Source: Haliotis rubra (taxonomy: Eukaryota). From it: a stretch of 64,000 nt of DNA. The notes beneath the pieces are model-generated. The model was not told the DNA's origin. It saw only the letters and a program-made list of their open reading frames with translations, and did no database searches. Below are positions 1 to 64,000 of this stretch, piece by piece (the first letter of the stretch is position 1; every line of letters starts with the position of its first letter). The translations under genes and the position numbers were made by a program. The stretch lies in contig NW_025766736.1 in assembly GCF_003918875.1 (NCBI RefSeq), positions 248,001-312,000 on the forward strand. The letters are read 5' to 3'.

Positions 1-650
1 AACCTTATGTTGTTTCACACACATATCTCTTACTGGACGTGTTACCATAAGGTGTTGCTCAGAACCTTATGTTGTTTTCTGTAATGGAGGCACACATATC
101 TCTTACTGGACGTGTTACCATAAGGTGTTGCTCAGAACCTTATGTTGTTTTCTGTAATGGAGGCACACATATCTCTTACTGGACGTGTTACCATAAGGTG
201 TTGCTCAGAACCTTATGTTGTTTCTGTAATGGAGGCACACATATCTCTTACTGGACGTGTTACCATAAGGTGTTGCTCAGAACCTTATGTTGTTTTCTGT
301 AATGGAGGCACACATATCTCTAACTGGACGTGTTACCATAAGGTGTTGCTCAGAACCTTATGTTGTTTCCTGTTATGGAGGCACACATATCTCTTACTGG
401 ACATATAACCATTAGATGTGGCAAAGTAAGTTGTTGCCTGTGCATTCAGGCACCAAGTTCTCACTGGACATGTTACCATAAGATGTTGTCCAGATACTCT
501 GGAGAGGTAAGATGTTTCTTTGTAATGTAGACACACCAATCTCTAACTGGACGTGTTACCACAACGTGTTGCCCAGAACCTGATTCGGGGTAAGCTACTG
601 TCTGTGTTTATAGGCAGCCATTCTCACTGGACATTTAACCATAGGGTGTT

Positions 651-838
651 GAACGAGGACAAGTTTTATGCATTTACAACTACTTTATTCTGTATAGGCG
701 ACGTTTGGACATAGATTCTAACGTCGTTGTGAAACAAATCGAAACGTCGCCTGTACTGAATGATGAAGTTGTATGTCCATAAAACTTGTCCTCGTTCTTC
801 ATCTCCTCAACTTCTAAAATGCCAGTCAAAGAAGTCAC
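651..838. mobile_element. Palindromic (foldback) insertion with apparent 8-bp TSD
   Basis: Perfect 20-bp IR gaacgaggacaagttttatg (651) / cataaaacttgtcctcgttc (to 797) plus inner IR aggcgacgttt/aaacgtcgcct; agggtgtt is duplicated at 643 and 839. Confidence 0.65.
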
Positions 839-914
839 AGGGTGTTGCCCAGAAACTGTGGCGAGGTAGGATGTTGTCTACGTTGGGGGCGCTCCCGTCT
901 CTTACTGGACACGT

Positions 915-1094
915 GGTCGGTGGGATAGCCCAGTGGTTAAAGCGTTCACTCGTCACTCCGAAGACCCGGGTTCGATTCCCCACATGGGTAAAATGTGTGA
1001 AGCCCATTTCTGGTGTTCTCCGTCGTGAAATTGCTGGAATATTGCCGAAAGCGGCGTAAAACCAAACTCAGTCAGTCAGTCAGTCAGCACTCAC
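915..1094 (+). mobile_element. SINE family A (tRNA-derived head, likely tRNA-Asp-like)
   Basis: A-box (tagcccagtgg), B-box (ggttcgattcc), tail gctggaatattgc...gcggcgtaaaa(TCAG)n; 12-bp TSD tactggacacgt at 903 and 1095. Confidence 0.92.
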
Positions 1095-1971
1095 TACTGG
1101 ACACGTTAGCATAAGGTCTTGTTCAGACCCTGTTGCGAGGTAAGTTATTTTCTGTAGTGTCAGCACACCAATCTCTTACTAGACGTGTGATGCCCAGACA
1201 CTGTACCAAGGTAGTTTTTTATATGAGATGAAGGAACACCGATCTCTTACAAGACACATTACAACAAGGCGTTGCCCAGAAACTATAACGAGGTAGGATG
1301 TTTTCTGTTATGTTGGCATCCCAATCAGTTACTGGACGTGTTACTGCCAAGTGCTGTCCAGAACCTGAGTTGCAGGTCTACGCTGTATATCATACTCACT
1401 GGAAACTGCTTTGCAATTCATTTTCTTTTACCCTCCCCTCCCATAAAGATAAGGAAAATCTGTTGCCACAACAAACCTCTTTAACAAATTTCAGCTGTTA
1501 TGAATTTTGTATTTAATGTAAAATGAAATACAGGCAACGGATGACAGACGATACCTTTTGCTGTAGACTGCGATCATCTAGAATTTCTAAACTGTATTAT
1601 TGCTGGCACCAAAATACCGTTCTAGAGACAAATACACGTCTTCTGTTGAACGGCCCCACAGAACCTGAATACACTAATGATTAATGGCAACGAACCTAAT
1701 GAAATTCCGCATCAGATAAAGACTATTATTCTTTTCCCGATCAAATACTGATGCCATGAAGGAGTCAATGCAATAATTGTAGAACCGATTACTGCCTGGG
1801 TTACTTCAGAAGTCTGTCATGCCATATGGTGCGCAACGTAAATTTGTTGGCCAGAAACAACATTGTCGCATCGTGTTCGGTTTAACATGCACCATGTCGA
1901 CTTGAACAAACTAGAAGCGCCCCTCCCCCTCCATCCTATACATCCTCTCGACGCCACATCACTCTCGCAAA

Positions 1972-2374
1972 TCTCTCTCTCTCTCTCTCTCTCCTCCCTC
2001 CTCTCCTCCCTCCCTCCCTCCCTCTCTTCCCCTCTCTCTCTTCCTCCTCTCNNNNNNNNNNNNNNNNNNNNNNNNNNNNNNNNNNNNNNNNNNNNNNNNN
2101 NNNNNNNNNNNNNNNNNNNNNNNNNNNNNNNNNNNNNNNNNNNNNNNNNNNNNNNNNNNNNNNNNNNNNNNNNNNNNNNNNNNNNNNNNNNNNNNNNNNN
2201 NNNNNNNNNNNNNNNNNNNNNNNNNNNNNNNNNNNNNNNNNNNNNNNNNNNNNNNNTCTCCCCTCTCTTCCCCCTCTCTCTTCCTTTCCTCCCTCTCTCT
2301 CTCTCCTCCTCTCTCCCTCTCTCTCCCTCTCTCTGTCTCTCCCTCCCGCTCCTCCCTCCCTCCAACTCTTCTCC

Positions 2375-2406
<32 letters not shown>

Positions 2407-2450
2407 CTCTCTCCCTCTCCCTCTCCCTCTCTCCCCTCTCTCTGTCTCGC
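1972..2450. repeat. (CT)n/polypyrimidine microsatellite spanning assembly gap 2052-2256
   Basis: Read directly from the sequence. Confidence 0.95.
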
Positions 2451-3234
2451 CTTTTTCTTCTGAGGATTCCATTTGCTCCTTCGTTTAGGATTGCTCACCA
2501 ATTTAACTTCTCTGGAAACAAACTACTTGCAAAAATATGAACGTTAATTCTTTTAAGTTTGCATTCGTCTTTCTTTTCCTGAAACCCTGTACCACGCGCC
2601 TCCCACAATGTAATGATTTGCACCATAAGTCTATCTTGCAGATTCCATCTTTTACTAAAGCAGGCTTCTCAGATTTATGTCAATTAAGACCATGTTTTTA
2701 GTTATCTGATGTTCGACAAAGCTCCTGCCAGTATTATTTTAAGCCCAAGGGGCATTTTAGCCCATAAAGAAAGGCCTTAGTGGAAGCTGCTCGTGAAATC
2801 TGTATATCTTAAACTGTTTAGTAGATGCGACTGCAGGCCCTTCCACCTGCTGTCTGGCACGCCAATGTTCGGGACAAGATACTTCATCGATTGCTACAGC
2901 CACTTCCAGCAAATCTTGCTAAACTTTCTTGGAAGGCTTATAAATCAAAGTAATCGTATTATTTCGAGTATTTCCCCTTTTAGCGTGTGTTTTGATTAAA
3001 CGTCCTCCACTGCTGATATCCCGCGTGATTTGTGTCCTGTTCTTGTCGTGATATCAGTTTCACCACATGACGGAGTGTTGACCTTGATGCGCAGACAATA
3101 TGGAACAACACGTGGTCTGTGTTTTTTTAAAAGAAATTAAACAACAGCCAATTCCTTCATATCATCTCAGTTAATCTGTCTCATTTGTCTCGAACTATGT
3201 TTTTTAGAAATGCAGTGTATTTGTAGAAGATGTG

Positions 3235-3427
3235 TCTGTTTGTTGTTTAAAGCTGCATTCAGCAATATTCCAGTTATATCGCGGCGGTCTGTCAATAATC
3301 GTGTGCAGTTGGGATACGATGACATGTGTCAACCAAGTCAGCGAAACGGACTGCCCGATAACGTTAGTCGCCTCTTACGACAAGCATGGGTTGCTGAAGA
3401 TCAATTCTAACCCGGATCTTCAGGGGT
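3235..3427 (-). mobile_element. Retroposon family B copy (internal deletion)
   Basis: Reverse strand starts acccctgaagatccgggttagaattgatcttcagcaacccatgcttgtcgtaagaggcgactaac and ends with the aatattgctga...ttaaacaacaaac tail. Confidence 0.85.
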
Positions 3428-4426
3428 CTTACAGGTCAACGTCTAATTAGTATAGCTGACATTGTCATACCATACGACCTCAAGTTCACAGAACGCATTG
3501 TACGGATTGATTTTGAAACATGTGTGCTGAACATTGTCACAGTCCGTGCATACCATCCTTGCCTGACTTGTACCATCACCGCATTGTACCTTCATGTACC
3601 ATACCTGTGCACTGGTATAGTTATGATATAGTCTAACTCTGCCCGATACTCTACTTCAAATATTTCACCCGTGAAGATCCGGTTAGAATTAGTCTTCATC
3701 AACCCATAACTTAAGCAACAATCAATGAATTAAACTTTGACATGCAAAATTCTTTGGCGTAAACATTCTATACACTGACAGCATATATTACTTATTGGAC
3801 ATAGACAGTTTGTATATTGGGACTTTGAGGATTCCAACAAATTCACTCGCCTTGGAAATTTGTAGTACTGATCGACGTGGAAAACGTTTACCAAATCGAA
3901 TTCTTTTGCAAAGTGCAGTATGTGTATGTTAAGAAGGACCTTCGAGAAGAACAATTGACCTTCTGACAAGTTTGCTTCTGGTTACTTATAGGCAATACAT
4001 ACCAATGGACAACGTTTGACCATGTTGTGACGGTGTTCAGAAGCAACTCAGAGTAAAGAAAGTTGTGATCGTTGAAAATGATAATTACATTAGAGCACAG
4101 ACACAGTGTAATTTCGTCTTTTAATTACATTCAAGGGCCAAGTCTGAAGGTGATAAGTTGCATATTCATGCGCTTAAACTGTTCATTTACCTGTTATGAC
4201 GAGTACGTCACAAACTGACAAACAACTGGTGGCTCAGCTAATGAATGTAATTTCCTGGGACCAGGAAATATTACCTCTGGGTCGCCGGTAGTGAAGAAGA
4301 TAAATGCAACATCTTTTGAACGTTTTTTCGAACTTCAGAAGAGTAAGGACATGTGGTGTATTTGGTGCACTGGTCGCCACGACCGTCCATCCACCTTTCT
4401 CATGTCTCAGCTTGCTAGTTCTAGTT

Positions 4427-4595
4427 GGGTCGGTGGGGTAACCTAATGGTTAATGCGTTCGCTGGTCACGCCGAAGACCCGAGTTCGATTCCCCACATGG
4501 GTACAATGTGTAAAGTCCATTTCTGATGTCCCCCGCCGTGATGTTGCTGGAATATTGCTAAAACGGGCGTAAAACCATAATCAGTCACTCTCTCA
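4427..4595 (+). mobile_element. SINE family A
   Basis: Full head-body-tail match to family A, flanked by ctagtt repeats. Confidence 0.9.
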
Positions 4596-4959
4596 CTAGT
4601 TTTCGTTATTGTTGCGCTCATTGCCATAGAGAGGTCTATCGTTATTCAAGGTGGTAATATTGAAAACCCGGATTTTTGTAACGAAACCGGCAATGCTATA
4701 TAAAGAGAGGAAACCTTGTGTGCAGGATAAAGGAAAATGCGTGCGTTTGTTTTACCTTTTCCTCTTAAACCACACAGCAGTAAAACTGAATTTGGTGGAT
4801 ATACCAACAAATGACATCTGGCAAATCTGTTTAATTGAAACAGATATACCACGAAACCGTTCGGCCATAGGTCTTCATGTATGATAATAATATAGACACA
4901 AAACACTGATTTGAATGTTGCTATATATAGGTGTACATTCAGGTTACTGCTGTGTTGCA

Positions 4960-5383
4960 TCGTAACGCAACATCTGATGGATGAACAGTTCGTGATTCAC
5001 CATGATATAGTGGCGATGTTTCATTGTGTGGACATCATGCTGGCGCTCTGGTTGTCGAAATCGCTGGAATTGTCAACAGAAATTTTGAACTGCAAGCTCA
5101 CAATGCCAGACCACATCATAACCAGATTGTCAAGGATTATATCCTTTGCGAAGGCATACAGACAATGAAATGGCACGCTGTCTCTCTGACATGTCACCAG
5201 TTGAGCATCTACTCGATGTTCTCGGTCGGAGAGTGGACGCCAGCGATCCATCCCCTTCCAGCTTGCGCACTCTTCAAGATGGACTGCCAATACCAAGGAC
5301 AACCGATCCGCAATTTAATCAGCAGTATGCCATCGAGGTGTCGTACATGTATCACCCAACATCGTGGACACATCAGATATTGA
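4960..5383 (+). pseudogene. Decayed Tc1-family transposase (C-terminal DDE region)
   Basis: Frameshifted pieces QAHNARPH...KWHAVS / DMSPVEHLLDVLGRRV / IRNLISSMPSRCRTCITQHRGHIRY* match the Tc1 QDNARPH, WPxxSPDLxPIEHLW and GGHTRY* motifs. Confidence 0.8.
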
Positions 5384-5804
5384 TCAACACTCCCGAAATT
5401 AATTTCGCAGCATTTATCGTCATTACACGTCCCTACCGTTTCATCAGTTCCCTTATTTTTTGTCGATAGTTGGTATTTGGATGCCAAAATGCAATAGGTT
5501 TCTCCACAGATATCATGTTTTTACAGTATTTTAGTTTTTAGGCGATTGCATCTCTCTGAAGCAAAATGAAAATCACTTGGATGAGTTTCAAGGCTTAAGG
5601 CTATACTTTTTAATTTCACCACCAAGAGCGCGTATTAATCTATGACCTCAGGTGGCAGCTGTTGAGAAGTATTCACCAAGTCTCTACTTGCTTATTACGT
5701 GAGTCCCTCAGCATTTCCACAAGTCGGAAAAAACGGTAAGATGGAGTGAGGAAAATATTATGTTATTGACGATTTAACCAATTCCATAACGTGATCTCTT
5801 CCAG

Positions 5805-5971
5805 GTGAAAGTGTGGAACCGATGAAGATTGATGACGTCACCATGTTGTTCAGCGATCTTGTTGGGTTCACCGCAATCTGCTCCACGGCCACGCCCATGC
5901 AGGTCGTCAACATGCTCAACTCCCTCTACACCCATTTCGACAACTACTGCGGCTTGCTCGACGTGTACAAG
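5805..5971 (+). CDS. GUCY1A: Soluble guanylate cyclase alpha subunit, first visible exon (start of cyclase domain); upstream exons are outside the window
   Basis: Acceptor ctcttccag|, donor AAG|gtaata. Translates (G)[55 protein letters not shown], the class III cyclase VTxLFSDxVGFT motif with the first metal-binding Asp. Missed by the ORF track. Confidence 0.95.
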
Positions 5972-7804
5972 GTAATATTACAGTGATTAAAACCTTGTGA
6001 TGGAATGTATACGATTAAGCCGTTTGGGACCGCAAGTAAGCCGTTTCAAGGTGGAATTAACAATTGCCATATCGTCACTGATTTGATGGAATCGAACTTG
6101 CATATTCTTTGTGATGAGAGAAGCACTAACCGCTTAGCCGCCAATAAAGTATATCAATATGACTGATTTCGATGCATATAGTGTATTCTACACACGATGT
6201 TGAGATACGATCCATGTAGAGTCTAAAATGAACAACATGTTATTGGGATATGAAACTATAACATTAAAAGTGATCCTTCTACTTCTGGTACTTCTGATAT
6301 TCCAGTTCAATGGACACATTTCCATAATCATAAGCAATATGCTCCTGCACGACATCTGACCTCTACATCAAAATTTGCCCCCTCATGTCAGAACGATATC
6401 ATCACAGCTGTATCTGATGTATCAGAACATTGATCTTTTTAGATCTTTTAATAAAACCTGCATAACATAAGAAGTTCATTGTATGATTCCGACTCTGATT
6501 TTTATTGAATCACTGTCAAATAGAACTGATACGCGAAGTGGTGAGAGCATACTGTCTCACTGATGGCGCAAACACATGCAGAGTCAGGTCAAGTTTTCAG
6601 AATGGGTATATATGGCACAAGTAAAATTAGAAGTTGCATCTGCCATTATTTTGGTCACTAATTACTTATTTATTCATCCTGTCTACCCTAGAATTCGTTT
6701 CACTGTATTGAATTATCACTTAATCGTGTACATCTTGCACAACACTGTTGTGGTCCTTCAACTACTTCCAGTCGATGTTAAGGTGTCATGGTTTTATTGT
6801 CAAGGGAGATGGGGAGGTATTTGGTTCAAATCAACGTTTTTTTTAATGGAGATGAGCTGAACTTTTTGTCTGACATACTCAGGTGGTAAGTTCCAATTTT
6901 AATCAACAAACAGCTTTTTCTGGACATGTATGGTTGAAGGTCATGTTATTTCTACAATACAGAGCATACGTAATTTCGTTCAGCTGAACAGGGTCTTTAT
7001 AATTTTTGTATGAACAAACGACCCCTGAAAATCACATGGTTGCTTCTCAGAAGAGTTTCACAATTGCTTTGTGAGAACACCCTCTCTACCACTATCCACT
7101 AAACTACAACACAAACCAATTATACGTTTCTATTAAATTATGCACGAGTATGGCAGAGGTTCCTTGTAACGCTCTCCACGCTGCACGCGGAGTTCCGTTG
7201 TTCAAGACAAAACTGCTGCTAAAACTAGCAACCGTCAACCCTACATCAACACAAGAGAGGGCTTAATTACCCGTAGAACATGCGCTGCCAGCGATCAGGG
7301 ACTACCGGTCGTGTTGCTGGACACAAAGGTGGAGCTTTACTTAAAATACGATACAGTAATGATCTGCCGGACGGCACGTAAATAGGTAAAGTTAAATTTC
7401 TGGAGAATGATGGCAAAGTAGACGTCACAAATGGCTTTGGCAGGGACAAAGAGCAGCGTTGTGGTGGGTCATCAACTACCAAGGAAAGCGGAAAATCTTT
7501 TAGCATGTCACGTAGTCTAACTTTACAAGTCACGACTTATGGGACAATGGATCTGAATGCTCTGATACTGCTTCTCGCCCGTTTGTTTTGAATTGTTCGG
7601 CGAGACTTGAGACACAATAGTCCTCAATATGGAGCTGCGTTTACTTTGATCCATTTAAAGGGTAAACACTTTGAGCGATCTTTATAAAGGATCAAAACTG
7701 ATTCAGATATTGTCATTTGTTTCAACGCATTCATTTTTGTGTATGTATGTTTTGGTGATGTCTGATTTCAATAAAACATCCTCAGATTTAGGAACTGAGT
7801 CAAG

Positions 7805-7961
7805 GAGTGAGTGAGTTTAGTTTTACGCCGCCTTTAGCAATATTCCAGCAATATCACAGCGTGGGACACCAGAAATGAGCATCACACATTGTACCCATGT
7901 CGAACCCGGGTCTTCGGCGGGACGAGCGAACGCTTTAATCACTAGGCTACCCCACCGCCCC
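7805..7961 (-). mobile_element. SINE family A (intronic)
   Basis: Reverse complement of the family A consensus with a (TCAC)n tail. Confidence 0.9.
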
Positions 7962-8829
7962 TCAAGAATATATGATTAGACTGGGCAGCGATATGTGTGT
8001 GCATTGTTTAGGCTTGCATAGGATAGTTACGGTAGCCTCAGCACAGTGTGTACATGGTAGTGGTGTGTATAGACAGTAGTGTGTATAGTCACACTGCCCG
8101 TCCTGGTCGAGAATAAACTGAAGTAAACATGGTTTACTTCCGTATCTCGACATTTCATTTGCACTACATTTCCCAAGCAAATAACATCGGTGATTTTCAC
8201 AAAACTGAGTTTTATTGCTGTGTTAGCTCACGACAACGAGGAATATGACAGGTTAATGCACACCGTAACTCTTCGTTATCCGAGATGTCGCGAATATCAA
8301 AACAAATAACTGCAAGAAACAGTGTATGCGTTTGTAATGTATAAAAATAACACACACCTGTCAATTTTAAGTGCAAACAATGCATTGTAACAGATTTACC
8401 ACTTTCAATATTTCCTAAAATAATATCCCCAAAACAAATCGCTTTCTATTCTTGCCGAGCCTGTTCTGAGATCCGTAAATTCATAATAAAGATATGTCAT
8501 TCTTTATAGCTAGATGATGCTTTCGGCATCTGAGTTGTTGCCTACTGATGATGTACGCCAAAGTGGAACTGTGAAGCTCCTGATTATGTTTGCATCACAA
8601 AAATAGATACTGACTTGTGTATGCCCTTCTTACGCCTTGTGTTCAGTACTCGTTTACTTTCCATTATTTCTTCTGTGTTCTGTAAATAACACGTTCCTGT
8701 TTTGTCTGTGACTAACGGTGCATTCTCCCCGTGAAGATCATTCACAGATAATCAGATTGCGTGAAAGGCTGGTGAAGACTCTGAACAACGGTGGCTCTCA
8801 GTCTGTTGTGTCTCATTCTATAAGTGATG

Positions 8830-8975
8830 CGGCGAGATAGCCTAGTGGTTAGAGCGTTTGCTAGTCACGCCGAAAACCAGGTTTGAATCCAACATAGGTA
8901 CGATGTATGAAGACCATTTCTGGTGAGCCCCGCCGTGATATTGGTGGCATAAAAGCGGCGTTCACCCGACCTCAA
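8830..8975 (+). mobile_element. Diverged SINE family A nested in an old family B relic (about 8727-9035)
   Basis: tagcctagtggttagagcg...catttctggtg...aaaagcggcg; B-like ccccgtgaagatc precedes it and ttgtctggtctggac...atttacag follows. Confidence 0.7.
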
Positions 8976-9500
8976 TCGCTATGCTCGTGATATAAATCAC
9001 CGGTTTGTCTGGTCTGGACAAATCATTTACAGAGTGTCTGTAGTATTATTTTTTGCTGGCGGCACACACTACCCCCTCCCCTTTCATCCCCCAAAAACGA
9101 AAACATAAAAAAGTAATAAAAACAAGCGGATTCACAAGGCGATATGTTGATGAAGTATGCATGCATTTAGCAAATTGTAACTAGTCTTTCTAGTGCTGAG
9201 ACAGTCTCAGAGCGTTTTAAATATGTCGTCTAGTGTAACTGACGTTATCTATATTGTCCCAAACGGGTAGCCGAAAGGCCAAATGAGATTCTGGCCTTAG
9301 GCGTACATGGATGCAGTGATGACAAATGGCACTGGTACAAATTGTGGAAAACAAATTTGGAATTTCCTAAAGACAAATGCCTTTTGTCATCGAATAACTC
9401 ATTTCCCCACTAAGGACAGTACAGAGTAGGGTGGCATATTATTTCATTGAAAATCCGATACGAACTGGATATGAGACATTAGGAATTACTTCACTTGCCA

Positions 9501-9672
9501 ACCCGTGAAGATCCTGGTTAGAATTGGTCTGCTGCAACCCATGTTTGTCGTAAGAGCTGGCTAATGTTCATGATGTTGATCACTGGATTGTCCGGTCCAG
9601 ACCAGATTAAAAACAGGCCGCCGCTAAATAGGTGGAATATTGCTGAGTGCTGCGTTAATTTATAATCAATCA
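9501..9672 (+). mobile_element. Retroposon family B (internal deletion)
   Basis: Starts acccgtgaagatcc; ends ggaatattgctgagtgctgcgttaa. Confidence 0.8.
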
Positions 9673-10764
9673 ATACTTCACTTGTCCCATTTCATGAACA
9701 AAGTGAAAATATCAGTCTTTTTTAAAGCAATATTCAAGAAATATACCGAAGGTGCAAATACTGTACCCATAATACCCCGGACGAGTGAACGCTTTAACCA
9801 CTGTGCTACCCTATTGCCTACTTATCAACTGAATGACCAACTGAATTGTTAATTTGCAATTTAGACCTTAAATTGGATGTTGATTTCGAATTGATACTCG
9901 TATCTTGAATCCCGGAGTGCTGCTCTCCAGTAATCCTATTTTCGTTAATGAGGAAAAGAAAAATATCCTTTAAGTAGAAGTGTCTGTCCGTGCCCCAAAA
10001 CCATCGGCAATTAGACGATATACTGGGTAAAATCTCAATCAACATCTCTTTGATTGCCTTCTCAGTTGGTGCAATGTGGAACTGCACCTACCATCACTGA
10101 AACAAATCGTCTCGTTTGGCTGATAATGGATTTGATGTGGAAACAAATTGTTCGATAAGACCCAATTTCTGGTTTTATGTTCTCCAAGTGCTGCAGATCG
10201 TAGTGGGATGCAACTGCTACCATCACACGTCTCCAGGTCAACCTCTATAAACTGAAGATGAGGATATAGAAATTACAAGGAAAGAACATATAATGGAAAC
10301 ATGAAGTGGAATGGTATCATTTAAGCAGTAGTTTTTAGTTTTAAGTAAAGTAATATCATTACTATCCTCCTTAAACTGAATTTTGTGTATAGTTTTAGTG
10401 TTCATGAGTGCTGATGCTCAGCGCTGTCAGGCAACAGACTGGTGTTTCTTGGGGCTTATTGTGTGGGTTGTGTGTTATGCAAGTGGGGCAAGACCTCTTT
10501 CCCTTTTAACGAGCACTTTGTGTCATGACTGATTTCCAGTGATCTTTCAACACTGCTTTGCATTTTTTCGGCAGCGGAGCCTGTTTCGTTGGATAATCGG
10601 CTGTGGTTGTTCCCTTGCGTTGGCGTTGGCGTTGGCGTCGATGACGTTGACGTTATATATTTTGTTTTCATAGGGAGCGGGTTTAAGGAGAGACAGCGTT
10701 GGGTCTGACGTGTGTAGTCTCAAGACCAAATTTTGATTCCTTTAATGTGTTACTTCGTAATGGC

Positions 10765-10981
10765 GCCCATGAAGATACGGTTTAGGTGAAAAACCAGTAA
10801 CCCATGTTTGTCGTAAGAGGCGACTAACGGGATCGGGTGATCAGGCTCACTGACTTGGTCAAATGCATAGATCGATGTTAATGCTGTTGATCAGTGAATT
10901 GTCTGGTCCAGATTCGATTATTTAAAGACCGCCGCCGTTAAGCTGGAATATTGCTGAGTGCGGTGAAAACAACCAACCAAC
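10765..10981 (+). mobile_element. Retroposon family B, ending about 60 bp upstream of the exon at 11044
   Basis: aacccatgtttgtcgtaagaggcgactaacgggatcggg...gctggaatattgctgagtgcgg(AACC)n. Confidence 0.88.
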
Positions 10982-11043
10982 TTCATAATGAAATGACAAA
11001 ACTGAAAATGCACACTGATATCAAAATGTCTTTGTTACAACAG

Positions 11044-11187
11044 ATTGAAACAATCGGAGACGCCTACTGTGTGGCAGGGGGGCTGCACCGGGCCAGCAAG
11101 TACCACGCCCTGCAGATCGCTTGGATGGCGATAAAGATGATGAAGGCAGCTGCATCCCAGAAAGCGCATGATGGTGGGGCTATCAAG
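11044..11187 (+). CDS. GUCY1A: sGC alpha exon (144 nt, phase 0-0)
   Basis: acaacag|ATT...AAG|gtagga. IETIGDAYCVAGGLHRASKYHALQIAWMAIKMMKAAASQKAHDGGAIK; ETIGDAYCVAGGLH is the alpha-subunit signature. Confidence 0.96.
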
Positions 11188-11394
11188 GTAGGAATGCGTA
11201 GAATGAGGCTTAATGAGAGGGCAGGTTTTAGACGCTTGCACACACTTATAGCATGGTGTTTGGGTCGATAAACCCCGGTTTCTTGATACCACTAACACAG
11301 GGACATGGATTCGAACCTTTGGTGATGATGACGTGTGCAACTTCAACATATAGTGTAAAATGATGTCAGCAGTGAACAAATTACGTTTAGAGGC

Positions 11395-11625
11395 GAGGTT
11401 AGGATGATCTGTTCTCCAGCAAACCATGCTTGTCGTAAGAGGCGACTAACAAGACCGGATGGTCAGTCTTGCTGGCTTGGTTCATGCATGTCATCGCATC
11501 CCATTAACGTAGATATATGCTCATAATGTCAATCACTGGATTGTCTGGAATAGACACGATAATGCACATACTGACCGCCGTCATACAGCTGGAAAACCGC
11601 AGAGTGAAGCGTTAAACAAAAAAGC
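11395..11625 (+). mobile_element. Retroposon family B (diverged)
   Basis: ccatgcttgtcgtaagaggcgactaac...cactggattgtctgg...gcgttaaacaaa. Confidence 0.8.
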
Positions 11626-11645
11626 AAATGTAAAGTGGCGGTACA

Positions 11646-11901
11646 GAGAGTGAGTGAGTGAGTGAGCTGAGTTTTATGCCGCACTCAGCAATATTCCAGC
11701 CATATGGCGGCGGTCTGTAAATAATCGAGTCTGGACCAGACAATCAAGTGACAAACAGCATGAGCATCGATCTGCGCAACTGGGAACCGATGACATGTGT
11801 CAACCAAGTCAGCGAGCCTGACCACCCGATCCCGTTAGTCGCCTCTTACGACAAGCATGGGTTACTGAAGACCAATATTCAAACCCTGACGTTCACGGGT
11901 C
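11646..11901 (-). mobile_element. Full-length retroposon family B with an A-type (TCAC)n tail
   Basis: TSD ggcggtaca at 11637 and 11902 brackets the element and fixes its 5' end at gacccgtgaa. Confidence 0.92.
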
Positions 11902-13599
11902 GGCGGTACACAGAGGAAGACTCTGAAAACAATAATACATCTTTCAGTGAAACTTATAAACGTGTCTTCGGCTCATGATAAGTAACACATTCTTACGAAA
12001 ATCTGACAGACAGTTACATCGGTGACGCCAGATGTTCGCCAAAGGAGCAAGTATGATATTTTGTAGGAGTTGCATCCTGCCTACGTGAGCGGCAATGCCA
12101 GTTAACACAAGAAGACTGTGTACGACAGGGAAACTCCATATAAGAATTCGTCCATCAGCTATTTTAAGAACCATATTTTATAAAGACACGGAGCCAAATA
12201 GACAGAATGACATTGCCGTTCCATCTAGCGTCGCAGAATATCCACTGATAAGAACACATTCACAAGCAATCGGCTTCAAAAGCCATGGAATCCGTCTTCA
12301 TATTTTACAGCTTACCCCTCTGATATATCTCAAGGAGCGGGTTACTCAAAAAAGAACGCTAGCTCCATTATTTGTTATTTAAAGGACCGAGAAACGTTTC
12401 AGCTCTGAAATTCTGTAGTTAGCAAAAATATATAGGAATGTCCAACACGCTTAACTTAGCTTAATGGTTCCCAATTAGAAGCACAGATATAGGATTTTGT
12501 ATCCCTCATTTATTATGAGCTGTATCAGATGAATACGAGCATCAGCTGCAAAGATGGCGGTATCTTCTCCATTCTCTGCATGTGTTGGCCAAACACTGTA
12601 ACGTCACGTCTGTAATCATCCCCATGCAGTCGGCTCCCGCAGTGTATAACACACCGGTTTTTATCAAAGGTTACACTTAATGCTGTAATGGAATCCCTGC
12701 GAAAGGTTTAATGTAGTTGTACACATTTTCGAAGTGCATATATCTGCAAATACTTCCTTCAGATCGGAAAGATCTCTGCCAACATACCTGGATTTAGCAT
12801 TACCCCTTCCTCCCCTGAACCTAATATATCTAAACAAAACACAAGAGCGCTAGCTATTCTTTTAACTCGTTTTGAAGTTACACAATCTATTTCAACTCGT
12901 TAACTGGCTTTCCTTCGCTACCGATCCCAAGTCGAGATTTTTTCTTCCACCGGCTGTTTGGTGTTTTTCAACATAGATAGTGTTCAGCCCTTCTCTATCT
13001 ACACGCGCTCTGCACACTACCAAGCGTGGATATCTTCTTCTGTCAGGTCGACAATAGCCAAGTTTAGGTTCTCAACAAATTGCTTTCGAATTTTGGCCTG
13101 ACACCAATTTCAGGGCACCTGCTACTTTTTCAATCCTATAAAGTATTTTCAGGGTTAGTTTGTTTTCATGGTAGTGTCTGTTGCAAGTTTATTCCGACAG
13201 GATTATTTCTGGAGCAGTTCACTCACCACTTACTGTGTGTTTTTCGCAGAGAGTGTCATCATAAAAAGTGTTACAAAAGTATATGGAAGACGATAAAGTT
13301 GAATCGCTGGCAACAGAGTACGGCTAAATCGGTGGCAGCTCTGTCTTGTGTGGGTTTTCTGACGTCGTGAACTGTTTGAGTCTGTTACACGGATTGTTTT
13401 GTTCTTTTCGGTACCTTGTGAAATTTCAGGGCAGATTGTATCCATACCCAAAGCATGCAGTTAGAGCAGATTACACCTAGGATGGCTGCAATCACCTGTT
13501 AAAATTTGTTCCCACGGCGTGTGTAGGTGCTCGTGCTATTGACCATTGGGCCAATTGTACAGACTTAGGAATTATATGTATTGAGACTGTAATGATACA

Positions 13600-14092
13600 C
13601 TGTTTGTTTGCTTATTGTTATATACAACTATGACAATACTCAAGCTTTATGATGGTGGCTGTAAATAATTGAGTTTGGACCCGACAATCCAGTGAGTTAT
13701 ATGGTGAGAAACGATTCGTGGTTGGGGTAATAATGCATTAAACTACGTCCCCGAGTCTAACCAGTTCGATCCACTTGGTACACCTTGTTAAACCTTTCAT
13801 AGATTCCTTGGCAACTATTCTAACCCTCATCTCCCATGGACCGTAATGATACAAACCTGTTAATGTAGCTCAATTGTCACTCACTATTTTTGTTTGTTTT
13901 TAAAATAAAAAAAGCCTTCAGCAACCCATGGTCAGCTCGCTGACTTAGCTTACACATATCATCTTATCCCAGTTGCATAGATCTATGCTCATGATGTTGA
14001 TCACTGGATTGTCTGGCACAGACTCGATTATTTATAGACCAACGCCATATAGCTGAAATACTGCTGAGTGTAGCGCTAAATAACAAATAAAC
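13600..14092. mobile_element. Two family B relics: old minus copy (about 13600-13845) and partial plus copy (about 13915-14092)
   Basis: gacaatccagtg on the minus copy; cttcagcaacccatgg...gatcactggattgtctgg...gctgaaatactgctgagtg on the plus copy. Confidence 0.7.
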
Positions 14093-14873
14093 ACATTGCT
14101 ATTGTTCAACATAATCTAAGAGATATAGGAGTCGAGGATATTCAGTAAACATTTCTGCAGGTAATTTTTAAAAATAAACCTACAGTTCCTTCAAGGTCAT
14201 AATTAGCTGTGATGGTATATCTATGTACGGGGATGAATTCTTCCACATGTCAATACTTTTAAATATTTGCGCAAATGATAGATTCATTACACTACTTTCA
14301 ATCTACTGTTAAAGGTTATAACGTCATTGACAAATACACGTGAAAGGCCACTAAACCGCCATTTTGTGATATGTTTAACTATTCATATGTAACTTTCATA
14401 GAGAGAATCGTGATCCGTTGAATCATCGAATTAACAACTGTTTCTACTGGCATTTAAAGTTTCGTTACAACTATTTGCAAAGACAGTTTAGGAAAAGTAT
14501 TAAAATGAAACATATATATCTTTGCTATTGGGAATGTTTTAAGTCGTTTGCGTAAGCAGTATGACATTACAATTGAATTTGACCTATTCAGTAGGTTTCC
14601 TTTATGCATATTCATTCTGATACCATATTGTAGGTGATTTGGAGAAGTATTTCCCGATCTATTCAAGCGACTGGGTATAAATACGTATATACTAAGTATA
14701 AATACGGGCAAACTGTAGTTCACAACTGTAGAAAGTTATTTTAAGAATTATCTCAAACTCGATATGAAATGTCACATATGTACACACGTAAATGGTTCTA
14801 TCAGTTTAAAAATATGCATATTTCATGTACATTACATGTATATTTCATGTATGTATCACGTTTCATCTCACAG

Positions 14874-15028
14874 ATGCGGATCGGTATCCATACAGGATCG
14901 GTGTTGGCTGGGGTTGTCGGCACCAAGATGCCTAGATATTGTCTGTTTGGAAATAACGTCACCATCACCAACAAGTTTGAATCCGGCAGCGTTGCCCTGA
15001 AGATTAACGTCAGCCCGATCAGTTACAA
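14874..15028 (+). CDS. GUCY1A: sGC alpha exon (155 nt, phase 0-2)
   Basis: tctcacag|ATG...AA|gtaagg. [51 protein letters not shown]; RYCLFG indicates GTP specificity and NNVTxxNKFES is alpha-type. Confidence 0.96.
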
Positions 15029-16564
15029 GTAAGGACATTATTTACTTCCTTCCTAACGGTGTATCCTCACCGAAACGATGCATCTATTGCTATAACGAAG
15101 TTGTCAATCCATACAATGCGTTCCTCTTCAGGTTATTTGCGGTTAAGCTAAAATAAATGCTACTCAGATCTACTTTATCACCATATCATGTTTTCTATTT
15201 CTTTGGCTTTATTTTTGATAAAAGTCATCATTTATACAAGTATCCCTAATTATATTGTCTCTCGTTTCCGGCTCTTGTTTAATGTCATATTTATAGCATT
15301 AAACTCAAGATGATAATTGATAAGGTTTTATTCTGTTTCCTTTCCGGCTCCCACTTAATGTCATGTTTTATGGCCCTAAACTCAAGATAATAACTGATAA
15401 AAAAACGGTGAAACATTTACGATGGTAAGTCGGAAAACATGGTAGCTGCATCATCCATAACTGTCGAAGTGAGCCTGTCCGTCTAAACAAGGGTTGTTGA
15501 TGGCACACATTGCTGCAGGTTATCGAATCAGTAATCAATTAAGTGAAAAGAAGTGATTAACTTGGAGCATACCAGTCATTCATGAAAAATGTCCGGAACC
15601 ATCGAGTGGGCCTAATAACTAGACGTATGCTGTGTGATAATTCTACCGTGCCCTTTACAAGCGGACCGGCAAATCTGGCGAACACAATCTGATAACAACC
15701 ACTTCCAATCGGAAGACATTCATCATATTATGTGTAATTATGATGATATTTATAGTTCATCCTGTTGTTGTCGTCTCCGCGTTATCGGCGCGTCCAATCA
15801 CAGCGCAAGAGAAATAATCTTACTGAGTGCATCACGTCTTCAGATAAGATGGCTGACTGAGTAAAGCGAACACCTGTCAGGTTTCTCGCCGTAGTTTCGT
15901 ACCACCTCAAGAGTCTGCATGCTTATTGCTAAATAATCGGAAGGATTTGACTGATATTGTTTATCTAATACTCCGAAGTTTCGCTGTATCTGTAAATAGA
16001 AGTTGATTTAGAGGTATCGTATTTCCCACTTAACTTGACTATTTATATTTACACGCAGGCATTTATATATACGAGGTCAGATCGCAAGATATGTGGCAAT
16101 GGATACATTTAACCTTATTCTATGAATGAAACCAGACAGGTCAGAAATTATACAAAACGTAGTACGAGGGGATAATAATCACTTTGTATTGTTGACACAG
16201 AAAATAGCTTGTAAGAGTGAATATGACTTCAGGACGAAGCAAAGCATACAGCGTAATGAACTAGTAACATGGTAAAGCGGATGTTAAAGAGTCTGCAAAA
16301 AGCAGATTCAGCATAAGCTGATAATTGCATAAGTTGTCACCTATCTGCGTGATCTCTATTATCAATTACTGCAAGCGCCAACCGATCCTCATTATGTCGC
16401 ACCTGTTTCCAAAGAAGTATGCTGGTTAGTGATACCTAGAGCGATGGGAGTGTTTAACAATGGTTTGAGGTTGGGGTGGGTATATTATATGAAATGCAAT
16501 AATTACCGTTAACCTTAACGGGAACAGTGAGTGAGTGAGGGAGTGTACTTGTTTTGTTACATGT

Positions 16565-16780
16565 TGTTTAACACCGCATCCAGCAGTTTCACAGCTATAT
16601 GAACTCGATCTGTATCAAAGTCCAGTCTGGGCCAGGTAATCTAGTGATTGACATCATGAGCACTGACATTCGCAATCGAAATAATATGGCATGCATCAAC
16701 CAAGTCAGCAAGCCTGACCACCCGACCCATTGAGTCGCCTCTTTCGATAAACATGGGTTGCTGAAGGCCTCTCCTGATCC
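16565..16780 (-). mobile_element. Retroposon family B (diverged)
   Basis: caaccaagtcagcaagcctgaccacccg...agtcgcctcttt...catgggttgctgaag. Confidence 0.75.
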
Positions 16781-16825
16781 TGTCGCTTACTGTTACTGTC
16801 ACTGATAGTTAACGCTGTAGTTTAA

Positions 16826-17283
16826 AAATAATAATAATATGTGTATTTATAATGCGCTGAATTCCACACATAAGGCATGCTCAAAGCGCTACATATTTAC
16901 AAGTATTTACAAAGCAAAGGTTATGCTAGAACGAGGGTGAAATTTTTGGAAAGATTGTAAAATTTTCTGAAAAGATGGGTTTTCAGGGAACTTTTAAATG
17001 AGTCAATGGAGGGAGACATTTTGAGTTGAGTCCACAACTGTGGAGCACCATAGCTGAAGGAGCGAAACCCGAATGCCCGGAGTTTCTGTCTGGGAATGGT
17101 GAGAAGGTGTCTATCTACCGATCTTAACATTCTGGAAGGATTGTGCTTGGTGACTTAGCCCAACAAGGTAGTCTGGAGCCGTAAGATGGTAACACTGGTA
17201 GGCAAGACTCAGGACCTTGAATTCAATTCTGGCTCTGATTGGTAGCCAGTGAAGAGACTTAAGAACAGGCGTTATGTGGATCC
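16826..17283 (-). mobile_element. 5'-truncated L2-clade LINE (ORF2 C-terminus and 3' tail), antisense in the last intron
   Basis: HITPVLKSLHWLPIRARIEFKVLSLAYQC...APDYL then LRSVDRHLLTIPR...GFRSFSYGAPQLW...FKSSLKTHLF; the tail has an agcgctttgag...agcgc stem and (TAT)n. Confidence 0.9.
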
Positions 17284-17380
17284 TAGAGGGAACTAGTTTA
17301 AGGCATCTTTTATCAGTATTCAGTTATACCAAGGTGCGTCAACTCAGTATACTCATGAATTGTATTTTTGTCCTTTTCAG

Positions 17381-17579
17381 CTTACTGCGGGATACCCCAG
17401 GGTTCAACTTCACACCGCGCACGCGCGAAGACCTTCCACCTGGATTTCCGGAAAACGTTGAAGGCGTACCGCTATTTCTGGAGAGCTACACACATCCGGG
17501 CGTTCCAGAGTCGGAAATCGAGACAACTGACCACATCGCTCTAGCCCTTGAACATATCGACCTGTCGGCCGAGAGATGA
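17381..17579 (+). CDS. GUCY1A: sGC alpha terminal coding exon
   Basis: tccttttcag|C completes an AAC codon. LLRDTPGFNFTPRTREDLPPGFPENVEGVPLFLESY...DLSAER-TGA resembles the vertebrate alpha1 [23 protein letters not shown] segment. Confidence 0.93.
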
Positions 17580-19180
17580 TCATTACATGTATTTATCAGG
17601 ATTATTTAATTTTAATTATCAGAGCGAATTGTGATACATTTGCAGCAGACTATATGCATCATTTTAGAGGTGTATAAGTCCGCTAGAGAGAAAATAGTCC
17701 CCCTGTTCATCTCATCAGAACATATGTAAAGTGTGTCAAACGGGTTTGGTAGTTTCAAATTGTCAGGCAAGTTTTGACAGAGAGTCGACAAGTGTTAGGA
17801 TATAGTGACCAAATCGCTTAACATTTGGCACTGAAGTCTGTGATATCGAATCCTTGATGTTTAATTTTATTCGTCCCTATTTATTTCTTTGTATTTATAC
17901 CATTGATTTAACTATATGTTTTCCTTACCAAAGAATCCACAAACCTGAGCGTAGATTGACATATGTTTTCACAAACTGGTAAAACCAGACTATGTTTCAA
18001 GAGCAAATGATACAAGCCAAAATACAAGGAAAAACTAATTGGACATATGATAATGCCAAGAACTCTCAACGACAACTTGATATTTAATACGCTGTATTAC
18101 TGTATACGTGTTTTAAAGTGTTCAGCAAATAGAACATGACTGCAGAGGAAGATTCATGGCATCACTGCTCGAATGCCGTGCGATATAATAGCACATAAAT
18201 CAGTTGGTTGTTGCATTTTAATGAGAACGAGAACCGGGCTAATTGGTAGCCCTAACACGTTTAATTCAAATCATTTGGAGCCTACTGATGCCTGTCAAAT
18301 TAATTTTATTTTATTGAGTGTATGTTAATTTAATTAGTTCACTAACTACACGGAGTCAGTGTATCAATCACAGACTGATCACGTCTAGATGTGGATCTGC
18401 AGTGTACATTGGGCATTGTCTGAAAAATTGTTGGTGACATTATTTTCGGATTTTGTTAGTTATTGTCGGAAACTAGAAACAGAGTAGAAATTCTGTCACT
18501 GATCTTGGAGATTTGATTTTCTGTTTTGACACTTGCCACATTACAGATATGAAAAAATCAGCTTTTGAAGTTATTCGACTTTTAATCGATTTGTTCCGCA
18601 AACAGGGATTCATTTGCACATCTTCATGAATCTTCATCAGCTAGATGTCATGGCAACTGTTCAAAGACCACTGTTCAATGGACATTGCTCATTCAGATTT
18701 ACAAATATTAACAACACATCATTCTGTAACACTGTCGTAAATAGTCACGGTGAGGTAAATATGAAATGGTTTAGTACACGTGTGTGTTTTAAACAGACAT
18801 AAATAGTAATTATAAATAGAAATCGCATTATTTATTGAAATGTGAACATAGGCTTAGAACGAGTTGTCTATTTTGTGACTGATCCAATACTTAGTGGTAC
18901 ATGCTTCCGTTTTGTACGTTTCAGTAACATTTTAACTGTTGGTTTTTTAAAATAATTACTTAGCGTTTGATATAATTACGTTGGCTAGAAGGATAGTAAC
19001 GCCACCGTTTTAAATGCTCACCCTTATGCATCGTCAGACACTGGACCCTTGACTGAGGAATTCCTATGCTCCACTCGTCGAGATTCCTTTTGATGTTTTT
19101 ATTCGTCAGATATCCCTTAAATTGAACGAAAATGAAATTTTTACGAGGACGTGGACTTTTTCAGCAACTCCCTCTTAATC

Positions 19181-19186
19181 AATAAA
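19181..19186 (+). promoter_or_regulatory. Candidate polyadenylation signal of the sGC alpha gene (3'UTR about 1.6 kb)
   Basis: First AATAAA I find after the stop codon, followed by a T-rich tract at about 19210-19228. Confidence 0.35.
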
Positions 19187-20558
19187 GAATTTTCTGATCA
19201 AAGCAACAATTTTCGGTTTCCCTTTTTACTAGAAGAAATAACGCCTCATTTTTCAAAATGTGAATGTCATTTGAGTATTAGTTGTATCTGCCACACCAGC
19301 ATGTAAGAGGGTTCCATACAATTCCTGGAAAACAGGAATTTGTTCGGTTCTGGTACATGTTCAGTGGTGTCCTTATAACGAGCTCCGCAGACTCTTCTGT
19401 AAAAGCGCATTGTATTTGTTTATGTCAAAATTACAGGGATGGTTTACCAGAAGTCGTGATGCGAGTTGAGACCTTTGGACACCCAAGGATACGCTAAACA
19501 TGAGTTGGAATGCCGGATTCGCACTGACTACGATTTCTTGGTTTGTCAACACCAAACCGGAACTTATGAATGTTACCCAAATGAAAACATCTCTTCTCAT
19601 GTTAAGCTGCCGAATCGTGATAAATATAAAATAATGTTAGAAAAAACACCTTGAATGAATACAATATTTACAAGATCTCAACAAATAACTCAGTCTGCAT
19701 CGTGGCAGACACACCTATGTCTCTGCTGGAAACACGATCGAGATTTCTTGTTCTACATTTTTCTGTTAAGCATCAACTTGTTTTGTTTTCTACCATGTAA
19801 TGTGAAAATATATTTATGTTCACTTTATGTTCACAGATGCAACAATATGCGTATTGTACTTGTATATGATCTAAAAATATGATTGTTTGTTTTGAAGTAT
19901 CACCAATATGCCATGTGTCACACTGTAAGATGTATCTCTTTGAGATTTTCGGTGAAAGATGCCCTCAAATTGTCATTAGATACTCCACCATTATCAAGAA
20001 TAACATACACAGTGCACCGATCAACCAGGCGTCATGGATGTCTGTGCCGAGCATCATCCAGATCCTCACTACTCCATCGCAAATCTTGCACAGCTTCTCA
20101 TTCCTTTATATAGTCCGCAAAGATTTTGACACCTTTATGCCTGTCTGAACAAGTCTACCCAAATCATTTCTATGTCCCTCCACTCGTTAATGCACATTGA
20201 TATATGTATAAATCAATCACTCCAAACAGATTTAATCATTTCAAAATTCGTTACACATCGTCAACTGATAACAAATGTTACACGATACAGGTATTTTCAT
20301 GAATAGTTATGTATTTACATCTTAGCAAGTGTAACACAACATAAACCCAGACACCATTGATATTGAAACATCCTTTACTTGATGATTACTATATGGTGGG
20401 TGTTAGGAATATAAAGGTATTTTCAATTCTCCTTGGATTCGTTTACCGGGACTTGGGTTGGACTTGGATGATACTTCATGATTGTTGTGGTTTTAGACAC
20501 TTCCAGTCATATCAGAATTGCCTCTAGGTTTTTGTCGTGGGATACGTCAGGATTTACC

Positions 20559-20678
20559 AGGCTAGCAATTCTCGAAACGTTCATAGCCCTACGAACTTCT
20601 TAAGCCCATTCTCAACACATTGGCTGCGATCAAAGTTAAGGATTGTTAGGGCTACGAACGTTTCGAGAATAAGGGCCC
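20559..20678. mobile_element. Small hairpin MITE
   Basis: 24-bp near-perfect IR attctcgaaacgttcatagcccta / tagggctacgaacgtttcgagaat. Confidence 0.75.
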
Positions 20679-20749
20679 TTGACTGTACTTTCACTGTACT
20701 AAGATACTAAATATACAATGATTGACTTGGGTCTTCCGTGGTACACACC

Positions 20750-22085
20750 TGGATCGACCGGGTTTCATAGTCGTTAGATATTTCTACATATACCAAGATC
20801 AATTTGGGTTTTCGGTCGTTTGATACTTCTAAATATACCAGGATCGATTGGGGTTTACAGTCGATAGATACTTCTGAATATACCAGGATCGACTGGGGTT
20901 TATAGTCGTAGATACTTCTAAATATACCAGGATCGACTGGGGTTTATAGTCGTTAGATACTTCTAAATATACCAGGATCGACTTGGGTTTATAGTCGTAG
21001 ATACTTCTAAATATACCAGGATCGACTGAGGTTTATAGTCGTTAGATACTTCTAAATATACCAGGATCGACTGGGGTTTACAGTCGATAGATACTTCTAA
21101 ATATACCAGGATCGACTGGGGTTTATTGTCGTAGATACTTCTAAATATACCAGGATCGACTGGGGTTTATAGTCGTTAGATACTTCTAAATATACCAGGA
21201 TCGACTTGGGTTTGTAGTCGTGGATACTTCAAAATATACCAGGATCGACTGGGGTTTATAGTCGTTAGATACTTCTAAATATACCAGGATCGACTGGGGT
21301 TTATAGTCGCAGATACTTCTAAATATACCAGGATCGACTGGGGTTTATAGTCGTTAGATACTTCTAAATATACCAGGATCGATTGGGGTTTATAGTCGTT
21401 AGATAATTCTAAATATACCAGGATCGACTGGGGTTTATAGTCGCAGATACTTCTAAATATACCAGGATCGACTGGGGTTTATAGTCGTTAGATACTTCTA
21501 AATATACCAGGATCGATTGGGGTTTATAGTCGTTAGATAATTCTAAATATACCAGGATCGACTGGGGTTTATAGCCGTTAGATACTTCTAAATATACCAG
21601 GATCGACTGGGGTTTATAGTCGTTAGATACTTCAAAATATACCAGGATCGACTGGGGTTGATAGTCGTTAGATACTTCTAAATATACCAGGATCGACTGG
21701 GGTTGATAGTCGTTAGATACTTCTAAATATACCAGGATCGACTGGGGTTTATAGTCGTTAGATACTTCTAAATATACCAAGATCGACTGGGGTTTTCTTT
21801 CGTTAGATAAGTCCACATAAACCAAGATCAATTGGGGTTTTCTGTAGGAAGATTAATATACCAGGATCGATTGTTTATAGTCGTTAGATATTTCTAAATA
21901 TACCAAGATCAATGGGGGTTTCTGTAGGAAGATACTTCTAAATATACCAGGATCGACTGGGGTTTATAGTCGTTAGATACTTCTAAATATACCAAGATCA
22001 ATTGGGGGTTTCTGTAGGAAGATACTTCTAAATATACCAGGATCGACTGGGGTTTTCTGTCTTTAGATACTTCTAAATATACCAA
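20750..22085. repeat. 44/45-bp minisatellite, roughly 29 units
   Basis: Unit gatacttctaaatataccaggatcgactggggtttatagtcgtta; explains the 15-aa repeat ORFs at 21409 and 21909. Confidence 0.95.
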
Positions 22086-23111
22086 GACGGGCTTGGTTGT
22101 ACCGTAGCAGGATACCACTGACTTATCCAGTCATTACCAGAAGCTACATACTGTTCCCTATGCAGATCAAACATTTCTTTGATATTTTCATGTCCTAATA
22201 GCATACAATGCGTTTGCGATGGTATTTAGTGTTTGATTTCCCCTAGATATTACCCGTTCGCGTTTGTACTGCCGAGGTGTTCGGCGATATATTATATTCA
22301 TTGTTTGTTTATTAATACACTCAGATCACAGGTAGAGATAACAGATCTACCGATACTACACATGCAATGTTTGTACTGACAATATATGTACATCTACAAA
22401 CTGGTTGCAGAACCTTCCATACTGTATAATATTTGTTTGTCGTCAACGAGCAAGTATTCTTGGAGACATCATCACCGCCTGGAATATAAGTGCTAATGTT
22501 ATTTGTGTGTAATTACATCCCATGACTAAGTGTGTCACAAAATTAGCGTTACCAAAGCAATATCACATTATGGTAGACAACTGCATCAATATATATGCAC
22601 TTTCACTGCGTAACGGCCCTTCACTTCAATATGTACCTGTACTTTAGTCTGTTGGAGAAGTAATAGTACGTACGTCTCCAACGGATGTTTATGATTTGTA
22701 ATTAATACATTTCTGTGACGATATTGACATGTCAGTGTAACACCTGTTCCATTATATTTCTACAAATGGGATATATTTACCATATTGTACGATGCAGTCA
22801 AAATGTCCGCTTGTTTACGAACGTCTAAATATAGACCTGGTCAACGCCGGTCTGTGTCAGCAGATGTTATGGTGTTTTGTTGTGTGATCACGCACCTGTT
22901 TTAGTGAGAATCTGCCGTGTAAGTCGGGGCAACACATTTGCATATCATAAATGTATTGGCATTATATGCAGTATGCGAGTCGATGAAATAAATGCACTAT
23001 TTACAAAGATTGCGTTGTGTTGTGTTCCAAGATGGCGGTGTTGTAGTCGGTTCCAATAGTACAACGTGACAACTCATACACTGACACACCTGTTTATGAT
23101 ACCAATGCTGA

Positions 23112-23280
23112 CTGACTGACTGACTGAGTTTGGTTTTACGCCGCTTTTAGCAATATTCCAGCAACATCACGGCGGGGGACACCAGAAATGGGCTTCACAC
23201 ATTGTGCCCATGTGGGGATTCGAACCCAGGTCTTCGGCGTGAAGAGCCAACGTTTTAAACATTAGGCTACACCACCGCCC
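23112..23280 (-). mobile_element. SINE family A
   Basis: 14-bp TSD gataccaatgctga at 23098 and 23281; (TCAG)n tail. Confidence 0.95.
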
Positions 23281-23332
23281 GATACCAATGCTGAGGGCAA
23301 ACATGGTCATCAATGAGTTGTCAATGATTTTG

Positions 23333-23767
23333 CAGGGCTCGATTTAGTGCTTCGTTACATGCACTGGTGCAACCTAACATTACAAAGTGCAACCTAGTTA
23401 TTAGTCTAACTTGCATCTCAGGTGCAAGTAATTTTTTGAAAAATAAATCAACAATATATCTGACATTATAAGCATAAATATATCAGCTCATTTTTCTTCT
23501 AAACTTTGAATACCTATGGCACTGAAACATTGCTATTTACAGACACGTCTCGGCCATGACAGCTCTTGTAAACAGGTATCAGCTGTGTGGCTGCGGTACT
23601 AAGGTTTCATGGGTACCCTACTACATCACGGAAATATGTTTATGTGCACCGAAATCTTTGATGTTTTAACACACTATGTTGCAATTGGAATTTGGCTGGT
23701 GCAACTAGGTTTTTGTCTTAGGTTGCACCTGGTGCAAGTAGGTAAACATGTCTTAAATCGATCCCTG
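23333..23767. mobile_element. Non-autonomous DNA transposon (hAT-like CAGGG termini)
   Basis: TIR cagggctcgattta / taaatcgatccctg with mirrored subterminal gtgcaac/gttgcac repeats; no clean TSD. Confidence 0.7.
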
Positions 23768-24204
23768 CTTTGATATCATAGTGCAATACTGGTTCACAAA
23801 ATTCTGTACTGGTGCAAGGCAACTTCAACGGCTGAAAGATACTTTTTTCTCAAAAGATACCGGGTTTTTTCATGATAAAGCACGCCAGAGTTCCATCGTT
23901 GATATTGTGCAGAGATTTCACAGCTGACAAAGAGTTCATAGATGTCATTTTCTAGTGTTTTTATAGTGGGCATTTTGCAGTTATGTCATAGTTGACATGT
24001 TGCAGGTGTGTGATAGTCGAATGCCGGAATTCCATGGCTGATCACATCGTGCAGAGATTTCATAATTGACATGTGGCTGGTAATTCTGGAACGAGCAACA
24101 CCATACCAAGAAGATGGGTAATATATAGTAACAAACAGGAGCTTCCGATCACTAATCCAAGCAGCAAATCTTGTCTTTAAGAAACTTTGCCTCTAACAAT
24201 CGAA

Positions 24205-24403
24205 AGCCATGCTTTTCGCAAGAGGCGACTAACGGGATCTGGTGGTCAGGCTCGCTGACTTGGTTGACACAAATCGTATCCCAATTGCGTGGATCGATGC
24301 TCATGATGTTGACCACTGGATCGCCTGGTCCAGACGCGCTTATTTACAGATTGCCGCCCTATAGATTGAATATTGCTGAGTGAGATGTTAAACAACAAAT
24401 AAA
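24205..24403 (+). mobile_element. Retroposon family B (5'-damaged)
   Basis: aagaggcgactaacgggatc...gaatattgctgagtgagatgttaaacaacaaat. Confidence 0.85.
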
Positions 24404-24821
24404 CGATCACAATCGAAAGCAATGAGAGATTCTCGCCTCTCACGATCGAAAGCAAATGCTGTGAAACAACAACGCCCTGTCCCTCACTATTATAGCATAT
24501 AATATCCAGCGGAAGCTACGTGCCTCTCTATCGTAGGTACATTTTATATCACGGAAACGTCTTGCGGCTCAGTATTGTAATGAAGCTATGTATGTCCTCA
24601 CCATTGTCAGAAATGTTTTTTATCAGAAAGAGTTCTAACCTTCACCACTGTAATGAAATTATGTATGCTCGAAACCTCTTGCTCCTCAACATCACTATCG
24701 TACTTAAATCCTGTTCATCCGAAACGTCTTGCCCTTAGCTACTGTAACCAAATGATGTATCTCAGAAACGTGTTGCCTCCATTGTTAAACACATTATCGA
24801 ACTCAGATGCTGTATATAAGA

Positions 24822-24983
24822 CTGACCGAGTTTGGTTTTACGCCGCTTTTAGCAATATTCCAGCAATATCACTGCGGGGGACACCAGAAATGGGCTTCAC
24901 TCATTGTACCCATGTGGGGATTCGAACCCGGGTCTTCGGCGTGACGAGCCAACGCTTTAACCACTAGACTACCCCATCGCCCC
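24822..24983 (-). mobile_element. SINE family A
   Basis: 12-bp TSD ctgtatataaga at 24810 and 24984. Confidence 0.93.
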
Positions 24984-24996
24984 CTGTATATAAGAA

Positions 24997-25189
24997 GGAC
25001 GGTGGGGTAGGCTAATGGTTAAATGCGTCCGCTCGTCACGCTGAACACCCGGTTTGATTCCCTGCATGTGTACAATGTGTGAAGCCGATTTCTGTTGTCC
25101 CTCACCGTGATATTGCTGGAATATTGCTGGAATATTGCTGTGATCTTGCTGGAATATTGCTAAAAGCAGCGTAAAACCATACTCACTCA
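24997..25189 (+). mobile_element. SINE family A, head-to-head with the previous copy, with an internal tattgctggaa stutter
   Basis: Flanks are ctgtatataaga(a) and ctgtatgaaaga. Confidence 0.9.
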
Positions 25190-28175
25190 CTGTATGAAAG
25201 AAACTTCTTGCCCCTCAATATTGTAATCAAATGATGCATGCCAGAACCTCATGCCCCTCAACTCCACTATCGTACTCAAATGCTGTATTTCAGAAACGTC
25301 CTGCCCTTCGCTGCTGTAATTAAACGATGTATCTCGGAACACTTGTGCTCCTCGACATTGTAAAGAAAAGGTTTATATGGAAAGCTGAATATCGGAAACT
25401 TGTCAATTCCCTGACTCGTCCGTATTGAAAGTGACTCTCTCTATATCAGAGGGTTGACTTGATCTACCTAGTAAAATATGCAAATATAAAGCCTATTATC
25501 AGAGGCATACCCAGCACGGAAGTATACAAATGTTATTTTATCACAGGGACGATATGTTTGTAATGTAAGCGAATAGGCAACCACTCTTTCACAAACCCTC
25601 TTCACTAATATAATTTTAAGGAAGTGTTTCTTTACCAGCGGCTGGAGTCTCAATGTTCCCAGAAAATATGCGAATGTGCCGTCTCACTATTGAAGGCTTG
25701 CCCTTCACTAATGTAAGCAAATGTGTCTTCAGAGTAGGGTTGACGTGTTTATAACCCAAGCAAATGTTTCTCATTCACAGGCTTGCCCTTCACTAATCTA
25801 AACAAACGTTTTTGTTTTGTGTTTTTATTTCGGGCTTGACTCGTGAGTAATGTAAGCAAATGTTGCCTCTGAACAAGACAACTGCGTTTTACGAATGTTC
25901 GCAACGTTTCTTTCTCATAGGGATAACGCGTTTGTGATGTGATCAGTTACGTCGCCTATCTGTCACAGGCTTAGCCTTCAGTAACACACTTAAATATTTC
26001 TTTATCAATGGCTTGATTTGAGCCACCCAGTAATGTAGGCAAATATTCCACCCCTGTATTACGGGCTTGCCCTTCACGGATGTAAACAAATATGTCTTTA
26101 TGATAGCGCTTACTCGTGAGTAATGTGAGCAAACCTGTCTCTATCACAGGTTGCCCTTCACTAATATAAATAAGTATTTCTTGATCAGAGGCTTGACTTG
26201 TCTGTATTGTAAGCAAATGTTGTCTACCTTTAAGAACCTGCCACTCGGTAATGTAAACCGATCTCTCTATACGCTACAGCTGCTTATACAAGAGGTGTTA
26301 AGTGTTTCAAACTCCACACGCGACCTACATCTTTGTTAAAATGCGCTGTAAGTGCAGTGTTTATATAATGCCCTAACTGGAACCGGTAACGGTGTTCATT
26401 ACAAAGAGTTTACATTTCAGATTTTACGACATTTGACCTCTACTTCCGGTTTCTTGAAACTTAAAGCGATGGTCGTAGGCAGGAATGTTCTATGTCTTTT
26501 TATTTGTTTCCGATATACTCTACCTCGCCTTTCTGCCTGTGAAAGAAGGTTGTTGTTTCAAACTCAAGACGGGACCTGTATTTGTGGCAAAAGGCTGAAC
26601 GTGCCAAAGCCTGTACTGCTAATGCATCGACGGTATAGTTAGCTCGTAAGTGCTTGAGCGGTTTCAATGTTACACAATAAATTGTTGTTCGCCTTCAACT
26701 ATAGCCATAAATTACGCTGTGCTTTGGATAAGATAAAGTCGTTATGCATCTGGGAGACTCCACGTTATCAAGGATGCTCATGAGAAATGTGAAAGACACG
26801 TGTAGGATCACCCGCGGGTTATCGTGTAATAGTATATACACATTTACGGTTATCTTGAAATCCTTCAGCTTCTTCCAGGCATTTTAAAATTCCGCATCAA
26901 AATATCATTCATCATTTGACAAGTTTTTACGTACATATCATTCAACACTATACCTCCTGATAGGAGAAACAACACTCCCAGCACGCGAAGAGCGCTACAC
27001 CTTAGAGGATAGGCGAGGAGTGTTGGACACTTAAGACGTGCTGGTGTAGTCCCCCAGAGACATCAATCATTGGGTGCGAGGAAGACAGAAATAGTGACCT
27101 ACATCATCTTTTTTCCTGCGCTGAGAACTAACACCAGATTATAACAGGGAAGAATCACTCTTCATTGGTAATGAATGAGTTACCCTAATGCACATTTCTG
27201 TCAGTTAGGAATAACTTTTGTTTCTCCAGGTTTGGAAGAAAACGCATGCGTCTCAATCTAAATTCAAAAGTACAAACTCTGGAGTNNNNNNNNNNNNNNN
27301 NNNNNNNNNNNNNNNNNNNNNNNNNNNNNNNNNNNNNNNNNNNNNNNNNNNNNNNNNNNNNNNNNNNNNNNNNNNNNNNNNNNNNNNNNNNNNNNNNNNN
27401 NNNNNNNNNNNNNNNNNNNNNNNNNNNNNNNNNNNNNNNNNNNNNNNNNNNACTGCAACCATATGGCTGGAATATTGCTGAGTGCAGCGTTAAACAACAA
27501 ACAAATGAATATAATGCGTTCTGATGTAATTCTGGGAATATGCTGCTGATATATTTTAAATATTTTGCTATATATCCCTCGTTAAATTTACCTGATAGAA
27601 ATCTGTTCTCTGATAGTTCGGTTGGTAAAGCTCTTTCGTTTTATTCCCCATTATGAAATATTCAGTATATTCATTTAAATCTTATTATCAAATATAATAT
27701 AGTGAGTCATTATGTGTCTTACACGTTTAATGCGGAAATATCTATTATCAGTCCAAGTACCTCTTCTTGTATAAAACCCTCATCCGCGTATATTATCTTG
27801 AAACATGCATTCAAAACATATTATATAAATTCATCGAGACTACCGTCTCATTCGCTAGATCAGATAAATGAATACTAGTATTTTAAGTGTTCATCGATTC
27901 GAAGAATCTGAGACCGTTCTTTCAACGCCAGGAAATGAATGCTTCTCGTGATCTGAAACTATGAATAATATTTGACACGTGGTCAATATCAGTGGAGATG
28001 GCGGCATTCAATATCAAGAGACTTGCTTAATTGGTGCTAACTAGCTCTGACTTCCACCCACAAAAACACTGATCCGAGAATCATCCACTCAATGAAAACT
28101 AATTACAAACCGTTATAATTGAGTCATTTCACTCCGGTGTTCCAAGTCAATGTTATCGGTAAAATATTTCTCCGA

Positions 28176-28455
28176 TCACGTGATATCATTTATACAACAA
28201 ATCACGTGATATCTTTTCTATAACAGTGTTGGCTATGACGTGTATGTGTCTTTCACATAAATGGAAGCTATCGAAGTTGAACTTAAGCGACCATTAGGAA
28301 CGCGAATAGTCCTTCATTGGGCCATGGGTAACTATGTTAGTAGGTAATGCGTCATGATTGGTCGGTGTCAGGGCAAAATAGTATCTCATTGGTCAAGGGT
28401 CACCCGTAATGCACGATGATTGGATAAGGTGAGGGCCAAATCGTGTTTCTTTGGG
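28176..28455. promoter_or_regulatory. Candidate promoter/enhancer: two TCACGTGA E-boxes and phased ATTGG (CCAAT) boxes
   Basis: atcacgtgatatc occurs twice (E-boxes at 28176, 28202); ATTGG at 28316, 28357, 28388, 28419 and TTTGG at 28450. Confidence 0.4.
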
Positions 28456-29972
28456 TGAAGTCTTGTTCAATGATGTGACCGTTGAACCAAGACTCACTGA
28501 ATTTGAACAGTCGTCTAATGACTTACACTTCAAACTTCAGTTCAGCATTGCTGAAAATATTCCTTACAAGCAAAGTTCTTTGCGTCTAGAACTTTAAAAT
28601 CATAAAATCAACATAAACACAGTATAATTGATATCGGACTGTTACACTTTGGNNNNNNNNNNNNNNNNNNNNNNNNNNNNNNNNNNNNNNNNNNNNNNNN
28701 NNNNNNNNNNNNNNNNNNNNNNNNNNNNNNNNNNNNNNNNNNNNNNNNNNNNNNNNNNNNNNNNNNNNNNNNNNNNNNNNNNNNNNNNNNNNNNNNNNNN
28801 NNNNNNNNNNNNNNNNNNNNNNNNNNNNNNNNNNNNNNNNNNNNNNNNNNNNNNNNNNNNNNNNNNNNNNNNNNNNNNNNNNNNNNNNNNNNNNNNNNNN
28901 NNNNNNNNNNNNNNNNNNNNNNNNNNNNNNNNNNNNNNNNNNNNNNNNNNNNNNNNNNNNNNNNNNNNNNNNNNNNNNNNNNNNNNNNNNNNNNNNNNNN
29001 NNNNNNNNNNNNNNNNNNNNNNNNNNNNNNNNNNNNNNNNNNNNNNNNNNNNNNNNCCTAGAAACTCTTCAATATCAGCCACTATATCTTAATATTGAAC
29101 TTGTGGTCGATATCAACTTATATATGTATAAAGAACCTACACGAATGGTTTTGTACAATCATTAATACAATGTCTAAATCTCCGGTAATAATTTTTGCTG
29201 CACCATATACAATCGCAGAACGACATAACATGTTAAATTTACCCTTTTTCTAAAGCATTTCTGTGCTCAAGTTTATGAACATCACAAGTAATGTAACGTC
29301 AGTTGTAACGACAATTACATCAACGTTTTTGCGAGTAAACGTTCTCGGCCTTTACTTAAGTAAACATGTGTTCATTCGTAGCATTCAAACACCAGTGATG
29401 CTCCGCTAATGTACAAAGCGGAGGGTCTATCCCTCTGTGAAATGAGCATGATCAATTTCAGGGCTGGTACTCCCAGAGTGGCTCCCTGTAGTGTCATTCG
29501 TTTCATACGAATGGTTACAATATTTGTTAATAACAACACTGATTGCAGGAGGCTGAAACATATTTGTCGGGAGATTGAATTTAGCTCTGGTTTGCTTTAC
29601 CTGTAATGGTGCTGTACGGTGCCCGGATTCCGTTATTCCTGGGGAGGCTGGGCTGCTAATTGGACGATACACTGTTAGTGTGTGTGGCATTCCTGCAGTG
29701 ACACTGGAACTCGTTGGGATGCGGTGATGTACAAATATCATATGAGAGTGGACGCTTAGAGAGTGGAACTTAAGCAAATTATTAGACATAACGGCGTGGT
29801 TAAAATTACCGTTACTCTGATGTACATGTAAATTCCACTATGCGGACTATTACTTGAATGTTAGGACAAAATAGTCAGCGGTCCAACTTGTTCAGAATGT
29901 CGACCTTACAGAAGGTATCGAGTTAAACTCTGTAATGTATATAATTGGACAGTTATATGCTTCTGCAAGTAT

Positions 29973-30140
29973 GGGGGCGGTGGGGTAGCCAAGTGGGTAC
30001 AGCGTTCGCTCGTCACACCGACGATCCGGGTTCAATTCCACACATGGGTACAATGTGTGAAGCCCATTTCTGGTGTCCCCCTCCCTGGTATTGCAGGAAT
30101 ATGGCTGAAAGCGGCGTACAATTTATATCACTCACTCACT
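29973..30140 (+). mobile_element. SINE family A
   Basis: Consensus match; degenerate TSD tctgcaagtat/tctacaggtat. Confidence 0.9.
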
Positions 30141-30421
30141 CTACAGGTATGATGAAGTTTGGACTGCTTGTTAAACTTTTATTTATTTAACAGAACTCTG
30201 ATGGTTATTTCCAAAGATAAATTGGTATGTAAATGTACGGCTTGTTCCGGCCTCTTTGAAACGACACAAGATAAGAAAATATGGTATATTCCAAGGGGAA
30301 ATTTTGACTCCATCGTTTGTGTCCATATACCATGATACATAAAAGCATAATACACACCATATATGAACGAAGTTAAGTACGTAAGGTGATTTTAAGGTTT
30401 AACAATCATTTTTGATATACA

Positions 30422-30579
30422 AGTGAGTGAGTATGGCTTTACGCCGCTTTTAGCAATATTCCAGCAATATCACGATGGGGGCACCAGAAATGGTCTTCAC
30501 ACATGCTTATGCGGGGAATCGAACCCGGGTCTTCCGCGTGACGTGCGAACGGTTTAAACCGCTTGGCTACCCCACCACC
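30422..30579 (-). mobile_element. SINE family A
   Basis: Reverse consensus match. Confidence 0.88.
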
Positions 30580-31072
30580 AAACCTTGATGCTAGAACACC
30601 AATCAGGAAACATGTTTCTGATTGCATTAGTTGATGGCGACTATTAGTTCTGGTTTTCCATTCGCTGTGTATGGCATTTTAGGAGAAGAGAGAAACAGTG
30701 TATATAATTGCAGTGCATAAGTACAGACTGCGTGGTTAAATGTCTAAATGTCTATTATATTTATAGTACTTCTATCACTAAGCGAGATAATGACCACCCA
30801 TACTAATGTCTAATCATATTGTCAAAATGGTCCTGGTACAACCGTTCTGCACCACAAATATGGGTGGCTGGAAGGTTGCGATATCACTGCGATTAATTAT
30901 TCCTTGAAGCGACCAGTCACGTTGAGCTGAGACTGGCTGAGATGTAGACAAACCTGATCAATGTGGTGGTGGACGGAAGTGTCGCCATCTTGCACTGACA
31001 AAGGAGATGTATTAAATGAGACAGTGGTTGACAGTGATAGCCCAATAACTCTTACATCCCAAGCTGCTCCAC

Positions 31073-31485
31073 TTCACCACCATCACCACCATCACCACCA
31101 CCACCACCACCAAAGCCACCTCCATCATAAAGCCACCAATCACCACCACCACCATTATCACCACGACCNNNNNNNNNNNNNNNNNNNNNNNNNNNNNNNN
31201 NNNNNNNNNNNNNNNNNNNNNNNNNNNNNNNNNNNNNNNNNNNNNNNNNNNNNNNNNNNNNNNNNNNNNNNNNNNNNNNNNNNNNNNNNNNNNNNNNNNN
31301 NNNNNNNNNNNNNNNNNNNNNNNNNNNNNNNNNNNNNNNNNNNNNNNNNNNNNNNNNNNNNNNNNNCACCAATCACCATCACCATTATCACCACGACCAC
31401 CAATCACCATCACCACCACCACTATCACCACCATCGCCACCACCACCAATCACCATCTTCATCATCATCATCATTATTATCATCA
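31073..31485. repeat. (CAC/CAT)n microsatellite spanning gap 31169-31366
   Basis: Read directly; source of the spurious poly-His ORF. Confidence 0.92.
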
Positions 31486-33049
31486 ACCAGTCTGAATTCT
31501 TTATCATATCCTTTATCATAATTCCATTTACAAGGAGCACATTGATTATGCCTGCCTACCCAATAATGGTTAGGGACACTTCAAATAACACGCAGAGTTG
31601 TATCCCTTAGTGGATTCAGGATCTCGTGAGAATAGATTCGAATCCCGCTTCCCTCTGATTGTGACCCTTGGTTAATTAACATCATACACGTGCTCAATAA
31701 ATTCAACAGATTTGTAAACTTGTATGTTCTTCGCTCCCTCAGGCTTTTTCCCACGTTAGGTTGTCGCGATGTGATTCGTAACCGAAAGACTTACACCTTG
31801 TGAATGCCATGTGATAGACAGCTTAATGTCGATCTATTAGTAGGAGTGATCGTCACCATCGTCTGGTTGACATGTCACTGAATCTACTATTTCACGAAGC
31901 CAACTCGATGGCGATAAATCATGTGTCTACTGATGGATGGTGTAAGCAAACTATCTGTGTCATGTCAAATAAAGAATTGTGAATGTCATGTGCCTGGTCA
32001 GTAAAATCCATCAAACAGCTTGGACAACATGGAGTCTAATGATGTACAATGCGTGGGTCAGATGACTGGGTGACACTGAAACATCCATCTGGATGGCGTG
32101 ATCAGATGACTGGGTGACACCGAAACGTTTATCTGGATGGCGTGGGTGAGATGACACTGACCATGAAGCAATCACATCGTTGACCTTAAGTCGGACTACC
32201 AGATCACACCGAACTATGAGTCAGATAACTATGTGACATTATATTGATCTGCCTGAATATCATACCATCTAGTGCTTGAATGGCTGATAGGTAAATGGTT
32301 ATTATTTATTGACACACAACCAAACATCAACCGAAACCTTACCACCAAAATATTAAGTCTTCACTGCGACAACCAGAGGATACGTATGACCATTTCCAAA
32401 CAGGATCCCTACAATGTTGAAATGGAGTCAAACGTCTGGAGCCTAAAGCATAAAAAAAATACCGATAGGTAAACTTATGGAAAGCTAAAACCGATAGGCT
32501 GGACACTAGAGCCATGGCCTGCCAATCAGCTGAATAGTGCATGGAGACAGGTTCTTGCATGGTATGGAACCAATGTCGAAATAGTCTGGAGAAAGGTGTA
32601 TATGTGGCAAAATGTCAAATCCAGTGCACAGACGCGTTGATTCAGATATCAGGATGGAGCGGCGCCAAATACAAAGTGTCAAATTGGTCCCAATGGTGTT
32701 CATTAAGATGACACACTGATATAGACCGAATCTGATGGCGCGGACCCAAGAGTAAAGAACACAAGAAAACCAAATCAGTGGATTGTGGTATAAACTGGTA
32801 AAAGAAGCAAAACCAGACCCGTGCTTCCTTTAAATGAATGCATGTCAATCCGATATACAATTTCTAAAATCACACCATTTCTATCTTGTCTGTCACGGAA
32901 TGAATATAATTCAACTCATCAGCTAATATTTAACGCAGTGTTTCCTTTTGCAGTTTTCAACACAATGAATGATTCCCAATTTGCAGAAGATTTACTTAAC
33001 CCTGGAAGCAGAGGTATAAGATACACGTGAAAGGTATACTAATGTGGTT

Positions 33050-33123
33050 GATACATGTCTAAAACGTCTAGGATACATGTCTAAAACGTCTAGGATACAT
33101 GTCTAAAACGTCTAGGATACATG
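33050..33123. repeat. 22-bp tandem repeat, about 3.3 copies
   Basis: Perfect gatacatgtctaaaacgtctag units. Confidence 0.9.
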
Positions 33124-34189
33124 CCAGAAAACTCGCATGTTTTCCTTCATTAAATAAATCATTGGTTCCCCCGTCCCTCCCCTTGATCTGAAAATAGACG
33201 ATAGTTGCTTTGGGGAGAGCCTGCCATGTCTCTCACGAAGTTGGTATTATTGTTCACCGTGATGAAACAGGTGCTTGAACTGTCTAATTATCGCTTTAAA
33301 CCTTTTTTCAGCCACGGCTCTGTTCTGATCTGACCCTTGTGCGTGGTTCGATAGTAAAAACAGATCGAACTTGTCAGGCTTTTAGAAGTGTCAATGCGGA
33401 TGCTTTTTCTAGATTAGACAATACACAGTATATTTACCTTACTAAAATGTGCATTTACTCTATCTACCCGGTACATTGTTGTCTTTGTTTATGAACGTAT
33501 GAACGTATTAAAATTGGTTGCATCTTTCGTTTTTGGACATTAGATGGCCCAGAACTACTTCAACACACCTTCTTCATTGATTAGGTACATGAAATCACTC
33601 ACAGGTAAAGAAGAGGCTCTTTGCTGAACGATTTAACAAAACTTATCGAAAGTACAGGTTGGAAAACAAATATTACATTACTGGCAATTGAGGTGCTCGA
33701 TTAATTCCATCCGTGCAGAAAGGTGTCAAGTGTTGACATACAGCTAAGTGTTTCAAGTGAGAACTGATGGAGGTTCAAGCTGTTGATAACATTAGGTGGG
33801 GTTATAGATTTACGGATTGTGATCAGTGAACAGATTGTCTCAGTTTGGTACTGGGAGTAAACGGTTATGTTTCACCATTTGTCAGTGCTTCTGCTTCACC
33901 GCTGGGGATGTTATCAGAACGATCCTCTTACCTTTAATCACAGAAAGAATGGCAAGGTCATTTGTCGCTCATTTAGAGTTTATTTACTTATTGACACAGT
34001 TGAGTTCTTTGTCATAAGTATCCTGATTTGCACAGTAACAGTTGCACTGCTTTTGTCATATGGACACCGTTTCACACCATGGTGATGCTTTATCGCTAAT
34101 TATGAAACTGCTTCCTATTGCGTTGTTATCAGCAATATCCTAGTTAATCTATCACAGATGGTGTTATGAAGTAAAGCACAACATTCTTG

Positions 34190-34405
34190 GGGGTTATTCT
34201 TCAGTAACCCATGCTTGTCGTAAGAGGAGACTAACGGGATCGGGTGGTCAGACTCACTGACTTGGTTGACACATGCCATTGTATCCCAATTGCATAAAAC
34301 GATGTTCATGATGTTGATCACTGGATTCTCTGATCCAGGCTCGATTATTTACAGACCGCCCTCATATAGCTGAAATATTGCTCAGCGCGGCGTTAAACAA
34401 CAAGT
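34190..34405 (+). mobile_element. Retroposon family B
   Basis: cttcagtaacccatgcttgtcgtaagaggagactaacgggatcggg...aatattgctcagcgcggcgttaaacaac. Confidence 0.88.
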
Positions 34406-37400
34406 GAACACATTTAAGGTTGTCTATCTTGCTTAACATTGTTCTGCTAAGTTTCGTAATTTTCTTAACTATTCTCGTCATTACTTGAAAACAGAATGAA
34501 ATAATGAAAACCCAAAGTTGTTTTTTGCTGTCATTTGAAAATCATGATTGCTGGGTAATCTTGGTTTAGAAACCAACAACTACTTTCATTTTGTTTCTGG
34601 TGTCTGGCATCTCTTACTGATTTTGGAAACCGTTGTTCTTGAACATATAGATTGTAACGTTGTTGTTGAACGTAAATATAATTGGCCAGACTACCTATTT
34701 TTGTCCCTGTTGCGGTTTCTATTTCTTGTTCGACATCTTTGTTTTTGAACCATATGTCCAATGTACCATTCTTATGTGTATTTATAAATAACATTCATTC
34801 TCAGGAGCAAGCTATCAGAAGGCGAACATTTTCACAACAACGACGGGTCTTCATTAAACACGACAGACAGAACGAGGATTTTCCCCAAACCCACGTCAAT
34901 AGGATAGCACTTTCCTGCAGGTAATTTAAACCTAGCGGTTGCATGTCTGACATTCCAAAGGTGATAGTTTTGGGGAACCGTAGTTGAAACAGTGTTATGT
35001 TGAGTATCAGAACTCCCGCCTGCAGAGTCATACAATTACAACCATCGTCTTTCGAATCCACATTTAGAGAACCTATTAGGAATAAGGAGGTCGCCCGCTG
35101 AGTCTTGTACATTGCTGGAGATTATTTGCGCAAAAGGTTGCACGAGCATTTCGAAATCATATCACGTGACATCCATTGATTTATGATTCTGGATATCCCA
35201 TCTGAAAATTGGAGAAGCATTCCAATTAAATTTCATAGGTTTCTTTCCCATTTCATCCTGGCTTGATTCTGTAAAGCGTGTTTGTGTTGATGGATAAATC
35301 AACAAGTGCAATCCACATTGCAGACGTTTTGTCACACAAACACTTTAATTTAAAAGGTAACATCAGCGGTATGGTAAAAGAAATACTGGATTCTCGAGTC
35401 CTTGAACTCTTTCGCACAACACACGGCTCGTTTCCTCGGCATTGAGTGAATGGCGTTTTACACGGTGCTTTCGTATTCCAAGAAGTCGGGCCAAGAGGGA
35501 GCGAGGACAAACAATGAACCAGTTAAGCCGGCCTGAGATGGGAGTTTAGCCATTGAATCACTATTGGAATAGGAGAACAATCCATTCCAATTTCATTTGC
35601 CTCTTTCAAAGAAAATGCGCATTTCTTCCAAAAGACGATCTAGAAAAACGCGTGTGGCATCAAGTACACGGAGATTGCTTCTTCTTATCTTTATGCCTAT
35701 TTAAAGTCAAAGTTTGCTCTGCAGGCACATGCGATAACAGTATGCCAATGGTTGTTAACGATCTGTGAATGCTGTTACATTTAGAGCAATTATATTATTG
35801 TCCATCGACACCTGACAAATCTGGATTTTAAATTATATCACTATTACGTAGCAGTTAGTGAGGTGGTTTAGCAGGACGCGACTTTAACTAAAATATTAAA
35901 GTCATATCACGTCGTGTGATTTCATATTGGATGAAATCCGGAAATGAAACAGGTCTTGAACGTTTGACAATATGAGACACCCCTTGACACACATGATCAT
36001 TGTTACGGTCCTGAGAAGCCTAGACATGTAATCAGGAAGAATCGTAACATTTGTTACATATGTTACATTTGGGATTACAATTTTCTCTGTGAACTGCAGA
36101 TTCTAGCAATCTTTTGTTTTGGATTCGAACTTACGATTCAAAGAAGGAACCGGCATCGAACCAACAATCATAGGTTACGGCACTGCGGTAAGCGGCGACT
36201 TAGACGACTGGGCCACTCGTGCCTACAGTAGTCATAGAACTCCTATTACGTTGTCAGTCTGTCAGTGAAAAGAGTCATAAATCCTGAGACGTCAGAACTT
36301 GAGGTACAAGCATATTATTTTGGCCCCTGCATTTTACGTATTCGCAGTTCCATGTCAGGTGTGAGTGATGGAGGGAATGCATGCACGTCTAACTTTTTAA
36401 ATTCCCGGAAGGAAGAAAAATATGAGCTCATAATTGCTTTAGAGCTTCACCTGACATGCTACGTCATGCTGAAAACTTGAACGTATTTATCATCGGCAAC
36501 GCTTCCATGCATGTCTTCGACCCTTTTCGTCGTAACCAGATAGATATGAAGATACCGTGGACCCTACACCTTGTCGGGAAGAAGTTAAGTGAGTAAAGAG
36601 TTCGTTGGAGTTGGGTTCAGAGATTGGAAACGCTGGATGCGTAATAACTCTGGTGTTAAGATGCATATTTAGCTCGATGCATTAAAGACACGCCACTAGA
36701 GTTGGACGAACCAATGCTCTGATCAGCAGACAGGAGGTGGAATATATGAATCGGGGTCGGTGGTGTAACCTAGTGGTCAAAGTGTTGCCTCGTCAAACAC
36801 CGGGTTAGATTTGATACTGATATCAAGCAAAAGGGTAATACAATCAATCAAACGCTTGATCTAATAATAAGCAGGGTTTGATGTTCCTGGGATTACAATG
36901 CTGTAATGGAGCTGAACGAGAAACGTGTCTGAATCTTTTTAAAGATTCTTACATTTTCATGTAACAGAGTAGGTTCTATACCGACCTGTTCAGAGATTTT
37001 GCATTTGGGTATACCCAAACATAACTACAGTCTGCTGATGAACTGTTGATTTTTCAATTTGAAGCAAAGAAATTCCTGTTCTCACACCTTGAAACTGCAA
37101 CCCATTTAAACATACAAATTTCATCTGAGTAATCTGGATGAAAGAGTTGCCTTGCCCTATTTGCACAAAATTTAAGGGTCAAGGACGTCCAGACATAGAA
37201 GCACGTGGACGTCAGTCCATTCGTCTTGATGTGGGTCATGCCTTCTGAAGGAGGTTCCTGGAGTTCTGCTGACCCGAAAATGCCGAGTCAAGGTTTGTAC
37301 AATTTGTAGAACTAATTACACACGGAGGGCATGAAAGGACGCGGGGTCGATGGAGGTCACGTGACCCAGACTGCATGTACCAATCAATCAAAACGCTCGA

Positions 37401-37949
37401 TATCTGCAAGTTATAAGGCAGATGAATTTCATTGTGAAACCATTTGATCAATAAGAGACCAAAAGTTTGGCATCAAATTAGCAAAATTGGGCGATTGATA
37501 TGACATCGAGCTATAGAAGTCGAATGACACTGGAAGCAGAGCTGTTTTGAAGTAGGAGGTCGGTGAGTGGCTACAGCGGCCGAAGGGCAGGAAGGCTCTC
37601 AGCTCAGAGGATGGTCAACATTTTCCACTTAACGCTGTGTTGGATAAGAGAACCGGTTGTTGTGACCCACTGACCCCCTGCAGAAACACGTTCTTGATAG
37701 TTTTTGTCTTTATACATGAGCATTGGCAGCACCACTTAAAATGTGTATACTTTTACTGTGTCGTAATTACATTTTGGCGTTTCTGAACGCATTTATGGTA
37801 GACCCGTGTGGCCCTTGTACATGGCCATCGCAAACAGGTCTTAATGGTCTCTGTGCACGCTTGCTTTGCATTAAAAAGTCAGCGGTTCATTCATGACTGC
37901 GTTACAATAGCTATCCTGACACATGCTTACTTAAAACAATAATTTCTCT

Positions 37950-38850
37950 TATCTGATTTTGGTCACTCATACCTCACGTCTTGAATGCACCGTGAAATAT
38001 GTTTTATACTCGGATTCTGGTCATATGACTTGTGTTCTATAGATCGTAACAGGTGATCCTTTGACTCGACAGTTCTGTGTCAGTAGTAGATCTTGTCTTC
38101 AATTCCTTGTGACAAATCGTTCCTCAACAGGTTTTGATCACTTGTCCCTGTCATTGAGAATACGACCATGACAACTGATTCTCTATTCTGACAGATTCTG
38201 GTCATATGTCTTGTCTTCCATAAATCGTAACAGGTGATCCTTTGACTTGAGAGTTCTGTATCAATAGTATATCTCGAACCTCTATTCGTTGTGAGAAACA
38301 GTTCCTGATTGGACAGGTTTGGGGGCTCTCATTTATCATATGCAGTGACAAATGATTGAATTTCTATGTTCTGACAGATTCTGGTCATAATCTTTGTCTT
38401 CCATCGAAATGTTCAAAATGTTCCTTTGATAGTTCTCGTGTTCTATTCGTGGTTTTGGTCACTGTTCCCTCTCGTCTTGCATACGACCGTGACAAATGAC
38501 TCTCTATTCTGGCAGATTCTGGTCACAATCTATGTCTTCCTTCAATAGATCTTAACAGACAACCTCATGACAGTTCTTGCATGGTCAGTAGTGGCTGGAC
38601 CTGGTCCAGCAGATGTCATGAAAAATAATTCTCTGACAGAAGTGGTTCCACCATTGCATAGGCCATGGCAAATTATTCTCTATTCTGACAGATTCTGGTC
38701 AAAATCTGTGTCTTCCATGGATCGTAACAGACGTAGATCCTGACAGTTCTTGGTCAGTAGTAGCTAGACCTGGTCCAGCAGATGTCATGAGAAATGATCC
38801 TCTGACAGAAGTAGTTCTTGCATAGGCCATGACAAATGATTCCCTCTGTT
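37950..38850. repeat. Degenerate tandem repeat of about 140-185 bp, 5 copies
   Basis: gattctggtca anchors near 38012, 38194, 38378, 38515 and 38691, with a shared tgacaaatgattctctattctgac context. Confidence 0.7.
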
Positions 38851-39747
38851 CCTTGTTACCAAATAGACAGTCTTACTTTAACCGTGACAGATCTGTGCCA
38901 CCAGCTTCGCATTTGTATCACGTCTTCCGCAGGGATGAACCTGCCTGCCAACTACCGCACAGGAATAGAACTGTACAGTCACATTGTTTAAGTGGGTTAG
39001 GAGTATGAGGCAGTTGAAGATTCTGCCTGACAACCAATAACGTCGGTAAATAGAACACGTTAGGATCACTTTCCGTTTTCAGAATGAAAGCATTAGTACT
39101 CAACGTAGGTCGTCTTTAGCAGTACTTTACACTGATGTATCATGTCTGCATGCTCTGATTTCTAATTTGCTTCTATGCATTATCAAGGTTGTGCTTACAT
39201 GTTCATCTCGTTTGTATGTTCTGTTGTATCACGTTTGGTTGCTATACAAACTAAATATTCAATAAAAAGGTGTTAAGCTATTGATATTTTTATCAATATT
39301 GAGATCGATAGTTTAACATCGAGACAGATAATTTTCAATTAGTTTTGTATTAATTGCTGAACGTTAGATGACCATAGATGTTGTTAGATGATTGACCAAC
39401 GCACCCAACTGTCCATGAAAAGTCATCATTATCGCTTCAATCTGTATTATCGCTTTAATCTGTACTCTCAAGACAATCCTGGATTCGACGAGGCATACTC
39501 CTAATCAAACATCCAATGTTAACTTGGTTCATTCCATTCCATTATTCATGCGGGGCAGCGTCAACTTCGTTGAGAATTGTCGGTAGTTGTTGACTGTGAC
39601 GTCCAAGGATATCCCAAAAATGTTCAATTTGTCTGGACTGAGTGTTAACCATGGCTATGTTCTACTGACGGAGGTACTCAAAAATGGAATATTACCTACA
39701 TTATAATGGTGTATGTAGCGTGTGTAGTGTACAGTACACAACCCTGT

Positions 39748-39985
39748 GCACTTAAAAGAACCCACGAATCCGTTGGTATATGACCAGATGGTGGCCACAT
39801 GAATACGTGCAAACACCTAGTTGCGGGTATAGCAACGTGCAGTGAACATGGACAAAGTACTGTGACTATGTGTCCCAGTCCACCCTGCTGTGAATGGATA
39901 CCTCGTAAGGATGGGAATGCCACAATAACTCAGTGCGCCTATTGGCTGCAAGAGTTGTATGATCCCCAGGGAGTTGAGATTGACA
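39748..39985 (+). mobile_element. Old SINE body relic with a CORE-like segment
   Basis: ggacaaagtact...cccagtccaccctgctgtgaatggatacc resembles the invertebrate CORE domain; followed by gtatgatccccagggagttgag. Confidence 0.45.
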
Positions 39986-40109
39986 ATACGGTGTGCCGTT
40001 GACATCCAGTGAACGAGGGAAAAACTAAGCGCTTTTGAGCAGCTGAGCTGAGCTGGATATCGGCGCTATACAAATATGTTATGTTAGTATGTATGATTGC
40101 TACATGTTC

Positions 40110-40251
40110 TGTTTTTGTTTGTTGTTTAATCCCGCAGACAACCCAAGGATCAACAGCATAAGCATCGGTAAACCAAATCAGTCTGATCACCCGACCCCAT
40201 TAGTCTTACGACAAGCATGGGTTACTGAAGACCAGTTCTAACCCGGATCTT
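40110..40251 (-). mobile_element. Retroposon family B relic
   Basis: cttacgacaagcatgggttactgaagaccagttctaacccggatcttc. Confidence 0.75.
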
Positions 40252-42099
40252 CTGTTTGTTGTCTGTGTGTACTTGTTTGGTTGTTTGCATGTACACTAAC
40301 GAACTAACACATATACCGAACCGGTTCCGCGCAGTTACTGTATATTTTAGACGAAATGCATATAACGAACTACTGTTAATACGAACTAAAATTCATTGTC
40401 CCTTTGAATTCGTTATGCCTTAATATACTGAGCCTGTTAATTGAGCAGTTCTATCCAAATCAAGACATGATTATGTACAAAGATGTCTGAATCCTCACTT
40501 ATACCCTCTATCACGTTATAGAAAACATTACCCATTCATCACAGGGATATTGAAACCTCCCCTTGATCTAGATACAGGTTACGAACAGGTAAATATTCTG
40601 TTCAAGCATGTTTCCCATATGGCCCAAGAAAAATCAATATAATACAAACAAAAGTGTGCCATGATGATAGTGCACTAAGGAGTGTTTATTTAGAAATGGC
40701 TTAAACGAGTATCCATAACACCGATGAGGCAGCCCATGTGAAAAGTCACATTATTTTTCATTTAATGTCCATGGTTCTAATTGGCTGGTATCAAACTGCA
40801 CCCTCTATGGTTACCAATGAAAGATGATCTGTGATGTTGATACTGATTTGATCCTAGATGGCAAGGAAGAGTTTCCTAATCAAATAAACAAAAACATTTT
40901 TCCGAATGTAAAGAATATATATTGAGTGAGCAATGCTTGTGTCTATGTTTCTTTATTTCTGTTGAATTTCTTTCTTTGTCACTCAATGAAATTATTGAAA
41001 ATAACCCTCTTGTAGAGCTGTAGGAACAGAGTGCTCTAAGTCATAAGTGAAAACTTGTCCTTAATCCTTATCATGAAAATGGATATGTTTAAAATAGACT
41101 TGCTTATCGATTCAAGCTTTCCCTCATTAAGCCGTATTGCGCAGAACGAATAGTTTCAAATCCGACTTGCTAAAAGGAAATTTGGAAATGCGTCTCGAGT
41201 GTTTTGCAATAATGAACTAGTGAGGATCAGACTTTGGTCAAAATACCAAAGGCGGTTAAATAATCGGAACACGTTCTGTTGTATTTATGCAAACAGTTAT
41301 GTAATTCATAATGAAAAATCGGGTTTTGAATAGCTAGGCTAGCGTAATTTGTAGCATATTATTGACAATCAGCGCCAAAAGCTGGTTTAATATCTCCATG
41401 TCACGCCTTTAGCATATTTACAGATTATTTTCATCTGTATTGGTGTTAATGATCCATCTGCGGAAGGTAATGTGATTATCTGCAGGAACACATATGCTTG
41501 CACGTGATATTTTCATATAATGAAGCACCTAATAATAGATTTAATAATGTGGGTATTGTTGATAATTATCTGAGATTGGTGACCAGCATGCACCCTGTCC
41601 AGCTGAGTTAAACTAAATATCAGAAATAGTAATTGTTTTAAGCATGTATTGCTAATACGGGATATTTGGCACCACAAAGTACACAATTGTTATGACCTCT
41701 TTATCAAGTAATATCCTTTTAAAATTATGTTGTCGAAAATGTGTTTTCATCACACAAAAACGTTAAGCAAATATTGCTAGTTATCCTGGAATATGCGCAG
41801 AAAATATTTTGTCACATGCTAAATGATTCGTCAGTCGGGAAAAATACACGAATGTGTTTAGATTAGATTTTGCTTTTCTGTATCTCATGTGTTTAAGAAT
41901 AATAACAGGCCGTATAACATGATAATATTCTTTTACCACCATCATTTATCATTGCTTTAGGCCCCCGGCCTATAACAACACATTACGTAAGGAAAATATG
42001 TGTACATAACAGTGAGCAGGTAACACGAGTCATTTTAACAAGATGCTCTAAGCATTGATGCATGATAAATATACCGAGCTGTGTTCTGAATTATATCAT

Positions 42100-42640
42100 C
42101 ATTGTTAGTGGTAAACAGAATGAAATTACGAAACAATGGGTTTCTAAGAACTTTTGGGGGTATAAGTTTGCCTCAAATCTATAAATGAAATGAAATTCAT
42201 CCTCAACACGTCCATATTTACAAAGCTTACAATATCCGTCTTCTCTACAGATTCCTAATTCCCTTCCCTTTTCAATTTCCAGTGGTACTACACCACATCT
42301 AAAGTTAGCCAGTATATGCCTGATTTTGGAATAGTCACAGCTTTCAAATATCTCTCTGGTTCAAAAATTGTTTTTAAAGTAGAAAGTTTTGATGACGATT
42401 CGAGTCCTGCGTACGATTCTGAGATAAATACATCTCTTATCCTTTGTGAAAATTGGTATAAAAATAAATCATTATTTTCAACACCCTTATTCAACTATAT
42501 GAACATGAATCCGTCAGAACATAAACTATTTCTTACAGCGGTTATCCAGTTTGTTTTATTCTTTAATATTCTTTCACGAATGTTTGGATAAAAGCTGCAA
42601 AAGAATATTTTAGTATTTTTGTTTCAACCCTGGCCTCCTC
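42100..42640 (-). mobile_element. CR1/L2-group LINE ORF2 C-terminal relic
   Basis: Minus-strand pieces FLYQFSQRIRDVF...SSSKL...FEPERYL and PLEIEKGR...CKLC...VEDEFHFI match the LxIExGR..C..C...EDEFH motif typical of these LINEs. Confidence 0.7.
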
Positions 42641-42662
42641 CAAATAAGGTATAGGCCATTAG

Positions 42663-42882
42663 CAGTGTAGGAAATAAGGCCCGTCCGACCGTCCGAGACG
42701 GGCTAAATTTCTTACGGACGGTCTAGATTTACAGCTAGCCAGTCCGATGGTATGGTACAAATTTTATATGTTCCATACATAGAGTAAATTCACCTTATCT
42801 TGGTGTCTAGATCTGGGATGGTAACATTTTGAAGTTACCAGCCCTGATGTCTGGCTGGGTTTTTGGCTTATTTCATACACTG
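42663..42882. mobile_element. hAT-like MITE
   Basis: TIR cagtgtaggaaataag / cttatttcatacactg; 8-mer gtataggc at 42649 and 42883 (the left copy is offset by 6 bp). Confidence 0.7.
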
Positions 42883-43920
42883 GTATAGGCAAAATTTAAA
42901 TTCGTTCCGCAAAACAATCACTTTTAAGATGTATTAATATTAATTTCTTAATCAGAACCGACGGTCTAAACTGCGAATGACTTACGGTTCTCAAAGTTGA
43001 CATTTTGACATCAGATGTTAATGAATCCGATACAATTCATCTTTGAATGTGTACCATAACTTCACGTTTTTCTTGACATGCCTTTGCAAGTGTTTGTGAT
43101 TGGCGTCGCCGGTGGTACAGGACACGTTCTCCATTTAGGGAGCACCACGTATCATCACTATTTAACAGTGATTCAAAACCAAATGCTTATATTGAAACCT
43201 TTTTTTTCCTTTTTTTCTTTTTATATTGAAACCTTAATCGCAGAGTGGACTATGCTATATCAATTTCGATTATCGTTAGCTTTGCTATTTGCATCACCTT
43301 TGTCAGATTATTTCGCAGCTACCGTTCAGCATCATCCTATACATATCGCATTCTACTGCTGGCCAATATTAATGTCTTTCCAGGACCGGATAGTCGTGAA
43401 TTTGTTTTATTATCTGTCATCCCAGACAAAGCTCGTAAATGATGCAGCAGAGCGGAATCAATCATCGTTTGAATGATGATCATTTTGATCGATTATGCAG
43501 TAAGATGCAGCTGTAAATACACATTTGTTATAATTCATTCCAAACACTGTCATATATCAAATCCGCCAGTATGTACATGTCACCCTAAACTGTCGATAAG
43601 GAGAAAATGTGCGATCGAAAACGTGAATTATCAGACAGAAAAACGAAACATGTCGATTTAAAATCATGCGGACACAATAGCCTGCATACGCTCAGTGAAT
43701 CCCCATTCAAGGCAAATATAATATTTAATAATCACTGCATATGAATCATAATGAAAGCTATATGCATGCACATACATGCATAGTAGATGATTATAAACGG
43801 GCCTTAATACCTGAATAGCCTGGAATTGCAAAAGTGTCATACGGTTGAAAACTTTACACGTCTAAAACGTATATTCGTCTAGAAAACTCCTTTGAGAGGC
43901 ATTTAGAAGTTGGAACAGTA

Positions 43921-46900
43921 AGGAAGGATAACAATATATGTACGGACAACTTCTTTATTACAGTGAGAGTGTGAGTTTCGGTGTAGGCTCTAACATTGTT
44001 ATTAAGCAGCCTACACCGAAATGTCGCCCTCACGGTAATAAAGGAGTTGTTCATCCATATTTTGTTATCCTTCTTTATAACTCGACTAGAGGCTCTAACA
44101 CCGCTATTAAACAGCCTACACCAAAACGTCGCTCTCACGGTAATAAAGAAGTTGTTCATCCATAGATTGTTATCCTTCCTTACAATCTGATCTGGAGGCT
44201 CTAACACCGTTACTAAACAGCCTACAACGTCTCTTTCGCGGTAATAAAGAAGTTGTGCATCCATCTATCGTTATCCTTCTTCTACAACTCGTCTAGAGGC
44301 TCTAACACCGTTAGTAAGCATCCTACACCAAAGTCTCTCTCATCCATCTATCGTTATCCTTCTTAACAACTCGTCTAGAGGCTCTAACACCGATAGTAAG
44401 CCTACACCGAAATGTCGCTCTCACGCCTTCATTTGTAATAAAGAAGTTGTTCATCCATCTATCGTTATCCTTCTTTACAACTCGTCTAGAGGCTCTAACA
44501 CCGATAGTAAGCAGCCTACACCGAAATGTCGCTCTCACGGTAATAAAGAAGTTGTTCATCCATCTATTGTTATCCTTCTTTACAACTCGTCTAGAGGCTC
44601 TAACACCGATAGTAAGCAGCCTACACCGAAATGTCGCTCTCACGGTAATATAGAAGTTGTTCATCCATCTTTTGTTATCCTTCCTATAACTCGTCTAGAG
44701 GCTCTAACACCGATAAGCTACACCGAAATGTCGCTCTCACGGTAATATAGAAGTTGTTCATCCATCTTTTGTTATCCTTCCTTACAACTCGTCTAGAGGC
44801 TCTAACACCGATAGTAAGCAGCCTACACCGAAATGTCGCTCTCACGCTAATAAAGGAGTTGTTCATCCATCTATCGTTACCCTTCTTTACAACTCGTCTA
44901 GAGGCTCTAACACCGATAGTAAGCAGCTTACACCGAAATGTCGCTCTCACGCTAATAAAGGAGTTGTTCATCCATCTATCGTTATCCTTCTTTACAACTC
45001 GTCTAGAGGCTCTAACACCGATAGTAAGCAGCCTACGCCGAAATGTCGCTCTCACGGTAATAAAGAAGTTGTTCATCCATCTATCGTTACCCTTCTTTAC
45101 AACTCGTCTAGAGGCTCTAACACCGATAGTAAGCAGCCTACACCGAAATGTCGCTCTCACGGTAATAAAGAAGTTGTTCATCCATCTATCGTTACCCTTC
45201 CTTACAACTCGTCTAGAGGCTCTAACACCGATAGTAAGCAGCCTACACCGAAACGGCGCTCTCACGCTAATAAAGAAGTTGTTCATCCATCTATCGTTAT
45301 CCTTCTTTACAACTCGTCTAGAGGCTCTAACACCGATAGTAAGCAGCCTATACCGAAATGTCGCTCTCACGGTAATAAAGAAGTTGTTCATCCATCTATC
45401 GTTACCCTTCTTTACAACTCGTCTAGAGGCTCTAACACCGATAGTAACCAGCCTACACCGAAATGGCGCTCTCACGCTAATAAAGGAGTTGTTCATCCAT
45501 CTATCGTTACCCTTCTTTACAACTCGTCTAGAGGCTCTAACACCGATAGTAAGCAGCCTACACCGAAATGTCGCTCTCACGGTAATAAAGAAGTTGTTCA
45601 TCCATCTATCGTTACCCTTCTTTACAACTCGTCTAGAGGCTCTAACACCGATAGTAAGCAGCCTACACCGAAATGTCGCTCTCACGGTAATAAAGGAGTT
45701 GTTCATCCACCTATCGTTACCCTTCTTTACAACTCGTCTAGAGGCTCTAACACCGATAGTAAGCAGCCTACACCGAAATGTCGCTCTCACGGTAATAAAG
45801 GAGTTGTTCATCCACCTATCGTTACCCTTCTTTACAACTCGTCTAGAGGCCCTAACACCGATAGTAACCAGCCTACACCGAAATGTCGCTCTCACGGTAA
45901 TAAAGAAGTTGTTCATCCATCTATCGTTACCCTTCTTTACAACTCGTCTAGAGGCTCTAACACCGATAGTAAGCAGCCTACACCGAAATGTCGCTCTCAC
46001 GGTAATAAAGGAGTTGTTCATCCACCTATCGTTACCCTTCTTTACAACTCGTCTAGAGGCTCTAACACCGATAGTAAGCAGCCTACACCGAAATGTCGCT
46101 CTCACGGTAATAAAGGAGTTGTTCATCCACCTATCGTTTATCCTTCTTTACAACTCGTCTAGAGGCTCTAACACCGATAGTAAGCAGCCTACACCGAAAT
46201 GTCGCTCTCACGGTAATAAAGGAGTTGTTCATCCACCTATCGTTACCCTTCTTTACAACTCGTCTAGAGGCTCTAACACCGATAGTAAGCAGCCTACACC
46301 GAAATGTCGCTCTCACGGTAATAAAGGAGTTGTTCATCCATCTATCGTTATCCTTCTTTACAACTCGTCTAGAGGCTCTAACACCGATAGTAAGCAGCCT
46401 ACACCGAAATGTCGCTCTCACGGTAATAAAGGAGTTGTTCATCCATCTATCGTTATCCTTCTTTACAACTCGACTAGAGGCTCTAACACCGATAGTAAGC
46501 AGCCTACACCGAAATGTCGCTCTCACGGTAATAAAGGAGTTGTTCATCCATCTATCGTTACCCTTCTTTACAACTCGTCTAGAGGCTCTAACACCGATAG
46601 TAAGCAGCCTACACCGAAATGTCGCTCTCACGGTAATAAAGAAGTTGTTCATCCATCTATCGTTACCCTTCTTTACAACTCGTCTAGAGGCTCTAACACC
46701 GATAGTAAGCAGCCTACACCGAAATGTCGCTCTCACGGTAATAAAGGAGTTGTTCATCCATCTATCGTTACCCTTCTTTACAACTCGTCTAGAGGCTCTA
46801 ACACCGATAGTAAGCAGCCTACACCGAAATGTCGCTCTCACGGTAATAAAGGAGTTGTTCATCCATCTATCGTTACCCTTCTTTACAACTCGTCTAGAGG

Positions 46901-47000
46901 CTCTAACACCGATAGTAAGCAGCCTACACCGAAATGTCGCTCTCACGGTAATAAAGGAGTTGTTCATCCATCTATCGTTATCCTTCTTTACAACTCGTCC
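43921..47000. repeat. 105-bp satellite array (about 28 units) preceded by an inverted partial unit
   Basis: Unit ttcatccatctatcgttacccttctttacaactcgtctagaggctctaacaccgatagtaagcagcctacaccgaaatgtcgctctcacggtaataaaggagttg; source of the 268-780 aa repeat ORFs on both strands. Confidence 0.97.
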
Positions 47001-47006
47001 AGATAT

Positions 47007-47118
47007 GGTCCATATCCACAAAGCGAACTAAGCACTACAACAGTCGTAACCCTGTCTAAAATACGGGATTGTTACGATCGTCAAACACCACCGTAATATC
47101 GCTTTGTGAATAATGCCC
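47007..47118. mobile_element. Small hairpin MITE at the right edge of the satellite
   Basis: IR tatccacaaagcga / tcgctttgtgaata. Confidence 0.6.
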
Positions 47119-47671
47119 AACCCTGATATTGTTTGCGTAGGAGTCAAGTGTTTGCAATTACACTGTTGTTGGATTAACAAACACTCCTATCGATAAATCC
47201 TAACCTAGGTGTTGAATAGTGTACATGTATTTACTCTTCTGATGAGTCGATATTTGACAGTGGTACTCTAAGTGTATGACCAATACCTGATCTTTATCAT
47301 TGTTTGTCGAGCGTTTCGTACACAGGTATTTGAGAAAGAATGTAAGCATGTGTCTATAACCCTGCTGTTATGTCTGCATGCGTGGTGTTTGGACAAGGCG
47401 ACCTACAAACTGCATTTAACCAGGTCTTCTTTACTATGTAAACATATTACTGAATAGTCCAATGTCATGTCACATGGCGAGGACTGACCACACAAACTAG
47501 TGATCGATATTGTGAGCAACGACAATTGCGCACTAATTATAAGGTCACAGCTGAGCGCAAAGGTTCCTAAGTGGTTCTCAGATACTAATTCCATGTAACC
47601 TTCAAGACCTTTCGATTACCGTTTCAGTAGCTGCAAGAGTCAAAGTGGTACTAGGAACTAAAGTTCCCTGG

Positions 47672-47900
47672 GACCGCCCCTTTGGTGTAGTGGATAGAGC
47701 GTCTGACCAGAAAACGGAAGGTCGATGGTTCGATCCCGTGGGCATCATGCCTAAAATGTTAAAAGATGGTTCTTGTTGCTTCCCTGCCTGGTGTACGTCA
47801 TTAAAGGGATAAAACAAAGACTCAGTATACTGTTCCTAAGGGGGCATCCGCGGTATGGTGTCGCGGCCTAGTATACCGGCACTGTAAAACCGGCATTAAT
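47672..47900 (+). mobile_element. SINE family C (Meta-like), diverged
   Basis: gaccgcc...ggtgtagtgg...ggttcgatccc...gttaaaagatggttcttgttgcttccctgcctgg; aligns with the 57595 copy. Confidence 0.75.
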
Positions 47901-48032
47901 GCAGGGTTACTGCAAGTGGATGAAAGGTTATTAAATCATATTCTTATAATACACGTGTGAAGGTTTGTGTGCTACATACCTCTCCTGTTGGAATAATGTG
48001 AAGAGTTTTCCTCTGAACTGACGGAAAGGTCT

Positions 48033-48383
48033 AAAAATGAAGCATACAACTTTATAGATGACAAAACGGCATTTTAGAAGCTAGTGAGCCAAAAATGAAG
48101 CATACAAATTCAATAATAAACAAAAAGTTGTCATCCATATTATGATAAACAAGAAGTTGTCATCCATATTATGATAAACAAGAAGTTGTCATCCATATTA
48201 TGATAAACAAGAAGTTGTCATCCATATTATGATAAACAAGAAGTTGTCATCCATATTATGATAAACAAGAAGTTGTCATCCATATTATGATAAACAAGAA
48301 GTTGTCATCCATATTATGATAAACAAGAAGTCACCCATAAAGTGTCATGCTTCATTTTTGACTCACTAACAGTGTTAGAATGC
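48033..48383. repeat. 29-bp tandem array (about 7 units, 48116-48330) inside a foldback element
   Basis: Unit ataaacaagaagttgtcatccatattatg; IR arms at 48069-48103 and 48347-48383. Confidence 0.85.
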
Positions 48384-48844
48384 CCACACAAAGTGTGGTA
48401 CTCTTTGTGTACAGGTCTATGTTTCCACACTTTGAAATTGGTAAATCTTTGTTGCTGAGGTATAACTAGCTCGAGAATGCCTGTAACCCATGAAGTTTGC
48501 TGCTGGAGTCGTGCACTCCCTGACTTTGTTTACTAGTAACTATATTTTCTTACTTTGAAAATTTGTAACTCTTTGTTGCCAATATGTAACCAGCCCTAAC
48601 ATGGAGTTGTGCACTCCCTGTGTTTGTATACCTATCTGAAATGAATGAAAATATAAATAAAAAAAACAAACTGTTAGAATGCCGTTCAAATAATCGGAAT
48701 GATCTCGTGATGTGATCAAGAGTGCGTGATGTGATCAACCTGTTTCTGTCGGTGTCCCCATGGGTAGATACACTCCTGATCACAAGAATATACCACAGGA
48801 GGTTTCAATTGCATTGTACCTACTGTAACGATGAATTTGGTTCA

Positions 48845-49135
48845 GTTTGTTTGTTGTTTTACGCCGCACTCAGCAATATTCCAGCTATATGGCGGCGAGT
48901 CTGTACATAATCGAGTCTGGACCAGACAATCCAGCGATCAACAGCATGAGCATCGATCTACGCTATTGGGATACGATGATATGTGTCAACGAAGTCAGCG
49001 AGCCTGACCATCCGATCCCGTTAGTCGCCTCTTACGACAAGCATTGGTTGCTGAAGACCAATTCTAACCCGGATCTTCATGGGAGAGACAGGCATGGGTT
49101 GCTGAAGACCAATTCTAATGAGGATCTTCACGGTT
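48845..49135 (-). mobile_element. Full-length retroposon family B plus a duplicated 5' head (49092-49135)
   Basis: Complete reverse match, followed by a second gcatgggttgctgaagaccaattctaa...gatcttcacgg. Confidence 0.9.
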
Positions 49136-49280
49136 AGTAACGACGCAGATGCAACATCTGCATCAACGACATCCTCGTTAGTCTTGCAGTCTTGAAGCTT
49201 TCGTTTTTACTTTTCAAAAACAGTATATGATGCTGGCTATCAATTATAAGCCGGACCTATCACGGGGTACATACAATGAG

Positions 49281-49525
49281 ACCCGTGAAGATCCGGTTAG
49301 AATGGGTCTTCAGCAACCCATGCTTGTCGTAAGAGGTGACTAACGGGATCGGATGGTCAGGTTCGCTGACTTGGTTGAGACATGTCATCGTATCCAAGTT
49401 GCGTAGATCGATGTTCGTGCTGTTGATCACTGGATTGTCTGGTCCAGACTGGATTATTTACAGACCGCCGCCATATATATGGAATATTGCTGAGTTCGGC
49501 GTAAAACTAAAGTCATTCACTCACA
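49281..49525 (+). mobile_element. Full-length retroposon family B with an A-type tail
   Basis: Starts acccgtgaagatcc; ends ggcgtaaaactaaagtcattcactcac; degenerate TSD tacatacaatgag/tacattcaatgcg. Confidence 0.92.
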
Positions 49526-50259
49526 TACATTCAATGCGTTATAAGTATTGAAGAAAACGTTTGCGAGGAATACAGGATGCCCAAGGAGAATTAAATGAAA
49601 CTGGACCCGCTTCCTCTTCCCGGCAAAGATACTTTTCGGCAAGTACACCACTCACTTCCCTAAAGATCATGAATGCATTGTGTTAAAACATTGTTACGAA
49701 AATAAGCTTAATTGGAACCTTTGTAAATGCTAGTTTACACACTGGGGAGAAATTAATATTTATGCCTGTCAGAAGATATCCATTGACATCATCTGTTATT
49801 TAATTTACCATTGCTTTCGGTGTAGACTCAACATCGCAGCATACTTATAAGAAAAATACCTTCTTTTCAATTTGTGTGTCCTTGTTAATATTTTATAAAG
49901 ACCGTCCACCAAATAATTGAATTTAGCAAAACCCAGACAGAGATAATTAAATAACTTGCTTACATGAAACACAAGAATGATGAAGGGTTCACACGCAAGT
50001 TGGTGAATTGTTTCAATCAACGCCAGGTAACTCACATGAACAATAGGTGGCAAGTAATTAAGCATACAGGGCTTTTAGTTGAAGACTCGGTCCGGTTCAA
50101 TATACAAACTAGTTCATTAATTATCACATTTCGGTGTTTGTAGCCACCGCATGTCTTTCTGCAAAATGCCATTTCATTTGAATATTGATTGGTAGTTTTT
50201 AACTGTTCAGCGATGTACATGTACAACCTGATCTCGAAGAACAGTCCCAGAAAGGCTAA

Positions 50260-50950
50260 ATAGTATTAAACGTTGACTGATATATATATATTGTCAGTAG
50301 TTGATAGACTGGACTGAATCAGCGGTACATTAGTATGGATTGTATCAAACGTTGACTTGTATAGAGCATATTAAACGTTGACTTATATAGATTATGTTTA
50401 ACGTTTACCTGTTTAGATTGAATAAAATGTTGACCAGTGTAGATCGATATAATCAGCAGTTGATTAGTATAGATTGTATCAAAGGCAGACCTGTATAGAT
50501 TGTATCAAACGTTGACTTGTTTAGAGCATATTAAACGTTGACTAGTATAGATACTGTCAGTAGTTGACTAGTAAATATTGTATAAAATGTTGACGAGTAT
50601 AGACTTTATCAGTAGTTGACTATAATACATTGTATCAAACGTTAACTTGTATAGATTATATTAAACGTTAACTTGTATAGACTTTATCAAATATTGACTA
50701 GTATAGATATTATCAGTAGTTGACTAGTATATATTGTATGAAAGGTTGAGGAGTCTAGATTTTTTTTTCAAACGTTGACTAGCATAGATTTTATACAGGA
50801 CAAAAATAGTTAGGGATATATGTACATTTTGAAATTATGAATTATGATCTATTTATTCATTGACACACTGATAAAATATCAATCATAAAAATACCAATAT
50901 CCCTAACTTATTTTGTCCAGTATATTAAATGTTGACTATTGTAGATTCCA
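50260..50950. repeat. Degenerate minisatellite of about 26-28 bp
   Basis: Recurrent tagattgtatcaaacgttgact(t/a)gta. Confidence 0.75.
50794..50922 (+). mobile_element. Tc1/mariner-type MITE, copy 1
   Basis: TIR tacaggacaaaaatagttagggata / tatccctaacttattttgtccagta in TA context. Confidence 0.8.
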
Positions 50951-51674
50951 GACTAAACCGGGGATGTATTTACCATATTCAGTTTTTATCATGCATTTAT
51001 TTAATAACAGTCTTTGACCCTTTAGGCTACAAAAATATGAGACACTTGTTTTTAACTTTTTATGTACATATCGTCAACTCTGATGATGATGATGAATCTT
51101 ACGATAGAGGTAGTTGGTGTAAACTACCAGGCCAAGGAAGGTATACACGTGACAATTCACACTTTACCAAACATATTTCTGTTCTGTGACGTGGGTCCAG
51201 TGTCCTTGTGACGTCATGCCCACGTCACCTGAGCGAAACATTCATTCATATGATGCACGTAATATCACCTATGATACGTCACCATGGAATACCCCCCTTT
51301 GTTTACCTTATTTTCAGCCACCATCACACGCGAGTGTATGTTTTCTTAAAGCCTGGCAGCCTGTTTGTCAAAATAACATCTCCACTTTCAAAATCAAGTT
51401 ATCTTGTTTCTGTATTTTATTAATCATCTAGGCTTTTTTTATCAAAACAAGAAACGTATTCACACAAGTTGATATCTACATTCCAGGAACTACTTACTCT
51501 GAGTAGACGTTTATGCAACATAACTGCACACTTGTTCAGATCTAACACTGGTGCTTTATATGCAGATTGGCCAACTTGCATGAGAAACTGTATTAATCCT
51601 TTGTCAGAAACTTCAGTTAGCTATATCAAAGTTAAAACCAGTTAACACATATGGCATTCTTCCCTACAAAGTTA

Positions 51675-51885
51675 ACCTGTGAAGATCCGGGTTATAATTG
51701 GTCTCCAGACCCCCATGCTTGTCGTAAGAGGCAACTAACGGGATCGGGTGGTCAGACTCGCTGACTTGGTTGACACATGTCATCGTATCCAAGCTGTGTA
51801 GATGTATGCCCATGCTGTTGATCACTGGATTGTCTGGTCCAGATTCGATTATTTACAGACCGCTGCCGTATAGCTGGAATATTGC
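51675..51885 (+). mobile_element. Retroposon family B
   Basis: acctgtgaagatccgggtt...gctggaatattgct. Confidence 0.88.
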
Positions 51886-52556
51886 TTCCAAGTGTGATGC
51901 CTTAACTTGTACCCCATACCTCAGTATATCCATTTTGAGCATGGAAGGGAAATATGCACGCCACCAGCTTCAAACAAAACATAATGGAGTCAGTTTGCAA
52001 TGGAAACAAGAAGGTAAACTCCTCTTTAAGAACGATCCCATCTGATTCAGTTCAATATTTAATTCTCAACATAACCCAACACTATTTCTAATTAACTTTG
52101 GCAAACATTAATTTGATTAATAATCTGGTAGTGTATAGAATAATAATGAATTGAGGGTAAAGATATCTGTTGTGGATTACAGCTTCAGAAAAAGATTACA
52201 GATTGCATATTTTCGGTCCACTACCCTTTCATAACTGTTTAGCGTTGTGTTCTAAACTCGGAACAGAAGGTATTATTTGCACTAATTTGTTTTATGTGTT
52301 TGTCTATTTCAAGCACCAGCAAACAAAAGCGTTGTGTCGACTGAAGTAGGGCAGTGTGCCGAGGTGGACTTGTCAATAAGACTCATAAGGAATCTGTGAT
52401 TGATTAATACAAATATGTATATTTCTATCGAACACCCAGATTCTTTATTATCGACACACTGCTGTACGATAAGATGCATACAAAAGTGCTGATACGTGTA
52501 TTTCCTTCTGTAATAATGGCACCGTATGAATAAACCAGGTTGAATTTATGGTTATA

Positions 52557-52685
52557 TGCTGGGCAAAATAAGTTAGGGATATTGGTATTTTTATTATTGA
52601 TATTTTATCAGTGTGACAATGAATAAATAGATCATTATTCATAATTTTAAACTTTGCACATATCCCTAACTATTTTTGTCCAGTA
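52557..52685 (-). mobile_element. Tc1/mariner-type MITE, copy 2 (inverted relative to copy 1)
   Basis: Reverse-complement match to 50794-50922, including the interior. Confidence 0.8.
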
Positions 52686-52920
52686 TATATTCAATGGGGA
52701 TCATGACAACGCAGATGAGTGAGTATGGTTTTACATAGACTAACAACTAATATTTGAAATGAACATATTTTACAGAGAAAACAGTTCATAATAAAATTAA
52801 ATAAAATATAATGAAAAGGAGCCCTGAGACTTTCTTCATTTTCTGAAACTGTGAAAATCTAGACTTGCCTCATATTCTAGATTTGCATGTGATTTCTTGG
52901 ATAGGGTCTGTATTGACAGA

Positions 52921-53022
52921 CTAGGTTTACGCAGCTTTAAGCTTCATACATTGTACCTATGTGGGAAATCGAACCCGGGTCTTCAGCGTGACGCTTTAAC
53001 CATTAGGATACCCAACCGCCCC
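52921..53022 (-). mobile_element. SINE family A, deleted copy
   Basis: cattgtacctatgtggg...gaacccgggtcttc...cgctttaacc. Confidence 0.75.
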
Positions 53023-53210
53023 TAAGCGTACTATAAGTTCATAACATTTTATTTCAACGGTAAGACCTTGTCTTGGAATGTATTACTATTTAACAGTTCC
53101 GTGGAAGATATAACGATAACGTAGCAGTTTTTGGGTGACGTGGAATGTTCTAGAATAGCAAAGATCAATGTACGGAGCATTTTAGGCCATGTAAGGGAGC
53201 AAGCGCTCAC

Positions 53211-53450
53211 ACCCGTGAAGATCCGGGTTTCAATTGATCTTCAGTAACTTATGCTTGTCGTAAGGGGCGACTAACGGGATCGGGTGGTCAGGCTCGCTGG
53301 CTTGGTTGACACATGTCATCATATCCCAATTGCGTAGATCGATGCTCATGCTGTTGATCACTGGATTGTCCGGTCCAGACTCGATTATTTACAGACCGCC
53401 GCCATATAGCTGGGATATTACGACGTTAAACAACCAACCAACCAACCAAC
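53211..53450 (+). mobile_element. Full-length retroposon family B
   Basis: acccgtgaagatccgggtt...gttaaacaaccaaccaacc. Confidence 0.92.
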
Positions 53451-55859
53451 TCTTATCTCACATTACATTAAGACTAGCGATTGTTAGAAGATAATTTTCC
53501 TTAACCCTAGATAACCCCAGGTCTAGTTTGGAAGCTTGACCATCGATATTTCATCTTGAAAAATATATATATATACATTGTAATTGCAATACGCACAAAG
53601 AAATCGCATTATAATGACAGTCAACAATCATTACACCCTTTCTTCTGGGGAATGTTTTACGTTCATATATTACAAATTATATTATGTAATGATTCTGAAA
53701 TGTAGTTCAAAACACAGTTTCGTTATGTTATGATACAATTACACAAATACAAGTAAATATTGCTCTATACAGTAAATGGATGTAAGAGCTTATTTATGCA
53801 TGACTTACTTCAAGACATACAGCAGGTCCGTTATCTAATGATGCAATTACACAACTAACTGTAAATATGGCAAATACACAGATCCGCCTATCTATACATA
53901 GCTCTGGTGTGTAAACATTCTGCCGTACGGTTTGTTTCAGAATAAAAACATGGATCCTAAACCGCTTTGTCCCGACTCGGGATACCAATAAATATTGCAT
54001 GTTAAACATGTAAAATGTATGCGAGTAATAGTACCAGAACAAATATAATGTTCATCGAATTTCGTAACGAGCTAATTTTCAGAATTATTTTGGTACCGTC
54101 TATTCAGTAATTCACAATTATATTCCCTCATTCTAAACTAATAAAAAGTATGATTGATTATATGACGCATGTTTGTGTGTTTAGCGATGAACGTGTCTAG
54201 ATTTCTGAAGAAATGATACCCGAAGAAATGAAGTATGCATTCCCGCTGTATCTCCTCAGTAAGACAATATCTTTGTATTCCACAAATTAGAAGGTGTTGT
54301 CAGGCAAGCCCATTTGCGTTATTATGATACAGAGATAGTCTATCTCCACCCTCAGGAAAGAGGTTATAAAATATTCATGTTTTCAAATGTCGAAATGCGA
54401 TTGTTCTTGCTATAAATAAGTTGAGCTATCGGTTAACTAAAATATGAAACCAGTAAAATCAATACTTTCAAGGCAGTGGGTGTTCTCATTTAATTATATA
54501 TTCATAAATTCATTTTAATTGTTGTCGCATACGATAGAAAGCTACTCTTGCTGTGATATACAACAGTTAAATATGTGATGGGATAATACAAGTACAATTG
54601 TACTACCCTGATAACAAACACTGACTGCGACTACAAGATCGTCATCGTCATCACACTCGGCGTCTTGCCGCAACAACATCCTTACCAGTGAGCGTTCAAC
54701 GTTCGAGCAAAATCATTGAAAAAACAAATCACGATCATTGTATATGAATAATAAGTATACTCATGCCAATAATGGTTGTCACCCCTCCCCACCCCAACCC
54801 CACCCCTCTCCAATAAAAATATTGAAGGGGTGACAACCATTATTGGCATGAGTATATATCAAAATATTATATCTATTTTGATCAATAAATATCAGTTTAG
54901 ACATAGTATGTATATCTCGACGTCGATAATGAAATTGAAATAATTGGTATATTAATAAAAAAACTGATGGTATCAATGAAGTTTTTACACAATGTCTCAA
55001 TGTTATAAACATCTTTTACTTGACGTATATTTCGACTGGAAATGGTAACTAGGAACCAGATAGTGGAGTATAGCCCCCTAACCCCTGTTCTTGAAGGATT
55101 ACATTTTACGTTCATGATCATACTCATTTGGTTGATGTTTGTGCCCTTCTGTGTGGTTCCATCACGTGAGGCGTCACGTGACAAGTGGCGTCTCGTCTCC
55201 TGTTGCTCGTCGTATCCACGTCAGCTCTTGTCAAGCGACATGTTTGTTGAACTGTGTTATAGTCATTTGACCAAAGGAGGAGGATGATCGGCCTTGTGAC
55301 CAGGCTACGACAATCGATCAGAAATTTACAACGTCAACGTGTATGTACTGCATGGTAAATCATGAAATAAATGGGGAAAACGATACGGTGCGATGTTCGC
55401 GTTGCTAAAGTAACGCATCTGTGTCTTGGCTTACTGAAGGTTTTTGACACGTAAGATTCACGGGGCGGGAAACAAGGCCTGTGCCATTAAGCCTATACTT
55501 TTCATCATTACGGAATGGGAAAAACAACGTGTCTTGTTATAAAAAAAACATGAATATGTTTTTATTAATTGATCTGATTGGATATTACCATTGAGCCAAT
55601 GCCCGACATTCACAGTTGAAAAATTATTGAAGTACCTTGTATTGTCAGTAGCTTCTGTGGTGTAGTGGACAAACCGGCTGTCCAGTGGAAGGTCAGTGGT
55701 TCGACCCCGTCCGTGCCATGACGAAAAAATTTTTAAAAATTGGAACGTGACGTTCAAGTTCACCTTCATGTTGTTTGACGCCGCACTCAATACATAAGTG
55801 CACTAAGCAATATCTGTAATATTCAAGCTAAAGGATGGCAACTTATAAGTAACCCAACC

Positions 55860-56002
55860 TGGGCCATAAGTGTCCGTTCGTCACGCTGAAGACCCGGGTT
55901 TGATTCCCCACATGGGTACAATGTGTAAAGACTATATCTGGTGTCCTGGTGATATTGCTGGACTATTGTAAAGGCGGCATAAAACTATACTCACTCACTC
56001 AC
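55860..56002 (+). mobile_element. SINE family A (diverged)
   Basis: cgtcacgctgaagacccggg...ggcggcataaaactatactcactcact. Confidence 0.8.
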
Positions 56003-56201
56003 TTTATTCATTGGACAAATTCTGGGGCTGGGGACATGGTTCCGATGATAGCGTGGAATCCCCACGTGGAACACGTTCCACCAAGGTCAAGGAAAGCTGA
56101 CAGTTAGAATGATATGGATGTCAAATCCAAACTATGCTGGTCACCAATCCTCGTTACAAGAGCAAGACGCCCTAATGGACACAAGATACCAATTTCTGTC
56201 A

Positions 56202-56447
56202 ACCCGTGAACATCCGGGTTAAACGTTGGTCTTCAACAACCCATGTTCGTCGTAAGAGACGACTAACGGGATCGGGTGGTCAGGCTCGCTGACTTGGTTG
56301 ACACATGTCATCGTATTTCAAATGCGTAGATCGATGCTCATGCCTTTGATCACTGGACTGTCTGGTTCAGACTCGATTATTTACAGACCGCCGCCATATA
56401 GCTGGAATAATGCTGAGTGCGACGTTAAACAACATCCAACCAACCAA
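56202..56447 (+). mobile_element. Full-length retroposon family B
   Basis: acccgtgaacatccgggtt...gacgttaaacaacatccaaccaacc. Confidence 0.92.
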
Positions 56448-57342
56448 ATTCAGTAATCTCTGATGACAAGCAAGGAATAGGGGCAACTTTTCCTGCCTGG
56501 TAGTGTAACGTAATGGTACCGTATCGATATATACAGTAGAAATGTACGTAGACATGTTTTATCCGCACGCAACAGAATATTGGCTTCCTTTCGTGCGCAA
56601 TCGCGGCTGAGTTTTAAGCTACTTTTAGAAAAGGTCAATACCACTATCCATTTCGCGCCCCTTGTGATTTCTGAGTCAAGTTGATCACCAGCCTCTAGAT
56701 CCTCCCAAACGATCTAAGGGCTACGAGCATCCTAAATCCACCCATATGGGATTCATACATCGCCTATTTTGGAAACTATCGCAGACATAAGATATCGTAA
56801 GATTGTCATAAATCTTTAAAATATCTATTTGTGTGTTATCTTCATCCAAGATGGCGGCATATTTAACAAAAGATAATGATTCATTAATATAATGTTCGTC
56901 TACAGCGTTATCGAGTTAACAGACTTCATTGTCATTTCTACCGCAGTTTATTTCAAAAGAGATGAAAGAGAAATCTCATCTGTATTATTTGGGGTGTGTC
57001 GAAAACGGGATGGCGTGAACAAGGCATGACCATGACTATGACCTTGACCTTCCAGATAACTCAGGAGAAGATAACCCTAGCTCATACTCTTGTCTTTTCA
57101 TGCTCAAGGCCGCCCAAAAACCTTACCAAACCTACCTCCGAGTTGGGTACACTTTCTGTATGGGCAGCGCTCGTCGAGGTCCTCTTACTTCTTCAGGGTC
57201 GCGCCTTTGTCAAAGCTTGATGTTTGTTTTAAGGTATTCCGCTGATAAACAGCAGATAATAAGTTACCCACTGTTTTTTTATTAGCAAATAAACCATACA
57301 TACAGGATCGCGAGATAAGGTATCTAAATAGTTGCCAGTCGA

Positions 57343-57511
57343 CTGACTGACTGGCTGAGTTTAGTTTTACACCGCTTTTTGCAATATTCAAGCAATATCA
57401 CGGCGGGGGACACCAGAAATGGGCTTAACACATTGTGCCCATGTGGGGAATCGAACCCCGGTCTTCGGCGTGACGAGCCAACGCTTTAACCACTGGGCTA
57501 CCCCACCGCCC
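57343..57511 (-). mobile_element. SINE family A
   Basis: 12-bp TSD gttgccagtcga at 57331 and 57512. Confidence 0.95.
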
Positions 57512-57594
57512 GTTGCCAGTCGAACAATGACTACATGCCTCATACATATGCCTGTTACATCCTGCTTCTATACTCCACTTCCACTCTGGCTATT

Positions 57595-57957
57595 GACCGC
57601 CTCCGTGGTGTAGTGGTTAGAGCGTCCGCCCGGAGAGCGGAAGGTCGTGGGTTCGATCCTCGACCGCGTCATACCAAAAAGACGTTAAAATATGGTACTT
57701 GTTGGTCCCTGCCTGGCGCTCGGCATTAATGGGTACAACAAGGACTGGTCGACTCAGAGTCAGCATAATGTGTCTGAGTGGGGTATTCGTGCTTCACTGC
57801 GGCATGGTATCTCAGTGGGCTGGTACTATAAAACCAGCTTCAGTCTGGGCTAGTACAAGCAGCCGCACATACACATACACATACACACGCATGCACGTCG
57901 TCACATGAGCGAAATATTCTCAAGCACAACGTTAAACCCAATTTCACCTCACTTCAC
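57595..57957 (+). mobile_element. SINE family C, full length: tRNA head, Meta-like central domain, LINE-like tail
   Basis: A/B boxes (tggtgtagtgg, ggttcgatcc); gtcataccaaaaagacgttaaaatatggtacttg...ccctgcctggcgctcggcattaa resembles the Meta/MESC domain; TSD ct(c/t)tggctat. Confidence 0.85.
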
Positions 57958-58099
57958 CTTTGGCTATCACCTAGGAAATCCCCACAACGTCTTGGGATAC
58001 ATTTCCCAATCTCACGAGACTTCGCTATTGCACTATGCGACAAGTGAAAATGTATCTTGTATATTTATTTATATTCTCTGTGAGCGTGCGTTCGCGACT

Positions 58100-58436
58100 G
58101 ACTCTGAATTCCGTACTCATGAATATTACAGCTATTTGATGGCGGCCTGTAAAGAATCGAATCCGAATCAGACAATCCAGTGATTTATGTGACGAGCATC
58201 GATCCACGCTATCGGGGTACAATGAGGCGTAGTCAAACATGTCGCCGAGCTTGAACACACGATCCAGTAAGTCGAGTGAGTTAGTATAGTTTTACGCCGC
58301 TATTAGCGATATTCCAGTAATATCACGGCGGGGTACTCCAGAAATGGGCTTCACACATTGTAACCATGTGGGAATTCGAACCCGGATCTTCGGCGTGACG
58401 AGAGAACGCTTTAACCACTAGGCTACCCCACAGCCA
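58100..58436 (-). mobile_element. SINE family A (58275-58436) abutting or inserted in an old family B relic
   Basis: A consensus on the minus strand; B-like aatattacagctat...cagacaatccagtgat lies to its left. Confidence 0.8.
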
Positions 58437-58574
58437 CAGAAGGCCTGGGATCGAGGGTCACCAGTATCTGTGTTATGGTCACCGTCATACCATGACCTGT
58501 CAGCCTTATGCGTGAGAAGAACCCCAAGTGCTGCAGTTAGTGGACCCACACCCCCGTTTATGACACAAGGAACC

Positions 58575-58686
58575 AGGGCCCCGTTGCACAAAGCGCCTTT
58601 AGCGGTACGACTATCAGAAGCCTATGTTGAAGTATGGGACAAACGATCTCTGCAGCATTAAGATAACTTTGGGTAACGGGGTCCAG
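58575..58686. mobile_element. Small hairpin MITE
   Basis: IR ggccccgttgcacaaag / ctttgggtaacggggtcc. Confidence 0.6.
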
Positions 58687-58855
58687 AAGTATTAATTTGG
58701 CCGAATTTATGTTGGTATATGAATGTGCCTTTTACAATATTCCAACCGACACGGGACCATTGGGATCCGCACATATATGGAGAACCAAACACGGACTTTC
58801 TGCGTGTAAGGCTAACGGTACAACCGACAGATTAGCTCGTTGGCCCCCTGAAGAC

Positions 58856-59037
58856 GGGCGGTGGGCTAGCCCAGTGGTTAAGGCGTTAGCTCGTCACGCT
58901 GATGACCCGGGTTCGATTCCCCACATGGGGTTCGCACGATGTGTGAAGCTCATTTCTGGTGTGCCCTGCCGTGATATTGCTGGATTATTGCTAAAAAGGC
59001 GTAAAACCCAACTCACTCACTCACTCACTCATTCATT
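58856..59037 (+). mobile_element. SINE family A
   Basis: Consensus match with a (TCAC)n tail. Confidence 0.9.
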
Positions 59038-59059
59038 CTGATGACATGCCTTATTATTC

Positions 59060-59704
59060 ATTTGCTTGTTGTTTAAGACAGCATTCAGTAACATTCGAGC
59101 TATACGGTAGCGGTCTGTAAACAATCCTGCCTGACAATCAATCCAGCGATTGACATCAAGAGTCCAGACATGCGCAATTGGGATATGATGACATGACTCA
59201 ATCATTCTGCGTGTCTTAGTCTGTCTCAATCCTGAACAACATTATTTTCCCTACTGCCTAGCCCTCTCTGCAATGCTAAAGCTCTCAATGAAGCAAGTCT
59301 AGATTTCCTCAGGTTCTGAATCTCTGGTCTCCCTGGGGCTCCTTTTCAATTTATACGGTTTGTTTGTAATCAAAATTATATATACTTCCCATCAAACGTT
59401 TAGACTTACCAGTGTAAATATAGCCACTTACTTCAGGCAACTGTTCTAAACTAAATTTTGCAAAATATTCCATTCTGGTTAAAGGTACTGTTTAACAAAA
59501 CTATACACCAAAACCAGCTGTTCAGATGCACAATATCTGCACATGCTCTTCAGCAATTTGATGCATGATCCTCGTGCAATTCATCTGCATAAGGTTTACA
59601 GTTGGCTCCCCTAAGTTATTGGAGAAATATCAATCTTCGATGTAACCATATATATATACATACACACACATATATATATATACACAGTAGTACACACACA
59701 CTCA

Positions 59705-59737
<33 letters not shown>

Positions 59738-59881
59738 ATAGTGAGTGTTTTAAATGCGTCTAAACTTGTGATGCGAAGTATATATTCAGAGACTAAGCGT
59801 TAGTCTGTGCGTGCCTGTTCGCCACCTCTTACGACAAGCACAGATTGCTGAAGACAAAGTCTAACCCGGATCTTCACGGGG
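59060..59881 (-). mobile_element. Family B relic in two pieces (3' part about 59060-59210, 5' head 59820-59881), separated by unrelated DNA with TA/CA/TC microsatellites
   Basis: Head: cctcttacgacaagc...gctgaagac...ctaacccggatcttcacggg. Body: gcggtctgtaaacaatc...aatccagcgattgac. Confidence 0.6.
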
Positions 59882-62008
59882 TATGCTCAAATAACTAAAA
59901 TTAAACTCCATTATGTATTGTTTGTTTATTATGGGTGCCGTATATAAATACACACTTGTATACAACAAACAAATGGCCACCGTCGTGAGGTCAACTTGAT
60001 ATGTAACAACTGTATTGTAACCAAACTCAACTACCGTGTCGGTCAAATATACGAGACTGCAACAATGCTCGACATTTCCTCTGTATTGACAGTTATTATT
60101 TCCTAACGACATAATGTCAGACCAGACATTACTTTAACGCATACATTGAGAACAATTCTGAAGGCATTTTGTCTGAAGGTTGCTATGAATAACACTTAAT
60201 GGTCAACATACAATCGACGAGTATCCTTTAAAAATTTGCACGAAATATATATTGAAATAAGTTAACAATGATGTGATAAAACATGGCTTTTTAAAATATA
60301 CTCTGCATAAATAAATAATTTGGAGAGGGTATACATCATCGACAGCGTACAATTATGATTATAGCTTAAAAATGGGTATTGTACGTTTACCAATCAAATT
60401 TGGGAAATACGATACTTCCAGTAAACAAAATCAATAAATACAAACCACATGACGTCAATCAACCAATGGGCGTCTTCATGATATAAAAGCAAAGTGTCAA
60501 ATGCGCACCTTATCTGCGCATTTATTTCGACAAGCACTTTTTCGGACGTTACACAAACACATTGCACACAGCAAAAAACTCATTAAATCGGACCCCTATT
60601 ATCTGGAAAACTAGTCGAGACGATACAGTACAGATTCCAATATGATTCGTAGATCCGAAAGTCTTTTCATCCGGGTGATTTGATAGGAATTAACGGGTTT
60701 TCACTGTATAGATTTACACAGGGACACTGAGAAAGGAATCTTGGCATTTGAATTTCTTACGTTGTTTGCCAGTGGCTGTACGACTACAACAAAATAAATA
60801 AACACAACCATACACATTGAAAATGAGATATAGGCAATGCTACTGTCAATGCCTCCTTTGTATCTAAACAGGGATATATATATCACATGAATATCACAGA
60901 CACAACATTGAGATAAAGCTGTACATTATAAATTACATCATTCTATAATCATGCCCTACCGTCTCCTGAATGACGGAAGAAGTGACTCAGTACACTACCG
61001 GACAAAAGTAACCGTTCTCGGCGTGTTTTTCACACACTACGCAAATAATTCTTTAAATTCTTACAAAATGATAAAAACTGCACAGGCATTAAACCAGGCT
61101 AGATTTGAACCTCGCAGTTTTGTTTTTACTACTAATACTTTCATATGTTTGAGATTTACGTTTTCTTAAAATAACGGATAAATTCAATTATTAACGTTAT
61201 TTTTCAAATTTTCGTTCATCCTCACAATTACTATTTTCAGCGCACATGCAATGACTCAGCTACTAACTGGTTTAAATTCATATTATATAGTGCAGCAATT
61301 TCAAGGGATGAGAAAGAATACACTGTGATATATGTACCCGATAAATTTAATAATAATTTGATTGGGCTAAAGAATACATTTACATTGTTTCCTGAGCGCA
61401 TAGTTCACAGGTTGACTCTAAATTCATACGTATGTTAGTGTTATGAAAACAGTCTTTCCACGGTGCTAATAACACCAGATAGATAGTATATTTGTCCGCT
61501 AGTGTAGATCGTCAAACATTCCTGTCACTATATGAGCATATGCAGATTCTCTTCTGCCGGTACCACATGTTTAAAACGCAAACAATGTTTCCTCAATTAC
61601 ATATTATAATAACCAGATAGTGATAATTTTTTTAGACATAGGCAGTCATCGAGGAAACGGATGCAGCTAATGCTATAATCTGTATTAAAGGCACCAACTA
61701 ACAAGCTATTATTTGGCTTGAAAACAAATCTAAAATTCATCTATCAATATTTGGCAACTAAGAATTCACTGTCTGCAACTCTGGCCTCTGTCAATGCTTC
61801 TGGATCACCTAAAAGTTCCAACAAGCTCAAAAGGCCGATCCCGTACGGATTCCATGATAATATTTCTCTCCTGTAACCAATGGGGATCGGATGGCCATGT
61901 CTGCAGAGTATGGAAGGAACTGAAACACTGTTGCTATGATTTGGTTGAGTTAAGGGTAGTCATCGAGCAATCATTTCATAAAAGGTGTTTGGCTTGTGTT
62001 TACTTACC

Positions 62009-62173
62009 GGGGCGGTGGGGTAGCCTAGGGGTTAAAGCGTTGACTCGTCACGCCGAAGACCCGGGTTCGATTCCCCACATGGGTACAATGTGTTAAGCCC
62101 ATTTCTGGTGTCCCCCGCCGTGATATTGCTGGAATATTGCTAAAAGCGGCGTAAAACAAAACTCAGTCAGTCA
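62009..62173 (+). mobile_element. SINE family A, near-consensus (young)
   Basis: 11-bp TSD gtttacttacc at 61998 and 62174; intact A and B boxes. Confidence 0.95.
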
Positions 62174-63904
62174 GTTTACTTACCATATGTTGTTTCTTCA
62201 AATATATTTGTCCCTTTTTGTTTAATCAATATGCCGTACAAATGACGTATGCCGAAAAATAATTTTCACTACAGCGTCACACGCAACTCAAGGTCTTCCA
62301 GCTATTTGTTATGGCTCGATGACTACCCTTAATTTATTGTAATTAGTTGATGCAAGTTCAGTGTACACTATACACTATGATAAATCGAAATACTGATAAA
62401 CCGAAATACGGATTAAGACGACGCTATCTAGTCACACTCGCACCACACGTGTTGTGTGTACACGACCATTAGGTATCAGGTAATGGTGGTACACGTATCT
62501 ACAGTAAGGGGATACTTTTCCATTGAAACACCTTATGCCGCTCACCGCATGTAGAGGCAATGGATTAACATTCACAACACACACTACACATATTGCTACA
62601 TATATCGTAATGTTGTGCGCCTAGAAAGCAACGTTTGGAATAATGATCATCTAGTTACCCGCAGTTAGTACGTTATTACCTGACGAATACTCACTCTTGA
62701 TATTGCATTTAATTGTTTAAAGCAGCGGTATTTTGGCGTTTTAGTGAGTTCACAAATACATTAATTTGGTATACATAAACAGATGCTTGGATTAAAATGT
62801 ACAATGAAAATCACAAATCTGTTCGATCGACGAATCGATCCCTAGTACGTTCACCTGTTTATAAACGAACGGTCACTCTCAGAACACAGCATCAAGTGTC
62901 AAACGGTTGTCATCTTAATGAATGGGAACATGAACGATCCATTGCGTTTGCGTCCTGGAAACCAGTACCACTGGACCCAGAGGAGGGTGTCCACCCTTAC
63001 CTCTAAAAGACACTGTACGTGTTACATGTTCCGTCAGCCAAGTGGATGGATGGATGAGCGACCGATTAGACAATAACGAAAGTGTGTGTACAAGAATCTA
63101 ACAATCACCTTTGGTTGCAGAATTATGTATCAGAAACAAACAACAATATACCAAATGTCCATGATAGAAAGAGTTATGTGCACTGTGTTATTAAATACGT
63201 TCTGTTATTGGTCAGTAATGGTAATGAATATTGTGCTACACAAACATACTCATCAATAAAGTAGTTTGATTATTGCAAGATTGTCAGTGTAACCAACAAT
63301 GCACTTTACAACTAAAATCAAACAAGACTGAGCAACAAGTAATCATGTATCGATCTGTACCGATATGTACACATATTTGGTTTGAATATATTATTCACAA
63401 TTGTATATATATATATAAATGCTTTTGGACTGCAGATAAAGCTAGATGTTTCATCAGAGACCGCCAAATTATTTGTATATGATGTTTGCCAGCCTGGCGC
63501 ATGGTCAAAACAAACCGACACATCAATACATATTTCTCAGCGCCGGGTTCTAACGTAACATGGTATTACGGTGTCAGACAATCATCTTCCTTGTCGCGGC
63601 AGTTGCACTTATATCCTATACTTCATCTGCTGGTGCATGAGTAGGGATTTTTGTGTTAATACTCCCTCCTGTTTACGATTCTGCTTTTTCGACATTCTGT
63701 CTGATGTTGCCTGCTTATACCCAAACCAAGCCACGAATAGCTGCAATATTGATCATACGGTTTAAAACAACATGTACTCCCTATAAGCAATACGGGACGG
63801 TATGTAATCGTTGCTCCGCCATGCTTTGCACTGCACGTTAACACAGCCTGTTTGATGCTGCTTATATATCCATCTACGCATGATAGCGGAATATATAGCA
63901 TATT

Positions 63905-64000
63905 TACACCTACGAAGCTTGACACTGGATATATACAACACCAGCTATGCTTGACACTGGATATATACACCAGGTATGCTTAACACTGGATATATACACC
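63905..64000. repeat. Start of a roughly 30-bp minisatellite running off the window
   Basis: gctt(g/a)acactggatatatac...accag occurs three times. Confidence 0.75.

Follow-up and report, generated by a model that had tools for sequence, protein, structure and literature searches.

The head of an abundant Haliotis rubra SINE: a LINE-leader module with a conserved RNA fold and a probable role as Pol II promoter

SINEs are defined by Pol III heads, and a short retroposon of the abalone Haliotis rubra raises the question of what stands in the place of such a head at its 5' end. We studied the copy that begins at position 53211 of a 64-kb stretch of the genome (the window, in what follows). A sequence-only reading of this DNA had described a family of about ten copies starting with a four-way-junction RNA with a kissing loop, and had proposed that it was an unclassified ribozyme or another structured 5' element. 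The 53211 copy is full-length (53211-53450, + strand), with head, body and (AACC)n-type tail delimited by BLAST and by alignment of the window copies.

A BLAST search with 53111-53470 as query detected a repeat of about 210-260 bp with 22 copies or fragments in the window, many matches starting at query base 100-102, which corresponds to 53211, and in the alignment the similarity between window copies is absent 5' of this position. The starting sequence ACCCGTGAAGATCC, with two mismatches at most, occurs 11 times in the 64-kb window vs 0.19 occurrences expected by chance, and all ten copies to which the sequence-only reading had assigned a common start were confirmed. Heads of other full copies were located by BLAST among the window copies at 49281-49349 (+) and 51675-51744 (+), and are also found at 49015-49084 (-), preceded by a partial tandem head at 49086-49129, at 56202-56272 (+) and at 11829-11900 (-). 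The last of these has a verified target site duplication (TSD) and one untemplated G before A1. Internally deleted copies carry heads at 3358-3427 (-) and 9501-9568 (+), and a head-only copy lies at 59812-59881 (-), followed by sequence with no further occurrence in the genome. We considered whether this copy (59880(-)) stands for a second family with the same head, and rejected the idea because its body is found only once in the genome. Partial tandem duplications of the head directly 5' of full heads were seen in the window (49086-49129, -) and at two other loci of the genome (L015 and L033:6626-6818). Just 5' of the 53211 copy, at 52880-53040, there is a different high-copy repeat with very deep contig coverage in all four runs.

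Searching the genome (1.38 Gb in 2855 contigs), we obtained more than 5000 candidate copies in the first search. A sample of 357 kb was then composed of the window, 29 hit loci and 20 random 10-kb loci, in which 72 of the 94 head matches start at model position 1-3 and 73 of the 117 whole-element matches start within the first 10 bases. The random loci contain 28 heads in 200 kb, that is, about 140 heads per Mb, from which a copy number of about 190,000 is extrapolated. The SINE is about 240 bp long with a sharp start at ACCCGTGAAGATCC, and Logan contigs from four organisms diverge, as loose ends, exactly at 53211 and at 49083/49084, their coverage of 48800-53500 being limited to repeats. TSDs of 10-16 bp, detected in 25 copies, adjoin the 5' end in many of the genomic copies, reaching the first A in, for example, L006, L017, L018, L019 and L022. 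The TSD of the 11900(-) window copy, which had been put forward as marking the true 5' end, is real, with CTGTACCGCC flanking both ends. Two tail types were found: (ACTC)n, preceded by AAAACTAAAC (also given as ...AAAACTAAACTCAC), and (AACC/AACA)n; an ACTAAA hexamer is present upstream of the tail repeats. No LINE ORF was found in the window or in the 357-kb sample, and the sample gave no tail-only LINE ends. The window also has long overlapping ORFs on both strands at 44684-47096 (up to 780 aa), with low-complexity Pfam matches only and a strong GC skew, a region that looks like a tandem-repeat block and not a gene. An inverted-repeat element of the Haliotis rubra genome (L036:2216-2282, +, and 2473-2544, -) has about 35 nt in common with the head (the P2 3' strand, P3 and the 5' half of P4, as defined below) and nothing else.

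Such an element fits the LP-SINEs (LINE-promoter SINEs) described by Matetovici et al. (2016, Genome Biol Evol 8:253; PMC4758252) in Littorina, Haliotis, oysters and scallops. These have TSD flanks, a tandem-repeat tail, preceded in Haliotis and Ostrea by an ACTAAA or AATATA hexamer, and a head of about 70 bp with homology to LINE 5' ends, namely those of Nimb-17_LMi, I-3_DR and RTE-9_CPB (PMC4758252). Like Lsa_2, Hdi_LP/Hmi_LP, Oco/Oed_LP and Sgl_LP, the 53211 family is short and non-autonomous, has flanking TSDs whose length varies (10-16 bp in 25 copies), ends in short tandem repeats after the poly(A)-signal-like hexamer ACTAAA, and starts with a non-tRNA head of about 70 bp in common with the 5' ends of autonomous LINEs, in our case L056, L107/L108, L109, L112 and, in reduced form, L110. 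The likeness to Hdi_LP, Nimb-17_LMi, I-3_DR and RTE-9_CPB is one of description and not of sequence alignment. The element type is thus known since 2016, and the novelty that had been claimed for it falls, as SINEs with such a LINE-derived head of about 70 bp were already described in Haliotis (PMC4758252). What was not described there is the conserved RNA fold of the head. The text of PMC4758252 gives no RNA fold for the LP head; its authors proposed the head as a LINE promoter, mentioning ribozyme activity by analogy with L1Tc only, and described it as common to several LINE clades, including Nimb (I-like) LINEs. A full-text literature search returned no match to strings of the head sequence. 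To that paper our study adds the copy number, two types of tail and the untemplated G.

The absence of a Pol III head or of tRNA or 5S similarity, stated in the sequence-only reading, was upheld: ARAGORN and Rfam, the latter at gathering and E-value thresholds, found no tRNA, 5S or other RNA family in the head, and neither a small-RNA-gene head nor the pair of A and B boxes of Pol III-type SINEs is present. We regard as highly improbable that a tRNA-derived Pol III head has decayed here, leaving GGTTAGAATTG as the remnant of its B box. When read from the consensus, 8 of 11 positions at nt 16-26 do match the B-box consensus; however, the A box is absent, the motif lies at +16 and not near +52, and the tRNA models of ARAGORN and Rfam have no match. 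Moreover, other lineages read AACAAGAAUAG or CUAAGAAUAG at the homologous stretch, therefore the GTTCGA core is not conserved, and the module belongs to LINE leaders, whose homologues already contradict a tRNA origin. Elsewhere in the window, four stretches gave tRNA-like Rfam matches (57443-57501, -; 24910-24978, -; 58867-58923, +; 23205-23276, -), one of them at gathering with 30.2 bits and none called by ARAGORN; a distinct SINE family with tRNA-derived heads is their probable source.

To find the module outside the abalone, metagenome contigs were scanned with 21 nt of the head core, which returned eight loci (L051-L058). L056 is a complete single-ORF LINE of 3.3 kb, whose ORF of 1021 aa carries Exo_endo_phos and RVT_1 domains, with the module at 71-138 and the AUG at 140. 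L051/L052, L054/L055 and L053 are short elements, and L053 has an upstream flank unlike that of the others immediately before the module; these contigs presumably come from termite-gut metagenomes, to judge by the sample ids, and "termite" is used here as a label only. L057 is a SINE copy of the abalone type. When the L056 ORF served as protein query, hundreds of similar LINE contigs (3.2-3.6 kb) were obtained, eleven of which were retrieved, and a covariance model built from abalone heads only (R1) detected the module in unselected relatives (L107, L108, L109 and L112, with a reduced form in L110). The contig of L108 begins at module nt 1 and its ORF starts at 80; in all module-bearing LINEs that were read, the module either stops 3-4 nt short of the AUG or runs into it. 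Since the module reaches to the AUG, it is the entire 5' leader of these single-ORF APE+RT (RTE-like) LINEs in metagenomes. In this sense, the idea of a LINE-derived structured 5' module in place of a Pol III head was sustained by R1, and the search for the module on autonomous LINEs, which had been advised, succeeded with RTE-like ones.

Relatives of the L056 clade in the abalone genome are distant only, with at most 38% identity over the RT, therefore the abalone SINE must have another partner LINE. A partner outside this clade is consistent with a head common to several LINE clades (PMC4758252). The module followed by the GAAGGCAA hairpin was not found in the abalone genome, where a single match looks like chance, and degenerate pattern scans of bacterial and archaeal genomes and of viral contigs gave chance-level matches only, none of them module-like.

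Some other features of the metagenome contigs are described here in their own right. L056 holds a 28-nt duplication at 27-82, similar to the tandem head duplications of the abalone, and L058 (340-1020, -) consists of tandem 74-nt module units in two clusters on a 1.1-kb contig, with the same sequence of about 60 nt preceding each cluster. Directly behind the leader there is a second conserved RNA hairpin (L056:147-176, L109:262-292, L111:115-142, and L113-L116), both where the called ORF covers it and where it does not; the 17-nt hairpin loop AAGGCAACGGGAAACCA does not vary, and the stem covaries (GGGG/CCCC, CGAAG/CUUCG, GAGG/CCUC, GCGG/CCGC). In L116, a partial match to metazoan SRP (7SL) RNA (113-197; 40.5 bits, E = 3e-7) is situated upstream of the LINE ORF.

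How is the module folded? In the 53211 copy it spans 53211-53280 (+) and scores 95.5 bits against R1. The 5' C-run CCCGU (53212-53216) can form the 5' strand of P1 with the strand ACGGG at 53274-53278, a pairing with covariation, and the latter strand could otherwise be the partner of loop L3. Hairpin P2 (53217-53242), also with covariation, consists of GAAGAUC, a 12-nt loop that holds a G-run and an AGAAU-like motif, and GAUCUUC. It is followed by hairpin P3 (53243-53255; AGUA/UGCU), recognised by RNAfold and in an alignment of 94 matches to R1 (A5), whose loop L3 reads ACUUA in this copy and ACCCA in the consensus, and by hairpin P4 (53257-53271; GUCGU-AAGGG-GCGAC, then UA), the nearly invariant core of the module. 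For main-family copies RNAfold gave exactly the P1-P4 four-way junction previously proposed, with modest z values of -1.6 to -2.0, and in this junction P1 and P2 make a 12-bp coaxial stack.

Covariation was evaluated in A5, an alignment fitted to the structure and so biased towards it, where 90.6% of cells are paired (87.6% in shuffled controls), 15 pairs have changes on both sides (6.8 shuffled) and 46 cells have changes on both sides (10.5 shuffled), the last value being reached by 0 of 500 shuffles; slid controls were 4-8 times lower. The signal is located in P1 and P2. All 7 pairs of P2 are changed on both sides somewhere in A5: within the abalone it reads GAAGAUC/GGUCUUC, or GAAGGU/ACCUUC in a subfamily, and pair 11-28 appears as A-U, G.U and G-C, whilst elsewhere P2 is ACAGGGU/GCCCUGU (L056 and L109), CUGCAG/CUGCAG (L112) or GAGGAGC/GCUACUC (L058). 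P1 is CCCGU/ACGGG in the abalone; L051 has CCGU/AUGG and its close relative L054 has CCAC/GUGG, and in the LINE versions P1 is weak or missing. Variation in P3 is confined to the 5' strand. The P4 hairpin is identical in every unselected LINE leader recovered by R1 except L110, where GCUGU/GCAGC replaces GUCGU/GCGAC with two compensated pairs, the sole compensatory variant of P4; the UAA that follows is invariant as well. In the loci of the metagenome scan the exact 21-nt match was imposed by the search pattern. Single-stranded AGAAU, AAGAG and UAA are invariant motifs. In summary, P2 covaries strongly, P1 in some lineages and P4 in one reduced LINE form. The variants cited in the sequence-only reading (GAUCUUC, AGUA, and AACA/UGUU in P3 with GUCGU/ACGAC in P4 at 56202) are all present, and from its fold the hairpins P2, P3 and P4 and the compensatory changes of P2 and P1 stand. 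The kissing loop is not supported across lineages.

That kiss was proposed between the loops L2 and L3, which are indeed complementary in the abalone consensus. We compared the long-range pairings by swapping partners among eight lineages (20000 swaps), a small sample that yields leads and not proof. For L2-L3 the A5 counts are weak and the own-lineage score is no better than the cross-lineage one, as 6567 of 20000 swaps were as good; the kiss thus lacks lineage-specific support. For L3 with the 3' strand, a lineage-specific pairing, the score was 3.44 within lineages vs 2.72 across them, with 57 of 20000 swaps as good, the pairs being GUCCA/UGGAU in the termite-labelled group, GCCA/UGGU in L108 and L109, CCG/CGG in L112 and GGCUG/CAGUC in L058, whose two partners are unrelated to those of other lineages yet pair with each other. 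The 5' C-run pairs with the L2 G-run in every lineage (ACCCG/CGGGU, UCCCG/CGGGA, UCCC/GGGA, CCCC/GGGG, GCCC/GGGC), and 1148 of 20000 swaps were as good. In the 53211 copy this strand, S1a, comprises A53211 and the C-run at 53212-53216 (+), and its alternative partner is the CGGGU at 53224-53228, complementarity being kept in all lineages. Together with P2, the pairing makes an H-type pseudoknot with loops of 1-2, 0-1 and 7 nt. Two C-rich and two G-rich segments can form either the junction plus a kiss or two pseudoknots, and because P1 covaries on its own, the four-way junction and the double pseudoknot may both exist. The swap scores are leads to a double pseudoknot as alternative to the four-way junction, one that the LINE versions favour.

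Does this RNA cut itself? A self-cleaving ribozyme, of a new class or a rearranged HDV-like one, would act on read-through transcripts, cutting them immediately upstream of nt 1 and thereby setting the 5' end of the LINE and SINE RNA; the module does begin at the first nucleotide of SINEs and LINEs alike. Two sister LINEs that lack the module, L111 (10-106) and L114 (about 195-300), have probable HDV-like ribozymes at its place. By reading, their P1, P2 and P4 covary (P1 GCCUGC/GCAGGU and P2 GUCCAC/GUGGAC in L111; P1 CCUCCA/UGGGGG and P2 GACCC/GGGUC in L114), L3 is CUCUUCG or CUCAAUG and J4/2 is GCGAA, and L111 gave a weak, sub-threshold Rfam match to drz-Agam-1 (22.5 bits, E = 2.5). The shared position suggests, by analogy, that the module may be functionally equivalent to a ribozyme, and the GUGG(A/U)C-AU that precedes the shared hairpin suggests that it might even be homologous to the HDV-like ribozymes of the sister LINEs. 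Self-cleavage would also agree with the twister variants at the same place in Perere-3, of the RTE clade, where TSDs lie next to the cut (PMC8501958), with the invariance of single-stranded AGAAU, AAGAG and UAA, and with the strand order of S1 and P2, which is that of HDV P1 and P2, an extra G before A1 being able to close S1 with a G.U.

Against this, Rfam models of HDV, CPEB3, drz-Agam, twister, hatchet, pistol and hammerhead ribozymes have no match to the module at E values up to 5-10, and the HDV-like nested double pseudoknot is not formed, as there are 8-10 nt between the P1-like strands without inner P3/P4, and no P3/L3 or P4 stands between the P1-like and P2-like strands. The catalytic C conserved in J4/2 is missing from the corresponding stretch of the abalone head, the 3' half of L2 (UUAGAAUU), and likewise from L058 and L108. 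Of the hammerhead core (CUGANGA, GAAA), the head consensus has no CUGA, and of the twister features (L4 CCCAAGC, L1 UAA, T1/T2; table in PMC8501958) it has only ACCCA in L3, with no Rfam match to either class. By hand, the module was not mappable onto HDV-like, twister or hammerhead architectures. HDV and hammerhead cores are absent, as the sequence-only reading had stated; no known ribozyme class fits, and Rfam gave no family for the module, either in the window and the head or in the metagenome and LINE loci. The untemplated G found in about half of the insertions, presented below, fits a capped and not a 5'-OH template, and comes close to the capped ends that the same reading had named as an argument against cleavage. 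In view of both results, a self-cleaving module seems unlikely.

The strongest argument on the origin of the template RNA comes from the 5' junctions. Immediately before A1, 28 of 57 full-length copies (49%) have a G, vs a background of 19.7% (p = 6e-7), with no G enrichment at positions -2 and -3, and in truncated copies this base is G in 1 of 14. Among the 25 copies with a TSD of at least 10 bp, 9 TSDs abut A1 directly and 8 are separated from it by exactly one extra G that is absent from the downstream TSD copy; the other extras are T (two copies), AG (two), GG, GT, CTA and CCA (one each), so that G accounts for 8 of 10 single extra bases. In full-length L1 and SVA insertions, untemplated 5'-end guanosines are taken to be copied from the m7G cap (PMC4859970). 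If the same rule holds here, the SINE template RNA would be capped, and capping would in turn imply Pol II initiation at A1, in agreement with the promoter proposal of 2016 (PMC4758252) and against a 5'-OH cleavage product. By this analogy, capped Pol II transcription is more likely than self-cleavage as the source of the SINE RNA.

Another explanation of the same base could be that the G is the element-encoded first base, often lost, closing with a G.U a 6-bp 5' helix (GACCCG/CGGGUU), as at the cleavage site of HDV-like ribozymes. Developed further, it would place the LP head in a new class of processing RNAs at the 5' terminus: a double pseudoknot would have taken over from HDV-like ribozymes in a lineage of RTE-like LINEs, would have been passed to Nimb LINEs and SINEs in several phyla, and would cut itself or direct a cut at nt 1, with the G before A1 encoded; we consider this scenario improbable. 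We hold equally doubtful that the module is an RNA handle only, which would bind the LINE protein or the ribosome or protect the end, transcription coming from neighbouring promoters and the 5' end being set by another nuclease (e.g., an RNase P-like one acting on the cloverleaf-like junction). The covariation, which shows selection on the fold, the vicinity of the module to the start codon in LINEs and the 12-bp coaxial stack of P1 and P2 in the four-way junction are all in line with a handle; nevertheless, a cut end is uncapped and would leave the excess of untemplated G unexplained, the tRNA models do not match the head, and P1 is weak or absent in the LINE versions.

We therefore favour, with a probability of about 0.6, that the head is the LINE-leader module of an LP-SINE, acting as DNA as a Pol II promoter and having as RNA a conserved functional fold that is not a ribozyme. 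The 53211 head would belong to an LP-SINE, a non-autonomous retroposon that a LINE mobilises, and some 70-75 nt at the start of this element would be copied from the 5' leader module of certain LINEs and not from a small-RNA gene. As DNA, the module may provide an internal promoter for RNA polymerase II and so fix the start at A1; the resulting RNA would be capped, and about half of the insertions would hold a copy of the cap in the form of an extra G. As RNA, the fold of the module may serve a post-transcriptional step of the LINE cycle that the SINE exploits, candidate roles being that of a leader at the start codon, assembly of an RNP with the LINE protein, or stability. The conserved fold and the HDV-like ribozymes at the same site of sister LINEs both argue that the module is an RNA device and not promoter DNA alone.

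In terms of known promoters, neither an Inr-like start nor a DPE at +28 to +32 was recognised in the head consensus, which starts with ACCCG and has UCUUC at positions 28-32, where a DPE would read RGWYV, and another promoter architecture is possible. In the internal Pol II promoters of the I, jockey, F and Doc LINEs, downstream sequence sets the start at element nt 1. The start at nt 1 is common to them and to the module proposed here, whereas their Inr/DPE is not recognisable in the 53211 head, and these promoters are not known to depend on an RNA fold.

A SINE with about 2 x 10^5 copies built on a LINE leader constitutes the best available material for the transcription question, and its fold is conserved from abalone SINEs to metagenome elements of other hosts and RTE-like LINEs. 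The choice between promoter and ribozyme left by the paper of 2016 can now be tested directly with a 75-nt RNA, and the cap-like extra G provides a first answer, favouring Pol II.

Two groups of LINE 5' modules are the closest to this one. Pr77/L1TcRz of the trypanosomatid elements L1Tc, ingi and NARTc is a 5' module of about 77 nt that combines an internal promoter with an RNA fold (PMC3383444, PMC3185411). Like the LP head, it is a 5'-terminal module common to LINEs and their short non-autonomous partners; however, L1TcRz is a bona fide HDV-like ribozyme, whereas the LP head has no HDV core and no match to the HDV model. The second group comprises the 5'-terminal HDV-like ribozymes of R2 and RTE elements and the twister variants of Perere-3 (PMC3774820, PMC8501958), which, as the module does, occupy the 5' terminus as pseudoknotted RNAs of 70-80 nt directly before the ORF of single-ORF APE+RT LINEs. 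Unlike them, the module has neither catalytic-core features nor an Rfam match, and its insertions carry a cap-like extra G.
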